Program-made: the position numbers and the translations under genes
DNA from: Chiloscyllium plagiosum
Taxonomy: Eukaryota
Direction: 5' to 3'
Assembly: GCF_004010195.1 (NCBI RefSeq)
Contig: NC_057749.1
Location: forward strand, 6,779,416-6,843,415
DNA: 64,000 nt
Shown here: positions 1-64,000 of the stretch, piece by piece
Layout of the letters: each line of letters opens with the position of its first letter
Position numbering within the stretch: position 1 is the first letter of the stretch
The notes under the pieces: model-generated
Told to the model about the DNA's origin: nothing
What the model saw: the letters and a program-made list of their open reading frames with translations, nothing else
The model's database searches: none

Positions 1-399
1 ACTCTGGAGGGTTCTGAGCACAAGATTTGTTCCAAAGAATGGATTACAAAATCCAAAGCAAATATGGAAAATATAAAATAAACAAGGAAGCGCTGCATTG
101 TTGGAGGTGCAGTTGGACAGATAGCAGGTAGGTCATTGGTGCAGATCACCAGTATAGAATCCCTACAGTGCGGAAACAGGCCATTCAGTCCATCAAGTCC
201 ATACCGACCCTTCAAAGTGCAACCCAATTCCGGATATTACAAGATATCAAAGAATATGCGGATATAGCAGGCAAAAGGCATCAAGATCAGCCATGATCTG
301 GTTGAATGACACAGCAGGTATGAGGGGCTGAATGGCCTATTCCAGTTTATATTGGCTATGAAATATTGGAGAGGCAATGCAATTGAGCGATGGAGGTGG

Positions 400-867
400 G
401 ACTTCATAAAGAGCCTGAAAATGGTTAAGAATATAAAACAAAGAGACTTTGCAGTGCAGGTTCATAGCTCCTCAAAAGTGGAGTTGCAGGTAGAGAGGAT
501 AGTGAAGGTGTTTGTTATACTTTCCTTTATTGGTCAGATAATTGAGTACCGGAGTTGGGAGGTCATGTTGTGGCTGTGCAGGGCATTGATTAGGCCACTG
601 TTGGAATATTGCGTGCAATTCTGGTCTCCTTGCTTTCACTCAGAGGGTGGTACGTGTATGGAATGAGCTGCCAGAGGAAGTGGTGGAGGCTGGTACAATT
701 TCAACATTTAAAAGGCATCTGGATGGGTATATGAATAGGAAGGATTCAGAGGGAAATGGGCCAGGTGCTAACAGATGGGACTAGATTGGGTTGGGCTATC
801 AGGTTGGCATGGATGAGTTGGACCAAAGGGTGTGTTTCCGTGCTATACATCTCTATGACTCTATGAC
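400..867 (+). mobile_element. CR1/HER1-like LINE 3' fragment with internal deletion
   Basis: RT C-terminal motif RPLLEYCVQFWSP and a (ctatgact)n tail. Confidence 0.85.
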
Positions 868-1264
868 GTTACATTCCTCAGGCACATAGTGTCTGGGCCA
901 GTACTGAGCTATTAGATGACAGTAGAGTACACCAGGCTTCCAGTAGAATATCAAGCTTCAGGTGATCCCAGAGTTAGATAGAGTATGAGTCTGTTATACC
1001 CCGAGGTCTCATGATACAGTGACGGTGTATTGTGACCATGATTCTTAAAGGTGTAATGGCATATTAACCTCTTAAAGATGTACTGAGAGATAACATCTGC
1101 CCCAGGTAAAATGGTGACAGGAGTAGGGCATGGCAATTGTGGCCATTATTTGTCCACTTAAAGATGTCAACTGGCCTCTCACCTGCTCCATCACCTCCTC
1201 TAAGATAGGAGCCAGGTCAGGGCAGGCGAATATGAGATGGACAGGCACCGCACTACTTTATACC

Positions 1265-2210
1265 AGAGTCATAGAGTCATACAGCACAGAAACAGATCAT
1301 TCGGTCCAACTCATCCATGCTGATCATGTTTCCCAAACTAACCTGGTCCCCATTGCCTGTGTTTTGGCCTATTTCCATCTAAAGCTTCCCTATTCATGTA
1401 ACAGTCCAAATGTGTTTTAAATATTGTGACAGTACCTGCATCTAACACTTCCTCTGACAGTTCATTCCATATACGCACCACCCTCTGTGTGAAAAAGTCC
1501 CTTTAAACCTTTCCCCTCTCACCTTAAAATTATGCTGTCGTGTCTTGGACTCTCCTACCCTAGGGAAAAAACCTTCACTATTCACCTTATCTAAGCCACT
1601 CATGATTTTATAAACCTCTACAACATCATCGAGTCATAGAGTCATACAGTATGGAAACAGACCCTTCCATTCATGCTGACCAAAATCCCAAACTAAACTT
1701 GTCCCATGTGTTTGCATTTGACACATGTCCCTCCAAACATTTTTTTGTTCATGTCCTTACCTAAATGTCTTTTAAATGTTGTAAATGCACCTGCATCCAC
1801 CATTCCCTCTGAAAGTTCATTCCACGCACAAACCACTCTCAGTGTAAAAGGTTGCCCCTGTGTCCTTCTTAAATCTTTCTCCTCTCACCTTAAACAAAAG
1901 CCTCCTAGTCTTGAATCCCCCACCTTAAGGAAGAGACACCTGCCATTCACCTTATCAATACTCCTCACGGTTTTATAAACCTCTATAAGGTCACCTCTCA
2001 ACCTCCTACGCTTCAGCGAAAAAAAATCCCAGCCTATCCAGCCTCTCCTTATAATTCAGTCTGGGTAACACCCTGGTAAATCTTTTCCACACTCTCTCCA
2101 ACTTAATGACAACCTTCCTATAGTACGGTGATCAGAACTGCAAACACTACCACAGAAGTGGCCTCACCAACGTCCTGTACAGCTGCAATATGATGTTCCA
2201 ATTCCCAAAA
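1265..2210 (-). mobile_element. Two tandem CR1/HER1-like LINE 3' fragments
   Basis: Two agtcatagagtcata tails (about 1266 and 1632). LQLYRTLVRPLL remnant. Confidence 0.8.
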
Positions 2211-3024
2211 TCAGTCTCCAAGCAGCTGATAGGAGATGGTAAAGTTTCTCCCATGGGTTCTGTTTCCACATTATAACAATGACTATTCTTTAAGAGTGGC
2301 TGTAAAAAACTTAGAAATGCCCTGAGACCCTGGGAGGAGCTGTATAAGCACAAGTTATTTTGGTTTCTTCCACCTTGCCTCATTGATTGTGACATCAAGT
2401 TAGAAAAGTTAACACCTTTTCCTTCATTAATTATTTGCACATCAAGAAATGAGATAAGATTAAGACCACTGTTGAAAGAATCTCTTCTCAGAAACCCTCC
2501 ATCCCCAGTTTGGTAAAGCAAACCTGTGCAAACTGAAAGGTATGAATTTATCAGGGTTGGGAGAGAGAAAAGAAAATTAATTTATTTTCTTCCCCTCACC
2601 ACCACTTCCAGCACAGACCTAAGTTCACGGCTTCCTGAAGCATATGGACAGCGTGACCTGAACTGAGTGTGAATGGGGTAGCTTTTCTAATTAGGAAGCT
2701 CTTGCAGCTCCTGGGATTAAAGCTACTAACTTCAAAGATCAGCCCTCAAGAGTATTTCATGCAGTGAGTAGAGTGCTACCATCAGTGTTACATAAGTACA
2801 AGACATTTTCTGCCATATGCTCCTCTATTCCATTGACACTAGTACTTCAACAACAGCCAACCTCAGAGTACAACTCGATCAGTACTGAAACTTTCCTAAA
2901 GATTAGTTAAAGCACAGCAGCAGACTTAGTGGTGCTTATTCAGCTGTTGACGAGGATAAGAATCTTTCGGCAGGATGTGGCTGGAATCTTCCAATTTCTG
3001 CCTGCAAGGCTGTACAGGACGTTC

Positions 3025-3600
3025 ATAAGTTGATAAGGTATAGGAGCAGAATTAGGCCATTCGGCCTATCGAGCCTGCTCCACCATGCGATCATGGCTGA
3101 TATGCTCCTCACCCCCATTTTCCTGCCTTCTCTCCATATCCCTTCAACCTATTACCAATTAAAAATCTGTCTAACTCCTCCTTAAACTTACTCACTGTGC
3201 CAGCATCCATTGCACTTTGGGGTAGGGAATTCCACAGATTCACAACCCTTTGGGAGAAGTAGTTTCACTTTAATTCTGTTTTAAATTTTTTACTCCTTAT
3301 CCTAAGACTGTGATATCTTGTCCTAGAATGGCTGACAAGGGGAAGCATTCACTCCACGTCTATTTTATCCACACCTTTTATCATCTCGAATACCTTAACT
3401 TGATCTCCCTTCATTCTTCTAAATCTTTTAAGTTCATTTTTGGAGTACTGTCTGCAGTTAAGGTCACTTTGCTATAGGAAGGATAGAACTTAATTGGAAA
3501 GGGCGCAGACTAGATTTAAAAGGATGTTATTGAGGCTGGATGGTTTAAGTTATAAGGACAGGCTGGACATTGGAGGATTTGAGCTATCCTATGACTATTT
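3025..3600. mobile_element. CR1 fragments (minus 3025-3430, plus 3435-3600)
   Basis: CR1-like 3' UTR and RT remnants similar to other copies in the window. Confidence 0.65.
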
Positions 3601-4050
3601 GATTCAGTGGAAACATGGGGGTTTGGATGCGGTGTGGTTAACTGTTGGCAGCAGTACACCTTCATCGTGAGAAATGACACTAAGATCAGAGACAATGAAA
3701 AGGAAATTTAAAAAGCTAATGGTACATTACAACCTTTGGCTTGACCACTTTGAAAAAGTGGCACTTGTCCTCTGAGCTGACGAGGGGAGGAGGTTAAAGA
3801 CTCGAATCTTCAGGCAAGCAAAAGTTTGCATTGAAAAACAGGGACTGTATGGCACTGTTCGAGGATGGATATTTGCAGATACATTTATCTACGTAGCATT
3901 ATTTTAATAAGGCAGAGGTGGGAAACTGTTGCAAAAACTTTTTATAATAACAGCGACAATGCAAGAGAAGTAAATATCATCTTTCGACATAATAGTGCAT
4001 TCTGCAAGCCGCAAATTATTCATGAGCTTGTTTCTTTGTGTCTGACTTAC

Positions 4051-4130
4051 TGGCATAGTCTGGCTTCCGTGCAGGCTGTTAATGGCTGCTTGGGCTTCTG
4101 CGTGAGAGGAATATTTTACAAACGCACAGC
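4051..4130 (-). CDS. CELF6: Internal coding exon (80 nt, phase 1 to phase 0) of the same CELF gene, RRM2 RNP1 region: (G)[26 protein letters not shown]
   Basis: Lies inside ORF 3904..4155(-). Long polypyrimidine tract ctctcttgtctctttcttctcatctcctag|GC, donor ATGCCA|gtaagt. Completes RNP1 KGCAFVKY with the upstream exon. Confidence 0.95.
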
Positions 4131-4784
4131 CTAGGAGATGAGAAGAAAGAGACAAGAGAGCAGAGAGGATTATCTCATTGTATGATTATTGCTCACAATG
4201 CCTCATTCACTTGATGTTCCACAAGATGCCAGACCACCACTCCAGCACTGCAAGGATGTATCACAGAATTACAATGAGCCCACAGTATAGGGAGTGGCCA
4301 TTTGACCCAACTGGTCCATTCTAGCCTTTATTCGTCACTTCCCCTTCCCTTGTCAACAGCAGGACCCTGCATTTGTTCCTCCCCGATATACTTAGCTTTC
4401 TCTCAAGTGCATTTATGTTGCTCACTTACCCTTTCAAAAGTGCCAATTTCAATCCTAAATCTTTTGGACTTATCAGTGACTGTTTTGTCTTTATAAGTTC
4501 TGATTCTGGAGTCCCCTACAGATGAAAACATTTTTCTCCACAGCTGGAAACAACTTACTCTGTGTCTATCAGGTCAACCCATGGCCTTTTGGTTTCAATT
4601 GAAAAATGCAGTAAGCAGGGCCATATTGAAACATCAACTCCACTCCCTTAGTTACTGAAAGCAGACTGCCTTTCTTCTTACCTGGCGAATGTCAGACTTT
4701 GACCATCTCCCTTTGACACTCAATGGCACTGACATTGCTGAAACCCTTACCTGCCCTAGCCACCCCCTCCTCACTGATCAACAT

Positions 4785-4960
4785 CTTGAATAAAAGCAAA
4801 ATATTGCAGATACTGGCAATCTGAAATTTAAAAAAAAAACAGAAATTGCTGGAGAATCCCAGCAGTATTGGCAGCAACTGCGGAGAGAGAAACAGCGTTG
4901 ATGTTTAAAGTCCAGTACAACCCTTCTTCAAACTGAAAGAAGTGTCACATCGGACTCACA
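4785..4960. mobile_element. Penelope-like terminal repeat fragment
   Basis: tgcagatactgg...aacagaaattgctggaga...cccttcttca motif shared with other PLE termini here. Confidence 0.6.
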
Positions 4961-4969
4961 AACTCTTTC

Positions 4970-5620
4970 TCAATCAGTGTCTTCAGGTCACCATTGATCA
5001 GAAACTTAACTAGAGCAGCCAGGTAAATTGTCTAGTAAAAGAGAATATGTCAGAAGCTGGACATTCTGCTGCAAGTAATTTATCTCTAAACTCCTAAAGG
5101 GTTTCCATCAGCTGCAAGGTACAAGACAGAATACACTTGTCCATTTGCCTAAATGAATATACTCCAACAGCACTCAAGAAACTCAACATCATCCAGAACA
5201 AAGCAGGGAGTGCTTGATTGGCACCCCATCTACCACCTTCAACATTCCCTGCCTTCACCAATGATGGGAAGTGGCAGCAGTGTGTACTGTACAAGAGATG
5301 CCCTGCACTAACGGCAAAGGCTTGCTTTTCAACACCTTCCAAACCCCATGATTTTTTAACCACCGAGAAAGATAAGAGCAGCAGACTCTTGGAGACACAA
5401 CCAACCGCAAGTTCCCCTCCCAACCGCACATCAGTTTCACTTGGAATGACATTGTTGTCCTCTCACTGTCCTTTGGTCATAATTGGGGAATTCTCTTCCT
5501 AATGGCACTGATTAACTCCCTTCGTCACACAGACTTCAGGAAGGTGGCTCATCACCACTTCCTCAGGGATGGACAACGCACACTGGTCTTATCTGTGATA
5601 TGCACATCCATGATTGAATA
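4970..5620 (+). mobile_element. Decayed 3' part of a second LINE family (CR1/L2 group)
   Basis: Similar to 62480-63950 and 29395-29790. Ends in a gctcatcaccactt...cacatccatgattgaata tail. Confidence 0.65.
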
Positions 5621-5744
5621 ATAGGACAATCAACTATTCCAACAGCGTACAGCAATTAATCAGTTTAACGAGTCTGCTAATCTTAGTTTTATAACTTAAC
5701 AAGGTGAAGGCAAGGTTTTCAATGATCCCAGAAGGCCATTGGAG

Positions 5745-6700
5745 AGAGAGAAAGAGATGACTGATGGTGAGTTTAACCTGTGGGTCACCATTTCCCAGAT
5801 GAGGGGAGAGGTTGAGAAGGAAAGTCTTTCATGGTTACCTGAATGTGGAGGTGCCGGTATTGCCTGGGGTGGACAAAGTCAGAAGTCACACAACACCAGG
5901 TTATAGTCCAACAGGTTTGTTCGAAATCACAAGCTTTCGTAGTGCTGTCCCTTCGGCGGGTGATCTGGTGCAGTGCTCTGAAAGCTTGTGATTTCAAATA
6001 AACCTGTTGGACTCATAGAATCCCTATAGAATGGAAGCAGACCATTTGGCCCATCGAGTCCACATCAACCCTCAAAAGAGCATCCCATCCACTCCTCTAC
6101 CCTATATCTCCACATTTTCTCATGGTTAATTCAGTTAGCCTGCACATCCCTGAACACTATGGAGCAATTTACCATGGCTAACCCACCCATCTCTGGACTG
6201 CGGGAAGAAACTGGAGCAACCAAAGGAAACACACACAGATACAGCGAGAATGTGCAAGCTCCACACAGAAGTCACCTGAGGGTAGAAATGAACCCGGGGC
6301 CCGATGCTGCGAGGCAGCAGTGCTAATCACTGAGCCACTGAGTTGCCGTATAAAGCCGGGTGTCATGTGACTTCTGACACGGTGACCTCAGCCAGGGCTG
6401 AAATTGAGGTAAAAACAATGAATGCAGATGCTGGAAACCAGATTCTAGATTAGAGTGGTGCTGGAAAAGCACAGCAGTTCAGGCAGTATCTGAGGAGCAG
6501 AAAAATCGACGTTTCAGGCAAAAGCCCTTCATCAGGAATACAGCTGATGAAGGACTTTTGCCAGAAACGTCAATTTTCCTGCTCCTCAGATGCTGCCTGA
6601 CCTGCTGTGCTTTTCCGGCACCACTCTAATCCAGGGCTGGAATTGAGCCTATGCTGTTGGCATCATTCCACATCTCAGACCAACTGAGCTAACTCGGCAT
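5745..6700. mobile_element. Nested cluster: short tRNA-SINE interrupted by a PLE family-2 hairpin (itself interrupted by an HE1-like SINE at 6015-6349) and by a PLE family-1 hairpin (6409-6630)
   Basis: Interrupted elements resume collinearly. 17-bp TSD ccagggctg(a/g)aattgag at 6392-6408 and 6631-6647. Confidence 0.75.
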
Positions 6701-6863
6701 GTCCCTTGAATGATCAGCAAGTCAGTAAATTAACAAACCAATTAACTTGTCAGATGTCAATCGCTTTGTTAAACCAAGCTGCCTAATACCACACGACCAT
6801 GAGTTAACTCAGTAAACTCACCTGCAGAACATTTTCAGGCTGAGTTGACTAGAGACTGTCCTA

Positions 6864-7048
6864 GGTAAATACAAGGACTGCAGATGCTGGAGATTACAGT
6901 CAAGATTAGAGCGGTGCTGGAAAAGCACGGCAGGTCAGGCAGCATCCGAGGAGCAGGAAAATCGATGAAGGGCTTTTGCCTGAAATGTCAATTTTCCTGC
7001 TTCTCGGATGCTGCCTGACCTGCTGTGCTTTTCCCACACCACTCTAAT
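6864..7048. mobile_element. Penelope-like inverted terminal-repeat hairpin with 15-bp TSD
   Basis: ctagagactgtccta at 6849-6863 and 7049-7063. Arms gattagagcggtgctggaaaagcac / gtgcttttcccacaccactctaatc. Confidence 0.85.
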
Positions 7049-7128
7049 CTAGAGACTGTCCTACTTTGCTGCCCTATAACCATACAAAAAAGGAAAGCAA
7101 TGGATTGAGGTTGAAAGGGGTAACTAAC

Positions 7129-7257
7129 CTTTACTGGTTCCATCAGGGCCTCTAAGAATGGTACACTCTTCAATGGAGCCAAAGGATTCAAATAGTCTCC
7201 TGACGTCGTCCTCCGTTTGCTGTTTTCCCAGCATGCCCACAAAGAGCTTTCTATCTT
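7129..7257 (-). CDS. CELF6: Internal coding exon (129 nt, phase 1 to phase 1) of a CELF3-6 subfamily gene, N-terminal part of RRM2: (E)[42 protein letters not shown](G)
   Basis: Manual translation of the minus strand. Acceptor ttctttgtttcag|AAGATAGA, donor AGTAAAG|gttagt. Contains RNP2 LFVGML and joins in frame with 4051-4130. Family is near certain. Paralog call (MLGKQQ and GTSKG favour CELF6/3 over CELF4 MLNKQQ/GNSKG) is from recall, about 0.6. The ORF track lists this region only in other frames. Confidence 0.93.
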
Positions 7258-8359
7258 CTGAAACAAAGAAAGGGCATCTTAATCCTCTAAGGAGCTACTA
7301 TACACTTCCAAATACCATGAGTGAGTTTATCAGCAAGTAAGAGAGGGGGACAATTTTAACATATTTTGCAGTTCCCAGTGTGGCGACACACGAGGGACAA
7401 TCTGTAAAATGGATGAAGCGTGGACCATTTGCCAATTAACACGATCGTTTTGGAACAAAGGAATGAGGAAATTAACTGTGCAAATAAAAACTAACATCTG
7501 CCTCTCTCCTTGTTGTTCATGCATCAGTGAGATTCAGAAATTCCACAGCAGCGTCTTGCAAAGGTTAAAGAACACTTCTCTGTGCCTGCCCCTTCACTGA
7601 ATCCCTCAGCTGAATGTCTGACAGAAGTTATCCCCCGTGAAGCCATAGCTCACAAACTGCCTCCTGCAAGAAACAGACATCTTGCAGATGAAGTGCTGGG
7701 GTGTGACTCATTGCTGTGACCCCTTTATGCGTCACTGCACTATTTAGATTTCATATCTTGTCAAGTTAAAGCTTGGAGAGGGGTGAGGGGGGAGTGGAAA
7801 TCTTTCGAGTGCTCTGCAACCGTTAAAGCAGCCGGATGAAAAGATTTCTTTAGGTGCATTAATGTTTCCCTTCATTTTCTTGGTGCGAGAGTATTTTTTT
7901 GGGTTCTGCACATGTTATCGGTTGAGTTTTTCTGTCTTCTCCTCCAACAACAACAACAATAAATTTTTCACTCCATGGGAGAAACCTCTAAGCAGTCACA
8001 AAGCAACAACAAGAGCCTGCATTTATGCAGTGCCTTTATGGAGGCAAATACAACCCGAGGTGGGGCTTTCCAATGAAATGTGACATCAAACCAAGTAAAG
8101 ATTTATTAGAATACCCCCAAAAAAAGGGTTTTAAGGAGCATCGTACTGGCAGAAAGACTGGCAAAGAGAGACAAAGAGAGAGAGAGAATTGCAGAGTTTT
8201 AAATGGAAGAATCTGAAGTCATTGGTTTATAGATGAAGACCAGACATGTGGAAGGACTACAATCGAATGAATGCAGGAACGGACGATGGTTACAGAAATA
8301 GGAAGAGGAGGTCTTGGAGAGATTTGAAAATAACAATAAGCAGCTTAGAAGTTATGTAT

Positions 8360-8975
8360 TGTCAAAAGGTGGACAGGCTGGTTAAGAAGGCATTTAGCAC
8401 ACTTGCCTTCATTGCGCAGACCACTGAATATAGGAGCTGGGATGTGGCTGTACAGGGTATTGGTGAGGCCTCTTCTGGAGTACTGTGTACTGTTCTAGTC
8501 GCCCTGCTATAGGAAGAATATTATTAAATTGGCATTGGTTCAGAAAAGATTTACCAGGCTTTGAGTTGTGAGGAGAGATTGGATAGGTTGGGACTTTTCT
8601 CATTGGAGTGTAGGAGGTTGCTGACCTTATAGAAGATTATAAAATTATGAGGGACATAGATAAGGTGATTAGCAATGCCTAGGGTGGGCAAGTTCTAAAC
8701 TACTAGGGACCTATTTTTAAGGTGAAAGGAGAACGATATAAAAGAGTCCTGAGGGGCAATGCCTTCATGGAGATGGGTGGTTCGTATGTGGAATGAACTG
8801 CAAGAAGAAGTGGAGTTATAATGTTAAAAAAACATTTGGACACTTGCATGAACAGGGAAGGTCGAGAGTGGTATTGGCCAAACACAAGCAAATGGAACTA
8901 GTTTGCTTTGGGAAACTTGGACAGTATTAACGAGTTGGACTGTTACGGTCTGTTTCCATACATGAATGACTCTGT
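8360..8975 (+). mobile_element. CR1/HER1-like LINE 3' fragment
   Basis: VDRLVKKAFSTLAFI remnant and a CR1 tail. Confidence 0.8.
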
Positions 8976-9139
8976 GATTCAGTAAGCACAGACATGATGG
9001 ATGAACAGACTTGGTGCAAGTTAATGTGCCAGCAGCAGTCTTTGCCCAAGCTCCAGACTGTGGAGGTAAAGTGGGATCAAAGATAAATTCTTTCAAATAC
9101 AAGTTTTCACCGATGAATTCTTCAGCTAGACTCTCTTCC

Positions 9140-10008
9140 AGTCACATATTCCCTTCCCCTCCCTTATCCACCTTCCGCATGGACCATTCCCTCTGGAACA
9201 CCCTGGTCCACTCTTCCTTCACACCCAACAATCCGCCCACAGCCCCGCGGCACATTCCCCTGCAACTGCTGAAGGTGTAACACCTGTCCATTTACCTCCT
9301 TCCTCCTCAATATACAGGGGCCCAAGCAGCACTTTACCTGCACTTCATGTAATCTTGTCATCTGCATTTGCTGCTCACAATGTGCTCTCTTCTACATTGG
9401 GGAATTAAAGCGTAAACTGCGCTTTGCAGAACACCTACGTTCTGCCCATAAAAAACCCTGAGCTTCCAGTTGCCTGCCATTTTAACACCCCACCCTGTTC
9501 CCTGGCCAACATCTATCTCAGGCTTGGTGCAGTACTCCAGTGAAGCTCAGTGCAAGCTGGAAGAACAGCATCTCATTTTCTACTTGGGGACCCAGAAGCC
9601 CCCCTCCCCCCGGCCTCAATATCGAGTTCAATAATTTTAGGACCTGAACTCCTCCATGTCCTAGCCCCCTACCCCACACACCAGGCCTTGTTATCATGTA
9701 GTCTGTCATTACACAGTACTATTGTTACTCACAGACAGTCTCCATTAACAGCTATTCACTCTCCCAGCCAGTTTGTTATCCATTCTTTTGTCTGTCCAAT
9801 TGTTCTTGTCTCTTTTTGGGCTCTATTCTCTCCTATTATTTACTCCTTACCCTTTCCCTCCACCCTATCTTCTGCACAAAAATCAACATTTTTCTAGCTA
9901 CTATCAGTTCGGAGGAAGGGCCACCAGACCTGAAACTTTAACTCTGCTTTCTTTGCACAGATGCTGCCAGACCTGCTGAGTTTTTCCAGCAATTTCTGTT
10001 TGTGTTTC
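9140..10008 (+). mobile_element. Penelope-like element 3' fragment (GIY-YIG endonuclease remnant plus terminal repeat)
   Basis: tgctcacaatgtgctctcttctacattggggaa (CSQCALFYIGE) remnant and terminal gatgctgccagacctgctgag. Confidence 0.75.
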
Positions 10009-10379
10009 GTTCTTTCCTCGCCTTGGCTAATTAAAAATTGGAAGAATGAAGATGAATAGAGTCTTATGGAACAAGGAGTGTTGTGAACAAAAACTGGTCA
10101 GTGCCGAAAGGAACAAGAGCGTATGCAGGAAAGATCTCATTGTTCACAGGGTTAATGAAATCAAGAAGAGGGTTGAGCTTTTGATTGGCATTTCCCAAGT
10201 GTTTTTACTGCTGCTTCTTAAACTGAAGTTCCTGCTGAAGTTAGAAAGATGGGCAGATAGATGATGAATGCAGAGAAACGCACAACTGAGAAAAAGGAGC
10301 AATGTGCTTCCAATTAAACCTGTTGGACTATAACCTGGTGTTGTGTGATTTTTAACTTGGCACAGCATGAGTACGGTAG

Positions 10380-11400
10380 AGTAACTTTATATTTGCCATT
10401 TCTATCACATACACCTTACACAGTAAAAAAAAAGAGAAAACGTTCCTCCAGGAACAAGGGTGCTACATAGACAGCACGAACTACACAATCATCCACGGCA
10501 TAAAGTGCAAGTTTCAGTGCAATAGAAGAATGCTAAATAATAGACATTTCAAAGTCGTGCAAAGTATTTCAGATGGTAAAGTGCCCAATCATGCTGTGTT
10601 AAGGAGCCTGATGATTCGGGGGAAGAAACTGTCGCACAGTCTGGTCATGAGAAACTGAATGCTCTGGTGTCTTTTGCCAGATGGCAGGAGGTAGAAGAGT
10701 TTTAGGGGTGTTGTGGGGTCTTCCACAACGCTTTTAGCCTTTCGGATGCAGCGTGTGGTGTAGATGCCTGTAATGGAGGGAAGAGAGACCCCAATGATCC
10801 TCTCAGCTGTCCTCACGATCCGTTGTAGGGTCTTACGATCTGAGACGGTGCAATCCCCGAACAAGGCAGTGATGCAGCAGCTCAGGGTGCTCTCAATGAA
10901 CCCTCTGGAGAATGTAGGCAGACGTGGGTACCACAGATGCTGGAGATTAGAATCAATATTAGAGTGGTGCTGGAAAAGCAAGCAGGTCAGGCAGAATCCA
11001 AGGAGCAGGAAAATCGACATTTCAGGCAAAAGCCCTTCAGTGGTGATTTCCTGCTCCTTGGATGCCGCCTGACCCTCAGTAGAATGTGGTGAGAATGGAG
11101 GGTGGGAGGTGGGCTTTCCTCAGCCCGTGCAAAATGTAGAGATGCTGCTGGGCTTTCTTGGCTATGGAGCTGGTGTTGAGGGTCCAGGTGAGATTCTCTA
11201 CCAGATGTACGCCAAGAACTATGGTGCTCCTCACGATCTCCACGGGGGGAGCCATTGATATCCAATGGAGAGTGGTCACTCTGTGCCCTCCTGAAGTCAA
11301 CAACCATCTCTTTCGTCTTGCCCATGTTCAGAGACAGGTTGTTGGCTCTGCACCAGTCCATTAGCCACTGCACCTCTTCTCCTCTCTGTCTGCTGATTCG
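10380..11400 (-). mobile_element. Rex1/Babar-type LINE 3' fragment (RT C-terminus), interrupted by a PLE terminus at about 10916-11072
   Basis: ORF pieces WCRANNLSLNMGKTKEMVVDFRR, LTWTLNTSSIAKKAQQHLY and RKTLQRIVRTAERIIG. 13/15 TSD ccctc(t/a)g(g/t)agaatgt at 10901 and 11073. Confidence 0.85.
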
Positions 11401-11507
11401 TCATTTGAGGAATATGTACAAGCTGGTTTAAAGAAAATATCAGAGAGAGAAGGAATAGAGGGACCCACAGATCAATGATTAATGTGGGAAATTAAGAGGA
11501 AGCTTTA

Positions 11508-12190
11508 GAGTCATAGAGTTGTAAATAAGGAAACAGACCCTTCGGTCCAACTCATCCATTCTGACCAGATATCCAGTCCCATGTTTTCAAAGATTCATTC
11601 ACAGGATGATGGTGTCGCTAGCTAAGCCAGAATTTGTTGCCCATCTCTATTCTGCCAGAGGGCAGTAAAGAGTCAGCTACATTGGCAACATTTGGCCCAT
11701 ATCCCTGTAAACCCTACTTATTCATGTACCCATCCAGATGCCTTTTAAATGTTGTAACTGTACCAGCCTCCACTGCTTCATCTGGCAGCTCATTCCATAC
11801 ACACAACATCTTCTGTGTGAAAAAGTTGCCCTTTACGTCCCTTTTATATCTTTCCCCTCTCACTCTAAATCTATTCCCTCTAGTTTTGGACTCCCCCTAC
11901 CCTGGGGAAAAGACTTTGGCCCATGCCCCTCATGATTTTATCATTTTTAAACATCAGGTATTGAAAAAATGAGAAGATTACTGTGTGCAAGACATTGGCA
12001 TGGATAATTGGAGTTTGGAATACAATCCTTTGTATTAAAATTCTCCAAATAAAGTGACAGTACTGGATGGGGATATGAATAGGAAGGGTTTAGAGGGATA
12101 TGGACCAAGTGCTAGCAAATGGGAGTAGATTAAGGATGAGATGGAGCGCAAGGTCTGCTTCTGTGCTGTACATCTCAACGACTCTATGAT
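11508..12190. mobile_element. CR1 3' fragments (minus 11508-11945 with a SINE piece inserted; plus 12064-12190)
   Basis: CR1 3' UTR and tail motifs. Confidence 0.7.
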
Positions 12191-13244
12191 TCTATTGGTT
12201 TCTGTATTAGAAATAATGAAACAAACCCGAGTGATCATAATCTTTTGGTATATGTGCAAAGAATCTGAAAATAATAGTACAGTAGACACTTAGCCGAAGG
12301 ATACCAGGACTGAAATGTTTTTGGGATGAAGTTAAACTTACTTGTCCCAGACCTACGGGTGAAGCAGAGAAGGATAATGGAGATTGTCATAATTAGGTTT
12401 TGTGAAAGTTTCTCTCCACAGTTTAGCAAAACGTTAATGAGAAAAATAGAATCAACATAATTCTGAGCAAAATGGAGCAGCATAATGTGGAGAATTACTT
12501 TTGAACATATGGTCATTTAGAACTCAAAATGCTTTACTGGAAGTGGCTACTGAGGCGGAAACCAACTGATTATTTAAAAGGAAATCGAATTAATATTTGA
12601 ATGGAAAACAATGTGCCAGGGTATTTGGAAAGTCCAGGGAAGTAGAATTACATTGAATGATGCCAACAGAAGAACTATCATCAATGTTGGTCCAATGGCC
12701 TTCCTTCTGTGTTGTAATTACAATTGTTCTACCGATGGGGTGAGAGCCTCTTGAGAAAAGAAATGCAAAGATTTTTTCTTTGCCCTTACTGGCAAAACAA
12801 ATTCAACAAACAATGCAATTATAATGGCCTTGAATATCCTCGGATCAACCATTACCTCCTGCTGAAACTTAGGTGTTAGACCAGCAGAATACCAAAGAAA
12901 CTGAGAAGATACAAAACCTCAATAGCTAATTTCATAATAAGGAGGCATTTCATCAGTCTCCATTAGGTTTATGAACCAGAAAGAAAATCTTATTAAAATA
13001 TGTAATGTGCAATTTAAAGATTAAGCAAACTATGTGATGATAATGTAAATATAATGGAACACAGATTATGTACAGTGATAAGGTGAGTTTTGTATGTGCA
13101 GTGTGGTAATGGAAAATAACTTTCTGGTCTAACTGGAAAAAGCTCTTTCATTGAACTACAAGAAGTTCATTGCAATTTATTGGAGGTTACATTGCTATAA
13201 TAGAGATTGTTACAGCGATCTTGACACTCCTGTTGACACTTGAC

Positions 13245-14275
13245 CAAAGCTTCCTTCTTTCAAGACCATAATTTCCCCTCCCACATGGTTGAAGATGCCC
13301 TCCAATGCATCTCATCCAAGCCCCCCACTTCCAACTTCGAACCCCACCCCTCCAACCGCAACAAGGACAGAACACCCCTGGTCCACACCTTCCACCCCAC
13401 CAAACTCTGCATAAGTTGCATCATCTGGTGACATTTCTGCCACCTACAAATGGACTCCACCAACTGGATATATTTCCCTTGCATCCCTATCCGCTTTCCA
13501 CAAAGACCTTTCCCTCTGTGACTATCTAGTAAGGTCCACGCCCCCCCAACCCACCCTCCCATCCTGGCACTTTCCCTCTGCCACCGCAGGAATTGCAAAA
13601 CCTGTGCCCACACCTCCTCCCTCACCTCCGTCCAAGGCCCCACAGGAGCCTTCCACATCCATCAAAGTTTCACCTGTGAAACACAAATGTCAGTTATTGT
13701 AACCATTGCTCCCGATGCGGTCTCCTTTACATTGGGGAGACTGGACACCTTCTCGCAAAGCGCTTTAGGTAGCATCTCCGGGACACCCACACCAATCAAC
13801 CCCACTGCCCCGTAGCCCAACATTTTAACTCCCCCTCCCACTCTGCTGAGGACATGCAAATCCTGGGCCTCCTCCATCACCACTCCCTCACCACCTATGC
13901 CTCATCTTCTGCTTCGGAACACTTCAACCCCAGGACTTCACCAGTTTCCTCATTTCCCCTCCTCCCACCTTACGCCAGTTCCAACCTGCCAGCTTAGCAC
14001 CGTCCTCATTGACCTGCCAATCATCCTTCCCACCTATCTGCTCCACCCTCCTCTCCGACCAATCACCTTTATCCCCACCACCGTCCAGCTACCTTCGCCC
14101 CAGCCCCAACTCCCTCCCATTTATCTCTCCACCCCGGAGGCTCCCAGCCTCATTCCTGATGAAGGGCACCTGCTCGGAATATCAATTTTCCTGCTCCTCG
14201 GACATTGCTTTTCCTGCACCACTCTAATCTTAATTCTGATCTCCAGCATCTGCAGTGTTAACTTTCACCTACTTG
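13245..14275 (+). mobile_element. Penelope-like element family 1, 3' fragment with GIY-YIG remnant and terminal repeat
   Basis: tgctcccgatgcggtctcctttacattggggagactgga (CSRCGLLYIGETG). Terminus cctgatgaagggc...ctccagcatctgcag. Confidence 0.85.
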
Positions 14276-14414
14276 ACCTAAGCTGTTTTGCCCACAAGTC
14301 CACATGATATCAACATGTTGGGCCATGTTCATGACATTCCTCAATATTAACCCTTTCAGACCCATGTTCAACAGTCGTGAAAAAAAACTTCGATTTAGGT
14401 TTTTAAAAAAAAAC

Positions 14415-15060
14415 CTGTTCATGGGATGTGTTTGCTTCTGGCTACTGCCAACACTTATTGCCCATCCCTAATTGCCCAGTGGGCAGCTAAGAGTCAACCA
14501 CATTTCTGTGGGGCTGGAGTCACATGTAGACCAGATAAGAACAACAATTGTCTTGCTTCCTTCCCGAAGTGACATTAATGAGCCAAATCGGTTTTCCCAA
14601 ACAATTATTTCATGGCCCACATTAGACTCTTAATTCCAGACCTTTTTTTAACTAACTTCAACTTCACCATCTCCCATGATGGGATTCAAACCTGGGTCTG
14701 TAGAACAGTACCTGGGTTGCTGGATTAATAATCGAATGACAATACCACTAGGCCAACACCTTCCTGTTGCTAACTCCTTTGCAATGATTGCACTTGTTAA
14801 GCTTTCTTTTATTCTTTCATGGGCTGAAACTCTTGTTGGCAAGCCCAGCTTTTGTTGCCCAATCCTAATTGCCCCTAAACTGATTGAATTGCTAGGGCAT
14901 TTCAGAGGGCAGTTAAGAGTCAAGCATATTGCTGTGGGTCTGGAGTCACATGTAGGTGAAATCAGGAAATGACAGCAGATTCCCTTCCTAAAGGTTTTAG
15001 AGAACCAGATGGGTTTTTATGATAGTCAATTATGGGTTCATGGTCACCATTATTAGTAGG
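14415..15060 (-). mobile_element. Two copies of tRNA-headed SINE family B
   Basis: Shared body gagtcaaccaca...ggagtcacatgtag. B-box-like gggattcaaacc. Confidence 0.75.
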
Positions 15061-17114
15061 CTACATAATTAATTTGATGACATTTGAGTGCAAACATTTT
15101 TCCTCTTCCACTGTACAATGCATCACTTCATAAAGTCTGTATACTGTGGAAACAGGCCATTCAGTCCATTGCATCCAGACTACCCCTCAGAACAACATCC
15201 CACTCTATCCCAGTGACCCTGCATTTCCCATGTCTAATCTACTTGCCCATCTTTGGCCTGTGGGAAGAAACCCACAGAAAGAAAATGGAAACCCCACACA
15301 GACATTCACCTAGGACTGGGATTAAACCCACATCCCTGGTACTGTGAAGCAGCAGTGCTAACCACTGAACCACCATGCCACATAAGTTCAGTTTTATCTG
15401 ACATCTATCATGGCCATTCAGAAATTTTTGATGAATTTACTTTAGCCATCTCACCGGAGCACTTTGGATGAACCGTTAAAACATTTGCCTTGGTTCGTCC
15501 AATTTCAATCCAAAGTTTGAGAAGTTGAAATGGACAATGCTCACAGTCAACTGAATGTTCTTTCACTCTGATTTCAAACCTTTCACAGAAACAGCTCACC
15601 GGTGAGCTCACAATGACAAGGGTCCATCCACAGAAAGCTACAGCCCCCTTATCACTTTATTGGTTTCTTGAATGATTACAGTGTTGGCATTTCCATTGAG
15701 CATCATGTTGACATCAGAATCGACAGTCCGGAGCTAATACAGACAGTAAAAGATGAAGAGAAATTGCTGCAGTGATTTCATTTATATCAGGTTTAACTAA
15801 GTCCGACCAGACCTTGGGGAGCTATAATCTTTTGAATTATTACATAATCCTAACTATTATAAAGGGAGAAAGCTAATTATAAGGATTTACTACAACTTAC
15901 TGTTGCTTCCATGCAAGGCCAGAAGATTGTTGGAATATAAATTATGAGCAGCATTCCTTTCATGAGAATGGCTACAAAAGCCTTGGGTAACAATCTTGAT
16001 TTAAGTTATTGAATCAGTATGGTGTACTATGGAAGCAGTGCTAAGGAATTCTCTCTGGTTGCTTCTTGCCTTGCAATTTTAAAGCAAAAAGTAAAATAAT
16101 TTGAGGTTATCCAAAACTCTGCGGGCTCTGTCTTAACAAAAGAGACAAAAAAACTCCAGATGCTGGAACCCAAGGTAGACAAGCAGGAGGCTGGAAGAAC
16201 ACAGCAAGTGCTGAAGAAGGGTTACATCTGAAACGTCAACGTCTCCACCTCCTGATGTTGCCTGGCTTGTTGTGTTCCTCCAGCCTCCTGCTTGTGTTTT
16301 AATGAAAAGCAAGTTATCCTCTGTCACCTCTACGTTCACTGGCCTACAGTGATGCTTTCATAAATAAGGTCCTGATTTCACAATTCCTTTCCAGATTTTC
16401 ACATTCCTCTATTACTTCACCCTCCCCTTTATCTGCAATCACTCCTCAGTCTCATTACCCTCCAAGATATTGATATTCCTCTAATTGAGAAATCCTCATT
16501 GGATTTATCCACCAGCAGTAAGAGTGCCTTGGGCTTAAGCTCTGGAATATTCTCTCTTCATCTCACCACCTTTCTACCTCAACTTACTCTTTTAAGACGC
16601 TCCTTAAAGACATCTTTAAACAAGATTTTGGTCACCTGACCTAGTATCTTCTTATGTAGCTTAGTTCAATAATCAATTTTATGATGCTCTTGTGAAGTGT
16701 TGTGGGACATTTCATTGAGCCTAAGGTGCTTTGTGAACATAAGTTGTTGTTGTTGAACTCATACCATTTTTATTGATACAGTGTTGGGAGTTTACTTCAA
16801 AACTCATTCATGAAGCAACCAAGTTTAATTTGATGTAAGTTTACAGAGTGGACACCAAGATACATTGGAAGTGAAGAAGCTTTGCATTAAAGGCGTCGCA
16901 CAAATGTACATTGATACTGTGGAGATGTTTTGATGGGCACATATTAAATATCTTCCTTTGTGATATGTAGGATTAAGTGTCAGATTGAGGAAGACATTTC
17001 CCTTCTATATACATGTACAAATCAAACCATCCATGATCTGGTCATTTGCCTGAGTTCAAAATTTATTGTGTTCCATTCAAATTTCACAACATACAAGGCG
17101 ACGGGCTAAGTGTG

Positions 17115-17350
17115 ACAGAGTCATACAATACAGAATCAGACCCTTCGGTCCAACTCGTCCACGTCGACCAAGAATCCTAGTCTGACCTAGTCCCATTTGC
17201 CAACATTGGGCCCATCTCCCTCTAAACCCTTCCAATTCACGTACCCATCCATATGTCTTTTATATGTTGTAATTGTACCAGCCTCCACCACCTCTTCTGG
17301 CAACTCATTCCATACATGCACCACCCTCTGCATGAAAAAGTTACCTCTCA
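17115..17350 (-). mobile_element. CR1 3' end
   Basis: CR1 tail and 3' UTR. Confidence 0.75.
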
Positions 17351-17879
17351 AGGTGCTGATGCGTGGACTTGATGGGCCAAAGGGCCTGTTTCAATGTTGT
17401 CAAAACACTATGGCTGTACAAAAGCTCAACTGCTGCTTAAACTCTTGTCTTTGACCTCTTGTCAATGTCACTTACAGCCTTTGACTACAATCTGCATTCT
17501 ATTTGTTGGCAACTACTCAGCCTCTCGATATAGCGGTTTGTATCATGGACACAAATGTTAAAACAACCTGCTAACTCATGCGTAATGATGCTATGAGGAT
17601 GCTGTTCATAGATCATGGAAGATTGCGTCTGCACAAAAATTATTTGCGCTTTTAGAGTTTTTAATCAATATATCCTCCACCTTCAAGAAGTGTTTCACAG
17701 GTTCAGAAGCGGTCGCACAATGTCATGTGATGGAGCCGGGGTTATGTCTTTCAGAAAATGTGTGTTACTGATTGCAGGTTCACTTGTTACAATATGGCAA
17801 CAGTAACCTCCTCATCCAGCCAGTTACCGTAGAACAGTTCTAACAGAGGCCATGTTAGAAGGAGCACTCCGGCCCTACG

Positions 17880-18360
17880 GTGTTGAAACAGGCCATTCAG
17901 CCCATGGGTCCATACCAACCCTCCGAAGAGCATCCAGCTCAGATTCATCCCCTACCTTAATCCTGTAACCCTACATTTCCCATGTCTAACACACCTAACC
18001 TAGATAAGGAGGTGCCAGTGTTGGACTGGGGTGGACAAAGTTAAAAATCACACAACACCAGGTTAAAGTCCAACAGGTTTATGAGGAAGTACATGCTGTC
18101 GGAGTGCTACTCCCTCATCAGATAGTTAGACATCTAACCTGCACATCCCTGGACACTATTGGACCATTTAGCATGGCCAATCCACCCTAACCTGCACATC
18201 TTTGGACCGTGGGAGGAAAGCCAGAGCATCTGGAGGAAACGCACGCAGGCACAGGGGGAATGTGCAAACTCCACACAGACAGTCATCAAGTGGGTGGAAT
18301 TGAACCTGGGTGTCTGGTGCTACGAGGCGGCTGTGCCAAACACTGGGACACTGTGTCACC
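17880..18360 (-). mobile_element. HE1/V-SINE-like element interrupted by a PLE family-2 terminus (about 18005-18125)
   Basis: V-domain-like tgtgcaaactccacacagacagtc. PLE2 motif aaaaatcacacaacaccagg. Confidence 0.75.
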
Positions 18361-18548
18361 CCCAAAATGGGCCCTTCTTTCGCACATGAAACATCTGGGT
18401 AGAGATTGTCCAGACAACATGAACCGAGGCACCTATATATTCGTGATTGAGTGCACCTTGGGAACCGTAATATCAGTAAAAAAAAAAAGAAATGGGAAGT
18501 CCGATCTGCTTCATTTGTGCCACCTCTTTGCAGCAAGGTCTCGGTGTT

Positions 18549-18566
18549 CTGTTACCATGGTAACAG
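18549..18566. promoter_or_regulatory. RFX X-box, perfect 18-bp palindrome CTGTTACCATGGTAACAG
   Basis: Exact match to the X-box consensus GTTRCCATGGYAAC, in repeat-free sequence. Confidence 0.6.
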
Positions 18567-19129
18567 CCACATTTCAATGCCATCCTTTGAAAGAAGCCAG
18601 GTCCCAATTATGAAACTAATTGTGTTGCTCTCATGTTTGTCAGCTACAAGAGAGCCCAGCATAGCCCAGCCTACTTTGATGCATGAGTCAACTTCAGGAC
18701 CTGGGTGACTCTGCTGATTTCGAGTCCATTTATCCAGTCCACACAAGGCCCTAATTGTGTTGTTTGTTTAATAGTAAGCATCGCGCGCTAATTATCTGCA
18801 GATAATTACAATAAATGCAAACGAGCGGTGGAAAGATCCTCTCAAGTAAAAACAGCCCTTGTGCTATCAAGATAAATGAAAATCATAGCTGATGGCTGTT
18901 TAGCCATTGCATTATCTTTTGTGACTTAGCAAAGTACAGTCATTATCGAGCTGCTGCAGAGACCAATATTATCACAGAGACTAATATTTAGTCACTGCTT
19001 TAGTCATTGGCTTGAAGCACACACAACTGCATTAACATGCTTTTTTAAAAATGTTTTTCCACCATCCTAACCAAGGTGTTCAACTCCAGGTTAATGCGAT
19101 GGGAGAATTACATGGGCAAACGTAAGGCC

Positions 19130-19700
19130 AGAAGATGTAGGCCATTCAGCCAATTGAATCTGCTCCGTCATTCAACGAGATCACGGCTGATCGGATTATC
19201 CTCAACCCCATTTTTCCTGTTTTTTTTTCCCGTAACCCTTGATTCCTTAATTGATTAAAAATCGACTTCAGCCTTAAGTGTACTGAATCACCCAGCCTTC
19301 TGCAGTAAAGAATTTCACACGTTCAAACACCCCTGAGGAAAGAAATTCCTCCTCATCTCTGTCTTAAATGGACAACCCTTTATTTTGAGATTATTCCCTC
19401 TGATCCTCAGCTCTCCCAAAATAGGACACAATTTTCCTCCATTTTTAGGGCATTTTAGTGCCCTATGCAACTTATACATTTCAATAAGGTCGATGGTCAT
19501 TCTTCTAAGGTTCAATGAACACAGGCCCAATCTATTCAACCACGGCTCATAAGACAGTCCCTCCATACGAGTGAACATTCACTTGATGGTGTCCAATGCA
19601 AGTATATAAAGTGTGCAGAACTATCCACAGCAATACAGCTATGGTTTGACTAGTGCCTTATATTGTTTAAGCAAAGACCCCCTATTTTTCTACTCCACTC
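19130..19700 (-). mobile_element. CR1 3' fragment
   Basis: ORF 19315..19578 resembles CR1 RT C-terminus (RLGLCSL...MRRNFF). Confidence 0.8.
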
Positions 19701-19881
19701 AACGTTGACAGTAGTGTTGCCAATAGTGCATGGCATGAGGTGAACCTTTGCATTTTGTGGGGGGAAGCAAGTGGCGAGACTGTTTCCCATCCCCCAACAC
19801 CCCCCCCCCCCTCACTCCCTCCCCAACACCACTGCCCTCCACCCACCCTCCCTCATTAGGAGGAAAGGGCCACTCTGTCAC

Positions 19882-20570
19882 GGTAAAGGTAATGCCCTAG
19901 TGGTATTACTGCTAGAGTGTTAATCCAGAGATGAGAGTGTGTTGCTGAAAAAGCGCAGCAGGTCAGGCAGCAACCAAGGATCAGGAAAATCGATGTTTCG
20001 GGCTGGAGCCCTTCATCAGGAATGCTTCAGGGCAGAGGAGAGGACTTGGGGAGTACAATGAGAGAGGGACTCACTGAGATCTTTGTAGAGAGAGAAGGAG
20101 AACTTCTTGAAGGTAGGCATCCTTGGAAGAGGCTTCGCAGTGAGGTTGAATTCAACTAGGAGACAGTGAGGTCTGCAGACGCTGGAGATCAGAGTTGAGA
20201 GTGTGTTGCTGGAAAAGCACAGCAGGTCAAGTAGCATCCGAGGAGCAGGAAAGTTGACATTTCGGGCTGGAGCTCTTCATCAGGAATAATTTTTGGAGGT
20301 CCTGGGTTTGAATCCAACCATGGCGGATGGTGTAATTTGAACTCAGTAAAATTTGGAATTAAGAGTCTAATGATGACTGTGAATTGATTGTTGGAAAAAC
20401 CCACCTGGTTCACTGATGCCCTTTTGGGAAGAAAATTACCATCTTTACCTGGTCTGGCCAACATGTGACCCACAGCAATGTGGTTGACTCTTAACTGCCC
20501 TTTGGACAATTTGGGATGGGTAATAAATGCTGGCCCAGCCAGTGCCGCTCTCATCCCATGAATGAATTAA
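19882..20570 (+). mobile_element. SINE family B (+) interrupted by a tandem PLE terminal-repeat pair (19932-20286, minus)
   Basis: Head ctagtggtatta...taatccagaga resumes at 20287. Tail taaatgctggcc...catcccatgaatgaa. Confidence 0.8.
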
Positions 20571-20669
20571 AAAATAGTCACCATGATTTCGTGGCATCAC
20601 ACTGCTTGGCACTCCAGCAAACTGACTGCCCTTCAGTTGTACTTATTGCTTTCACAAAGCAGGCCATCT

Positions 20670-20972
20670 GATTACATTAGATTCCCTACAGTGTGGAAAC
20701 AGGCCCTTCGGCCCAACCAACCAATCCACATCTACCATCTGAAGTGCAACCCACCCAGACCCACTTCCCTCCAACTAATGCACATAACATTATAGGCAAT
20801 TTAGCATGGTCAGTTCACCTGACCCACACATCTTTGAACTGTGGGAGGAAACCCACATAGACATACGGAGAATGTGCAAACTCCACACAGACAGTCATTC
20901 AAGGTTAGAATTGAAGCTGGGACCCTGGTGCTGTGAGGCAACAGTGCTAACCACTGAGCCATCGGGCTGCCC
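20670..20972 (-). mobile_element. HE1/V-SINE-like element
   Basis: tRNA-like head, V-domain-like core, CR1-like tail. Confidence 0.8.
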
Positions 20973-21574
20973 CTAATTGACTTATTGACTAGAAGCCTCT
21001 TCTATTTCATAGTGTATCCTCTACCACTAATAATTAGACAGGTTCCAGATACTGGACAGAGAGGGAAGGATTGATGGGTACAAGCTACCTCAGACACCTC
21101 TAGCCCAGTATCCTATAATGACGGTGATGGTAAATAACATTTAGATGGTAAATCACTCTTAGTTAGTTTGCAGATGGGTTCTCAGGTCAATAAGATGTGG
21201 TAGGTGGTCTCAGAAAGCTGTAGGGCTGTTCAGAAGCCTTCCAGATTGAGAGGAACAGCAGGTTCTGATGGCAGGTAAGTGTCAGAGAGAATGAAGGCAC
21301 CATCTCACCAACACCTTTTTTGCAATGTCAGTTAAAATGAATGTTCCTGGAGGCAGGGCTTCACCATTTGGGTCCAAGAGAGGGGGAACGTAGGTGAAGG
21401 GCCCCTATATAAGACACGCTTGCCTGGAGAGCTGTCTGTCTGGCTTACTGCTTGATGTCTGCTTCTGGGCATAACTAGCCCCTGCACAGGCAAGACACTT
21501 AAGGCCTGATTGGAAAATCCCATTTGACCTCCTTTACTTGTTTGTAAAAAACTTTTTAAGGAGCAAAACTGAGT

Positions 21575-21880
21575 GGGGCAGCACAGTGGTTAGCAACTGC
21601 TGCCTCATTGGGCTAGGGACCTGGGTTCAATTCCACCTTCAGGCGGCTGTCTGTTTGCGTGGAGTTAGCACGTTCTCCCTGTTACTGCATGGGTTTCCTC
21701 CCACGGACCAAAGATGAGTAAGTTGGGTGGATCGGCCATGCTAAATTGCCCCCATTGTGTCCAGGAATGGGTTAGCCATGGGACATGCAGAGATGAGGGA
21801 TGGATCTAGGTGCCATGCTCTTTGGAGTGTCAGTGCAGACTTGATGGGCTGAATGGCCTTCTTCCGCACTGTATGGATTC
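21575..21880 (+). mobile_element. HE1/V-SINE-like element
   Basis: cagtggttagca...gggttcaattcc A/B boxes. Confidence 0.8.
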
Positions 21881-22574
21881 TGTCACAAGGGAGGTTGCAG
21901 CTGCTGATCCCAATCCTGCCTCCATTAAGATGGCCGGGAGCAATTTTGGGATATTTGCAGTGTCTGTATTTTCAAGCCATGTCCGACTCTGCTCCCCTCT
22001 TCAGCCTATGCGTTCACCCCCGAAAATGTTTTGCACCACCCATGATTTTTTGAAGATCACTAACATTTGGGCAGACCAAGAGGGTTCAATGTCAGAACTT
22101 AACTTTGTCAGGACACACCCCTTTAAATGAAGAATGTATAATTGATTTGCAAAGCTGTTACGCAGAATAACAAGTACTTTAAACATAAATTCATAAAATA
22201 TTCCTGAAGCCAAACAACCAATCATCTGGTGGGAATGTTATCATTCTGTCATAAGGCTGAGTTATTTGCAAGATTCTACTGTCCATGAGTGGTCCCATTT
22301 AGAAGGTTATGGCATAACTCTCTCCTGCCGTATAAGTGCAGTACCTCAAGCTGGCTATCTAAAAACCAGTGGAGCTTGAACACTGGACATGCTTACAGTC
22401 ATACTTACATCATTACTAACCAAGTAAAATTTAAGAAAGATAACTTACCACTACGGTTTGGATAGGTACTGTATTAGTGCGGTGTAGATTTATTAGTTTT
22501 ACACACCATTGTGTCCTGGCCCCCAAGTGACTCTTGACGCCAACTGACTTGGTGTGGCCTAAACAGTCCATGGC

Positions 22575-23125
22575 CTAAGACCATAAGACATAGGAGTAGA
22601 AATTAGGCCATTCAGCCCATTGAGTCTGCTCTGCCATTCAATCAAGGCTGATAAGTTTCTCAACCCCATTCTCCCGCTTTCTCCCCGTAACCCTTGATCC
22701 CTTGACAATCATTAACCTATCTATCGCTGTCTTAAATATTTTCAATGATCTGGTTTCTGCAACTTTCTGTGGCAGTGAATTCCATAGATTCACCTGTCTT
22801 TGGCTGAAGAAGTTTCTCCTTATTTCCATCTAAAAGGCCTTCCCCTTTATTCTAAAGCTATGCCCTCAGGTCCCAAACTCTCCTACCAATAGAAATATCT
22901 TCCCAAAATCTACTCTGTCTAGGTCATTCAGTATTCTGTAAGTTTCTGTCAGATCCCCTCTTATCCTTCTAAGCTCCATTGAGTATAGATCCAGATTCTT
23001 CAAACATTCCTCATATGTTAAGCTTTTCATTCCTGGGCCATTCTTGTGAACATCCTCTGAACACGCGCCAGGGCCAGTACATCCTTCCTGAGATATGGCT
23101 CACAAAACCGTGCACAATACTCCAA
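22575..23125 (-). mobile_element. CR1 3' fragment
   Basis: RRNFFSQRQVNLWNSLP remnant. Confidence 0.85.
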
Positions 23126-23460
23126 ATGCCTCAGCTGAATCTGAAACTGCCCAAGATCGCACAATATCCAAAATTCTAGTCAGCCTCAGTCCTGACAGAA
23201 CTGGATTTGAGTTACTGTATCTGGAGAACTTAGCATTGAGTGGTTGATGATGTTGCCATTAACTAAATACGGTAAACTTCATTTTAACCAGCACCTTATG
23301 AACCAGCACTCTCGATAAGCTGACAAAAATTATATATCTGAAATACTGTGAATCATACTGTATTATTCTGTCCAATTATTATAGATTTTTTAAAAATTTA
23401 TTTACCTCAACGTAAATATACTTGTTGTTCAATTGAATGGCCCCAGGAAATATCAACAGT

Positions 23461-23735
23461 TTAGATTACTTGCAGTGTAGAAACAGGCCCGTTGGCCCAA
23501 CAAGTCCACACTGACCCACAACCCAACCTACATTTACCCCTTCACCTAACACTATGGGCAATTTAGGCATGGCCAATTCACCTAACCTGCATATTTTTGG
23601 ATTGTGGGAGGAAACCCACGCAGACACAGGGAGAATATACAAACTCCACACAGAGAGTCACCTGAGGTGGGAATTGAACCCAGGTTTCTGGCGCTGTGAG
23701 GCAGCAGTGCTAACTGCTGTGCCACCGTGCCACCC
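23461..23735 (-). mobile_element. HE1/V-SINE-like element
   Basis: Near-complete copy with head at 23735. Confidence 0.85.
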
Positions 23736-24977
23736 ATACAGTTGATTCAATTTTGCCTCAATTACTTCTCAGACAATCACTGCTATCCGCAATCTACTCG
23801 CTATCCGAGTACTCTTGTTGCACGTTCAAGTGAGAAAGTTCTCTGCTGGTAAGTTTGATTTAAGGTAAAGTTACATTCTTACTTAAGTGATTTATATTAT
23901 CAATAAAGTATAGCAGTGATGTGCTTACCCTTACATTATGTTTCTATTACTTTGTGTGTGTGTTCACATTGACTATGTGGATCTCTGATTATCCAGAAAT
24001 TTGATTAAGTGGTACACTCCTGGTCCTATCGATGCTGGATAATAAAAGGTTTAGTGTAGCTTAGTTGAGATTGCAAGAGCAAAATTTATCCAGGATGGTG
24101 TTGTAAGCATTGCTTTAATTCCTGCATAAAAAACTACATTGAAGTCATTAGTCTGGACTTAATTCTGGAATGACCTTAAAACCCAGAATAAATTCAAAGA
24201 CCTTTGTGACAGTTATTCCTCTTGGATGGAGATAGAAAATACCTCCAACTTCCCCAAGCCCCAATGAAGTCCCATCTCTCCCCTACCTGTTGTATTCCTC
24301 TTTATCGCCACCTCAAAGAGCAAGAAGGAGGGTTGCAGTGTCACTGTAGCACAGAGGGAGGCCATTTGACCCATCATGTCCATGAACGATCAAATGGTTC
24401 AAGACTTCCACTCATCATTAGGTACACTAACACTGGCAACATTGCAACAAATTCACTGTAAAGTAGGTCACAAAGATTATAACGGGAATTGACGCCATTT
24501 TTTTCTGAGCGTTTTGTCCGTTTCAGAAATCCTGAGGGAGCTATCAAGTGTGTGAATTGCTCAAAAAAATGTGTTCGAAGATCTGACAATTTTTACACAA
24601 GGAACAGGAGACCATTAGAAATTTCATCAGAATTAGTAATTGGCTGATCAAGACATTGTTTAAAATGGTATGTGGTATATTGTAATATTCAATTTGGTTC
24701 ATGCGAACACATGAATCATACAGTAAATCAACAATACACAATAATCCACAAACAACCAGAATTAATGACACTCAGTCAAAGATTATTTTGTTCCTTTAAC
24801 TCTTCCCATTTAAGTTATTCAAATTTACATGAACTGATTACAGGAATACTGCAGAGAAACTCAGAGTGGCCCTTTGACCTATTTTAATCCCTGCCTCATT
24901 GACAGATGTTGATTCCTTTCTGATGTATGACTGGTGGTAAGGACCACCCCAGGCATCTCTTTCGCAAGTGAACAATT

Positions 24978-25745
24978 CATAGAACATAGAACATGGAAGA
25001 ATACAGCACAGTATAGGCACTTCAGCCCTCGATGTTGTGCCGACCTTTTATCCTATTCTAAGATCAAACTAAACTACATACCCTTCATTGTACTATCTTC
25101 CATGTGCCTATCGATATGTCCCCAATGTATTCTGACTCTACTACCACTGCTGGCAATGCATTCCACATATCCACCACTCTCTGTGTAAAGAACCTACCTC
25201 TGACATCTCCCCTAACCTTCCTCCATTTATCTTAAAATTATTACCCCTTGTGATAGACACTTCCACCCTGGGAAATAGTTCTTGGCTCGCTACTCTATCT
25301 ATGCCTCTCAATATCTTGTACACCTCTATCAAGTCACCTCTCATCCTTCTTTGCTCCAATGAGAAAAGCCCTAGCTCTCTCAACCTTTCTTCATAACATG
25401 TCCAGCCCAGGCAACATCCAGGTAAATCTCCTCTGCATCTTAAAGCTTCTACATCCTTCCAATAATGAGACGGCCAGAATTGAACACAATATTCCAAGTG
25501 TGATCTAAACAGGGCTCTACAGAATCTCACGGTTCTTAAACTCAATCGTCCAGCTAATGAAAGCCAACACACCATATGCCTTCTTAACAACCCTATCAAC
25601 TTGGGTGGCAACTTTGAGGGATCTATATACCTGCACACCCAGATCCCTCGGTTCCTCCACACTGCCAAGAATCCTGCCTTTAACCCTGCATTCTGCATTC
25701 AAATTCCACATTCCAAAGTGAATCACTTCACACTTTTCCATATCC
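24978..25745 (-). mobile_element. CR1 3' fragment
   Basis: KCEVIHFG...QVDRVVKKAYGVLAFI...HLEYCVQFW...RMRGDLIEVYKI across frameshifts. Confidence 0.9.
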
Positions 25746-25821
25746 TGATGCTTTTTAAAGTATCCAAACAAAAATGTAATAACCCAATGGGTGCTGAACA
25801 TGTTCAGCCACTTGAATTTAT

Positions 25822-26138
25822 TGTTGTGGTTCTCCAGAACAGCCAGGGAATTCCTAGAGGCATGGCATTCATCCACAAACTCCATCAACAAACACATCGA
25901 CTTGGACCCAATATACCAACCACTACAGCGGACAGCTGAAACTGACAACCGGAAGCGGCAGGGACAGACCACTATAAACACCGGAGGAAACATCAAAGAA
26001 GCGCTTCGCAGGAGGCTCCCAAGCACTGATGATGTCGCCTAGCCAGGAGACGAAACGTTTGCAACAAAAACTTCCAGCTCGGCGAACAGAACCACAACAA
26101 CGAGCACCCGAGCTACAAATCTTCGCACAAACTTCGAA
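25822..26138 (+). mobile_element. Penelope-like element family 3, 5'-truncated, with hammerhead motif and 13-bp TSD
   Basis: RTAREFLEAWHS..SINKHIDLDPIYQPL resembles a GIY-YIG C-terminus. TSD cacttgaatttat at 25809-25821 and 26139-26151. Confidence 0.85.
26023..26062 (+). ncRNA. Minimal type I hammerhead ribozyme motif (PLE family 3)
   Basis: GCA-CUGAUGA-U-GUCGCC..GGAGAC-GAAA-CGUU-UGC: stem I GCA/UGC, conserved core, palindromic ACGU stem III. Confidence 0.65.
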
Positions 26139-26199
26139 CACTTGAATTTATATCATCCTTTGTGTCAGTTTTCCCAATTTTCAACAAATTTCTCTAAGA

Positions 26200-26570
26200 T
26201 CTAGAGGGGTGACCTTATAGAGGTTTATAAAATCATGAGGAGTATAGATAGGGTTAATGATGGGTGTCTTTTCCCCGAGATGGAGGATTCCAAGATTAGG
26301 GGGCACATTATAAAGGTGAGAGGAGAAAGATGTAAAAAAAAAAGACATCACAGAAGGTGGTTCACGTGTGGAATGAAACTACCAGAGCAAGTGGTGGATG
26401 TGATCACAGTTACAACGTTTAAAAGACACTTAAGTAAGCACATAAATAGGGAAGGTTTGGAGGGATATGAGCCAGGAGCAGGCAGGTGGGACAACTTTAG
26501 TTTGGGATTATGTTTGGCATGGACTGGGTGGACCAAAGGATCTGTTTCCATGCTGAGTGATTCTTTGACC
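26200..26570 (+). mobile_element. CR1 3' fragment
   Basis: RT C-terminal remnant and 3' UTR. Confidence 0.8.
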
Positions 26571-27034
26571 TGTTCAATTCAGTGAAAAATCCCGATCTAT
26601 TTGAGTCAGGGAAAAGGATTTAATGCATCACAAGTCTTCGATAATAATTGTGGAAAAACAGATCCTTTAAAGTTGAATCCAATTTGAGAAATATGAATTA
26701 ACCTGAAGTGAAGAATGGTCTTTATAAATAGTGTGACTGATACTATACTGTCCAATTAATGCGACTTAAGGGGTTTCCTTTAATAAATATTTGCAACGAA
26801 TGTTTCTTTTTTTCTGAATGTTCTTGCTGAATACATTGTGGACCAGATTTGGATGGAATTGAAGACTCTCTAATCTTTAAAGAGGCTGGATGGACTCAGC
26901 TGGAGAAATTCTGCTCCCACTTTTGATAGATCCCATCCTTTCTGGCAGAAGGAAATGGGTGGGACTTGATTCACACAGTTAAGAAACCTGTACCCAGCAG
27001 GGCTATTTAATCTTATTGGTAAATTCAAACATGT

Positions 27035-28540
27035 CATAGAATCCTTACAGAGTGGGAGCAAGCCATTCAGCCTGTTGAGTCAACACTGACCCTCCAAAGA
27101 GCATCCCACCCACAGCACCTCCACATTTCCTATCGTTAATCCACCACATTAAGGACAATTTAACATGACCAGTCTACCTGACCTGCACATCTTTAGACTG
27201 TGGGAAGCAAATCAGACCAAACCCATGGTACAAACACCACACAGGCAGTTGCCCAAAGCTGGAATCAAACTGGGGTCCCTGGCGCTGTGAGGCAGCAGTG
27301 CAAACCACTGAGCCACTGTACCACTGACCTCATAATGGCTGATCTAAGGGCTGGGTGTGGTAGAAACATAGGAGCAGGAAGAGGCCGTTTGACCCTACTA
27401 GCATGCTCCACCACTCAGTATGTTCATGACTGATCATCCAATTCAAAACCCTGTTCCCGTTTCCCCCCAAACCATAAGACCATAAGACATAGGAGCAGAA
27501 ATTAGGCCATTCAGCCCATTGAGTCTGCTCTGCCATTTAAACATGGTGGATGAATTTCCCAACCCCATTCTCCTGCTTTCTCGCCGTAATCCTTGATCCC
27601 CTTGATACTCAGGAACCTATCTATCTTCGGCTTAAATGCACTTAATGACCGGGCCTCCACAGCCTTCTGCGGCAATGAATTCCACAGATTCACCATTCTC
27701 TGGCTGAAGAAGTCCTTATCTCCATTTAAAAGGTCTTCTCTTTATTCTAAGGCTGTGTCCTCAGGTCCTAATCTCTCCTAGCAATGGAAACATTTTCCCA
27801 ACATCTACTCTGTCCAGGCCATTCAGTATGCTGTAAGTTTCTATTAGATCTCCCCTCATCCTTCTAAGTTCTATCAAGTGTGGATCCAAAGTTCTCAAAC
27901 GTTCCTGACATGTTAAGCTCTTCATTCCTAGGACCATTCTCATGAACCTCCTCTGAACACAATCTAGGGTCAGTACATCCTTCCTGAGATATGGAGCCCA
28001 TAACTGTACACAAAACTTCATATCATTTGATCCCTTTAGCCCTCAGAACCACATTAAACTTCTTCTTTGAAACATTCAATGTTTTGGCCTCAATGCTTTC
28101 TGTGGTGGACAATTCCACTATTCTCTGGGTGAAGAAAGTTCTCCTCCTCTCAGTTCTAAATGACTTACCCCATACCCTTAGACTGTGATCTCTGGTTCCC
28201 CAGTCACTAGAAACATCCTTCCTACATTTACCGTGTCTCGTCCTGTTGGGATTTTATAGGTTTCTATGAGCTCCTCTCCATTCTTCTAAACTCCGATGAA
28301 TATAGTCCTCAGCTATCAAGTCTCCCTTCATACATCAGTCTCATAAACCTTTGTTGCGCTCCCTCCATTGCCAGAACGTCTTCCCTCAGATAAGGAGACC
28401 AAAACTGCGCCAGGTGTTGTCTCACCAAGGTCCGAGACAATTGCAACAAGACATTCATGCTCCTGCACTCGAATCCTCTCACTGTGAAGGCCAACATATT
28501 ATCTGCCTTTTCCACTGCTCACTGCACCTACTTTCAGTGA
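27035..28540 (-). mobile_element. Cluster of an HE1-like SINE (27035-27325) and several CR1 fragments
   Basis: CVQLWAPYLRKDV, VNLWNSLPQKAV and AQFWSPYLREDV remnants. Confidence 0.8.
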
Positions 28541-29394
28541 CTGTGGATGTTGCAACTTAATGGAAAAGGTACCAACACTTTTGAAGGACAGATAAGAACG
28601 CTGTTTATTTGTCATGATGGGAAGAGTTTAAAATCTTTATGTGATCTGAATCCTTTGCTAGGTACAATATATAGCATCTGACTAAAGGCCACATCCATCT
28701 GGAGTATGCTCACAGATCAGTTAGCCACAGTGGACAGATTATAAGATGAAACTTATTGTAAAGACAGTGTTAATGAATTTGTAGATGAGGCTCTGATATT
28801 AGCTGTGAATCCACTGTGATCTCAGTTCATGTCTGCTAAGAAATTGGACCTTGTACAGCATGGACCTCATTACTCTGTAGCCTTACTATTATCTTCAGTG
28901 TAATAGTAAACATAGTTTAATAGTTACAAAGAAGATGAGCCCAAGCTTGTATTAAGAACTGAAGAGCTCAAACCAGATATCAAAAAATGCTTATCACTGG
29001 ATTGGTGGCCAACTCTTTGCCCACTCTCTCTGTCACGCCTTGTCTGATATTCTATCAATGGTGTTCCATGGTTATGGTTGTTCTATGTCCTCTCTTATTT
29101 CTCCAAAGGTTCATCATGACCCTGCTAACATATTCCTGGTAAAAGGATGTAAGAAGTAGGATTAGGAATAGGCCAAAGGGCCTATCAAGCCTGTTCCACC
29201 ATCAATGAAACAATTCCTTACCTTACACTTCAATTCTACTGTCGTGGCCACTACACAGATCATTAAGGGCCCAAAATGTGTCCTCACTATAATAATAAAG
29301 ACTTCAGACCAAATGCAATGGATTCTCCTCACAAGCTCATTATTGAGGCTCCTTCCCCATGTCAGTGTTTCGATTCTCCTAAATCATGTCCCTC

Positions 29395-29790
29395 CTTGAC
29401 TTAGCTCAAGTCTCCTCCTAAAAATATTCGAGCCTGGGCTAGTAAGTGGAAAGCAACATTTGCACCAAGTGCCGGGGAGGACTGTTTCCAATAAGAGAGA
29501 ATCTAGCCATGACATTCAATGGCATTGCCATCACTGAGTCCCCTTCTGTCAATATCTTGGAAGTATGCATTGACCAGAAACTGAACTGGACCAGCCATAT
29601 TGATAGATCATCCCACACTCTGCGGAATATTTCTAGCAATGTTCTGTCACTCGTTCCTGATAAGAATCTGGTGCCATCCAGGGCAAAGCAACATGAGCTG
29701 TATTCCATTCACCATTTCAGCCATTCACTACCTGCAGCTTCAGCACACTGTGAGAACAGAGCGTAGCATCCACACTATGCATGATGCTAG
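29395..29790 (+). mobile_element. Second LINE family RT fragment
   Basis: FNGIAITESPSVNILEVCIDQKLNWTSHI in ORF 29446..29766. Confidence 0.7.
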
Positions 29791-29814
29791 TTGTCATTAA
29801 TGGTAAAACCGTTA

Positions 29815-30630
29815 GATCATAAGATGTAGGAGAAGGGTTGGTCATTTAACCCAATGAGTCTGCTCCACCATTTGATCATGGCTGATACATTTCTCAACTT
29901 CATTCTCTTTTCCCCATAAACTTTGATCCCCCTTAATAATCAATAACCAAACTATCTTTGCCTTAAATACACTTAATGATTTGGGTTCCACAGCTCTCTG
30001 TGGCAATGAGTTCCACAGATTCACCACCCTCTGGCTGAAGAAATGTCGCCTTAGCTCAGTTCTAAAGGATCATCCCTTCACTCTGAGGCTGTGCCCTCAG
30101 GTTCTAGTCCTGCCCATTACTGGAAACATTTTCTCCATGTCCAATCGATCCAGGCCTCTCAGTATTCCTTCAGTTTCAATGAGATCCCCCCACCCCCACC
30201 CAGCCTTGCAAATTCCATTGAGTCCAATCCAGAGCCCTCAACTGTTCCTCACATTACAAGCCCTTCATCCCTGGGAGTCATGATTTGGAGACGCTGGTGT
30301 TGGACTGGGTGTACAAAGTTAAAAGTCACACAACACCAGGTTATAATCCAACAGGTTTATTTGGAAGCCCTAGCTTTCGGAGTACCGCTCCTTTATCTTG
30401 GAAGTAAGCAACGCTCCGAAAGCTAGGGCTTCCAAATAAACCTGTTGCATTATAACCTGGTGTTGTGTAATTTTTAACTTCATCCCTGGGATCATTCTTG
30501 TAAATCTCCTCTGAGGGCCAGCACATCCTTCCATAGATACGAGACCCAAAATTATTCACAATATTCTAAAAGCAGTCTGATCAGAGCCTTATAGAGTCTC
30601 AGCAGTGTATCTTTGCTGTTGTATTCTAAT
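29815..30630 (-). mobile_element. CR1 3' fragment interrupted by a PLE family-2 hairpin (about 30277-30477)
   Basis: cttcatccctggga is duplicated around the insert (about 30263 and 30478). Confidence 0.8.
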
Positions 30631-31074
30631 ATGAAAATACCTTCCATACCTACAAGCTCCAACACCTAGAAGAACAAGGGCAGTAGATACACCACCTGCA
30701 AGTTCCCCTCCAAGTCACACACCACACTGACTTGTGAATATATTCAGTGTCGCGAGTTCAAAATCCTGGAACTCCTTCCCTGACAACATGGTGGGTACAC
30801 ATGTACTGCACAATAGGAAGGCAGCTCAACACAATCCTCTTTGGAACAATTGGGGCAGACTAACAAATAAAAATACCGGGAGGCTATTATTGGAGATGTT
30901 GTACAAATCAATAGATCAAATAATGACTTCAGAAGAACGCATTCACTCTTGTGACAATGAACATTGAACTAACATACCACAGGCCGTGTAGTCATTGGGC
31001 ATGCCCTGACTAGGCATTGACTGCACAAGTCACAGGAAGTGAGCAGTGATGTCATCATTGACACATTTAAAAAA

Positions 31075-32065
31075 AATATTCACAGGATGACAGCACTTCT
31101 GGCTAGGCCAGCATTTATTGCCCATTCCTTTTCCCAAAAGGTAGTTAATGAGTCAACCATTTTGCCGTGGGTCTGGAGTCACGTGTAGGCCAGACCAGGT
31201 AAGGATGTCAGATTTCCCTTTTTAAGGGCCATCAGTGAACCAGATGGTCTTTCCGTCAATCAACACACTGTCATCATTCGACTCTTAATTCCAAATTTTT
31301 GCCTCACAGGGGCAAGTGAGCTTATCATTGGATTATTAATCCAGAAATTCAGCCAATGTTCTGGGGACATGGATTCAAATCCCACCACGGCAGATAGTGG
31401 AATTTGAATTCAATAAATAATCTGGAATTCAGTGTCTAATGATGACCATGAAGCCATTGTTGATTGTTGTGGAAAACCTTTGCTTTGAGAAAAGGAAATC
31501 TGTCATTCTTACACCTGACTCCAGACCTACAACAACATTGAATCATTGAGTCCCTACTGTTTTAGAGCAGGCCATTTTATCCATAGTAACTCTCAAAGAA
31601 CATCTCACCCAAACACCTCTATAACCTTGCATTTCCCATGGCCAATCCACCTAGCCTACACATCTTTGGACTATGGGAGGAAATCCACACAGACACAGGG
31701 AGAATGTGCAAACTCACTACAGACAGTCACTCGAGGCTGGAATCAAACCCAGGTCCATGGTGCTGTTAGGTAGCAGTGCTAACCTGGAAGGTTGGAACTG
31801 AGGTAATGTGGGGGAAGGGGAAATGAGGAAACCGGTGAAGTCCACATTGATGCCCTGGGGTTGAAGTGTTCTGAGGCAGAAGATGAGGCGTTCTTCCTCC
31901 AGGCGTTGGGTGGTGAGGGAGCAGCGGTGGAGGAGGCCCAGGACCTGCATGTCCTCCGCAGAGTAGGAGGGGGAGTTGAAATGTTGTGGGATTGATTGGT
32001 GCGGGTGTCCCGGAGATGTTCCCTGAAGCACTCTGTGAGGAGACGTCAAGTCTCCCCAATGTCGA
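31075..32065. mobile_element. Cluster: SINE B copies, HE1-like SINE (31545-31782), PLE family-1 fragment (31785-32065, minus)
   Basis: Similar to copies above. RLEEERLIFCLRTLQPQGINVDF is a PLE endonuclease remnant. Confidence 0.75.
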
Positions 32066-32715
32066 GGAGTGGGGGTCAGAGAATGCCTTCACTAAGTGAA
32101 CCTACACCAAAAAGACTGCAGCAGTTCAGGAAGGCAGCTCACCCACATTTCCTCAAGAGAAACCGGGGATTGATAAGAAATCCTGGCTGCATCCTACGAA
32201 TTAATTACAAAAACGGTTTCTTTATTACCCGGGAGAGAGAGCTGCAAAGAGAAATAAAATAAATTTATTTTATTTTGTCATGCAAGGGACTTTATTTTAC
32301 ATCCCGTTGAGTATCTTTATTCAAGCAATCACTTCCCATTACTTGACACTGACACCAGTTTCCCTTCTGTTCTTTGCAGGATATTCTGCCTGTAGCTGAA
32401 ACTATGGAACTTTAGCAATGAACAGACAATGTAAGCAGTATCAGTTGACACCATTGTGCCAATCCCGGAATTAGAGGCAGGGTCTACGGCTGCTTACAAA
32501 CACAGCAAACATCAAAGTAAACAAGGTCTATCCATAAACAAAATCAGAAAGCGCTGGAAAAACTCAGCAGGTCTGGTAGAATCTGTGGAGAGAGTTAATG
32601 TTGCAGGTCCACTGACCCTCCTTCAGAACTGATTGTAGCTGGGAAAAGATTGGGACATAGGCTGAAGATGGGATGGAGGAGGAAAAGGAATAAAAAATAA
32701 GTGGAGATGGAGCCC

Positions 32716-32751
<36 letters not shown>
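32716..32751. repeat. (GA)n microsatellite inside a PLE fragment (about 32535-32890)
   Basis: Read directly from the sequence. Confidence 0.85.
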
Positions 32752-32752
<1 letters not shown>

Positions 32753-32899
32753 AAACAATTGGGCAGAATGGGTAAAGGTAAGCCTGAGAGAATGAATAAC
32801 TGCTTATGAGGACCATGCATGTTTGACAATGTGGTCTTAGTGGTAGCAGACCATGTAATGGCAAGGGTCTGCTGTGTAGGGGTTAGGGTACAGACATAG

Positions 32900-33560
32900 C
32901 GTCATAGAGTCATAGAGATGTACAGTACAGAAACAGATCCTTTGGTCCAACTCATCCATGCCAACCAGATATCCCAGCCCAATCCCACCTGCCAGCACCT
33001 GGCCCATATCCCTCCAAACCCTTCCTATTCATATACCCATCCAGATGCCTTTTGAATGTTGCAATTGTACCAGCCTTCACCACTTTCTCTGGCAGCTCAT
33101 TCCATACACGTACCACCCTCTGCGTGAAAAAGTTGCCCTTTAGGTCTCTTTTATATCTTTCCCCTCTCACGCTTAACCTGTGCCCTCTAGTTCTAGACTC
33201 CCCCAACCCAGGGAAAAGTTTTTGCCTATTTACCCTATCCATGCCCCTCATGATTTTATAAATCTCTATATGGTCACCCCTCAGCGTCCGAAGCTCCAGG
33301 GAAAACAGCCCCAGACTTTTCAACCTCTTTCTATAGCTCAAATCCTTCAACCCTCAACCCTCCTTGTAAATCTTTTCTGAACCCTTTCAAGTTTCGCAAC
33401 ATCCTTCTGATAGGAAGGAGACCAGAATTGCACGCAATATTCCAAAAGTGGCCGAACCAATGTCCAGTCCAGCCGCAACATGACCTCCCAAATCCTGTAC
33501 TCCATCCTCTGACCAATAAAGGAAAGCATTTCAAACATCGTTTTCACTATCCTATCTACC
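32900..33560 (-). mobile_element. Relatively young CR1/HER1-like 3' fragment
   Basis: ORFs 32952..33350 and 33347..33547 give the CR1 RT C-terminus. Confidence 0.9.
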
Positions 33561-33569
33561 TTGTGCGAA

Positions 33570-33812
33570 GGTGCTCAGGCCCTAAAACTATTGAACCCAA
33601 TATTGAGTCCAGAAGGCTGTAGGGTTCCTGGACGGAAAACAAGGTGCTGCTTCTTCCAGCTTGCATTGAGCTTCACTGGAGCACTGCAGCAAGCCTGAGA
33701 CAGAGATGCTGCACAGGAAAGAGGGTGGGGTATTGAAGTAGCAGGCCACTGAAAGCTCAGAGGCATTTTTGGGGCAGAACATAGGCTTTCTGCAAAGCGG
33801 TCACCGAGACTA
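33570..33812 (-). mobile_element. PLE endonuclease fragment
   Basis: HLVFRPGTLQPSGLNIGFNSFR, similar to 9140-10008. Confidence 0.7.
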
Positions 33813-34687
33813 TATGGAACATTTTTCAACACTGTCCCCATAAACATCAGCAATCAGAACTCATCACCAAAACAGCAGCACATGATAAGAACAGGGGCGG
33901 TTTGTTTAGTGAATGCAACAAGTGGGGGATAATTAGTACGAATTATCTGCACAAAATCTCAAGTTGCCCACAGCATTGCGTTCTTTGGGGGCGATGCACA
34001 CGTGAATTACCCAGTTGTCTCCTGTCTGCGTAGGAATAATGGTTTCACTTCTGTAGCCATCATTATAAAACATATTGCTGCAGACCCTGGAGTTAAGGCA
34101 GCTTTCTGAGGTACTGAAGTGACGAGGGGGTACTTATTGTGTAAATAGTAACATTTTGCAAGTCAGAAAGAATTATCTTTTTCATTAATCTCATTCACAG
34201 CCTGGAACAGTTCCAGTGTCAGAAGGCATTTAGCCATGCTTCAATGGGTTTCACTACAAATTAACCAAATTTCCATTTCACTCATTATCTTCCTGTTTAG
34301 GTTTACTCTGAAAGGTTTAGCATTGCAGAGGAATTGAACCTGGAGGTTCTTGCAACTGGAAATTAGATGAACAAAAGTGGAGAAGATCTGCCAAATTGTT
34401 GGCATTCAGAAGCCTTAACTGTTTCCATTTCAGTGCAGGGGACGAAAAGACATGACAAGAAGCAGGTTAGAAACTCAAAGGAATGATGAGGAGGCCAATA
34501 GATGCTTGTAATAAAGAGATTGATGACACTACTTGGGTGCTTCCTGGGTTTGGTCATGTGAGGTGAGGGTGTCACATGATCATAAAATTCAAAATTCATA
34601 GAAAAAGCTGAGTCCCAGATATGTGAGCAAAACACATCATCTGGCCCGTTTTGGGAAACTAAATTGAGTACTTTTGGAATACTGATA

Positions 34688-35485
34688 GATTAGATTCCCT
34701 ACAGTGTGGAAACAGGCCCTTCAGCCCAATCAGTCTATACTGACCTTCCGAAGAGAAATCCACCCAGACCCATTTCCCTCTGACTAATGCACCTAACACT
34801 ATGGGCAATTTAGCATGGCCAATTCACCTGACCTGCACATCTTTGGACTGTGGGAGGAAATTGGAGCACCCAGAGGAAACCCACACAGACACGGGGAGAA
34901 TGTGCAAACTCCACACAGACAGTCACCCGAGGCTGGAATCGAATCTGGGAACCCAATACTGTGCTCAATTCTGGTCTCCCTGCTAATAGGAAGGATGTTG
35001 TGAAACTTGAAAGGGTTTGGAAAAGATTTACAAGGATGTTGCCAGGGTTGGAGGGTTTGAGCTATAGGGAGAGGTTGAATAGGCTGGAACTATTTTCTCT
35101 GGAGTGTCGGAGATCGAGGGGTGGCCTGAAAGACGTTTATAAAATCATGAAGGGCATGGATAGGGTGTTTCCCCTGGGGTGGGGGGAGTCCAAAACTGGA
35201 GCGCATAGGTTTAGGGTGAGAGGCAAAAGATTTAAAAGGGACCGAGGTGCAACTTATTCATGCAGAGGGCGGTGTATGCATGGAATGAGCTGCCAGAGGA
35301 AGTGATGGAGGAGGGTAACACTTACAGCGTTGAAAAGGCATCTGGATGGATATATGAATAGGAAGGGTTTAGAGGGATATGGGCCAAATGCTGGCAGGTG
35401 GGACTAGATTAATTTAGGATATCTGGTTGGCCTGGATGAGCTGGCCCAAGAGTCTGTAACCATGGTGTACATCTGTATGACCCTA
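34688..35485. mobile_element. HE1-like SINE (minus, 34688-34950) abutting a CR1 3' fragment (plus, 34955-35485)
   Basis: RKDVVKLERVWKRFTRMLPGL and V-SINE-like core. Confidence 0.85.
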
Positions 35486-36380
35486 ATTATACTGTTATCT
35501 TACAAGATAGAGGGCACCCCTTTCCTGGGGCATTGCAAATCTATAAACACAGGAGAAAGAAGATTCTGGATATCATAAGGTTAGGAACGTTTGATCAACT
35601 TTAGCCTGAAGAAGCATTTTCAGGATTATGAAACCAAAATAATATCAAAGGACAGGAGGTGTGCCAGGTGTTTTAGACCCAGTAAAATGCCGAATAAACT
35701 CCCTGTGAAAAGGAAATAATAGATTTTAGGATTCTCTGCTACACAAAGGGTTGAGCACAAAGGGTGTTGAGCAATACACACTGTCAATCTCTGGGATTTT
35801 GGTTCAAATCCAGACCTTACCGATGGGATAAATGTCTTAGCTTTCTGCAGCCTGCTCCCTGTGAAATGTGCTTGTCAGTCTTAATCTGGTTGCTAGTGGG
35901 CACGGATCCAAAGCTCTTAATTTGACGCTAAGTTAGCAATCTCATAGGATGGCATGAGAGATGGAGAGGTGCCAGGCTAATAGGGAAGCGTTACATTGGC
36001 ACTGCAAAGTGACGCTGGGGCTGTTGCACAGCCGATGGAATTTTACTCCACAGCTAATCATCAGCCATCTAGCTCCCAAATGATTGAAACTGGACATTAG
36101 ATGCTCAAAATGGAAATTGTTTCATTTGCTAACTGTGAACTCCCTCATCTAGAGAGGCACGCAATATCCAGAACAAAATGATAATCAACCATCGAATGAA
36201 TGCGACATATTTACAGTGATCATTGGGCAAGAAAATATAATATGCCTTGGTAAATTCATATTGGGAGAGAAATATTGAAGTGATAGCATCATACCCCTAC
36301 TGTAGAATATCTAAGGAAGAATATGTGCTGCTGCCTATGGAAAATATCTGTGTCTTTACTCGAACATAACTTCACCCATT

Positions 36381-36832
36381 GGGGTGGCATGGTGGCTCAG
36401 TGGTCAGCACTGCTGCCTCACAGCGCCATGGACCTGGGTTCAATTCCAGCCTCGGGTAACTGTCTGTGTGGAGTTGGCATATTCTTTCCATGTCTGCATG
36501 GGTTTCCTCCCACAGTCTAAAGATATGGGCAGCACGGTGGCACAGTGGTTAGCACTGCTGCCTCACAGCGCCTGAGACCCGGGTTCAATTCCGACTGACT
36601 GTGTGGAGGTGACTGACTGTATGGAGTTTGCACGTTCTCCCCGTGTCTGCATGGTTTTCCTCCGGGTGCTCCGGTTTCCTCCCACCGTCCAAAGATGCCC
36701 ATGCTAAATTGCCCATAGAGTTAGGTGCATCATTCAGGGGGAATGGGTCTGGGTGGGTTACTCTTTGGAGAGTTGGTGTGGACTAGTTGGGCCACGGGGC
36801 CTGTTTCCACAGTGTAGGGAATCTAATCTAAT
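36381..36832 (+). mobile_element. Two tandem HE1/V-SINE-like copies
   Basis: Two heads gtggctcagtgg / gtggcacagtggttagc and an (aatct)n tail. Confidence 0.85.
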
Positions 36833-36879
36833 CAGAAACAGGGTCCGATTCCTGGATGGTGAACATGATGATTGTTTTA

Positions 36880-37470
36880 GACTGATATGTTGAGGAACTG
36901 ACAAGGGAGCAGCCTGTCCTAAATTTGGTATTATGCAATGAAAATGAGTTCATTAATTAATCATGTTATTCTTTAGGGAAGAGTGACCATAATATGGTAG
37001 ACATCTGCACTGGGATGGAAGGTGAAGGGGTCAAAGTGAAACTAAAGTCCTGAATCTAAACAAAGAAAAGTATAAACGAACGAAGGGTGAGTGGTGTATG
37101 ACAGATTGAATAACTTGATTAAAAGGCATGGCAGTGAGCAAGCAATGGCTAATATTTGAGGAACAAGTATATGCACCACAACATGTTTGTGTTGTAAAGT
37201 CACAATTGGAGAAGTGGCCAATTATGGATAATGAAAGAACTTAAGAAGAAAACTTAAAGCAGAGCAATAAATCCAATAAGGAGCCTTAAACAATTCTTAC
37301 AAACAGGGTAGCAAAACTAAGGATTGGGATTAATTTAACCTCAGCAAAGGAGGACCAAGACATTCATTAAGAATGCAAAAGTATCTGAGTAAACTTGCAA
37401 GGAATATAGAAGCGCATTGTAGGAGTGTCTATAAATATTTAAAAGCAAAAAAGGTTACTGAGGACAAAGT
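36880..37470 (+). mobile_element. Old CR1 ORF2 internal fragment
   Basis: ttagggaagagtgaccataatatg (LGKSDHNM, endonuclease end). Many stops. Confidence 0.6.
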
Positions 37471-38445
37471 GAAGGAGAGGCAGGAATTATTGCGAGACTT
37501 TTAATTGAGAAACTCAACTAATGTTCTGGGATCCAGGTTCAAATCCCGGCATGGCAAATTAGGAATGTACTGAAGACCATGAAACCATTGTCAATTGTCA
37601 GAAAAGCCCATCTGGTTCACCTTAAGGAAAGGAAACTTGCCATCCCTACCTGGTCTGACCTACATGTGACTCCAGACCCACAGCAATGTGGTTGACTCTC
37701 GAGTGCCCTCTGAAATAGCCTAGCCAGCCACTCAGTTGCATCAATCGCTACAAAATGTCATGACAGAACTGAAACCGTACGGACTTCCCAGCATCAGTCT
37801 AGACACTGGAAAAGACAGCAGCAGAGACAGTCATGTCAACCCTGAAAAGTCCTCCTTACTGGGGGCTAGACTAAATATAGTCTGATGTAGCCATATGCAC
37901 AGAATCATACCTTACAGACAATGTCCCAGACACCACCATCACCATCTCTGGGTATGCCCTGTCCCACTGGCAAGACAGACCCAGCAGAGATGGTGCCACA
38001 GTGGGATACAGTCAGGAGGCACTTGCCCTTGACGTCCTCAACATTGACTCTGGACCCCATGAAGTCTCATGGCTACAGATTAAACATGGGCAAGGAAACC
38101 TCCTGCCGATCACCATGTACCACCTTCCGTCAGCTGATAAATCAGTGCTCCTCCACTATGAAAGACACTTAGAGGAAGCACTGAGGATGGCAAGGGCAGG
38201 AAAAGTACTCTGGATGGGGAGTTTCAATGTCCGCCACCAAGAGTGGCTCAGCAGCAGCATTACTGATCAAGCTGGTCGGGTCCTGAGGGGTATAACTACT
38301 GTACAGGGCCTGTGGCAAGTGGTGAAGGAATCAACGAGAGGGAAAAACATATGTGACCTCATCCTTACTAATCTGCCAGCTGCAGAAGCATCTGTCCATG
38401 GCACTGTCAGTAAAAGTGACCACCGCACAGCCCTTGTGGACTCCT
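37470..38445 (+). mobile_element. 5' part of a LINE: tRNA/SINE-B-like head followed by an APE-type endonuclease ORF remnant
   Basis: B box ggttcaaatccc at 37536-37547. ORF 38001..38447 has LWMGSFNVRH (GDFN-like), STRGKNICDLILTN and SDH motifs. Confidence 0.8.
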
Positions 38446-38570
38446 GATGAAGAGCTTATGCCCGAAACATCGATTCTCCTGCTGCTCAGATGCTGCCTGA
38501 CCAGCTTTGCTTTTCCAGCACCACACTCTCGACTCTGATCTCCAGTATCTGCAGTACTCACTTTCTCCTT
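38442..38570 (+). mobile_element. PLE family-1 terminal repeat with hammerhead-like core
   Basis: cctgatgaagagcttatgcccgaaacatcga. Confidence 0.75.
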
Positions 38571-41009
38571 CTAAATGTACTACCTGAAATGATGGTGGAT
38601 GTAGATTCAGTGACAGAATGGGTACTTGAAGTTGAAAACATTTTCCGGGTTACAGTGAAAAGTCTAAGTAGATTGTTTCTTCAAACACTGGGGAGGTGTA
38701 GTGGTAATGCCACTGGACCATCATTCAGACCCCAGGCTGCTATGGTTTGGGTTTGAATCCACCATCATTTAATTCAATGAAAAACAATCTGGAAAAAATA
38801 GTAGTCTAATAAAAACCATGCGACCATGTTGTTAAAACCCCATGTGGTTCCCTGATGGTTACTGTCCTTGTCTGGAACCTACAGGTAGACTCTAAAGATT
38901 GACTCTTAATCATTGTTTGGGCAATTAGCGATGAGTAATAAATGCTGGCCTAGCCAGAGATATCCATCTCCACACCAGCTGAGAATCTCACCTTTTCAAC
39001 CTTGCCAATCGCCTGAGGTCAGGTGACCCTCAGGTTAAACCACCACCGGCCATCTCCCTTGAATGAGAGAGCCCCATGGCCCTCTAGGAGCATGGCTAAT
39101 TCACCTTCCATCCCATAAATAAATTAAAACTAGCACAGACAAGAAGTGCTGAATGGCCTTCATTCTGTATCATTTTCTGATCCCAGTGCATAAATGGTTA
39201 AGAACTAGAACCTTTGGGAGAGTGATAATGACCCCAAAATCTCACGCAAGAGGTCTGTGTTTAAATTCCATCTCAGGAAGTGATGGTGATGGAGGTTTGT
39301 CATAACTGGTCCAAGTGAGTTGATTGACAAAAGCTATGAATTATGCTACATTCATGGAGAAAATGTTTCAGACCATGGGAAATGCGGGGCTATGGGGATG
39401 GGGATGGGGCTGGGTCTTGGTGGCCTGTCTGTCAGAGGGACCGTGCAGACTTAATGGGCTGAAAGGCCTCTATCTGAACTGTCGGAATTCTGGGAAAACA
39501 TCCAGCCGGCGTTGACAACTTGGCTGGATGCAGATAAACAGGAATTGAAAGCCTCGTAGGCAAGGAAGAGGACAGGAGGATTGCTGGTTACTGTCGAGTC
39601 AGTTTTTAATCTCCAATATCTAATTTCCAACATTCTTAAAGATCCACCATTAACAGGGTACTCTTAACAGAGAGAAAATAAATGCGTAACAGGGACAGGA
39701 CAGTCACACCTCAGTCTGTACATACAATAAAGGGATTATCCTGCAGTTGGCACATGGTGACATTGCTACCTCATTCCATCAACACAATAAAGCCACAGTA
39801 TTCTCCAATGCTGCGATTACAGTCCTGTTCACATCTCATTCCATGCACATAATAACAGGGATTACGCAGAGGTATGATTACAATATAGCACAATGGGCCA
39901 GATGTTTCTTGATTTGCATATAAACAGACTTTAGACCTCGAAAATTTGCCTTGTAATAGTTTCTTTTCATATTGCAAAGAATACTGCTCAGTGTGACAGC
40001 GTTATTAACCTCCTAATGGCTGGGACGTTCGGGGAAGTTTCATTTTCTCTCTCAGAACAGGTCTTTCTTTTAATAAAAGTCCCACAATTGGATCTGTGAG
40101 ACGTGAGCAAGAAATAGATTCGAAAACGGCAATGAATGGAAAAAGTGCTCAGCAGTTCTGGCAGCATCTGTGGAGAGAAATCAGAGTTAAAGCTTCAGGG
40201 CCGGTGAATCAATCGAAATAGATGTGTTGCTGAAATATTACCTTTTGAATCTCAAAAACATGAAAACAAATGGGAGGCACGGGAGAGGTGGTGCTGAGGT
40301 TGAGCTGGTTGGTGTCACCAGTGTATATAGACAATGACATGTTTTTGGATGTTGTTCTAGATGTGCTGAGAAGTAGAATGGAGCTAAGTAGAGATTGGAA
40401 CTATATCTGGTAAATGTAACTTTCCCTATCTCTTCTCGACGCCAATGATCCACGAGCCCTCTAAACTCTCCACTTCCTTGTTTACACATATCTTAGCTCC
40501 ACCATTATTATTTATGACCTTCAGCTACCAGGGTTAGGCCTCACCTTGAGCACAATGGGTAGTTCAAGATACCATACAGTGGGAAGCCTGCAATTGCCTT
40601 GACTCCTGTGGTTGAAACTTTATTGCTGGAACAGCACAGCAGGTCAGGCAGCATCCAGGGAACAGGAGATTCGACGTTTCGGGCACAGGCCCTTCTTCAG
40701 GAAACTCCTGTGGTGCAATGGTAATATTTCTACCTCTTCAGCTATTGCTCCCAGGTTCAAGTCCTGCTTGCTCTGGACATGTAAACAGGTTGCTTAGACC
40801 TCTCCAGCCCTGGCTATACTCTTTTCCAGAAGGCATAGAAGTTCGAATACAAATGTGAATAATTTCAAGAACAGCTTCTTCCCCGCTGTTATCAGACGTT
40901 TTAAGCACTTGTCCAAATGCTTTCCTTGGATCCATGTGGCACTCCAGAGGTATTGGTGCGGAAGTGAGAAGAAATGCGATGGTTGATGCAATTGTGGCTA
41001 TTTTTAACC

Positions 41010-41503
41010 AGGGCTCGGAAAAGATATACAAGGATGCTGCCAGGGTTGGAGGGTTTGAGCTATAGGGTGAGACTGAATAGGCTGGAGTTGTTTTCCCTGG
41101 AGCATCAGAGGCTGAGGGGTGACCTTAAAGAGCCTTACAAGATCTTGAGGGGCATGAATAGGGTAAATTGATAAGGTTTTATCCCTGGGGTGGGGGAGTC
41201 CAGCACTGGAGGGCATAGGTTTAGGGCGAGAGGGGAAAGATATAAAAGGGACCTAAGGGGCAACTTGTTCACGCAGAGGATGGTGGGTGTATGGAATGAG
41301 CTGCCAGGGGAAGTGGTGGAGGCTGGTACAATTACAACATTTAAAAGGGATCTGAATGGGTATATGAATAGGAAGGGTTAAAGGGATATGGGCCAAGTGC
41401 TGGCAAAAGGGACAAGTTTAATTTAGGATATCTGGTCAGCGTGGACGAGTTGGACCGAAGGTTCTGTTTCCGTGCTGGACACCTCTATGACTCTATGACT
41501 CTA
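41010..41503 (+). mobile_element. CR1/HER1-like 3' fragment
   Basis: TRMLPGLEGLSY...WNELP and a (ctatgact)n tail. Confidence 0.9.
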
Positions 41504-42029
41504 TTTGAGTGGTTCAATGGTCCTATGAACTAACAGGCTGCTTCACACCTTCCCAACCGATTGTAAAATGTGGAACACATCAGTAGCGGGTGCGAATATG
41601 GTCAGAAGGTCAGAAGGTCACGTGCTGTATTTTAAATGATGGGCCATAACCCCCAGCCCAGTATTGGAGTTCTGATATAAATGTGCCCTGATGGACAGTG
41701 AGATGAACTCGCACTGTTGCTTTGCTAGCACATCCTCTCTGATTAAATGTTGTACTGCAACAACACACAACACACTGAAGTAATGAATTAAGTCAATTGA
41801 TGTGCAACCATAGAAAGTAGAATTATTCAGGGTCTATTCCTCATTCAGTTACCTTAAACTTCAACAATCGCCCTCGAGTCTTCCAGGGAATTAAAATGGA
41901 AACTCCTTGACACTCCTCAGAGTTCTTATAAAAAAAAGTTCTTGGGGCATTAAATGAAAGAATGTTTTGAAAAATGCACAACTTTCATTAGTTATCAAAG
42001 ATAGGGGAAGGATATGCTATTTGACTGAG

Positions 42030-42600
42030 GGTCAGTAGTATTATCACGAGAGTGTTAAGCCAAAGAGAAAGTGAGGTCTGCAGATGCTGGAGAGTCAGAG
42101 TCGAAAAGTGTGGCATTTGATAAAGCACAGCAAGTCCGGCAACATCACAAGAGCAGGACGATCGATGTTTCGGACATAGGCCTTTCAACAGAATGCCCAT
42201 TTCTGATGAAGCGCTTATGCCCAAAATGTTGATTCTCCTGCTCCTCGGATGCTTCCTGACCTGCTGTGCTTTTCCAGCACCACGATTTTCGACTATTAAG
42301 CCAAAGACCACAGGTAATGTTCTCGGGAATTGGGTTCAAATCCCACCATCCATTTTACCAAATTTGAATTCAGTTAAAAAATATGAAATTAGAGAGGTAA
42401 TGGTGACCATTGTGAGGGGGAGGGGGCGTAAAAATCTGGTTTACTAATGTCCTTTTGGAGAGGAAACTGCCATGGTCACATGGCTCACATGTGACTCCAG
42501 ATGCCCAGCAATAATGGCTGACTCTTAATGGTCCTCTTGGCCATTAAGGGCGGGCAATAGGGATGAGTTAGCTAGCAATGCCCATATCCCATTCATGAAT
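42030..42600 (+). mobile_element. SINE family B interrupted by a PLE family-1 hairpin (about 42067-42290)
   Basis: TSD core ttaagccaaaga at 42055-42066 and 42296-42307. Confidence 0.8.
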
Positions 42601-43989
42601 ACAGAAAAGTATTCGATAATGAAGACACTTCAGTTCCCAACCACCATGAGGCCAAACTTTCCATTTCTTGTTCCCCTTCTTGCTACAGGTATTCTTACTC
42701 CTTTGAGTCCATCTTTATTTGTCCCATTGCCACCCTGTTTGCCTGACTCAATCAACCTTTTCATCACCGACTCACTTTGGCTTTCCTGCCATTATTTCCT
42801 GTCCCGGTTTTATCCCCTGTCACTCTTCACTTACTTCCACCCTCAAACCATTCGTCGAAGTTCTCACTCAACAGGTGGGACGGTGGACCAGACCCACAGA
42901 CAGCTGTCTTGAATCATTTGCTTTCATTTCAAAAGCAGCTTGTCCACATACAGTCAGGGAACACTGTGCGGTTGGAATTAAAGATTCTATGAAGTGATGG
43001 ATTTCCTTTCAGAATTGCAAATGGCAGCCCTACCCCGGCTGTTTCTATCCCCACAGGATGTGAGCTACGCTGGTGTTTATTGCCCATTGCTAAACCATCC
43101 CTGAACTGAGGGGCTTGCTCGGCATTCCACAGGGCGGTTAAGAGTCAACCATGTTGCTGTGAGTCTGGAGTCACATGTAAATCAAACCGGATAAGGACAA
43201 CAAATGACTTCCTTCCTTAAAAGGACATCAGTGAACTAGATTGGTTACTTTGAAAAACAATCCAACATAATCATCGAGTGATTCGGCATGGAAACAGACC
43301 ATTCAATCCAACCAGACCATAATCCTAACCTAAACTAGTCTCACCTGCCTGCGCTTGGCCCATATCCCTCCAAGTATTTCTAGTTTTCATGTTTTCCATT
43401 ACTAGGGCTAGCTTTAAATTCTAGACTTCTTTTGGAATTTAGATTCCATCAGCTATGGTGGTATTTGAACAACCCCTTTCCCTTTTCCAGAGCATTAGAG
43501 GATACTTGTTGGATTATCAGATGAGTGGCATTGTATTACACCAAATTGTCCCAATAGGTGCTTATCAAACAGTATCTCTGTTTCTATTGAGCAGATCTAG
43601 AAATTCAGAGCTGAACCCTGAAACTTAATTTTTAAACTAGGAACACAATTTTCCAGGATTTACATGAAAGATAAAGACAGTAGGAAGGTTTTTTGAAGGC
43701 ATTCCCAAGCCACACGAGAGGACCTGTCCAATTCAGCTGAATATGCTGGGAGCATGAAAGCATCTGTTGCAAACTCACCTATTGGCCTCTAGATGGTGCT
43801 GCAATTCCAAATTTCCACAAGTATTTTTCCAAGACCCAACGGTGCATCAGTGATTAACCTCTTAGTAGCCACTACATCTACCTCCCTGCACCAAAATTTA
43901 ACAGCTTATTTTTTTCTTTAAAAGGCTGCCTGTAATATGAATTAAGAAGTAATATAGAACTCACTAATCCTACTTTGCAACTTGTCACT

Positions 43990-44435
43990 GGAGAAAGAAT
44001 GCTACCAAGACTGGAAGGTTTTATAAGAAGCTGGGACTTTCATACCTTGGAGTATCGAAGACTGAGGGGTGATCCTATAAAGGTTTATAAAATCACGAGA
44101 GGTATAGATACGGCGAATAGCTTTTCCCCACCATAAGGGAGTCCAAAACGAGGCTTAGGTTTAATGTGAGAGTGGAAAGATTTTAAAGGGACCTGAGGGG
44201 CAACTTTTTCACACAGAGGGTGGCGTGTATTTGGGATGAGCTGCCTGAGGAAGTGGTAGGGGAGGTACAATGACTACATTTAAAAGATATTTGGACAGGT
44301 GCACAGATAGGAGAGGTTTAGAGGGATATGGGCCAAACACAGGCAAATGGGATTTGTTCAGTTTAGGGAAACCTGGTCAGCATAAACGAGTTGGGCCGAA
44401 GGGTCTGTTTCCTGTAGGGCTCAATGACTCTATCT
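43990..44435 (+). mobile_element. CR1 3' fragment
   Basis: RT C-terminal remnant and tail. Confidence 0.8.
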
Positions 44436-45114
44436 GCAGATTTTTCCAGTTCAGATGGACGATATATAACAGTGAATATGCAAGTGTGCCCACTGAAAGA
44501 TAGTCAGCATTACTTAAAGCATCAAACACTATTGTTCTCAGTATGAGGTGTTCCGAGTTGAATATTTGGCCACGTGCCCAGTTTATGAAGTTTCAAGGCA
44601 CAATTAATCTATCACTAGGAACTGATTGAGGAAGACAACTAGCTGCTCACTTAAACACCCACAATTAAATTCTGAAAAAGCAGCTAGCATTAGCAACTCA
44701 ACACCATATTCTTCACTTCACTCGGCCTTTGTACCACAGCTGTGTGAAATTGCTTCAAAACAAACTCAGCTTCCTTCAGGTATTGAAGTTTTGAATGAGA
44801 TGCTCACATGCTGGGATGAATTCAGTCTCAGCTGACACATCTCCAGTTTTTAAAGTTCACCTCTCTGGGCTTAGCCTGCTTTGAGATTACAGCTATGCCA
44901 CTGTATCTGGTTCTTTGCTGGACTAAAAATAAATTTGTTTGTGGGATATGGGTGACAATAGGATGGGTTGAATTTATAGGCCACCCCCGGCTTCTCAGAC
45001 AATCACTTTCGAGTATGCTATGTGATAAAAGATGTGGCATTTATCTCTAGTTATTTACCATTTTTTGGAGTTTAAATTAACCAGCAACTTAAATTAGCTA
45101 ACTCAACAAAGAAT

Positions 45115-45240
45115 AACCACCTGATGAAGGAGCAGCGCTCCGAAAGCTAGTGCTTCCAAATAAACCTGTTGGACTGTAACCTGGTGTTGTGTGTTTTTAA
45201 ACATTGTCCACCCCAGTCCAACACCGGCATCTCCACATCA
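45115..45240 (+). mobile_element. PLE family-2 solo terminal repeat (126 bp) with 12-bp TSD
   Basis: tcaacaaagaat at 45103-45114 and 45241-45252. Confidence 0.85.
45118..45152 (+). ncRNA. Minimal type I hammerhead ribozyme motif (PLE family 2)
   Basis: CAC-CUGAUGA-A-GGAGC(AGC)GCUCC-GAAA-GCUA-GUG: intact stems I and II, palindromic AGCU stem III. Confidence 0.7.
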
Positions 45241-46904
45241 TCAACAAAGAATGAAACATATGGTCTAAGAGTCCTGGTTTCATTCCAGAGTCTGACTTGC
45301 TCTGTAGCTCGTCAACTGGGATCATAACAAATGAGGGAATCTTATTGTTGGTCGCTGAAAAATAATATTCACACAGGGCTTCAGATTTCCTTTAACAATG
45401 GATCAGAAGATTATTAGACAAAAGAGAATTTTTAAAAAACAGGCTATCCAAACATAGAAAACAGTTTGCAAATTGTAAACCACACAGCACAAACACATTT
45501 CATTCTGATTCCCGACACTATCTGTAACAGATAGAAATTGCAAACCTATCTCACCTCTTTAGGTTTCGGATTCATGTCATTTAACTGATTTCAGACAGTT
45601 TCTTTAGCCTTTCACTGTGGGAGACAATTGGAAGAGTCCTTTCCAAGTCTTCAAACGTCAACTTTTCAGATATGAAACTCGAGAGGCAAACTTCCACGGT
45701 CCTAATAACCTTTCGATATCGAACCAACTTCTCCCGGCTTGGAAGATACACAAAATAATCCCTTCTGTTGAGGTGGAAACCTTCCTGAACTGCTGTGAAA
45801 AATGTCTTCAAGGAGAAATGCTACACATACTTCTAAATTCAACACCGATGCTCTCAGAACTGAGCTAAATAAAGACTGTTTACCCTCGTAAGCATTGAAA
45901 ACAAGGCTAATGGCCTTACATACCTACCTCACTTGTACAATACACAATAATATAAACCTCTTTCCATTACCACCACAGGAGTTTGTTGCCATCTGCTTTC
46001 TGCAAACATTTTGGAATTAATCACTGTTCCAGAAGGATTTTCTGACCTTTTCTTTAAAAACAAAACCTTCAACAGAAGTAGCCAAAACCCACCTGTCTTT
46101 ATTTTAAAATCTATAGTTCTGAAAATAAGCATATTGTGTACACTTTATATCACAACTAGGAGTCAACACTTGATATTGAGTTTCACATTGGTCAGATATG
46201 ATAGGATCCCATGGGTTTTGGACAATCTGGCAGTTTATAACAAGAACATAAGAAAGAAGAGCAGCAGGAGACACTTCACACCCTCCAGCTTGCTCGGCCA
46301 TTGAATACAATCATGGCTGATCTCATCTTGGCCTCAAATCCTTTCCTGCCTGCTCTCCATAATCCTTCAACACATTACTCATTAAAAATCTGTCTATCGC
46401 CTCCTTAGATTTATCACTGATCTGGCACCCACACTCTGGGGTAAGAATTCCACATACAATATACTTTATCCCCCCAGTGTCAGTCCACATTGTCCAAGTC
46501 TATGGAGTTTAGCCTCACTCTTAGCCAAGGTGAGATTTGAAGCTGCGGCCTTTGTGTCACAAGTACACAAATTCTTTGCGACTGCACCCTTCATGGAAAA
46601 CTTTTGGTGTCAATTTACCTCAGGGGTCAGATCTTCCACTGACCTCCTATTGGAAGGATGTTGTGAAACTTGAAGGGGTTTATAGGGTTGTTGCAAGAAT
46701 TGTAGGATTTAAGCCATAGGGAGAGGTTGAATAGGCTGGGGCAGTTTCCATTGAGCATCAGAGGGGTTACCTTATAGAGGATTATAAAGGACATGGATAG
46801 GATAAATAAACAAGATCTTTTCCCTGAGGTGGGGAATTCAAGAACTAGAGGGCATAGGTTTAGGGTGAGAGAGGAATGATTTAAAAGGGACACAAGGGGC
46901 AACT

Positions 46905-47447
46905 TATTTTTTTGGAAAGTTGGAACAATAGAAGCAGCCTGGATGGTTGGAGTCAGGCTCTCACAGAACCACAGATCTGTTTAGCTTTCAGCAGTTGCTG
47001 GGGTTTGGACATTGGCTGTGGAAGCTGTTACATCTCTCTGTCATAGCAGTAAGCTTGAGTTCTCTCTCTCCCTACCAGAAATTCTCTTGGTGTCTTTCCT
47101 CCTGGACTGGGAATTGCCGTGAGACAATCAATTTTACTGATTTTGCCTTTGCCACGGGTGTTTATGGGATGTTACTATTTTGGAATAGTGCTGTTTAGTA
47201 ATTCAAGAATCTATTATTCTGTTAAGTTTTCCAACAGAGTTAAAGTTATACCAATTCTTATTTTTTGCTGGCATTTTAATTGGGGGTAAGAATAAAGTGT
47301 GCTTTGCTTAAAGCCGAGTACTATAGTGTGACCAAATGAATTATATCTGGAGCACAGCACCTTACACTTGCCTTTAAATATGATACAAGTTATGGTCTCG
47401 GCTTGCTCTTTGAAATGTTTGAAAGGGATTTGGTCTGATCCATAACA
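46905..47447 (+). mobile_element. 5'-truncated LTR-like segment following a CR1 fragment (46640-46905)
   Basis: Contains AATAAA. Its 3' end ttatggtct...tccataaca resembles the end of 57732-58359. Confidence 0.55.
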
Positions 47448-48334
47448 CAGGTGAGCTGCAAATCTTTCACCAGGGTTGCCTACGTAGAATACCGGGCATC
47501 ACAAAGAAGAGCCAACATCACCAATGAGGAAGTGCTATCGGAGATTGGTTGGAAACAGCAGGCTGAGAGAAAGGGAGAGGGATGTCCTTTGTCTCCTGGA
47601 CACCACAGGGTGAAGATGGGGAGAGCCACCGACTGGCACGGTATATCATTGGAGGATTTTCAGCAGCAAGACGCCATCAGAGACTGCAATGCATTGAAGC
47701 TGGTGACAGGGTCTTGGCACCCATTGTCCCACGCAAGATCGGAGGAACTCATTCTTAGTGAACGCGTTATTGTTGGAGCTGCCTCAATTAAATTTTCCAC
47801 GTTGAGTTTTCGAATCTGAAAAGGAAAGTGCAGAGCTCATCTTATAAATAAGATTTATATCATCTCTATTCAGGCTGCAAGCCTGGTCGGGGAGAGCGAG
47901 TACGTTCTATGTCGAAAAGACTTTTCCTCTTTATTTACCCTCTCCTTCAGGAGATCTCTGCAGACCAAAAGCAATTTTCATACACTTCCATTCAATCAAC
48001 TTCTGCTAAACACATGTGGAATTAGATTGGAGTCTGGTTGAGTGTAAAGAATAATGCCCATTGACAGCTTGCCTTGTACACTTAGTACCTTCAATGAATT
48101 AGCTGGAATTTTTCTAGACCATGCTTTATCAAGGGAATTGTTCCTGCTCTGACCTTTATTTTAACACTTTACGAGGCTTGGAATCTTATTCAGCTCAAAT
48201 ATCATCCTCGCAACCCAACACAGGATCTGAGGCCTATCTATGTACCACACAGCTCTGTATTATTTCCGTTTGAAAGTCTGGGGCTTGTGTTGAATTCTTT
48301 TTCATACGAAATTTTCGCAGAGATGTACAAACAA

Positions 48335-49340
48335 AATAAACAGGAATGGGAGCCCTTTGAACCTGCTCCACTATTCAGTACGATCACGACTAATCATCCA
48401 ACTCTGTTCCCACTTTCTCCCTTTTCCCTTTATTCCTAAGAATTGTATTTAACTCCTTCTTGAATGCATTCAATGTTTTGGTTTCAACCACGTTCTGTGG
48501 CAGAGAATTCCACAGGCTCACCACTCTCTGGGTGAAGAGGTTAGCACTGCTGCCTCACAGCGCCAGGGACCCGGATTCGATTCCACCCTTGGGCGACTAT
48601 CTGTGTGGAGTTTGCATGTTCTCCCCGTGTCTGCGTGGGTTTCCTCCGAGTGCTCCGGTTTCCTCCCACAATCCAAAGATCAGGTAAATTGGCCATGCTA
48701 AATTGCCCCATAGTGTTCAGGGATGTGTAGGTTAGGTGCATTAGTCAGGGGTAAAATGTAGGGTAGGGGAATGGGTCACTCTTCAGAGGGTCAGGATGGG
48801 CTTGTTGGGCGAAAGGGCCTGTTTTCACACTGGAGGGACTCTCATCTCAGTCTTAAATTGCCCACCTTGTATCCTCAGACTGTGATCCCTGGTTCTGAAC
48901 TCATCGGTCATCAGGAAAATCCTTCCTGCATTTCCTTTGTCTCGTCAATTAGATTCCCTACAGTGTGGAAACAGGTCCTTCGGCTGAACAGAGTCCACAC
49001 TGACCTCTGAAGAGTAACCCATCCAGACCCATTTCCCTCTGATTAATGCACCTAAGACAATGGGCAGTTTAGCATGACCAATTCACCTGGCCTGCACATT
49101 TTTGGACTGTGGGAGGGATCCATGTGGACACAGGGAGAATGTGCAAACCCCACGCAGACAGTGGGCCGAGGCTGGAATCAAACCTGGGTCCCTGGTACTG
49201 TGAGGCAGCATTGCTAACTTCTGAGCCACCGTATCCAGACAGAAGTTCATAGGTCTCTGTGACATCCCACTTCTTCAAAATTCCAGTGAACACGGTCCTA
49301 ACTGATCCAGTCTCTCTTTCATAGGTCAATCTTGCCGTCC
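48335..49340. mobile_element. CR1 fragment (minus) interrupted by two tail-to-tail HE1-like SINEs (48540-48840 plus; 48948-49232 minus)
   Basis: CR1 sequence resumes after each SINE. Confidence 0.75.
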
Positions 49341-49439
49341 CATGAATCAGTCTGATGAATCAGGACAAGGGGGACACATGCTCGGAGTGTGCTAAATTTT
49401 CGACAGTGAAATGTGTTTGTGGTTGATGCAAAAGTTGCC

Positions 49440-50480
49440 GAGGCTCTGTGAATTTGGTCATTCTGGACTGGGACAGGACTTACCCAGGAAGATGGATGCA
49501 GATGTTTGGGATGTTGGCATGATCCAGTGAACGGGCTGTTCCTTGAGCAATCTGTGGGACAACGCCTTGATCTTTGGCATAAATCCCTAGATTTCCAAAA
49601 GGAGGACTTTGCCAGGCCAGGATGTGCAGCAGATGTTCACGGTGCCTGTGATGCGTCTAGTTTTATATCTTTTTGACGCTTCAGTTGTAATTTGGTACAA
49701 CTGACAGTGCTTGTTCGGCCATTTATAGAGACACAGAGTCATACAGCACGGAAACAGACCCTTCGGTCCAACCAGTCCATGCCGACCATAATCCCAAACT
49801 AAACTAGTCCCACCTGCCTGCACTTGGACTCTACCTCTCCAAACATTTCTTCTTCATGGACTTATCCAAATGCCTTTTAAACATTCTAACTGTACCTGCA
49901 TCCACTACTTCCTCTGAAAGTTCATTCCACACACAAACCCCTCTCTGTGTAAAAAAAAGTTGCCTCTCATGTCTTTTATAAAATCTTTCTCCTTTCACTT
50001 TAAAAATATACTCCCTGGTCATGAAATCCCCTACTTGCCAGTCACCTTATCTATACTCCTCATGATTTGATAAACCTCTATAAGGTTACCCCTCAACCTC
50101 CAACAGTCAAAAATGTCCCAGCGTATCAGCCTCTCCTCATAACTCAAACCCTCCATTCCCAACAACAAACTGGTAAATCATTTCTCAACCCTCTCTCGCT
50201 TAAAAACATCCTTCTGAATGAACAATATCATTGTGGGGCTGGAGTCACATGTGAGCCAGATTGATTAAGGATGGCAGATTTCCTTCCATAAAGGATATTA
50301 GTGACTTTTTTATAATGAAAAGTTACTTGTTAGCTGAGCAGGGAAAAAAAAATAACATAGAGGAAGTGTGAGGTGTCTCAAGATCAAAATTGTTGAAGGG
50401 ATTTGAACTTGTGGCTCTGAAGAGTTAACCTGTGTTTGCATTGACTACTCTGATAACATTACCTCTCTGGTAGTGCAGTT
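49440..50480 (-). mobile_element. Second, older copy of the tRNA-headed LINE 5' end, split by a CR1 insertion (49725-50215)
   Basis: Reverse complement reads gttcaaatccc...catgtgactccagccccacaatg [CR1] aaatggccgaacaagcactgtcagttg...aaagtcctcctt...cctgtcccag, collinear with 37540-37965. Confidence 0.7.
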
Positions 50481-51747
50481 AGTAGGTACTTGCGCTTTAT
50501 CACTGGAGGACGACATGACACCACTGATATCATCTGGTCACCAATTATAACCACCTCCTCAAATGTATAACAGGCCTTGAGAAAGAATATCATCAGAATT
50601 CGAGCATCATAATGATAGTCTTTTAATGACAACTCAATTACTGAGGGTTTTCGTTATCCATAGAACAACAGCAGTGTGACTCAGTCGTTCCAAGGCAAGG
50701 ATTGGAAAAGAGCGACAGTGTAAAAGGAGACCAAAAACAAAAGCTGTTGAATTAAAACAAAGATTTGCTGGTGCGGAGGATCTGAAACAAAAATAGAAAT
50801 TGCTGGAGAAACTCAGCAGGTCTGGGAGCATCTGTGGAGACAGAAACAATTGACTTTTCCTGCCCAGGGACCCCCCCCGCACTTTGGAAGAATGCTAGAT
50901 ACATTGTCCATCGCCAATACGTTGGTGGACAGTTGGAAGAGGAAGGCATATCAGTTAACGAAATGATATACTGTTCCGATTCTGACTGTGGTCCTCAAGC
51001 CTCCCTACAGAGAACAGATGACAGTGTGGGTTGTAGAATATGTAATTCAATAGGGAATCATATAGGACACAGAGAATCAAACACAATGCAACATCATTTA
51101 AAAATGCTGCCTAGATGACTACCTTGGGGATTACTCTGCTTGGTAAATACTTCACAGTGTTAGCTGAGCAGGAAAAAAACATACAAAGACAAAATGTGAG
51201 GTGTCTCATCATCAGTTTTATTTGATAAATTGTTTGGTTTTGTATTTTCATCACATTTTATCTGTATCAATAGTCCCGATGGACACATGCACGTTCTCCC
51301 CATTGAGATTTTGAACACTGTGATGTTTCTTTGCATCACCAGCCAAGGCTGGTGCAATTGGACAGACTCACCCTGTCTTCCACACACACAAACTCATAGT
51401 GACCCTGACACACTCATAATCGCTCCCATGCTCTGGCACATTTACTCACTCTCTTGTTGCCACTCACAGTGAGGAGAGTTGCTGTAGTCTTTTTGGAGAG
51501 AGGCAACTAGTGTTGGATTTGATCTGAGGGTCACATGCCTCAGGTGAGGTGGAGGAGTTGGGATTTTCGTGGTAACTTCAGCTGATGCGGGAATTGAACC
51601 CATGCTCACTCTGGACTGCAAACCAGCCAAGCGACCTAATTGAGGGGGAGGTAAAATACCTGCACCAGCTGAAGTCACTGTGAAGATTTCGTCTTCTTAA
51701 CTTATCCCTCACCTGAGGCATGGTGATCCTCAGGTTAAACCACCACC

Positions 51748-51748
<1 letters not shown>

Positions 51749-51778
<30 letters not shown>
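51749..51778. repeat. (AC)15 microsatellite
   Basis: Read directly from the sequence. Confidence 0.9.
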
Positions 51779-51779
<1 letters not shown>

Positions 51780-52224
51780 AGCAGATATCAAGAAGGACTC
51801 AATATTTTCTCTCTCCTTTCACCAGGTAGGTAGCAGCCAAGTCTAATAGTCCAAACTGTTGTCCTGGCTTTAACAAAATATCTCAACATGGAGTTGGAAA
51901 GTTGTGTTCCACATCACCACACCAGACAACCAATTTACCCACACTTGAGTCAAAGGAAAAATTTCTATTTTTAAAGAGGCATGGCTGAGGATTCAAGGAA
52001 TCAAGGGGCTGAGATGCAATCTCTGGCAGAATCTGTGGATGGAAAGCAGAATTAATGTTTGGAGACCAGTGACCTTTCTTTGGAACTTCTGTAGGGTCAC
52101 TGGACACAAAATGTTAACTCTCCACAAGTCCTGCCGGACCTGCTGAGTTTCTCCAGCAATGTTTGTTCCAGCTTCCTCGGTTTTTTTTTGTTTCTTATTT
52201 TAGTGACATAGAATCAGGGACATA

Positions 52225-52845
52225 ACAACGTAAAAAAACAGGAGCAGGAGTTGAGCCCGCTCTGCCATTCAATAAGATCATGGCTGATCTTTATCGTGGA
52301 CTCAGCTCCACTTCCACGCCCTCTCACCATAACTCTTAAATACTTTACTGTTCAAAATCTATCTATCCTTGTCTTAAAAACATTCAACGAGGAAGCCTCC
52401 ACTGCTTCACTGGGCGGGGAATTCCACAGATTCACAACTCTTTGGGTGAAGAAGTTCCTGCTCAACTCAGTCCTAAATCTGTTCACCCCCTCAGTATGAG
52501 GCTACAGCCCCTAGTTCTAGTTTCACCAGCTAGTGCAAACAACCTCCCCTCTTCTGTCTTCTCTATTCCCTTCATAATTTTATATGTTTCTATAGGATCC
52601 CCCTCATTCTTCTCTGACCCAGGTTGAAGTATGTGGAGCTTGCATGTTCTCCCCGTGTCTGCGTGGATTTTCTCCGCGTGTTCCGGTTTCCTCCCACAGT
52701 CCAAAGATGTACAGGTTAGGTGGATTAGCCATGGTAAACGTGGGATTGTGTGGATAGGGTGGGGTGTGGGTCTGGATAGGATGCTCTTCGGAAGGTTGAT
52801 CCAAACTCACTGGGCTGAATGGCCTCAATCCGCACAGTAGGAACT
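52225..52845. mobile_element. CR1 3' fragment (minus) plus HE1-like SINE (plus, 52630-52845)
   Basis: GDPIETYKIMKG remnant and V-SINE-like core. Confidence 0.8.
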
Positions 52846-53724
52846 CTAGATACATTCTAATGTGCCACACCTTTTAAATGGGCACGGTTAGATTTTCTAC
52901 GTATATTACAAGAAATGAAAAAAAAACCCAATGTATTACATGATTCGGACTCAGCTACAGGTTTATTCTGAGGAACCTACCAACGTGTACACCCTCTCCA
53001 ACTTGGTCATACTGTAACCAATTTCCCAAATCCTTAGCAAAAGCAAACCCAGGTGTTTTTGTGATATCTAATTCCTGATACAAGGTTGGTCCCTTGATGT
53101 TTATGTACAAGGTGAAGAAAAACACGTTACATTGTGTTCAAAAAAAGAGAGACAAAAGAAAAGATTTGTTCACAAGCACAGATTGGGTTTTTGACATTGT
53201 CTGATAAAACACCTCTCAGCCACAGAGACTCCAGTTCTCAGAAAATAGGGTCAATATCACAAATTCCTTGTTGACCCCATGGACACGTGTCACATTTAAT
53301 TAAGAGGCGGATGCTGTCAGGGCTAATTTTCTACTAGGTTGGCGCTGTCAAAATGCATTTAAATTGGAGTGTTGAGAACAAGCAAATAGTAGCAAGGACT
53401 GGAATCGTGGATTTCTGTAGCTTTGTGCTATTCAGTGAGGTAAAGGTAATAGTTGAGAGTGAAATTAAATTGACGTTCCCTCTAACAGTGCGCTATAAGA
53501 TACAAGCCAAAGTCTCAGCTTTATCATTTCTAATGAAGCTGATTTGTCACAGTATAAAATGCGTCAGTGTTTTTTTTATATGCCTGGTGCTTTGATCTCT
53601 CCTGCCCTGCTCACTTGACCACAAAAACAATTTGTGTTCATCTAGCGCCTTTGATGTAGGAAACAAAAATGCCCCCAAGGCATTTCAGGAGCATCACCCA
53701 ACACAGTTCAACAGCGAGGTACAT

Positions 53725-53958
53725 GATTAGATTAGATTCCCTACAGTGTGGAAACAGACCCTTCAGCCTACCAAGTCCACACTGTCCCTCTGAAGAGTAA
53801 CCCACCCAGACCCACTTCCCTCTATCTAATGCACCTAACACTATGGGCAATTTAGAATGGCCAATTCACCTGACCTGCACATCTTTGGACTGTGGGAGGA
53901 AACCGGAGCACCTGGAGGAAATCCACGCAGACACGGGCAGAATGTGCAAACGCCACAG
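53725..53958 (-). mobile_element. HE1/V-SINE-like element, head missing
   Basis: (agatt)n tail and core. Confidence 0.85.
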
Positions 53959-54699
53959 AGGAGACCAGGATTGTGGTTAAGGGACGGAGGAGGTAAGGAC
54001 TTAAAGAGATTTTCAGAGGGAATTGCAGAGGTCAGGGCTCAGGCAGGGGAGAGGTAAGGGCAAAGTTAGCTGCTCATTGTAGGAGCGCCTCTGCCTGATC
54101 TCGCTGATCTCAGCCTTTCTCTCCTGTCATTCTGCACAAGCGGCTGCAATGGTCAGAACTGAGTGACTGTAATTTGCCTCCTGAATGCAACGCATTCCTC
54201 AGGCAGCCAAACTCACAAACACTGTGACAAGTCCAGCCTTCGCTCTGTAAGAATCCAGCCCCTGCACTGAGGAGGAAGCAGTGCGTGCAAGTGCACACGG
54301 CCTATCATTTTCACCCATTCATTCTGTCAAGTGCAAAGCCACAGGCTACATGTCCATATTACACTGTGAAGCTGAAATCCCCAGTGGGAGGATTCGAACA
54401 CAGAATTGCCCCCAGTGGGAGTCATTAGTGTGTGTTACACCAAAGCTGGATGTACATCAAAAATCCCACTGATGTGATACTCCTTCATGGCCAGCAATCT
54501 AGGCCGTCACACTTCAGAAATGATACAGACAAATAGAAAGATTTTTATAACCAGAACGTCACTGAATGTTTATAATCAATTATCTACTTTTGAAATTCTG
54601 TCACTGTTGCAAACGTAGGCTTTGCACACAAATAGCACTGAGATACTGGAACTGGATCATGGAGTAAAGCACCCCACTCTTTCAATTGTGGACACTTTA

Positions 54700-55018
54700 T
54701 TATAGAATCCATACAGAGCAGAAAGAGGCCATTCAACCCTTCACTGCCCCTCTGAAGAGTACCCCAACCAGACCCACCCAATCCCCCTAATGGGATTTTT
54801 AAACCATGGCAAACCCACCTAGCCTTCACATCCCGGGACACTGCAGGGCAATTTTTCAGTACAGCCAATCCAACTAAGATTCTGGGAGAAAACAGAACAC
54901 TCAAAAGTGTAGGGAGAACATGCAAACTCCAGACAGACAGTCACCCAAGGCTGGAATTGCACCCAGGTCCCTAGCACCATGATGCTGCAGTGCTAACCAC
55001 TGAGCCACCACATCATCC
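54700..55018 (-). mobile_element. HE1/V-SINE-like element
   Basis: Head tgctaaccactgagccacc. Confidence 0.75.
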
Positions 55019-55909
55019 AAACAATAAGCACATTCAAAGTCACTTATCTCTGTTTTAAGTAGGCAACACTAAATTTTTAAAACAGTTCCAAACTAATGAA
55101 ATTCATTTTTTAATGCAATTTGTCCTCATCGCTTTACTGGTTTAACCACAAACCCATTCTAGTGAATCTGTACTGCATCCTCTCCCAAATTAAAATGAAT
55201 CTTTGCTGAGGCATGGTTGTTAGAACTTTACTCTCCTGTATCAGGAGAGAGGAGAGGAAAACTTTGTTTAATGTCTTGTACAAAAGGTAACATCTCCGAT
55301 AGAGAAGTACTCCAGCTCATTTTGGGCTAGAATGCCGACTGACATTTTTCCTCAAGTGCTTAGCATGTGACTTGAATCACAAAAGTGTTACAGTGCAGAG
55401 AAGGTCATTCGGCCCATTGTGTCTGTACCAAGCAGATTACCTGACTGCTCACTTTTTCCTGGATCTCCCGCCACTACTCCTTCCCACTCCCTCTCTACCT
55501 CCCCAGGTCCTATCAGGACCAGGAAGTAGTTCTTCTTACCTGGTTTTGCAGAGAGGAAGTTGGGCTCCCTGTGGAAGTTCCACTTTCTAGACCAATGGGC
55601 AATTGGGTCAGGCAACCTACAGCTTGCATTGGCAACTATTGCTCCATCTCTGCCGAATTTTAATTCTGTCAACAAGAGAAGGTTCTAGAAACGTAGAGGG
55701 GAATCTCTACAACCTTCCGACTCGGAGGCAAGGTGGACATTTCACTTGTACTTTCCTTGGCATTGATAAATAAAATCAAGAAGTCATTGTTGACCTTGGG
55801 GAGTTAGTTGTGCCAGAGGCAGGGAAGAGACCAATCTTCTTCAGTAACATTCTTAATTCTCAGTTATCTCACTTGGCTATACTGTGGTGAAGAAACAATT
55901 CAGTACCTT

Positions 55910-56740
55910 TTTATTCATTCATGGGATGAGGGCATTGCTGGGTAGGCAGTATTTATTGCTCATCCCTAACTGCCCAGATGGCAGTTAAGAATCAACCACG
56001 TTTCTGTGAGTCTGGAGTCCCAGACCAGGTAAGGATGGCAGCTTCCTTCCCTAAAGGACATTAGTGAACCCAGATGGGTTTTACTGATAATCAACAGTCA
56101 TCATTAGTCTCTTTTTTCGACATTTCTATTGAATTCAAATTCCACCATCTGCCCTGTCAGGATTTGAACCAGCGCCCCTGGAACATTACCTGGGTCTGTA
56201 GATGAACAATACCATTAGGCCATCACCTCCCCAGATACCTGCGCCAATGATGTGGTAATTCTCAGCAGAGGCCTACGCCTTCACCTTGATCCATGCTTGA
56301 TATGAAGGGGTGATCCTCAAGCTATCTCTCACGCTCTTTCTTGACAAGTAGAGGGCCTACAGTTCCTTATGGACGGGGACTAATCACAGTAAAATTGCAG
56401 AATATTAAATCATAGGGGGCCATGCACAAATTTGCATAACGTTAAATCATCGGGGGCCATGCATAAATTTGTGCAGAGCTTTGAGATAGCCAAGGAAACC
56501 CTTTTTTAAAAATATTCGTTCACAGGATGTGGGTGTCGCTGGCCAGGACAGCATTTATTGCCCATCACAAATTGCCCGGGGGGAATTAAGAGTCAGCCAC
56601 ATTGCTGTGGGTCTGGAGTTGCACACAGACCAGACCAGGTAAGGATGGCAGCTTCCTTTCCTGAGGGATGTTCATGAACCAGGTAGATTTATCCTGACAA
56701 CATGCAATGGATTCATGGCCATCATTAGACTCTTAATTGT
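55910..56740 (-). mobile_element. Two SINE family B copies (55910-56232 near complete; 56515-56740)
   Basis: Head accattaggccatcacctcccc, B box ggatttgaacc, shared body and tail. Confidence 0.8.
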
Positions 56741-57044
56741 ATAAGCCCATTAGTGTTAAAAAAAATGAAATGAAAGAACAGTAATGCAGTAAATATGAGA
56801 AAAATATCCGTACTTTTCAATTTGTTCACTGTTTACAGAACTTGTACAGAAAAAGGCTCTGAAAAACATTGGCTCTGGAAAGCATTTGTAATCTTTTTCT
56901 GCTTTAGCGAGCCACCTTTGGGTAAAGCTGCCATGTTATTGATGCTGTCAAATATATTTGCCCTGTTTTCATACCGCCATGTGAAATCCTGGAGCATCTC
57001 CTATGGTCTTGGTGGTTTCAGCCTGAGATGAGCAGATGGTTTCA

Positions 57045-57375
57045 GGGGCCATCGCGATGGCACAGTGGTTCAGTGGTTAGCACCGCTGCCTCACGGTGCT
57101 GGCGATCTGGATTCAATTCTGGCCTCAGGTGATTGTCTGTGTGGAGTTTGCATGTTGTCCTTGTGTCTAAATGGGTTTCCTCCCACAGTCCATAGATATG
57201 CAGGTTAGATAGACTGGTCATGCTAAATTGCCTGTAGTGGCCAGGGAAGTGCAGGCTGGGTGGATTAGTCATGGGAATGGGTTATGTGAGTGGGTCTGGG
57301 TAGGATACTTTTAGAGGTTCAATGTGGACTCGTTGGGCCAAATGGCCTGTTTCCACATTGTAGGGATTCTATGAC
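57045..57375 (+). mobile_element. HE1/V-SINE-like element
   Basis: A/B boxes, core and tail. Confidence 0.8.
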
Positions 57376-57731
57376 AGCCTTTATTATGAACCATACCTGG
57401 AGATCATCCAGGCAGTTCTGTTAGCCCTGCACAGCATGAGTCCTGTCTTGACATTCACAAAGCAACATGTCTTTTATCACAAGAAGCAACAGCTTTTCGA
57501 TGCCATCCGCATTGGTGCAGACCATATCAGCGACACCTCTCTGTCTTCACATTCCGTCTTTAAACGTTACAGAGCGATCTGGTAAAAGATGGCAAATTGT
57601 TCCAGTTTCATGCGCTTTGCAAATGTCCCTTAGTGCGTCCTTGCTCAGGACGTGGGAAAGACCAGTTTACAGCCAATGCTCATGTTTTGGCACTCTGCTT
57701 CGATTGGTCGGTGTGGTCACCAAGAGATGAC

Positions 57732-58359
57732 TGCCACAAAACTGGTCCTTTTTTGTAAAAACTTCCTTTTCTCAAGGATACTGTGTCCTTGGGTTTTTTT
57801 TTCAGAGGGGTCGTAACCCACTCAGGCTCCAAATTGACTGGTTTGGTACAGAAATAAAAAGGGTATTGGGAGGCCTTTGTGTTTGTATGTAAACAGATCA
57901 TACTTTAGGCCAAAGCTGATATGTTTTAGAAGTGACCTGTATAATGAAAGGGGAGTGGTCAGTCCTAAAAGCTGAAGTCTTGTTTTAGTCAGTGCAACAG
58001 GAGATGTGTGGAAACAGGCTGCAAGACTCTCTCTCCTTCTGCCCTTCTAACATCAACCTGTAAGTCTCTGTTTCATTTTTGCTCTGTGTTTAAGAGGTTT
58101 GTTTATTGGGACTGCTGCACGTATTTTTCAGAACATCATAATTCAGTCTAATTTGGATGGACTGAGTTCTGTGGCTATTCCATACTCTGTTCTTTGTGTT
58201 TCATTCCGTAATTTTGTGAATAAATTTTTGTCGGTTTGTAAAACCTGGTAGTCAACCTAGCTAACTTACTCTGGCTTTTCACTGGACGCTTACTGAAACA
58301 AATTGCAACATTATGGTCTGCTTAAGAACATTTTGAGTGGTCCAGCCAAGTCCATAACA
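57732..58359 (+). mobile_element. Putative solo LTR (628 bp)
   Basis: TG...CA ends, 4-bp TSD TGAC (57728-57731 and 58360-58363), TATA-like tataat and AATAAA in the expected order. Confidence 0.7.
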
Positions 58360-58969
58360 TGACTAATCTGGAACTTCATCTTACCACAGGCACCCGTCTT
58401 TCAGCTGATCATCCTGCCACAGCCGGAGTTTCAGGTTCCCCGAATTTTGACTCATTTCGGTTTTTGATGCACCTCAGATCTTGCCTCCTGAGGCATCAAC
58501 AATTCCAAGGTGAACTACAGTGCTGGCAGGGGAGGAAAAGCTGTTCTCCAAATAGATTCATCGTGAGGACTGCAGTGTACTCTATTTCTGCTGGAGGCTC
58601 TTTTTTAATCAGAACTTGTGGCAAAAGAGAAGGAGCATGGAACCATCGGGGAAATTAAAGAACACCGAGTTGAAAACCCAGCCACTGATCATCTGGAGAC
58701 GACCACACACCTACACACTCACCAGAGAATCAATTCAGGCACAGGTTTTTTACACGAGGGAACGTGAAACACATCATGATCTGCACCTCGAGGGAATGGG
58801 CTAAGATACAAGAGTCAGAATATCCGAGAGCCTAACAATTTAACCATCCTGAGACAATGGAAGTAGGCACTGTTATCACATCACCATGAAAATCAGATTC
58901 GCATTCGCTCAGCTCTGAGGGATATTGAAGCAGTAACACTGCAGTTAATATTTTTCACTTGTTTCCGTT

Positions 58970-59401
58970 AGTTTCTTCATTGAGTGCTTCTGGCTTGTTT
59001 TATTTTGATGTCTCGACATTTCGTTTTGAACTTGGGTGACGGCCCAGTGATCCAATGGCCCAGCATTTTTTTTTTGATTGGTGTTCTTGGCGGTGGTATT
59101 TCTTCAGAGGCTTTCGACCCAGTGATGTGGCGTCCCAGCGTTTCGGTTAGTGTCCCATCATGTTGTTCTCACCGTGGATCCGCTTTCCTCAAGACCAGGA
59201 GCCTTTAAATGGACTTTGTTGAACTTCGATATATTTACTTCAATTTACTTAATTTTACTTAATTTTGTAACTTGTGCTTTTATTGTGACTTCTGTCATTA
59301 TAGGCGCCATGGTAGGGAGACGTCGAACACTTTTCATTGTATTTTTACAGTTAAAATACATATGACAATAAATTCTAATTCTGATTCTAATTCTAATTCT
59401 G
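58970..59401 (+). mobile_element. CpG-rich retroposon-like segment ending in AATAAA plus an (ATTCTR)n tail
   Basis: tgacaataaattctaattctgattctaattctaattctg. The 5' boundary is uncertain. Confidence 0.55.
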
Positions 59402-59619
59402 TCCATATAATTATGGGAAGCTATTCTAACATGGGCCCGGAGAGGTAGAAAACAATGGTGACTCATAGGGCATGGCTACCCCATGAACTCAGTGTGCTCC
59501 TGCCTACATTGGAAATGCCTGTTCATAAAATCTATCTTGCCGAAAGTCCCACAAGTAAACCCAACAAATGAAGGCCAGGCTACAGAGTTCATTTTCATGA
59601 CGATCTAATGATTACTGAC

Positions 59620-59915
59620 AGGGATAGCTCAGTGGTTAGTGCTACTACTTCACAGTGCCAGGGATCCCCGTTTGATTCCATCCCCAGGTGACCTTCCCTG
59701 TTCGCGTTCTCCCTGTTTCTGTGTCGCTTCCTCCCACCATCCAAAGACGTACAAGTTAGGTGGATTGGCCATGCTAAAGTGCCCAGGGATCTGCAGGCTA
59801 GATCGGTTATCCAGAGGAAATGCAGGGTTACAGGTCTGGGTGGGATGGTCCTTGGAAGGTTGGTGCAGACTTGATGGGCTGAGTGGCCTCTTTCTGCACT
59901 ATTGGGATTCTATGA
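59620..59915 (+). mobile_element. HE1/V-SINE-like element
   Basis: Head gctcagtggttagtgct and core. Confidence 0.75.
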
Positions 59916-60619
59916 GATGGTCCTTTGGTTATAGGTAACCTTGGGTCAGGTAACAGCTGTAACTCATCAAAAGAATGATGGTGTAACAGTTTGCATAAAT
60001 GCATGGCTAATTTAACCATTGGTGTAGCAGCATGGGACCTGTCCCCTTCAGGACCTGGCACTTTCAGGACCTTGTTTTTGAATAGACCATGATATTCCCA
60101 GGATTTGCCCTACTCATCCCTCAGGAATTTCAAGTCATTGAATCATTTCCAGGTCATCAGTGAGTCATTTGGATTCAAGCTTTTGATTTACAATGGCATT
60201 TAGATCAATAATAATACAAAATTGTAGTGGCTAAGCCATTTATAATGAAATATTTAAACTGCATGATGGCTTGCTGAGGGAGTGACCAATCTCCTTGAAA
60301 GAAAGAGAAAATTGGCAGCTCAGGACGTTACATTTCTCCCAAGGATTATAATTTCTGAGAGAGAACAGGCTCTAATGGCTTTGGGGTTTGCTTCTTATTT
60401 CCCGTGGGATGAGTTATTCCTGGATGAGGGCATGCCCTTTCTTCGAGAGAGCATGTTGATAACATACTTTTATGTAGCTGCATGGAGTAAACTGAGAACT
60501 TAGACGCCATGGATGAGATGGTCTGATTAGCATCATTGAGGAATCCCGTTGGCAAAAATTCCTGTGCAATCACATAACGCGTTCAAGTTACAACTATAGA
60601 ATGATAGAAACAGGGGATC

Positions 60620-60950
60620 ATAGAATTCTCTAGAGTGTGGAAACAGGCCCTTTGGCCAATTGAGTCCACACTGACCCTCTGAAGAGCAACCCATCTAGAC
60701 CCACCTACCCCAGCCCTATCCCTGTAACCCTGCGTTTCCCTTGGCCAGCCTGCACATGTCTGGACATTGTGGATAATTTAGCATGGCCAATCCACCCTAA
60801 CCTGCACATCTTTGGACTGTGGGAGGAAACTGGAGCACCCGGAGGAAATTCACACAGACACGGGGAGAATGTGCAAACTCCGCACAGATAGTTGCTCGAG
60901 GATAGAATCGAATCTGGGTCCCCGCCAGAGTGCTAACCACTGAGCCACCC
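60620..60950 (-). mobile_element. HE1/V-SINE-like element
   Basis: Core and head. Confidence 0.8.
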
Positions 60951-61924
60951 ATTCCATCCTTGCCACTCTGAATTGGAAACCATGCCAGTCTCGAAAGACA
61001 GAATGTCTTTGGATCTGGCATTATAGAGGTCAAAACCAATGAAATGTGCACCGAGCTCAGCAAACTGCCTCAGCTAGCCAACAACAAGCTGAATCTAGTC
61101 TTTGGAATCACGCGGTGCGAAAGGAGGACTTCAACAAGACAGATGATTTAAGCTGCCACACTTCATCAGCACAACCTGACATGGGAAATATCCAGGCATG
61201 ATAGATGACAGAGTTTCTCCAACAGACTTCAATTGATAAAGCTGATGATATGCTGGTGAGTTATGGTGCTCACAGATTCGATATATGATTATATGGTTCC
61301 AGTCACTACCTATTAACCTAATGTGGTTGATATGTGTAGCAGCAGTTTACAACTGAAAAACAAATCTTTGAGATAAATTCTGTCCAGATCTTTGGCGACT
61401 GTGGTGTTGGGTTCACAGTCAGCTTTCCTCAGTTGGGTGTTATTATTGCTGGAATTCAACATACCAACAGCAAAAAAAGAGACATTGTTTCTGCATTACA
61501 ATGTGTATTGGAGTACCAGAACTGACAGTAATGTGTCTGATAGTTGGGGTGGGATTTGCCTTTTCTCAATGTTCCTGCTGACAAATGGAAAATCCACACG
61601 AGAGTGGTGAGTTGAGCCCTGGGGCAGTAGATGGGGTGAAGGACACTGAGAAGTAGAAAGACAAAAGGAGCAAGGATTAATGTTCGTTATTCTCCCCTCT
61701 CATTCTCGACCACCTTTCCCCAGTTTTTAAGCTGATTGCATTCGTGATTGCATACAGCAAGGGTGCAAAAGAGGCAGGTGGTGAGTCATCCTTGGATCTG
61801 CCATGCCATGAGACAATGAACTAGACTGAAGATGCAGCAGTTGGCGAATTAGATGGCAAATAGTTCAGTTTGCATCATCAGATACTGATGCATCTAATGT
61901 TCATGAACAGTGAAGACAGTACAA

Positions 61925-63950
61925 TATTTAGGCTTGGGCTGACAAATGTCAAGTAAGATTCATGTCTCACAAGCAATGACTGTCTCCAGTAAGAGAGACT
62001 CCAAAACGTCTCTGACATTCAATGAGATGAATCCCCCATCATCATGATCTTATGAATTACCCTTAGCCAAAAGTTTAATCAGACTGACCACAAATTCCTG
62101 AAGCCATAGGAGAAAGTCGGAAACTGGGAATAGTGGTGAGTGACCCGCCTTCTGAGTTCCCAAAGCCTGTCTGTTTATCTACCACTTCAGGAATATTCAC
62201 CACCTTCCTGGTTGAGTCCTGCTCCAACTGGCTCTCGAGACTTGATACCATCCAGGACAAACCAGCCTCCTCCACTAGCTCTACATCCACTGCCTTAAAC
62301 ACGCCCTCCACCCAGAACAAGACACACTGTCAAAGATCTTCAGGTAGCACCTTTCAATGTTCAACACCATTTGTGACTCCTCAGATACTGAAGCAGTCTG
62401 TGTCCTATATCCTTTCCAACTTTTCCTGCTGCTGCATTTATCTCTGAGGTCCATGTATATGGCAGTCATTTCTGGAAATGGAAGTCAATACATCTGCACG
62501 ATGACCAATGTTTGCAGACCCTCTGAGTGGCTGCATGGCTGAGGGGGATCATTGTCTGTATCCATCTGCAGAAGAGCTGGACAACATCCAGGCTAATAGA
62601 TGGCATACATCATTCACACAACACAAATGCCACACAATGACCAGCCCTGATAAGACAGAATTGCCATCACACTTTCCTGCTGAACACATTATCTCCCCCT
62701 ACTGTCTACAGCCTTGGGGGTGCCACTGACCAGAAATGGAAATGGGAAAACTACCATTTAAATATTGGAGCTATAAGAACATATTAGAGGTAGAAATCCT
62801 GCAGTGAGTAACTCATCTCCTGCTTCCCTAATACCTGTCCATCATCTACAAATCACGAATGTGATAGAATACTCCCCATTTGCCTGAATGGGTTCAGCTC
62901 CAAAAACACACAAGATGCTTGACACCTTCCAGGACAAAACAGCCTCTCTATTCACCCTCCATCCACAACCTGAAGCATTCACTCCCTTCACCACCAAGCA
63001 CAGTGGCAGCAATGTGTACCATCTGCAAGATGCCCTGCAGTAATTCCCAAAGGTACTTCATTAGCACCTTTCAAATTCATGTCCTGGGAGGACAACAGCA
63101 GCTGATTGATGGGAACACCACGCCCTGCTAGCTCCCCTGGGGTTCACATACCATCCCTACTAGATCACTGTTCCTTCAATGGCACTGGAGCAAAATTCTG
63201 TATATCCCTTCCTGCCAGCACTATGGATGACCCTACACCACTTAGAATCACAGAATCCTTACAGTGTGGAAGCAGGCCATTTGGCCCATCAAGTCTGAAG
63301 AGCATCGCACCCAGAAACCCCCTCACCCACCCTAACCACGTAACCCTGCATTTCTAATGGCTAACCCACCTAGCCTGGACACTATAGGCAATTTAACATG
63401 GCCAATCCAACTAACCTGCACATCTTTGTGGGAGGAAACCAGAGCACCCAGAGGTAACCCACACAGACACAGGGAGAATGTGCAAACTCCACACTGACAG
63501 TCGCCCGAGACTGGAATCGAACTTGGGACTGTGAGGCAGCAGTGCTAGTCACTGGGCCACTGCGCCAGTCCTGGACTGGTGTGGTTTGAGAAGGCAGCCC
63601 ATCAATTAGGGATAGACAATACATATAAGCACAGCCAGCAACACCCACACCACATATGAATAAACAATAATTGCGATTTCTAACACTGAGAAGGCCAAGG
63701 TGTGAGAACACTAATTGCAAGTTGCCTCCAAGTCACACATCATCTTGACATGGAATTATTTTGCCATTCTTTCATGATTTGGGTCAAAATCCTGGAGCTC
63801 CCAACCCCACAGCATTAGGGATGAAACATGGACTGCGGCAGTCCAAAAAGGCAGCTCACCACCACCTTCTCCAGGCTAATTCGGGACAGACAATAAATGC
63901 TAATGTTGTAAGGGACACCCACACCACGCGAACAAAACAAAATTGCATTA
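61925..63950 (+). mobile_element. Several decayed 3' fragments of the second LINE family, with an HE1-like SINE (minus) at 63244-63565
   Basis: LDNIQA and LDTIQDK remnants. Repeated 3' ends aaggcagc...caataaatgc. Confidence 0.7.
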
Positions 63951-64000
63951 TCCAACAAAAGTGACTTGTACAGTCCTACCTGCAACCCACCTCCAACAGC

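Follow-up and report, generated by a model that had tools for sequence, protein, structure and literature searches.

The window, by which we mean the whole 64,000-nucleotide stretch of Chiloscyllium plagiosum DNA analysed here, is repeat-rich DNA in which repeats nest constantly, and positions 37476-38444 (+) are recognisable from their sequence as the decayed 5' third of an elasmobranch Zenon element, a LINE of the CR1 group without an ORF1. From 5' to 3', the copy and the repeat that interrupts it comprise:

37476..37547, + strand: tRNA-like head of the Zenon copy, with a decayed A box and an intact B box at 37536-37547
37548..37712, + strand: body, common to all copies of the short family SINE-B and corresponding to the LINE 5' UTR; 58-80% identity to 9 other window copies
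37713..37737, + strand: junction segment (25 nt), kept only by the LINE and the long SINE form
37738..37880, + strand: LINE-only 5' region before the endonuclease, multi-copy as judged by contig depth and gene models P0041 and P0004
37881..38444, + strand: APE endonuclease remnant, 188 open codons, Pfam PF14529
38442..38572, + strand: unrelated repeat truncating the Zenon copy, with 12 other window hits and a hammerhead-like core at 38444

The strings that a preliminary description of this DNA had quoted for the B box (37536-37547), the body (37649-37699) and the junction (to 37738) are found at those places, and its observation that head and body run on into an APE-endonuclease remnant, not into a SINE tail, is borne out. 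Beyond the body there is no SINE tail; instead come the 25-nt junction segment, ~140 further bases, and then the open frame at 37881-38444, which matches Exo_endo_phos_2 (PF14529) with an E value of 4.6e-9 and 36.6 bits against a cut-off of 27.4. This endonuclease has 540 relatives at E<=0.001, compared with which ~26 codons are missing from its frame near 37865-37885; it starts ~360-400 nt past the head, with no ORF of 100 aa ahead of it. In the copy that had been placed at 37470 the B box is intact, but the A box has decayed. The RT core is missing from the copy, which ends at the inserted repeat and does not resume beyond it. That repeat, which we take to be Penelope-like, is abundant, short and often present as inverted pairs (e.g. 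20158-20285, 6423-6627, 40624-40702 and 42062-42294); a hammerhead-ribozyme-like core pattern was matched at 38444, 40700, 20019 and 26026, and an Rfam scan gave no match.

Self-BLAST, alignment and motif scans of the 64-kb window located 13 body-bearing copies, eight with a short joint to the SINE tail, two with a long joint, two that continue into the LINE and one that is interrupted. In the short form the tail follows directly past the position equivalent to 37712, and in the long form ~25 nt later. The copies other than the two that continue into the LINE are:

14805..15060, - strand: SINE-B long form, 5'-truncated; keeps the junction segment, head lost
43045..43250, - strand: SINE-B long form, 5'-truncated
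14410..14765, - strand: SINE-B short form with head
55905..56245, - strand: SINE-B short form with head
38690..38965, + strand: SINE-B short form with head
20290..20575, + strand: SINE-B short form, from the B box on
42330..42600, + strand: SINE-B short form, from the B box on
31075..31300, - strand: SINE-B short form, without head
56510..56750, - strand: SINE-B short form, without head
11593..11684, - strand: SINE-B short form, only junction and tail
31315..31535, + strand: head and body, interrupted ahead of the junction

At 31075-31535 two SINE-B/Zenon 5' parts stand back to back in opposite orientation with ~15 bases between them. The ~70-nt tail of SINE-B is the end of the LINE 3' fragments at 63654-63945, 63568-63670, 30629-30868, 32114-32184 and 4974-5600. 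By alignment, SINE-B is made up of the first ~240-260 nt and the last ~70 nt of the Zenon LINE, joined in two nested forms. The copy at 14805-15060 (-), singled out earlier for keeping the junction segment and then jumping to a LINE-type tail, does exactly that, its tail aligning with the LINE 3' ends at 63871-63936 and 63603-63667 and, one step upstream, with 30758-30868, 32114-32184 and 5400-5564; it belongs, as a refinement, to the minority long form and is headless. The SINE-B tail is also the commonest loose end behind 37712 in public contigs (627, 816 and 156 contigs in X1, X11 and X18, respectively). The body DNA patterns found no match in viral contigs, metagenome contigs or prokaryote genomes, three short SINE-B motifs were absent from the supplement of PMC5786205, and the body 17-mer occurred in no main text searched.

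The 3' part of the LINE is represented in the window by separate fragments:

62591..63670, + strand: tail-bearing Zenon 3' fragment, interrupted by another SINE at ~63234-63562 (alignments, clade hits)
63654..63945, + strand: Zenon 3' end with tail (alignment to the SINE-B tail)
4974..5600, + strand: Zenon 3' fragment to the tail (alignments)
61923..62332, + strand: Zenon 3' coding fragment (alignments, clade hits)
29423..29600, + strand: Zenon fragment, end of the RT region (alignments, clade hits)
30629..30868, + strand: Zenon 3' end (alignments)
32114..32184, + strand: Zenon 3' end (alignments)

These pieces were compared pairwise, a multiple alignment being coherent only at the tail, and the Zenon tails in the window, which belong to decayed copies, end in short A-rich runs. 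The SINE that splits the fragment at 62591-63670, presumably of HE1 type, is a second tRNA-headed family (63234-63562 and ~25 other window places) more abundant than SINE-B, and its position implies that it was inserted later than that Zenon copy. The suggestion that the endonuclease and the 3' fragments belong to one family is upheld in that both point to the same protein clade: in a 106-row quick tree, which carried no named Zenon reference, their best hits lie within a single 45-row clade (SH-aLRT 100) of 940-1200-aa endonuclease-RT proteins, the 3' hits being weak (23-62 bits). Gene models P0022, P0027 and P0077 link the Zenon endonuclease to RT-type sequence. We rejected canonical CR1/HER1 as the partner of SINE-B, since the canonical CR1 pieces have their best hits in another clade, and likewise a Vingi or RTE identity, the family being classed as Zenon by the RT tree of the published study (PMC13343379). 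A word-index protein search for longer relatives, a weak search, passed 0 of 1898 candidates, and Zenon-like proteins had no match in viral contigs. Two near-complete Zenon-like eukaryotic LINEs with poly-A ends (L001, 1214-4018; L003, 1501-4315) were found in bacterial MAG records, one of them in a 716-kb contig, and are probably host contamination.

No single window copy spans Zenon from head to tail. A second headed copy, more diverged than the one at 37476, lies on the minus strand:

50215..50465, - strand: second headed Zenon copy, head and body (alignment)
49725..50215, - strand: canonical CR1 3' fragment inserted in this copy at the end of the body (clade of best hits)
49470..49725, - strand: the second copy resumes with junction segment, 5' region and endonuclease start (alignments, protein relatives)

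The end of the Zenon body at this CR1 insertion (49725-50215, -) resembles the CR1 microsatellite tail, and a microhomology-guided insertion is possible. Given how constantly repeats nest in this window, the joint at 37476-38444 might be thought a chance adjacency, or a SINE nested upstream of a truncated LINE. We rejected that reading, and regard it as having almost no probability, as the same junction letters are found in other loci and species: at the second window locus, in three gene models, in read contigs and in seven consensuses of five species. The gene models come from a comparison of the window with the 29 closest of 150 listed protein hits, three of which, all whale-shark models, carry body or junction ahead of the endonuclease: in P0089 body and junction are joined to it, P0041 runs from the junction through the endonuclease, and P0004 joins the endonuclease to an N-terminus that reads, by eye, as body. 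Predicted shark gene models P0089, P0015, P0045 and P0124 splice Zenon fragments into host genes and are likely annotation artefacts. In public contigs matched to the locus at 80% likeness, where depth is not copy number, X1 depth in the bins from junction to endonuclease was 3664, 154, 1126 and 564 against a flank of 10 (15-370x flank). Joints from 37698/37700 to 37902 were made by eight contigs of X11 and one of X1, among 15 joints listed of 1099, the letters between these points in the joining contigs being not known. Record 9 of X11, at a depth of 32.7, crosses the junction (37673-38063, with 22 differences) but is probably the orthologous locus and was not counted as independent.

Stuart et al. 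2026 list ~1,003 consensuses (PMC13343379, Supplementary Table 2), of which the first 400 letters were compared, and among them are seven elasmobranch Zenon consensuses of 2886-3314 letters from white shark, whale shark, catshark, spiny dogfish and stingray, the species being read from the row codes CarCar_, RhiTyp_, ScyCan_, SquAca_ and HypSab_Zenon. These belong to the same family as the window elements, with the exact body and junction motifs in their first 400 letters, and, like the window copy, they are without ORF1 and have the endonuclease ~360-400 nt from the 5' end. All seven open with the head, body and junction of the window locus: the window body 17-mer occurs in seven rows and the junction 11-mer in six, all of them Zenon, the rest having been compared by eye. 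Five B-box 10-mers, sought in the same first 400 letters of the ~1,003 consensuses, matched six rows, again all elasmobranch Zenon; the ray consensus is missing one base of the B box. None of the seven in the table is headless, and the hagfish and coelacanth Zenon rows contain no B-box 10-mer in their first 400 letters. The longest genomic copies behind three of the consensuses measure 3299, 3299 and 3322 nt (Table 3 of PMC13343379), with RT and endonuclease coverage of 92-99.5% for those families; as the longest copies approach consensus length and cover RT and endonuclease, the head is not merely an assembly of shorter pieces. Near-intact copies exist, 1 of 1419 in whale shark and 3 of 612 in a ray (PMC13343379).

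The joint is therefore neither confined to one or two loci nor replaced by an unrelated 5' UTR in any of the seven consensuses, and the proposal that an autonomous LINE family normally begins with this head and junction holds across the second locus, the gene models, the contigs and the consensuses. The anatomy of the headed Zenon and its recurrence are observations that we state with high confidence; the head is a real, family-wide feature. The LINE itself is in print as elasmobranch Zenon, described as a CR1-group element without ORF1, with a poly-A tail and placed in Zenon by an RT tree, and said there to be absent from repeat repositories (PMC13343379). The head goes unremarked in the main text of that paper, in which 'tRNA' and 'promoter' do not occur and 'SINE' occurs once, and neither the head nor a derived SINE is described there. 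A whale-shark preprint (10.1101/443036) names a 'CR1-Zenon like LINE' without giving its structure, and a search of the mostly open-access literature, with Repbase and Dfam outside its scope, returned no paper on the Zenon head or on SINE-B.

The head has both boxes, A and B, of a type 2 Pol III promoter, and both are clear in the consensuses. By eye, the A box of the consensuses lies ~6-11 nt from the 5' end and the B box ~60 nt further, and those of white shark and catshark show a stem of five pairs closing a 7-nt loop, with AGT in the anticodon position, presumably a Thr assignment. A and B boxes plus an anticodon-like arm are what is customarily required before a SINE head is called tRNA-like. 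In the window, the B-box columns are the sole invariant columns of the seven aligned heads, so that the B box is constant in 7/7, and the A box is recognisable in some. Among these decayed heads, four Rfam scans and ARAGORN found no tRNA model, and RNAalifold returned no pairs and no consensus fold. The 11-mer head motif was matched three times against 1.38 expected, a count within chance. Thus, of the earlier proposal that a LINE had taken a tRNA-derived promoter as its 5' UTR, the head-bearing LINE 5' end stands, and the tRNA part finds no support from Rfam, ARAGORN or RNAalifold; on the evidence of the boxes and the arm we infer that the head of Zenon and SINE-B is tRNA-derived. Some LINEs of the Ingi group have small-RNA-like 5' ends, which could lower the novelty of the Zenon head.

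Two known kinds of non-autonomous element resemble SINE-B. The first is the Persaeus SIDE of Lepidoptera, which is abundant, non-autonomous and composed of a Zenon LINE's 5' end joined to its 3' end, and which arose by internal deletion more than once (PMC6740152). Persaeus is described there as lacking tRNA, 5S or 7SL homology and a Pol III promoter, in contrast to SINE-B, whose A/B-box head is also present on the LINE; SINE-B is, as a SIDE should be, made only of the ends of its partner LINE, but it is neither headless nor free of Pol III promoter boxes. The second comprises the bipartite SINEs of RTE and Vingi (Bov-tA, AfroSINE, Ped-2, CoeSINE4 and SINE2-1_ACar), which like SINE-B combine a tRNA-type head, a body from a LINE 5' UTR and a LINE 3' tail (PMC5786205). 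In these, according to the same source, it was the non-autonomous unit that gained the head, and the LINE has none, whereas the Zenon LINE carries the head in 7/7 consensuses; only RTE and Vingi were found there as sources of SINE bodies, whereas the body of SINE-B comes from a CR1-group LINE. A precedent for a tRNA-like part in a LINE is shown by RTE-1_DAn and elements related to it, noted in that paper as LINEs with tRNA-like sequence, in a clade that differs from Zenon (PMC5786205). Other tRNA-headed shark SINEs with LINE tails, namely HE1 (a V-SINE with partner HER1), SacSINE1 (Deu) and the CmiSINEs (CORE), have HER1 or L2-type LINEs as partners and, unlike SINE-B, share the tail alone with them (PMC3747384, PMC5499810). 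To judge by its Zenon tail, SINE-B is presumably distinct from HE1, SacSINE1 and the CmiSINEs.

That SINE-B is built of the 5' and 3' ends of the LINE agrees with its earlier description as a deletion derivative, but the direction from LINE to SINE stays inferential; we lean towards it, at somewhat better than even. The route documented for the bipartite SINEs of RTE and Vingi (PMC5786205) offers a serious, if less probable, alternative in which the SINE came first: a bipartite non-autonomous Zenon would have gained a tRNA head (the Okada/Kojima route), and a LINE would later have taken the SINE 5' part. The transfer may have occurred by template switch or by recombination in the shared body, which would make SINE-B a donor or sister and not a deletion product, and to this version we give the same, lesser weight. 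The Zenon consensuses of hagfish and coelacanth and the related elements L001-L004 are without the head, from which it follows that the head was gained in the elasmobranch line, with a SINE as its likeliest donor. Against a SINE-first history, the simplest origin of the two nested junction forms is a pair of deletions from a longer template that carried the head, and the table offers no headless elasmobranch Zenon (0/7). In addition, the SINE and LINE heads of the window agree with the whale-shark LINE consensus in letters that the consensuses of the other species lack (by eye, in two to four copies), and such species-specific letters, common to SINE and LINE heads, fit repeated derivation or exchange. 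Deletion from LINE to SINE and capture from SINE to LINE can also follow one another.

The head is probably the internal promoter of both Zenon and SINE-B. On tRNA genes Pol III starts ~6-11 nt ahead of the A box, and the Zenon consensuses begin, by eye, at the same ~6-11 nt before theirs. A Pol III transcript of a whole LINE would have to avoid runs of T, and on the sense strand nine Zenon pieces totalling 3307 nt contain four runs of four or more (1.2 per kb), compared with 24 such runs (5.3 per kb) in 16 canonical CR1 pieces totalling 4541 nt and a rate of 5.25 per kb across the window. The binomial P of 0.0016 for Zenon against CR1 is overstated because inherited sites recur among the CR1 pieces. 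Every one of the four Zenon runs is absent from the paralogue aligned to it and so private to one copy, and by eye no T4 occurs in the first 400 letters of any of the seven elasmobranch consensuses. Relative to shuffles of the same Zenon pieces the deficit is not significant (P 0.14 for mononucleotide and 0.18 for dinucleotide shuffles), and two tilings chosen after seeing the sites gave P 0.07 and 0.39. The related elements L001-L004, from public assemblies, have 6.6-8.9 such runs per kb and no B box upstream, and the more distant L005-L007 have 1.7-3.2 per kb. Read-through by Pol III would thus appear to be permitted and mildly favoured, and whether Pol III makes the full-length Zenon RNA we would put at an even chance.

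The main competitor, to which we assign about one chance in three, holds that Pol II makes the full-length RNA: the head, once captured, would provide a new 5' UTR and function as a chromatin element or an internal promoter for Pol II, with Pol III making only SINE RNA. LINEs are described as Pol II transcripts (PMC10886601, PMC5786205), and in Kojima 2024 (PMC10886601) non-LTR retrotransposons are treated as such, with the weak processivity of Pol III limiting transcript length; the scarcity of T4 is partly explained by base make-up, and a capped RNA would require no special translation. It is harder to reconcile a Pol II origin with a consensus 5' end that coincides with the tRNA +1 position and with A and B boxes that are kept while the spacer between them varies among species (both by eye), and the many upstream ATGs, nine in the 385 nt ahead of the endonuclease in the 37476-38444 copy, disfavour plain scanning. 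An improbable third reading is that the 5' end arises by processing, the element being co-transcribed from upstream and cut at the tRNA-like fold by an RNase P-type tRNA-processing nuclease. This would yield the same tRNA +1 end, has a parallel in the ribozymes of other single-ORF LINEs, and is in keeping with the anticodon-like arm visible by eye in the consensus; but no tRNA fold was recovered, and a true one would be expected to invite 3' cleavage as well, severing the LINE.

By eye, six of the seven consensuses retain an ATG that begins a short reading frame, overlapping the endonuclease frame in another phase, and ahead of its first motif the endonuclease frame itself lacks an ATG, both in the window (37704-37880) and in the consensuses. 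The Zenon ORF might start by frameshifting, re-initiation or a non-AUG codon, each of which is possible.

The account that we favour overall, with rather more than even confidence, is a headed Zenon that is read by Pol III and gives rise to SINE-B by internal deletion. In it, a single-ORF Zenon of ~3.3 kb, encoding APE endonuclease and RT, would itself begin with the A-box/B-box head, acquired before sharks and rays diverged, and every full-length insertion would bring the promoter along. Pol III would most likely start at the head and read through the full LINE, and the uncapped RNA would be translated by a non-scanning route, a step that is purely hypothetical. In LINE/SINE pairs the LINE protein recognises the 3' tail and integrates the RNA by target-primed reverse transcription, and on that established basis SINE-B would ride on Zenon: the Zenon protein would bind the last ~70 nt of its RNA and integrate it in the same way, and internal deletions that spare ~240 or ~260 nt at the 5' end and ~70 nt at the 3' end would generate SINE-B, which retains both promoter and recognition tail and would be moved in trans. 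In its fullest form, a coding LINE of 3.3 kb transcribed by Pol III end to end, purged of oligo-T, translated without a cap and spawning SINEs by single deletions, the proposal falls a little short of an even chance.

According to the textbook division, LINEs are coding and transcribed by Pol II, SINEs non-coding and transcribed by Pol III. Should Zenon, whose tRNA-type head has been kept in sharks and rays alike, prove to be transcribed by Pol III, that division would no longer hold, and the family would offer a naturally occurring Pol III transcript that is both long and translated. With either polymerase, the pair supplies a known source for a SINE body, which is an open question in PMC5786205, and it extends the bipartite origin of SINEs to the CR1 group with a one-step route from LINE to SINE. 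For the annotation of shark repeats, it means that SINE-B will be counted as Zenon, or Zenon as SINE-B.
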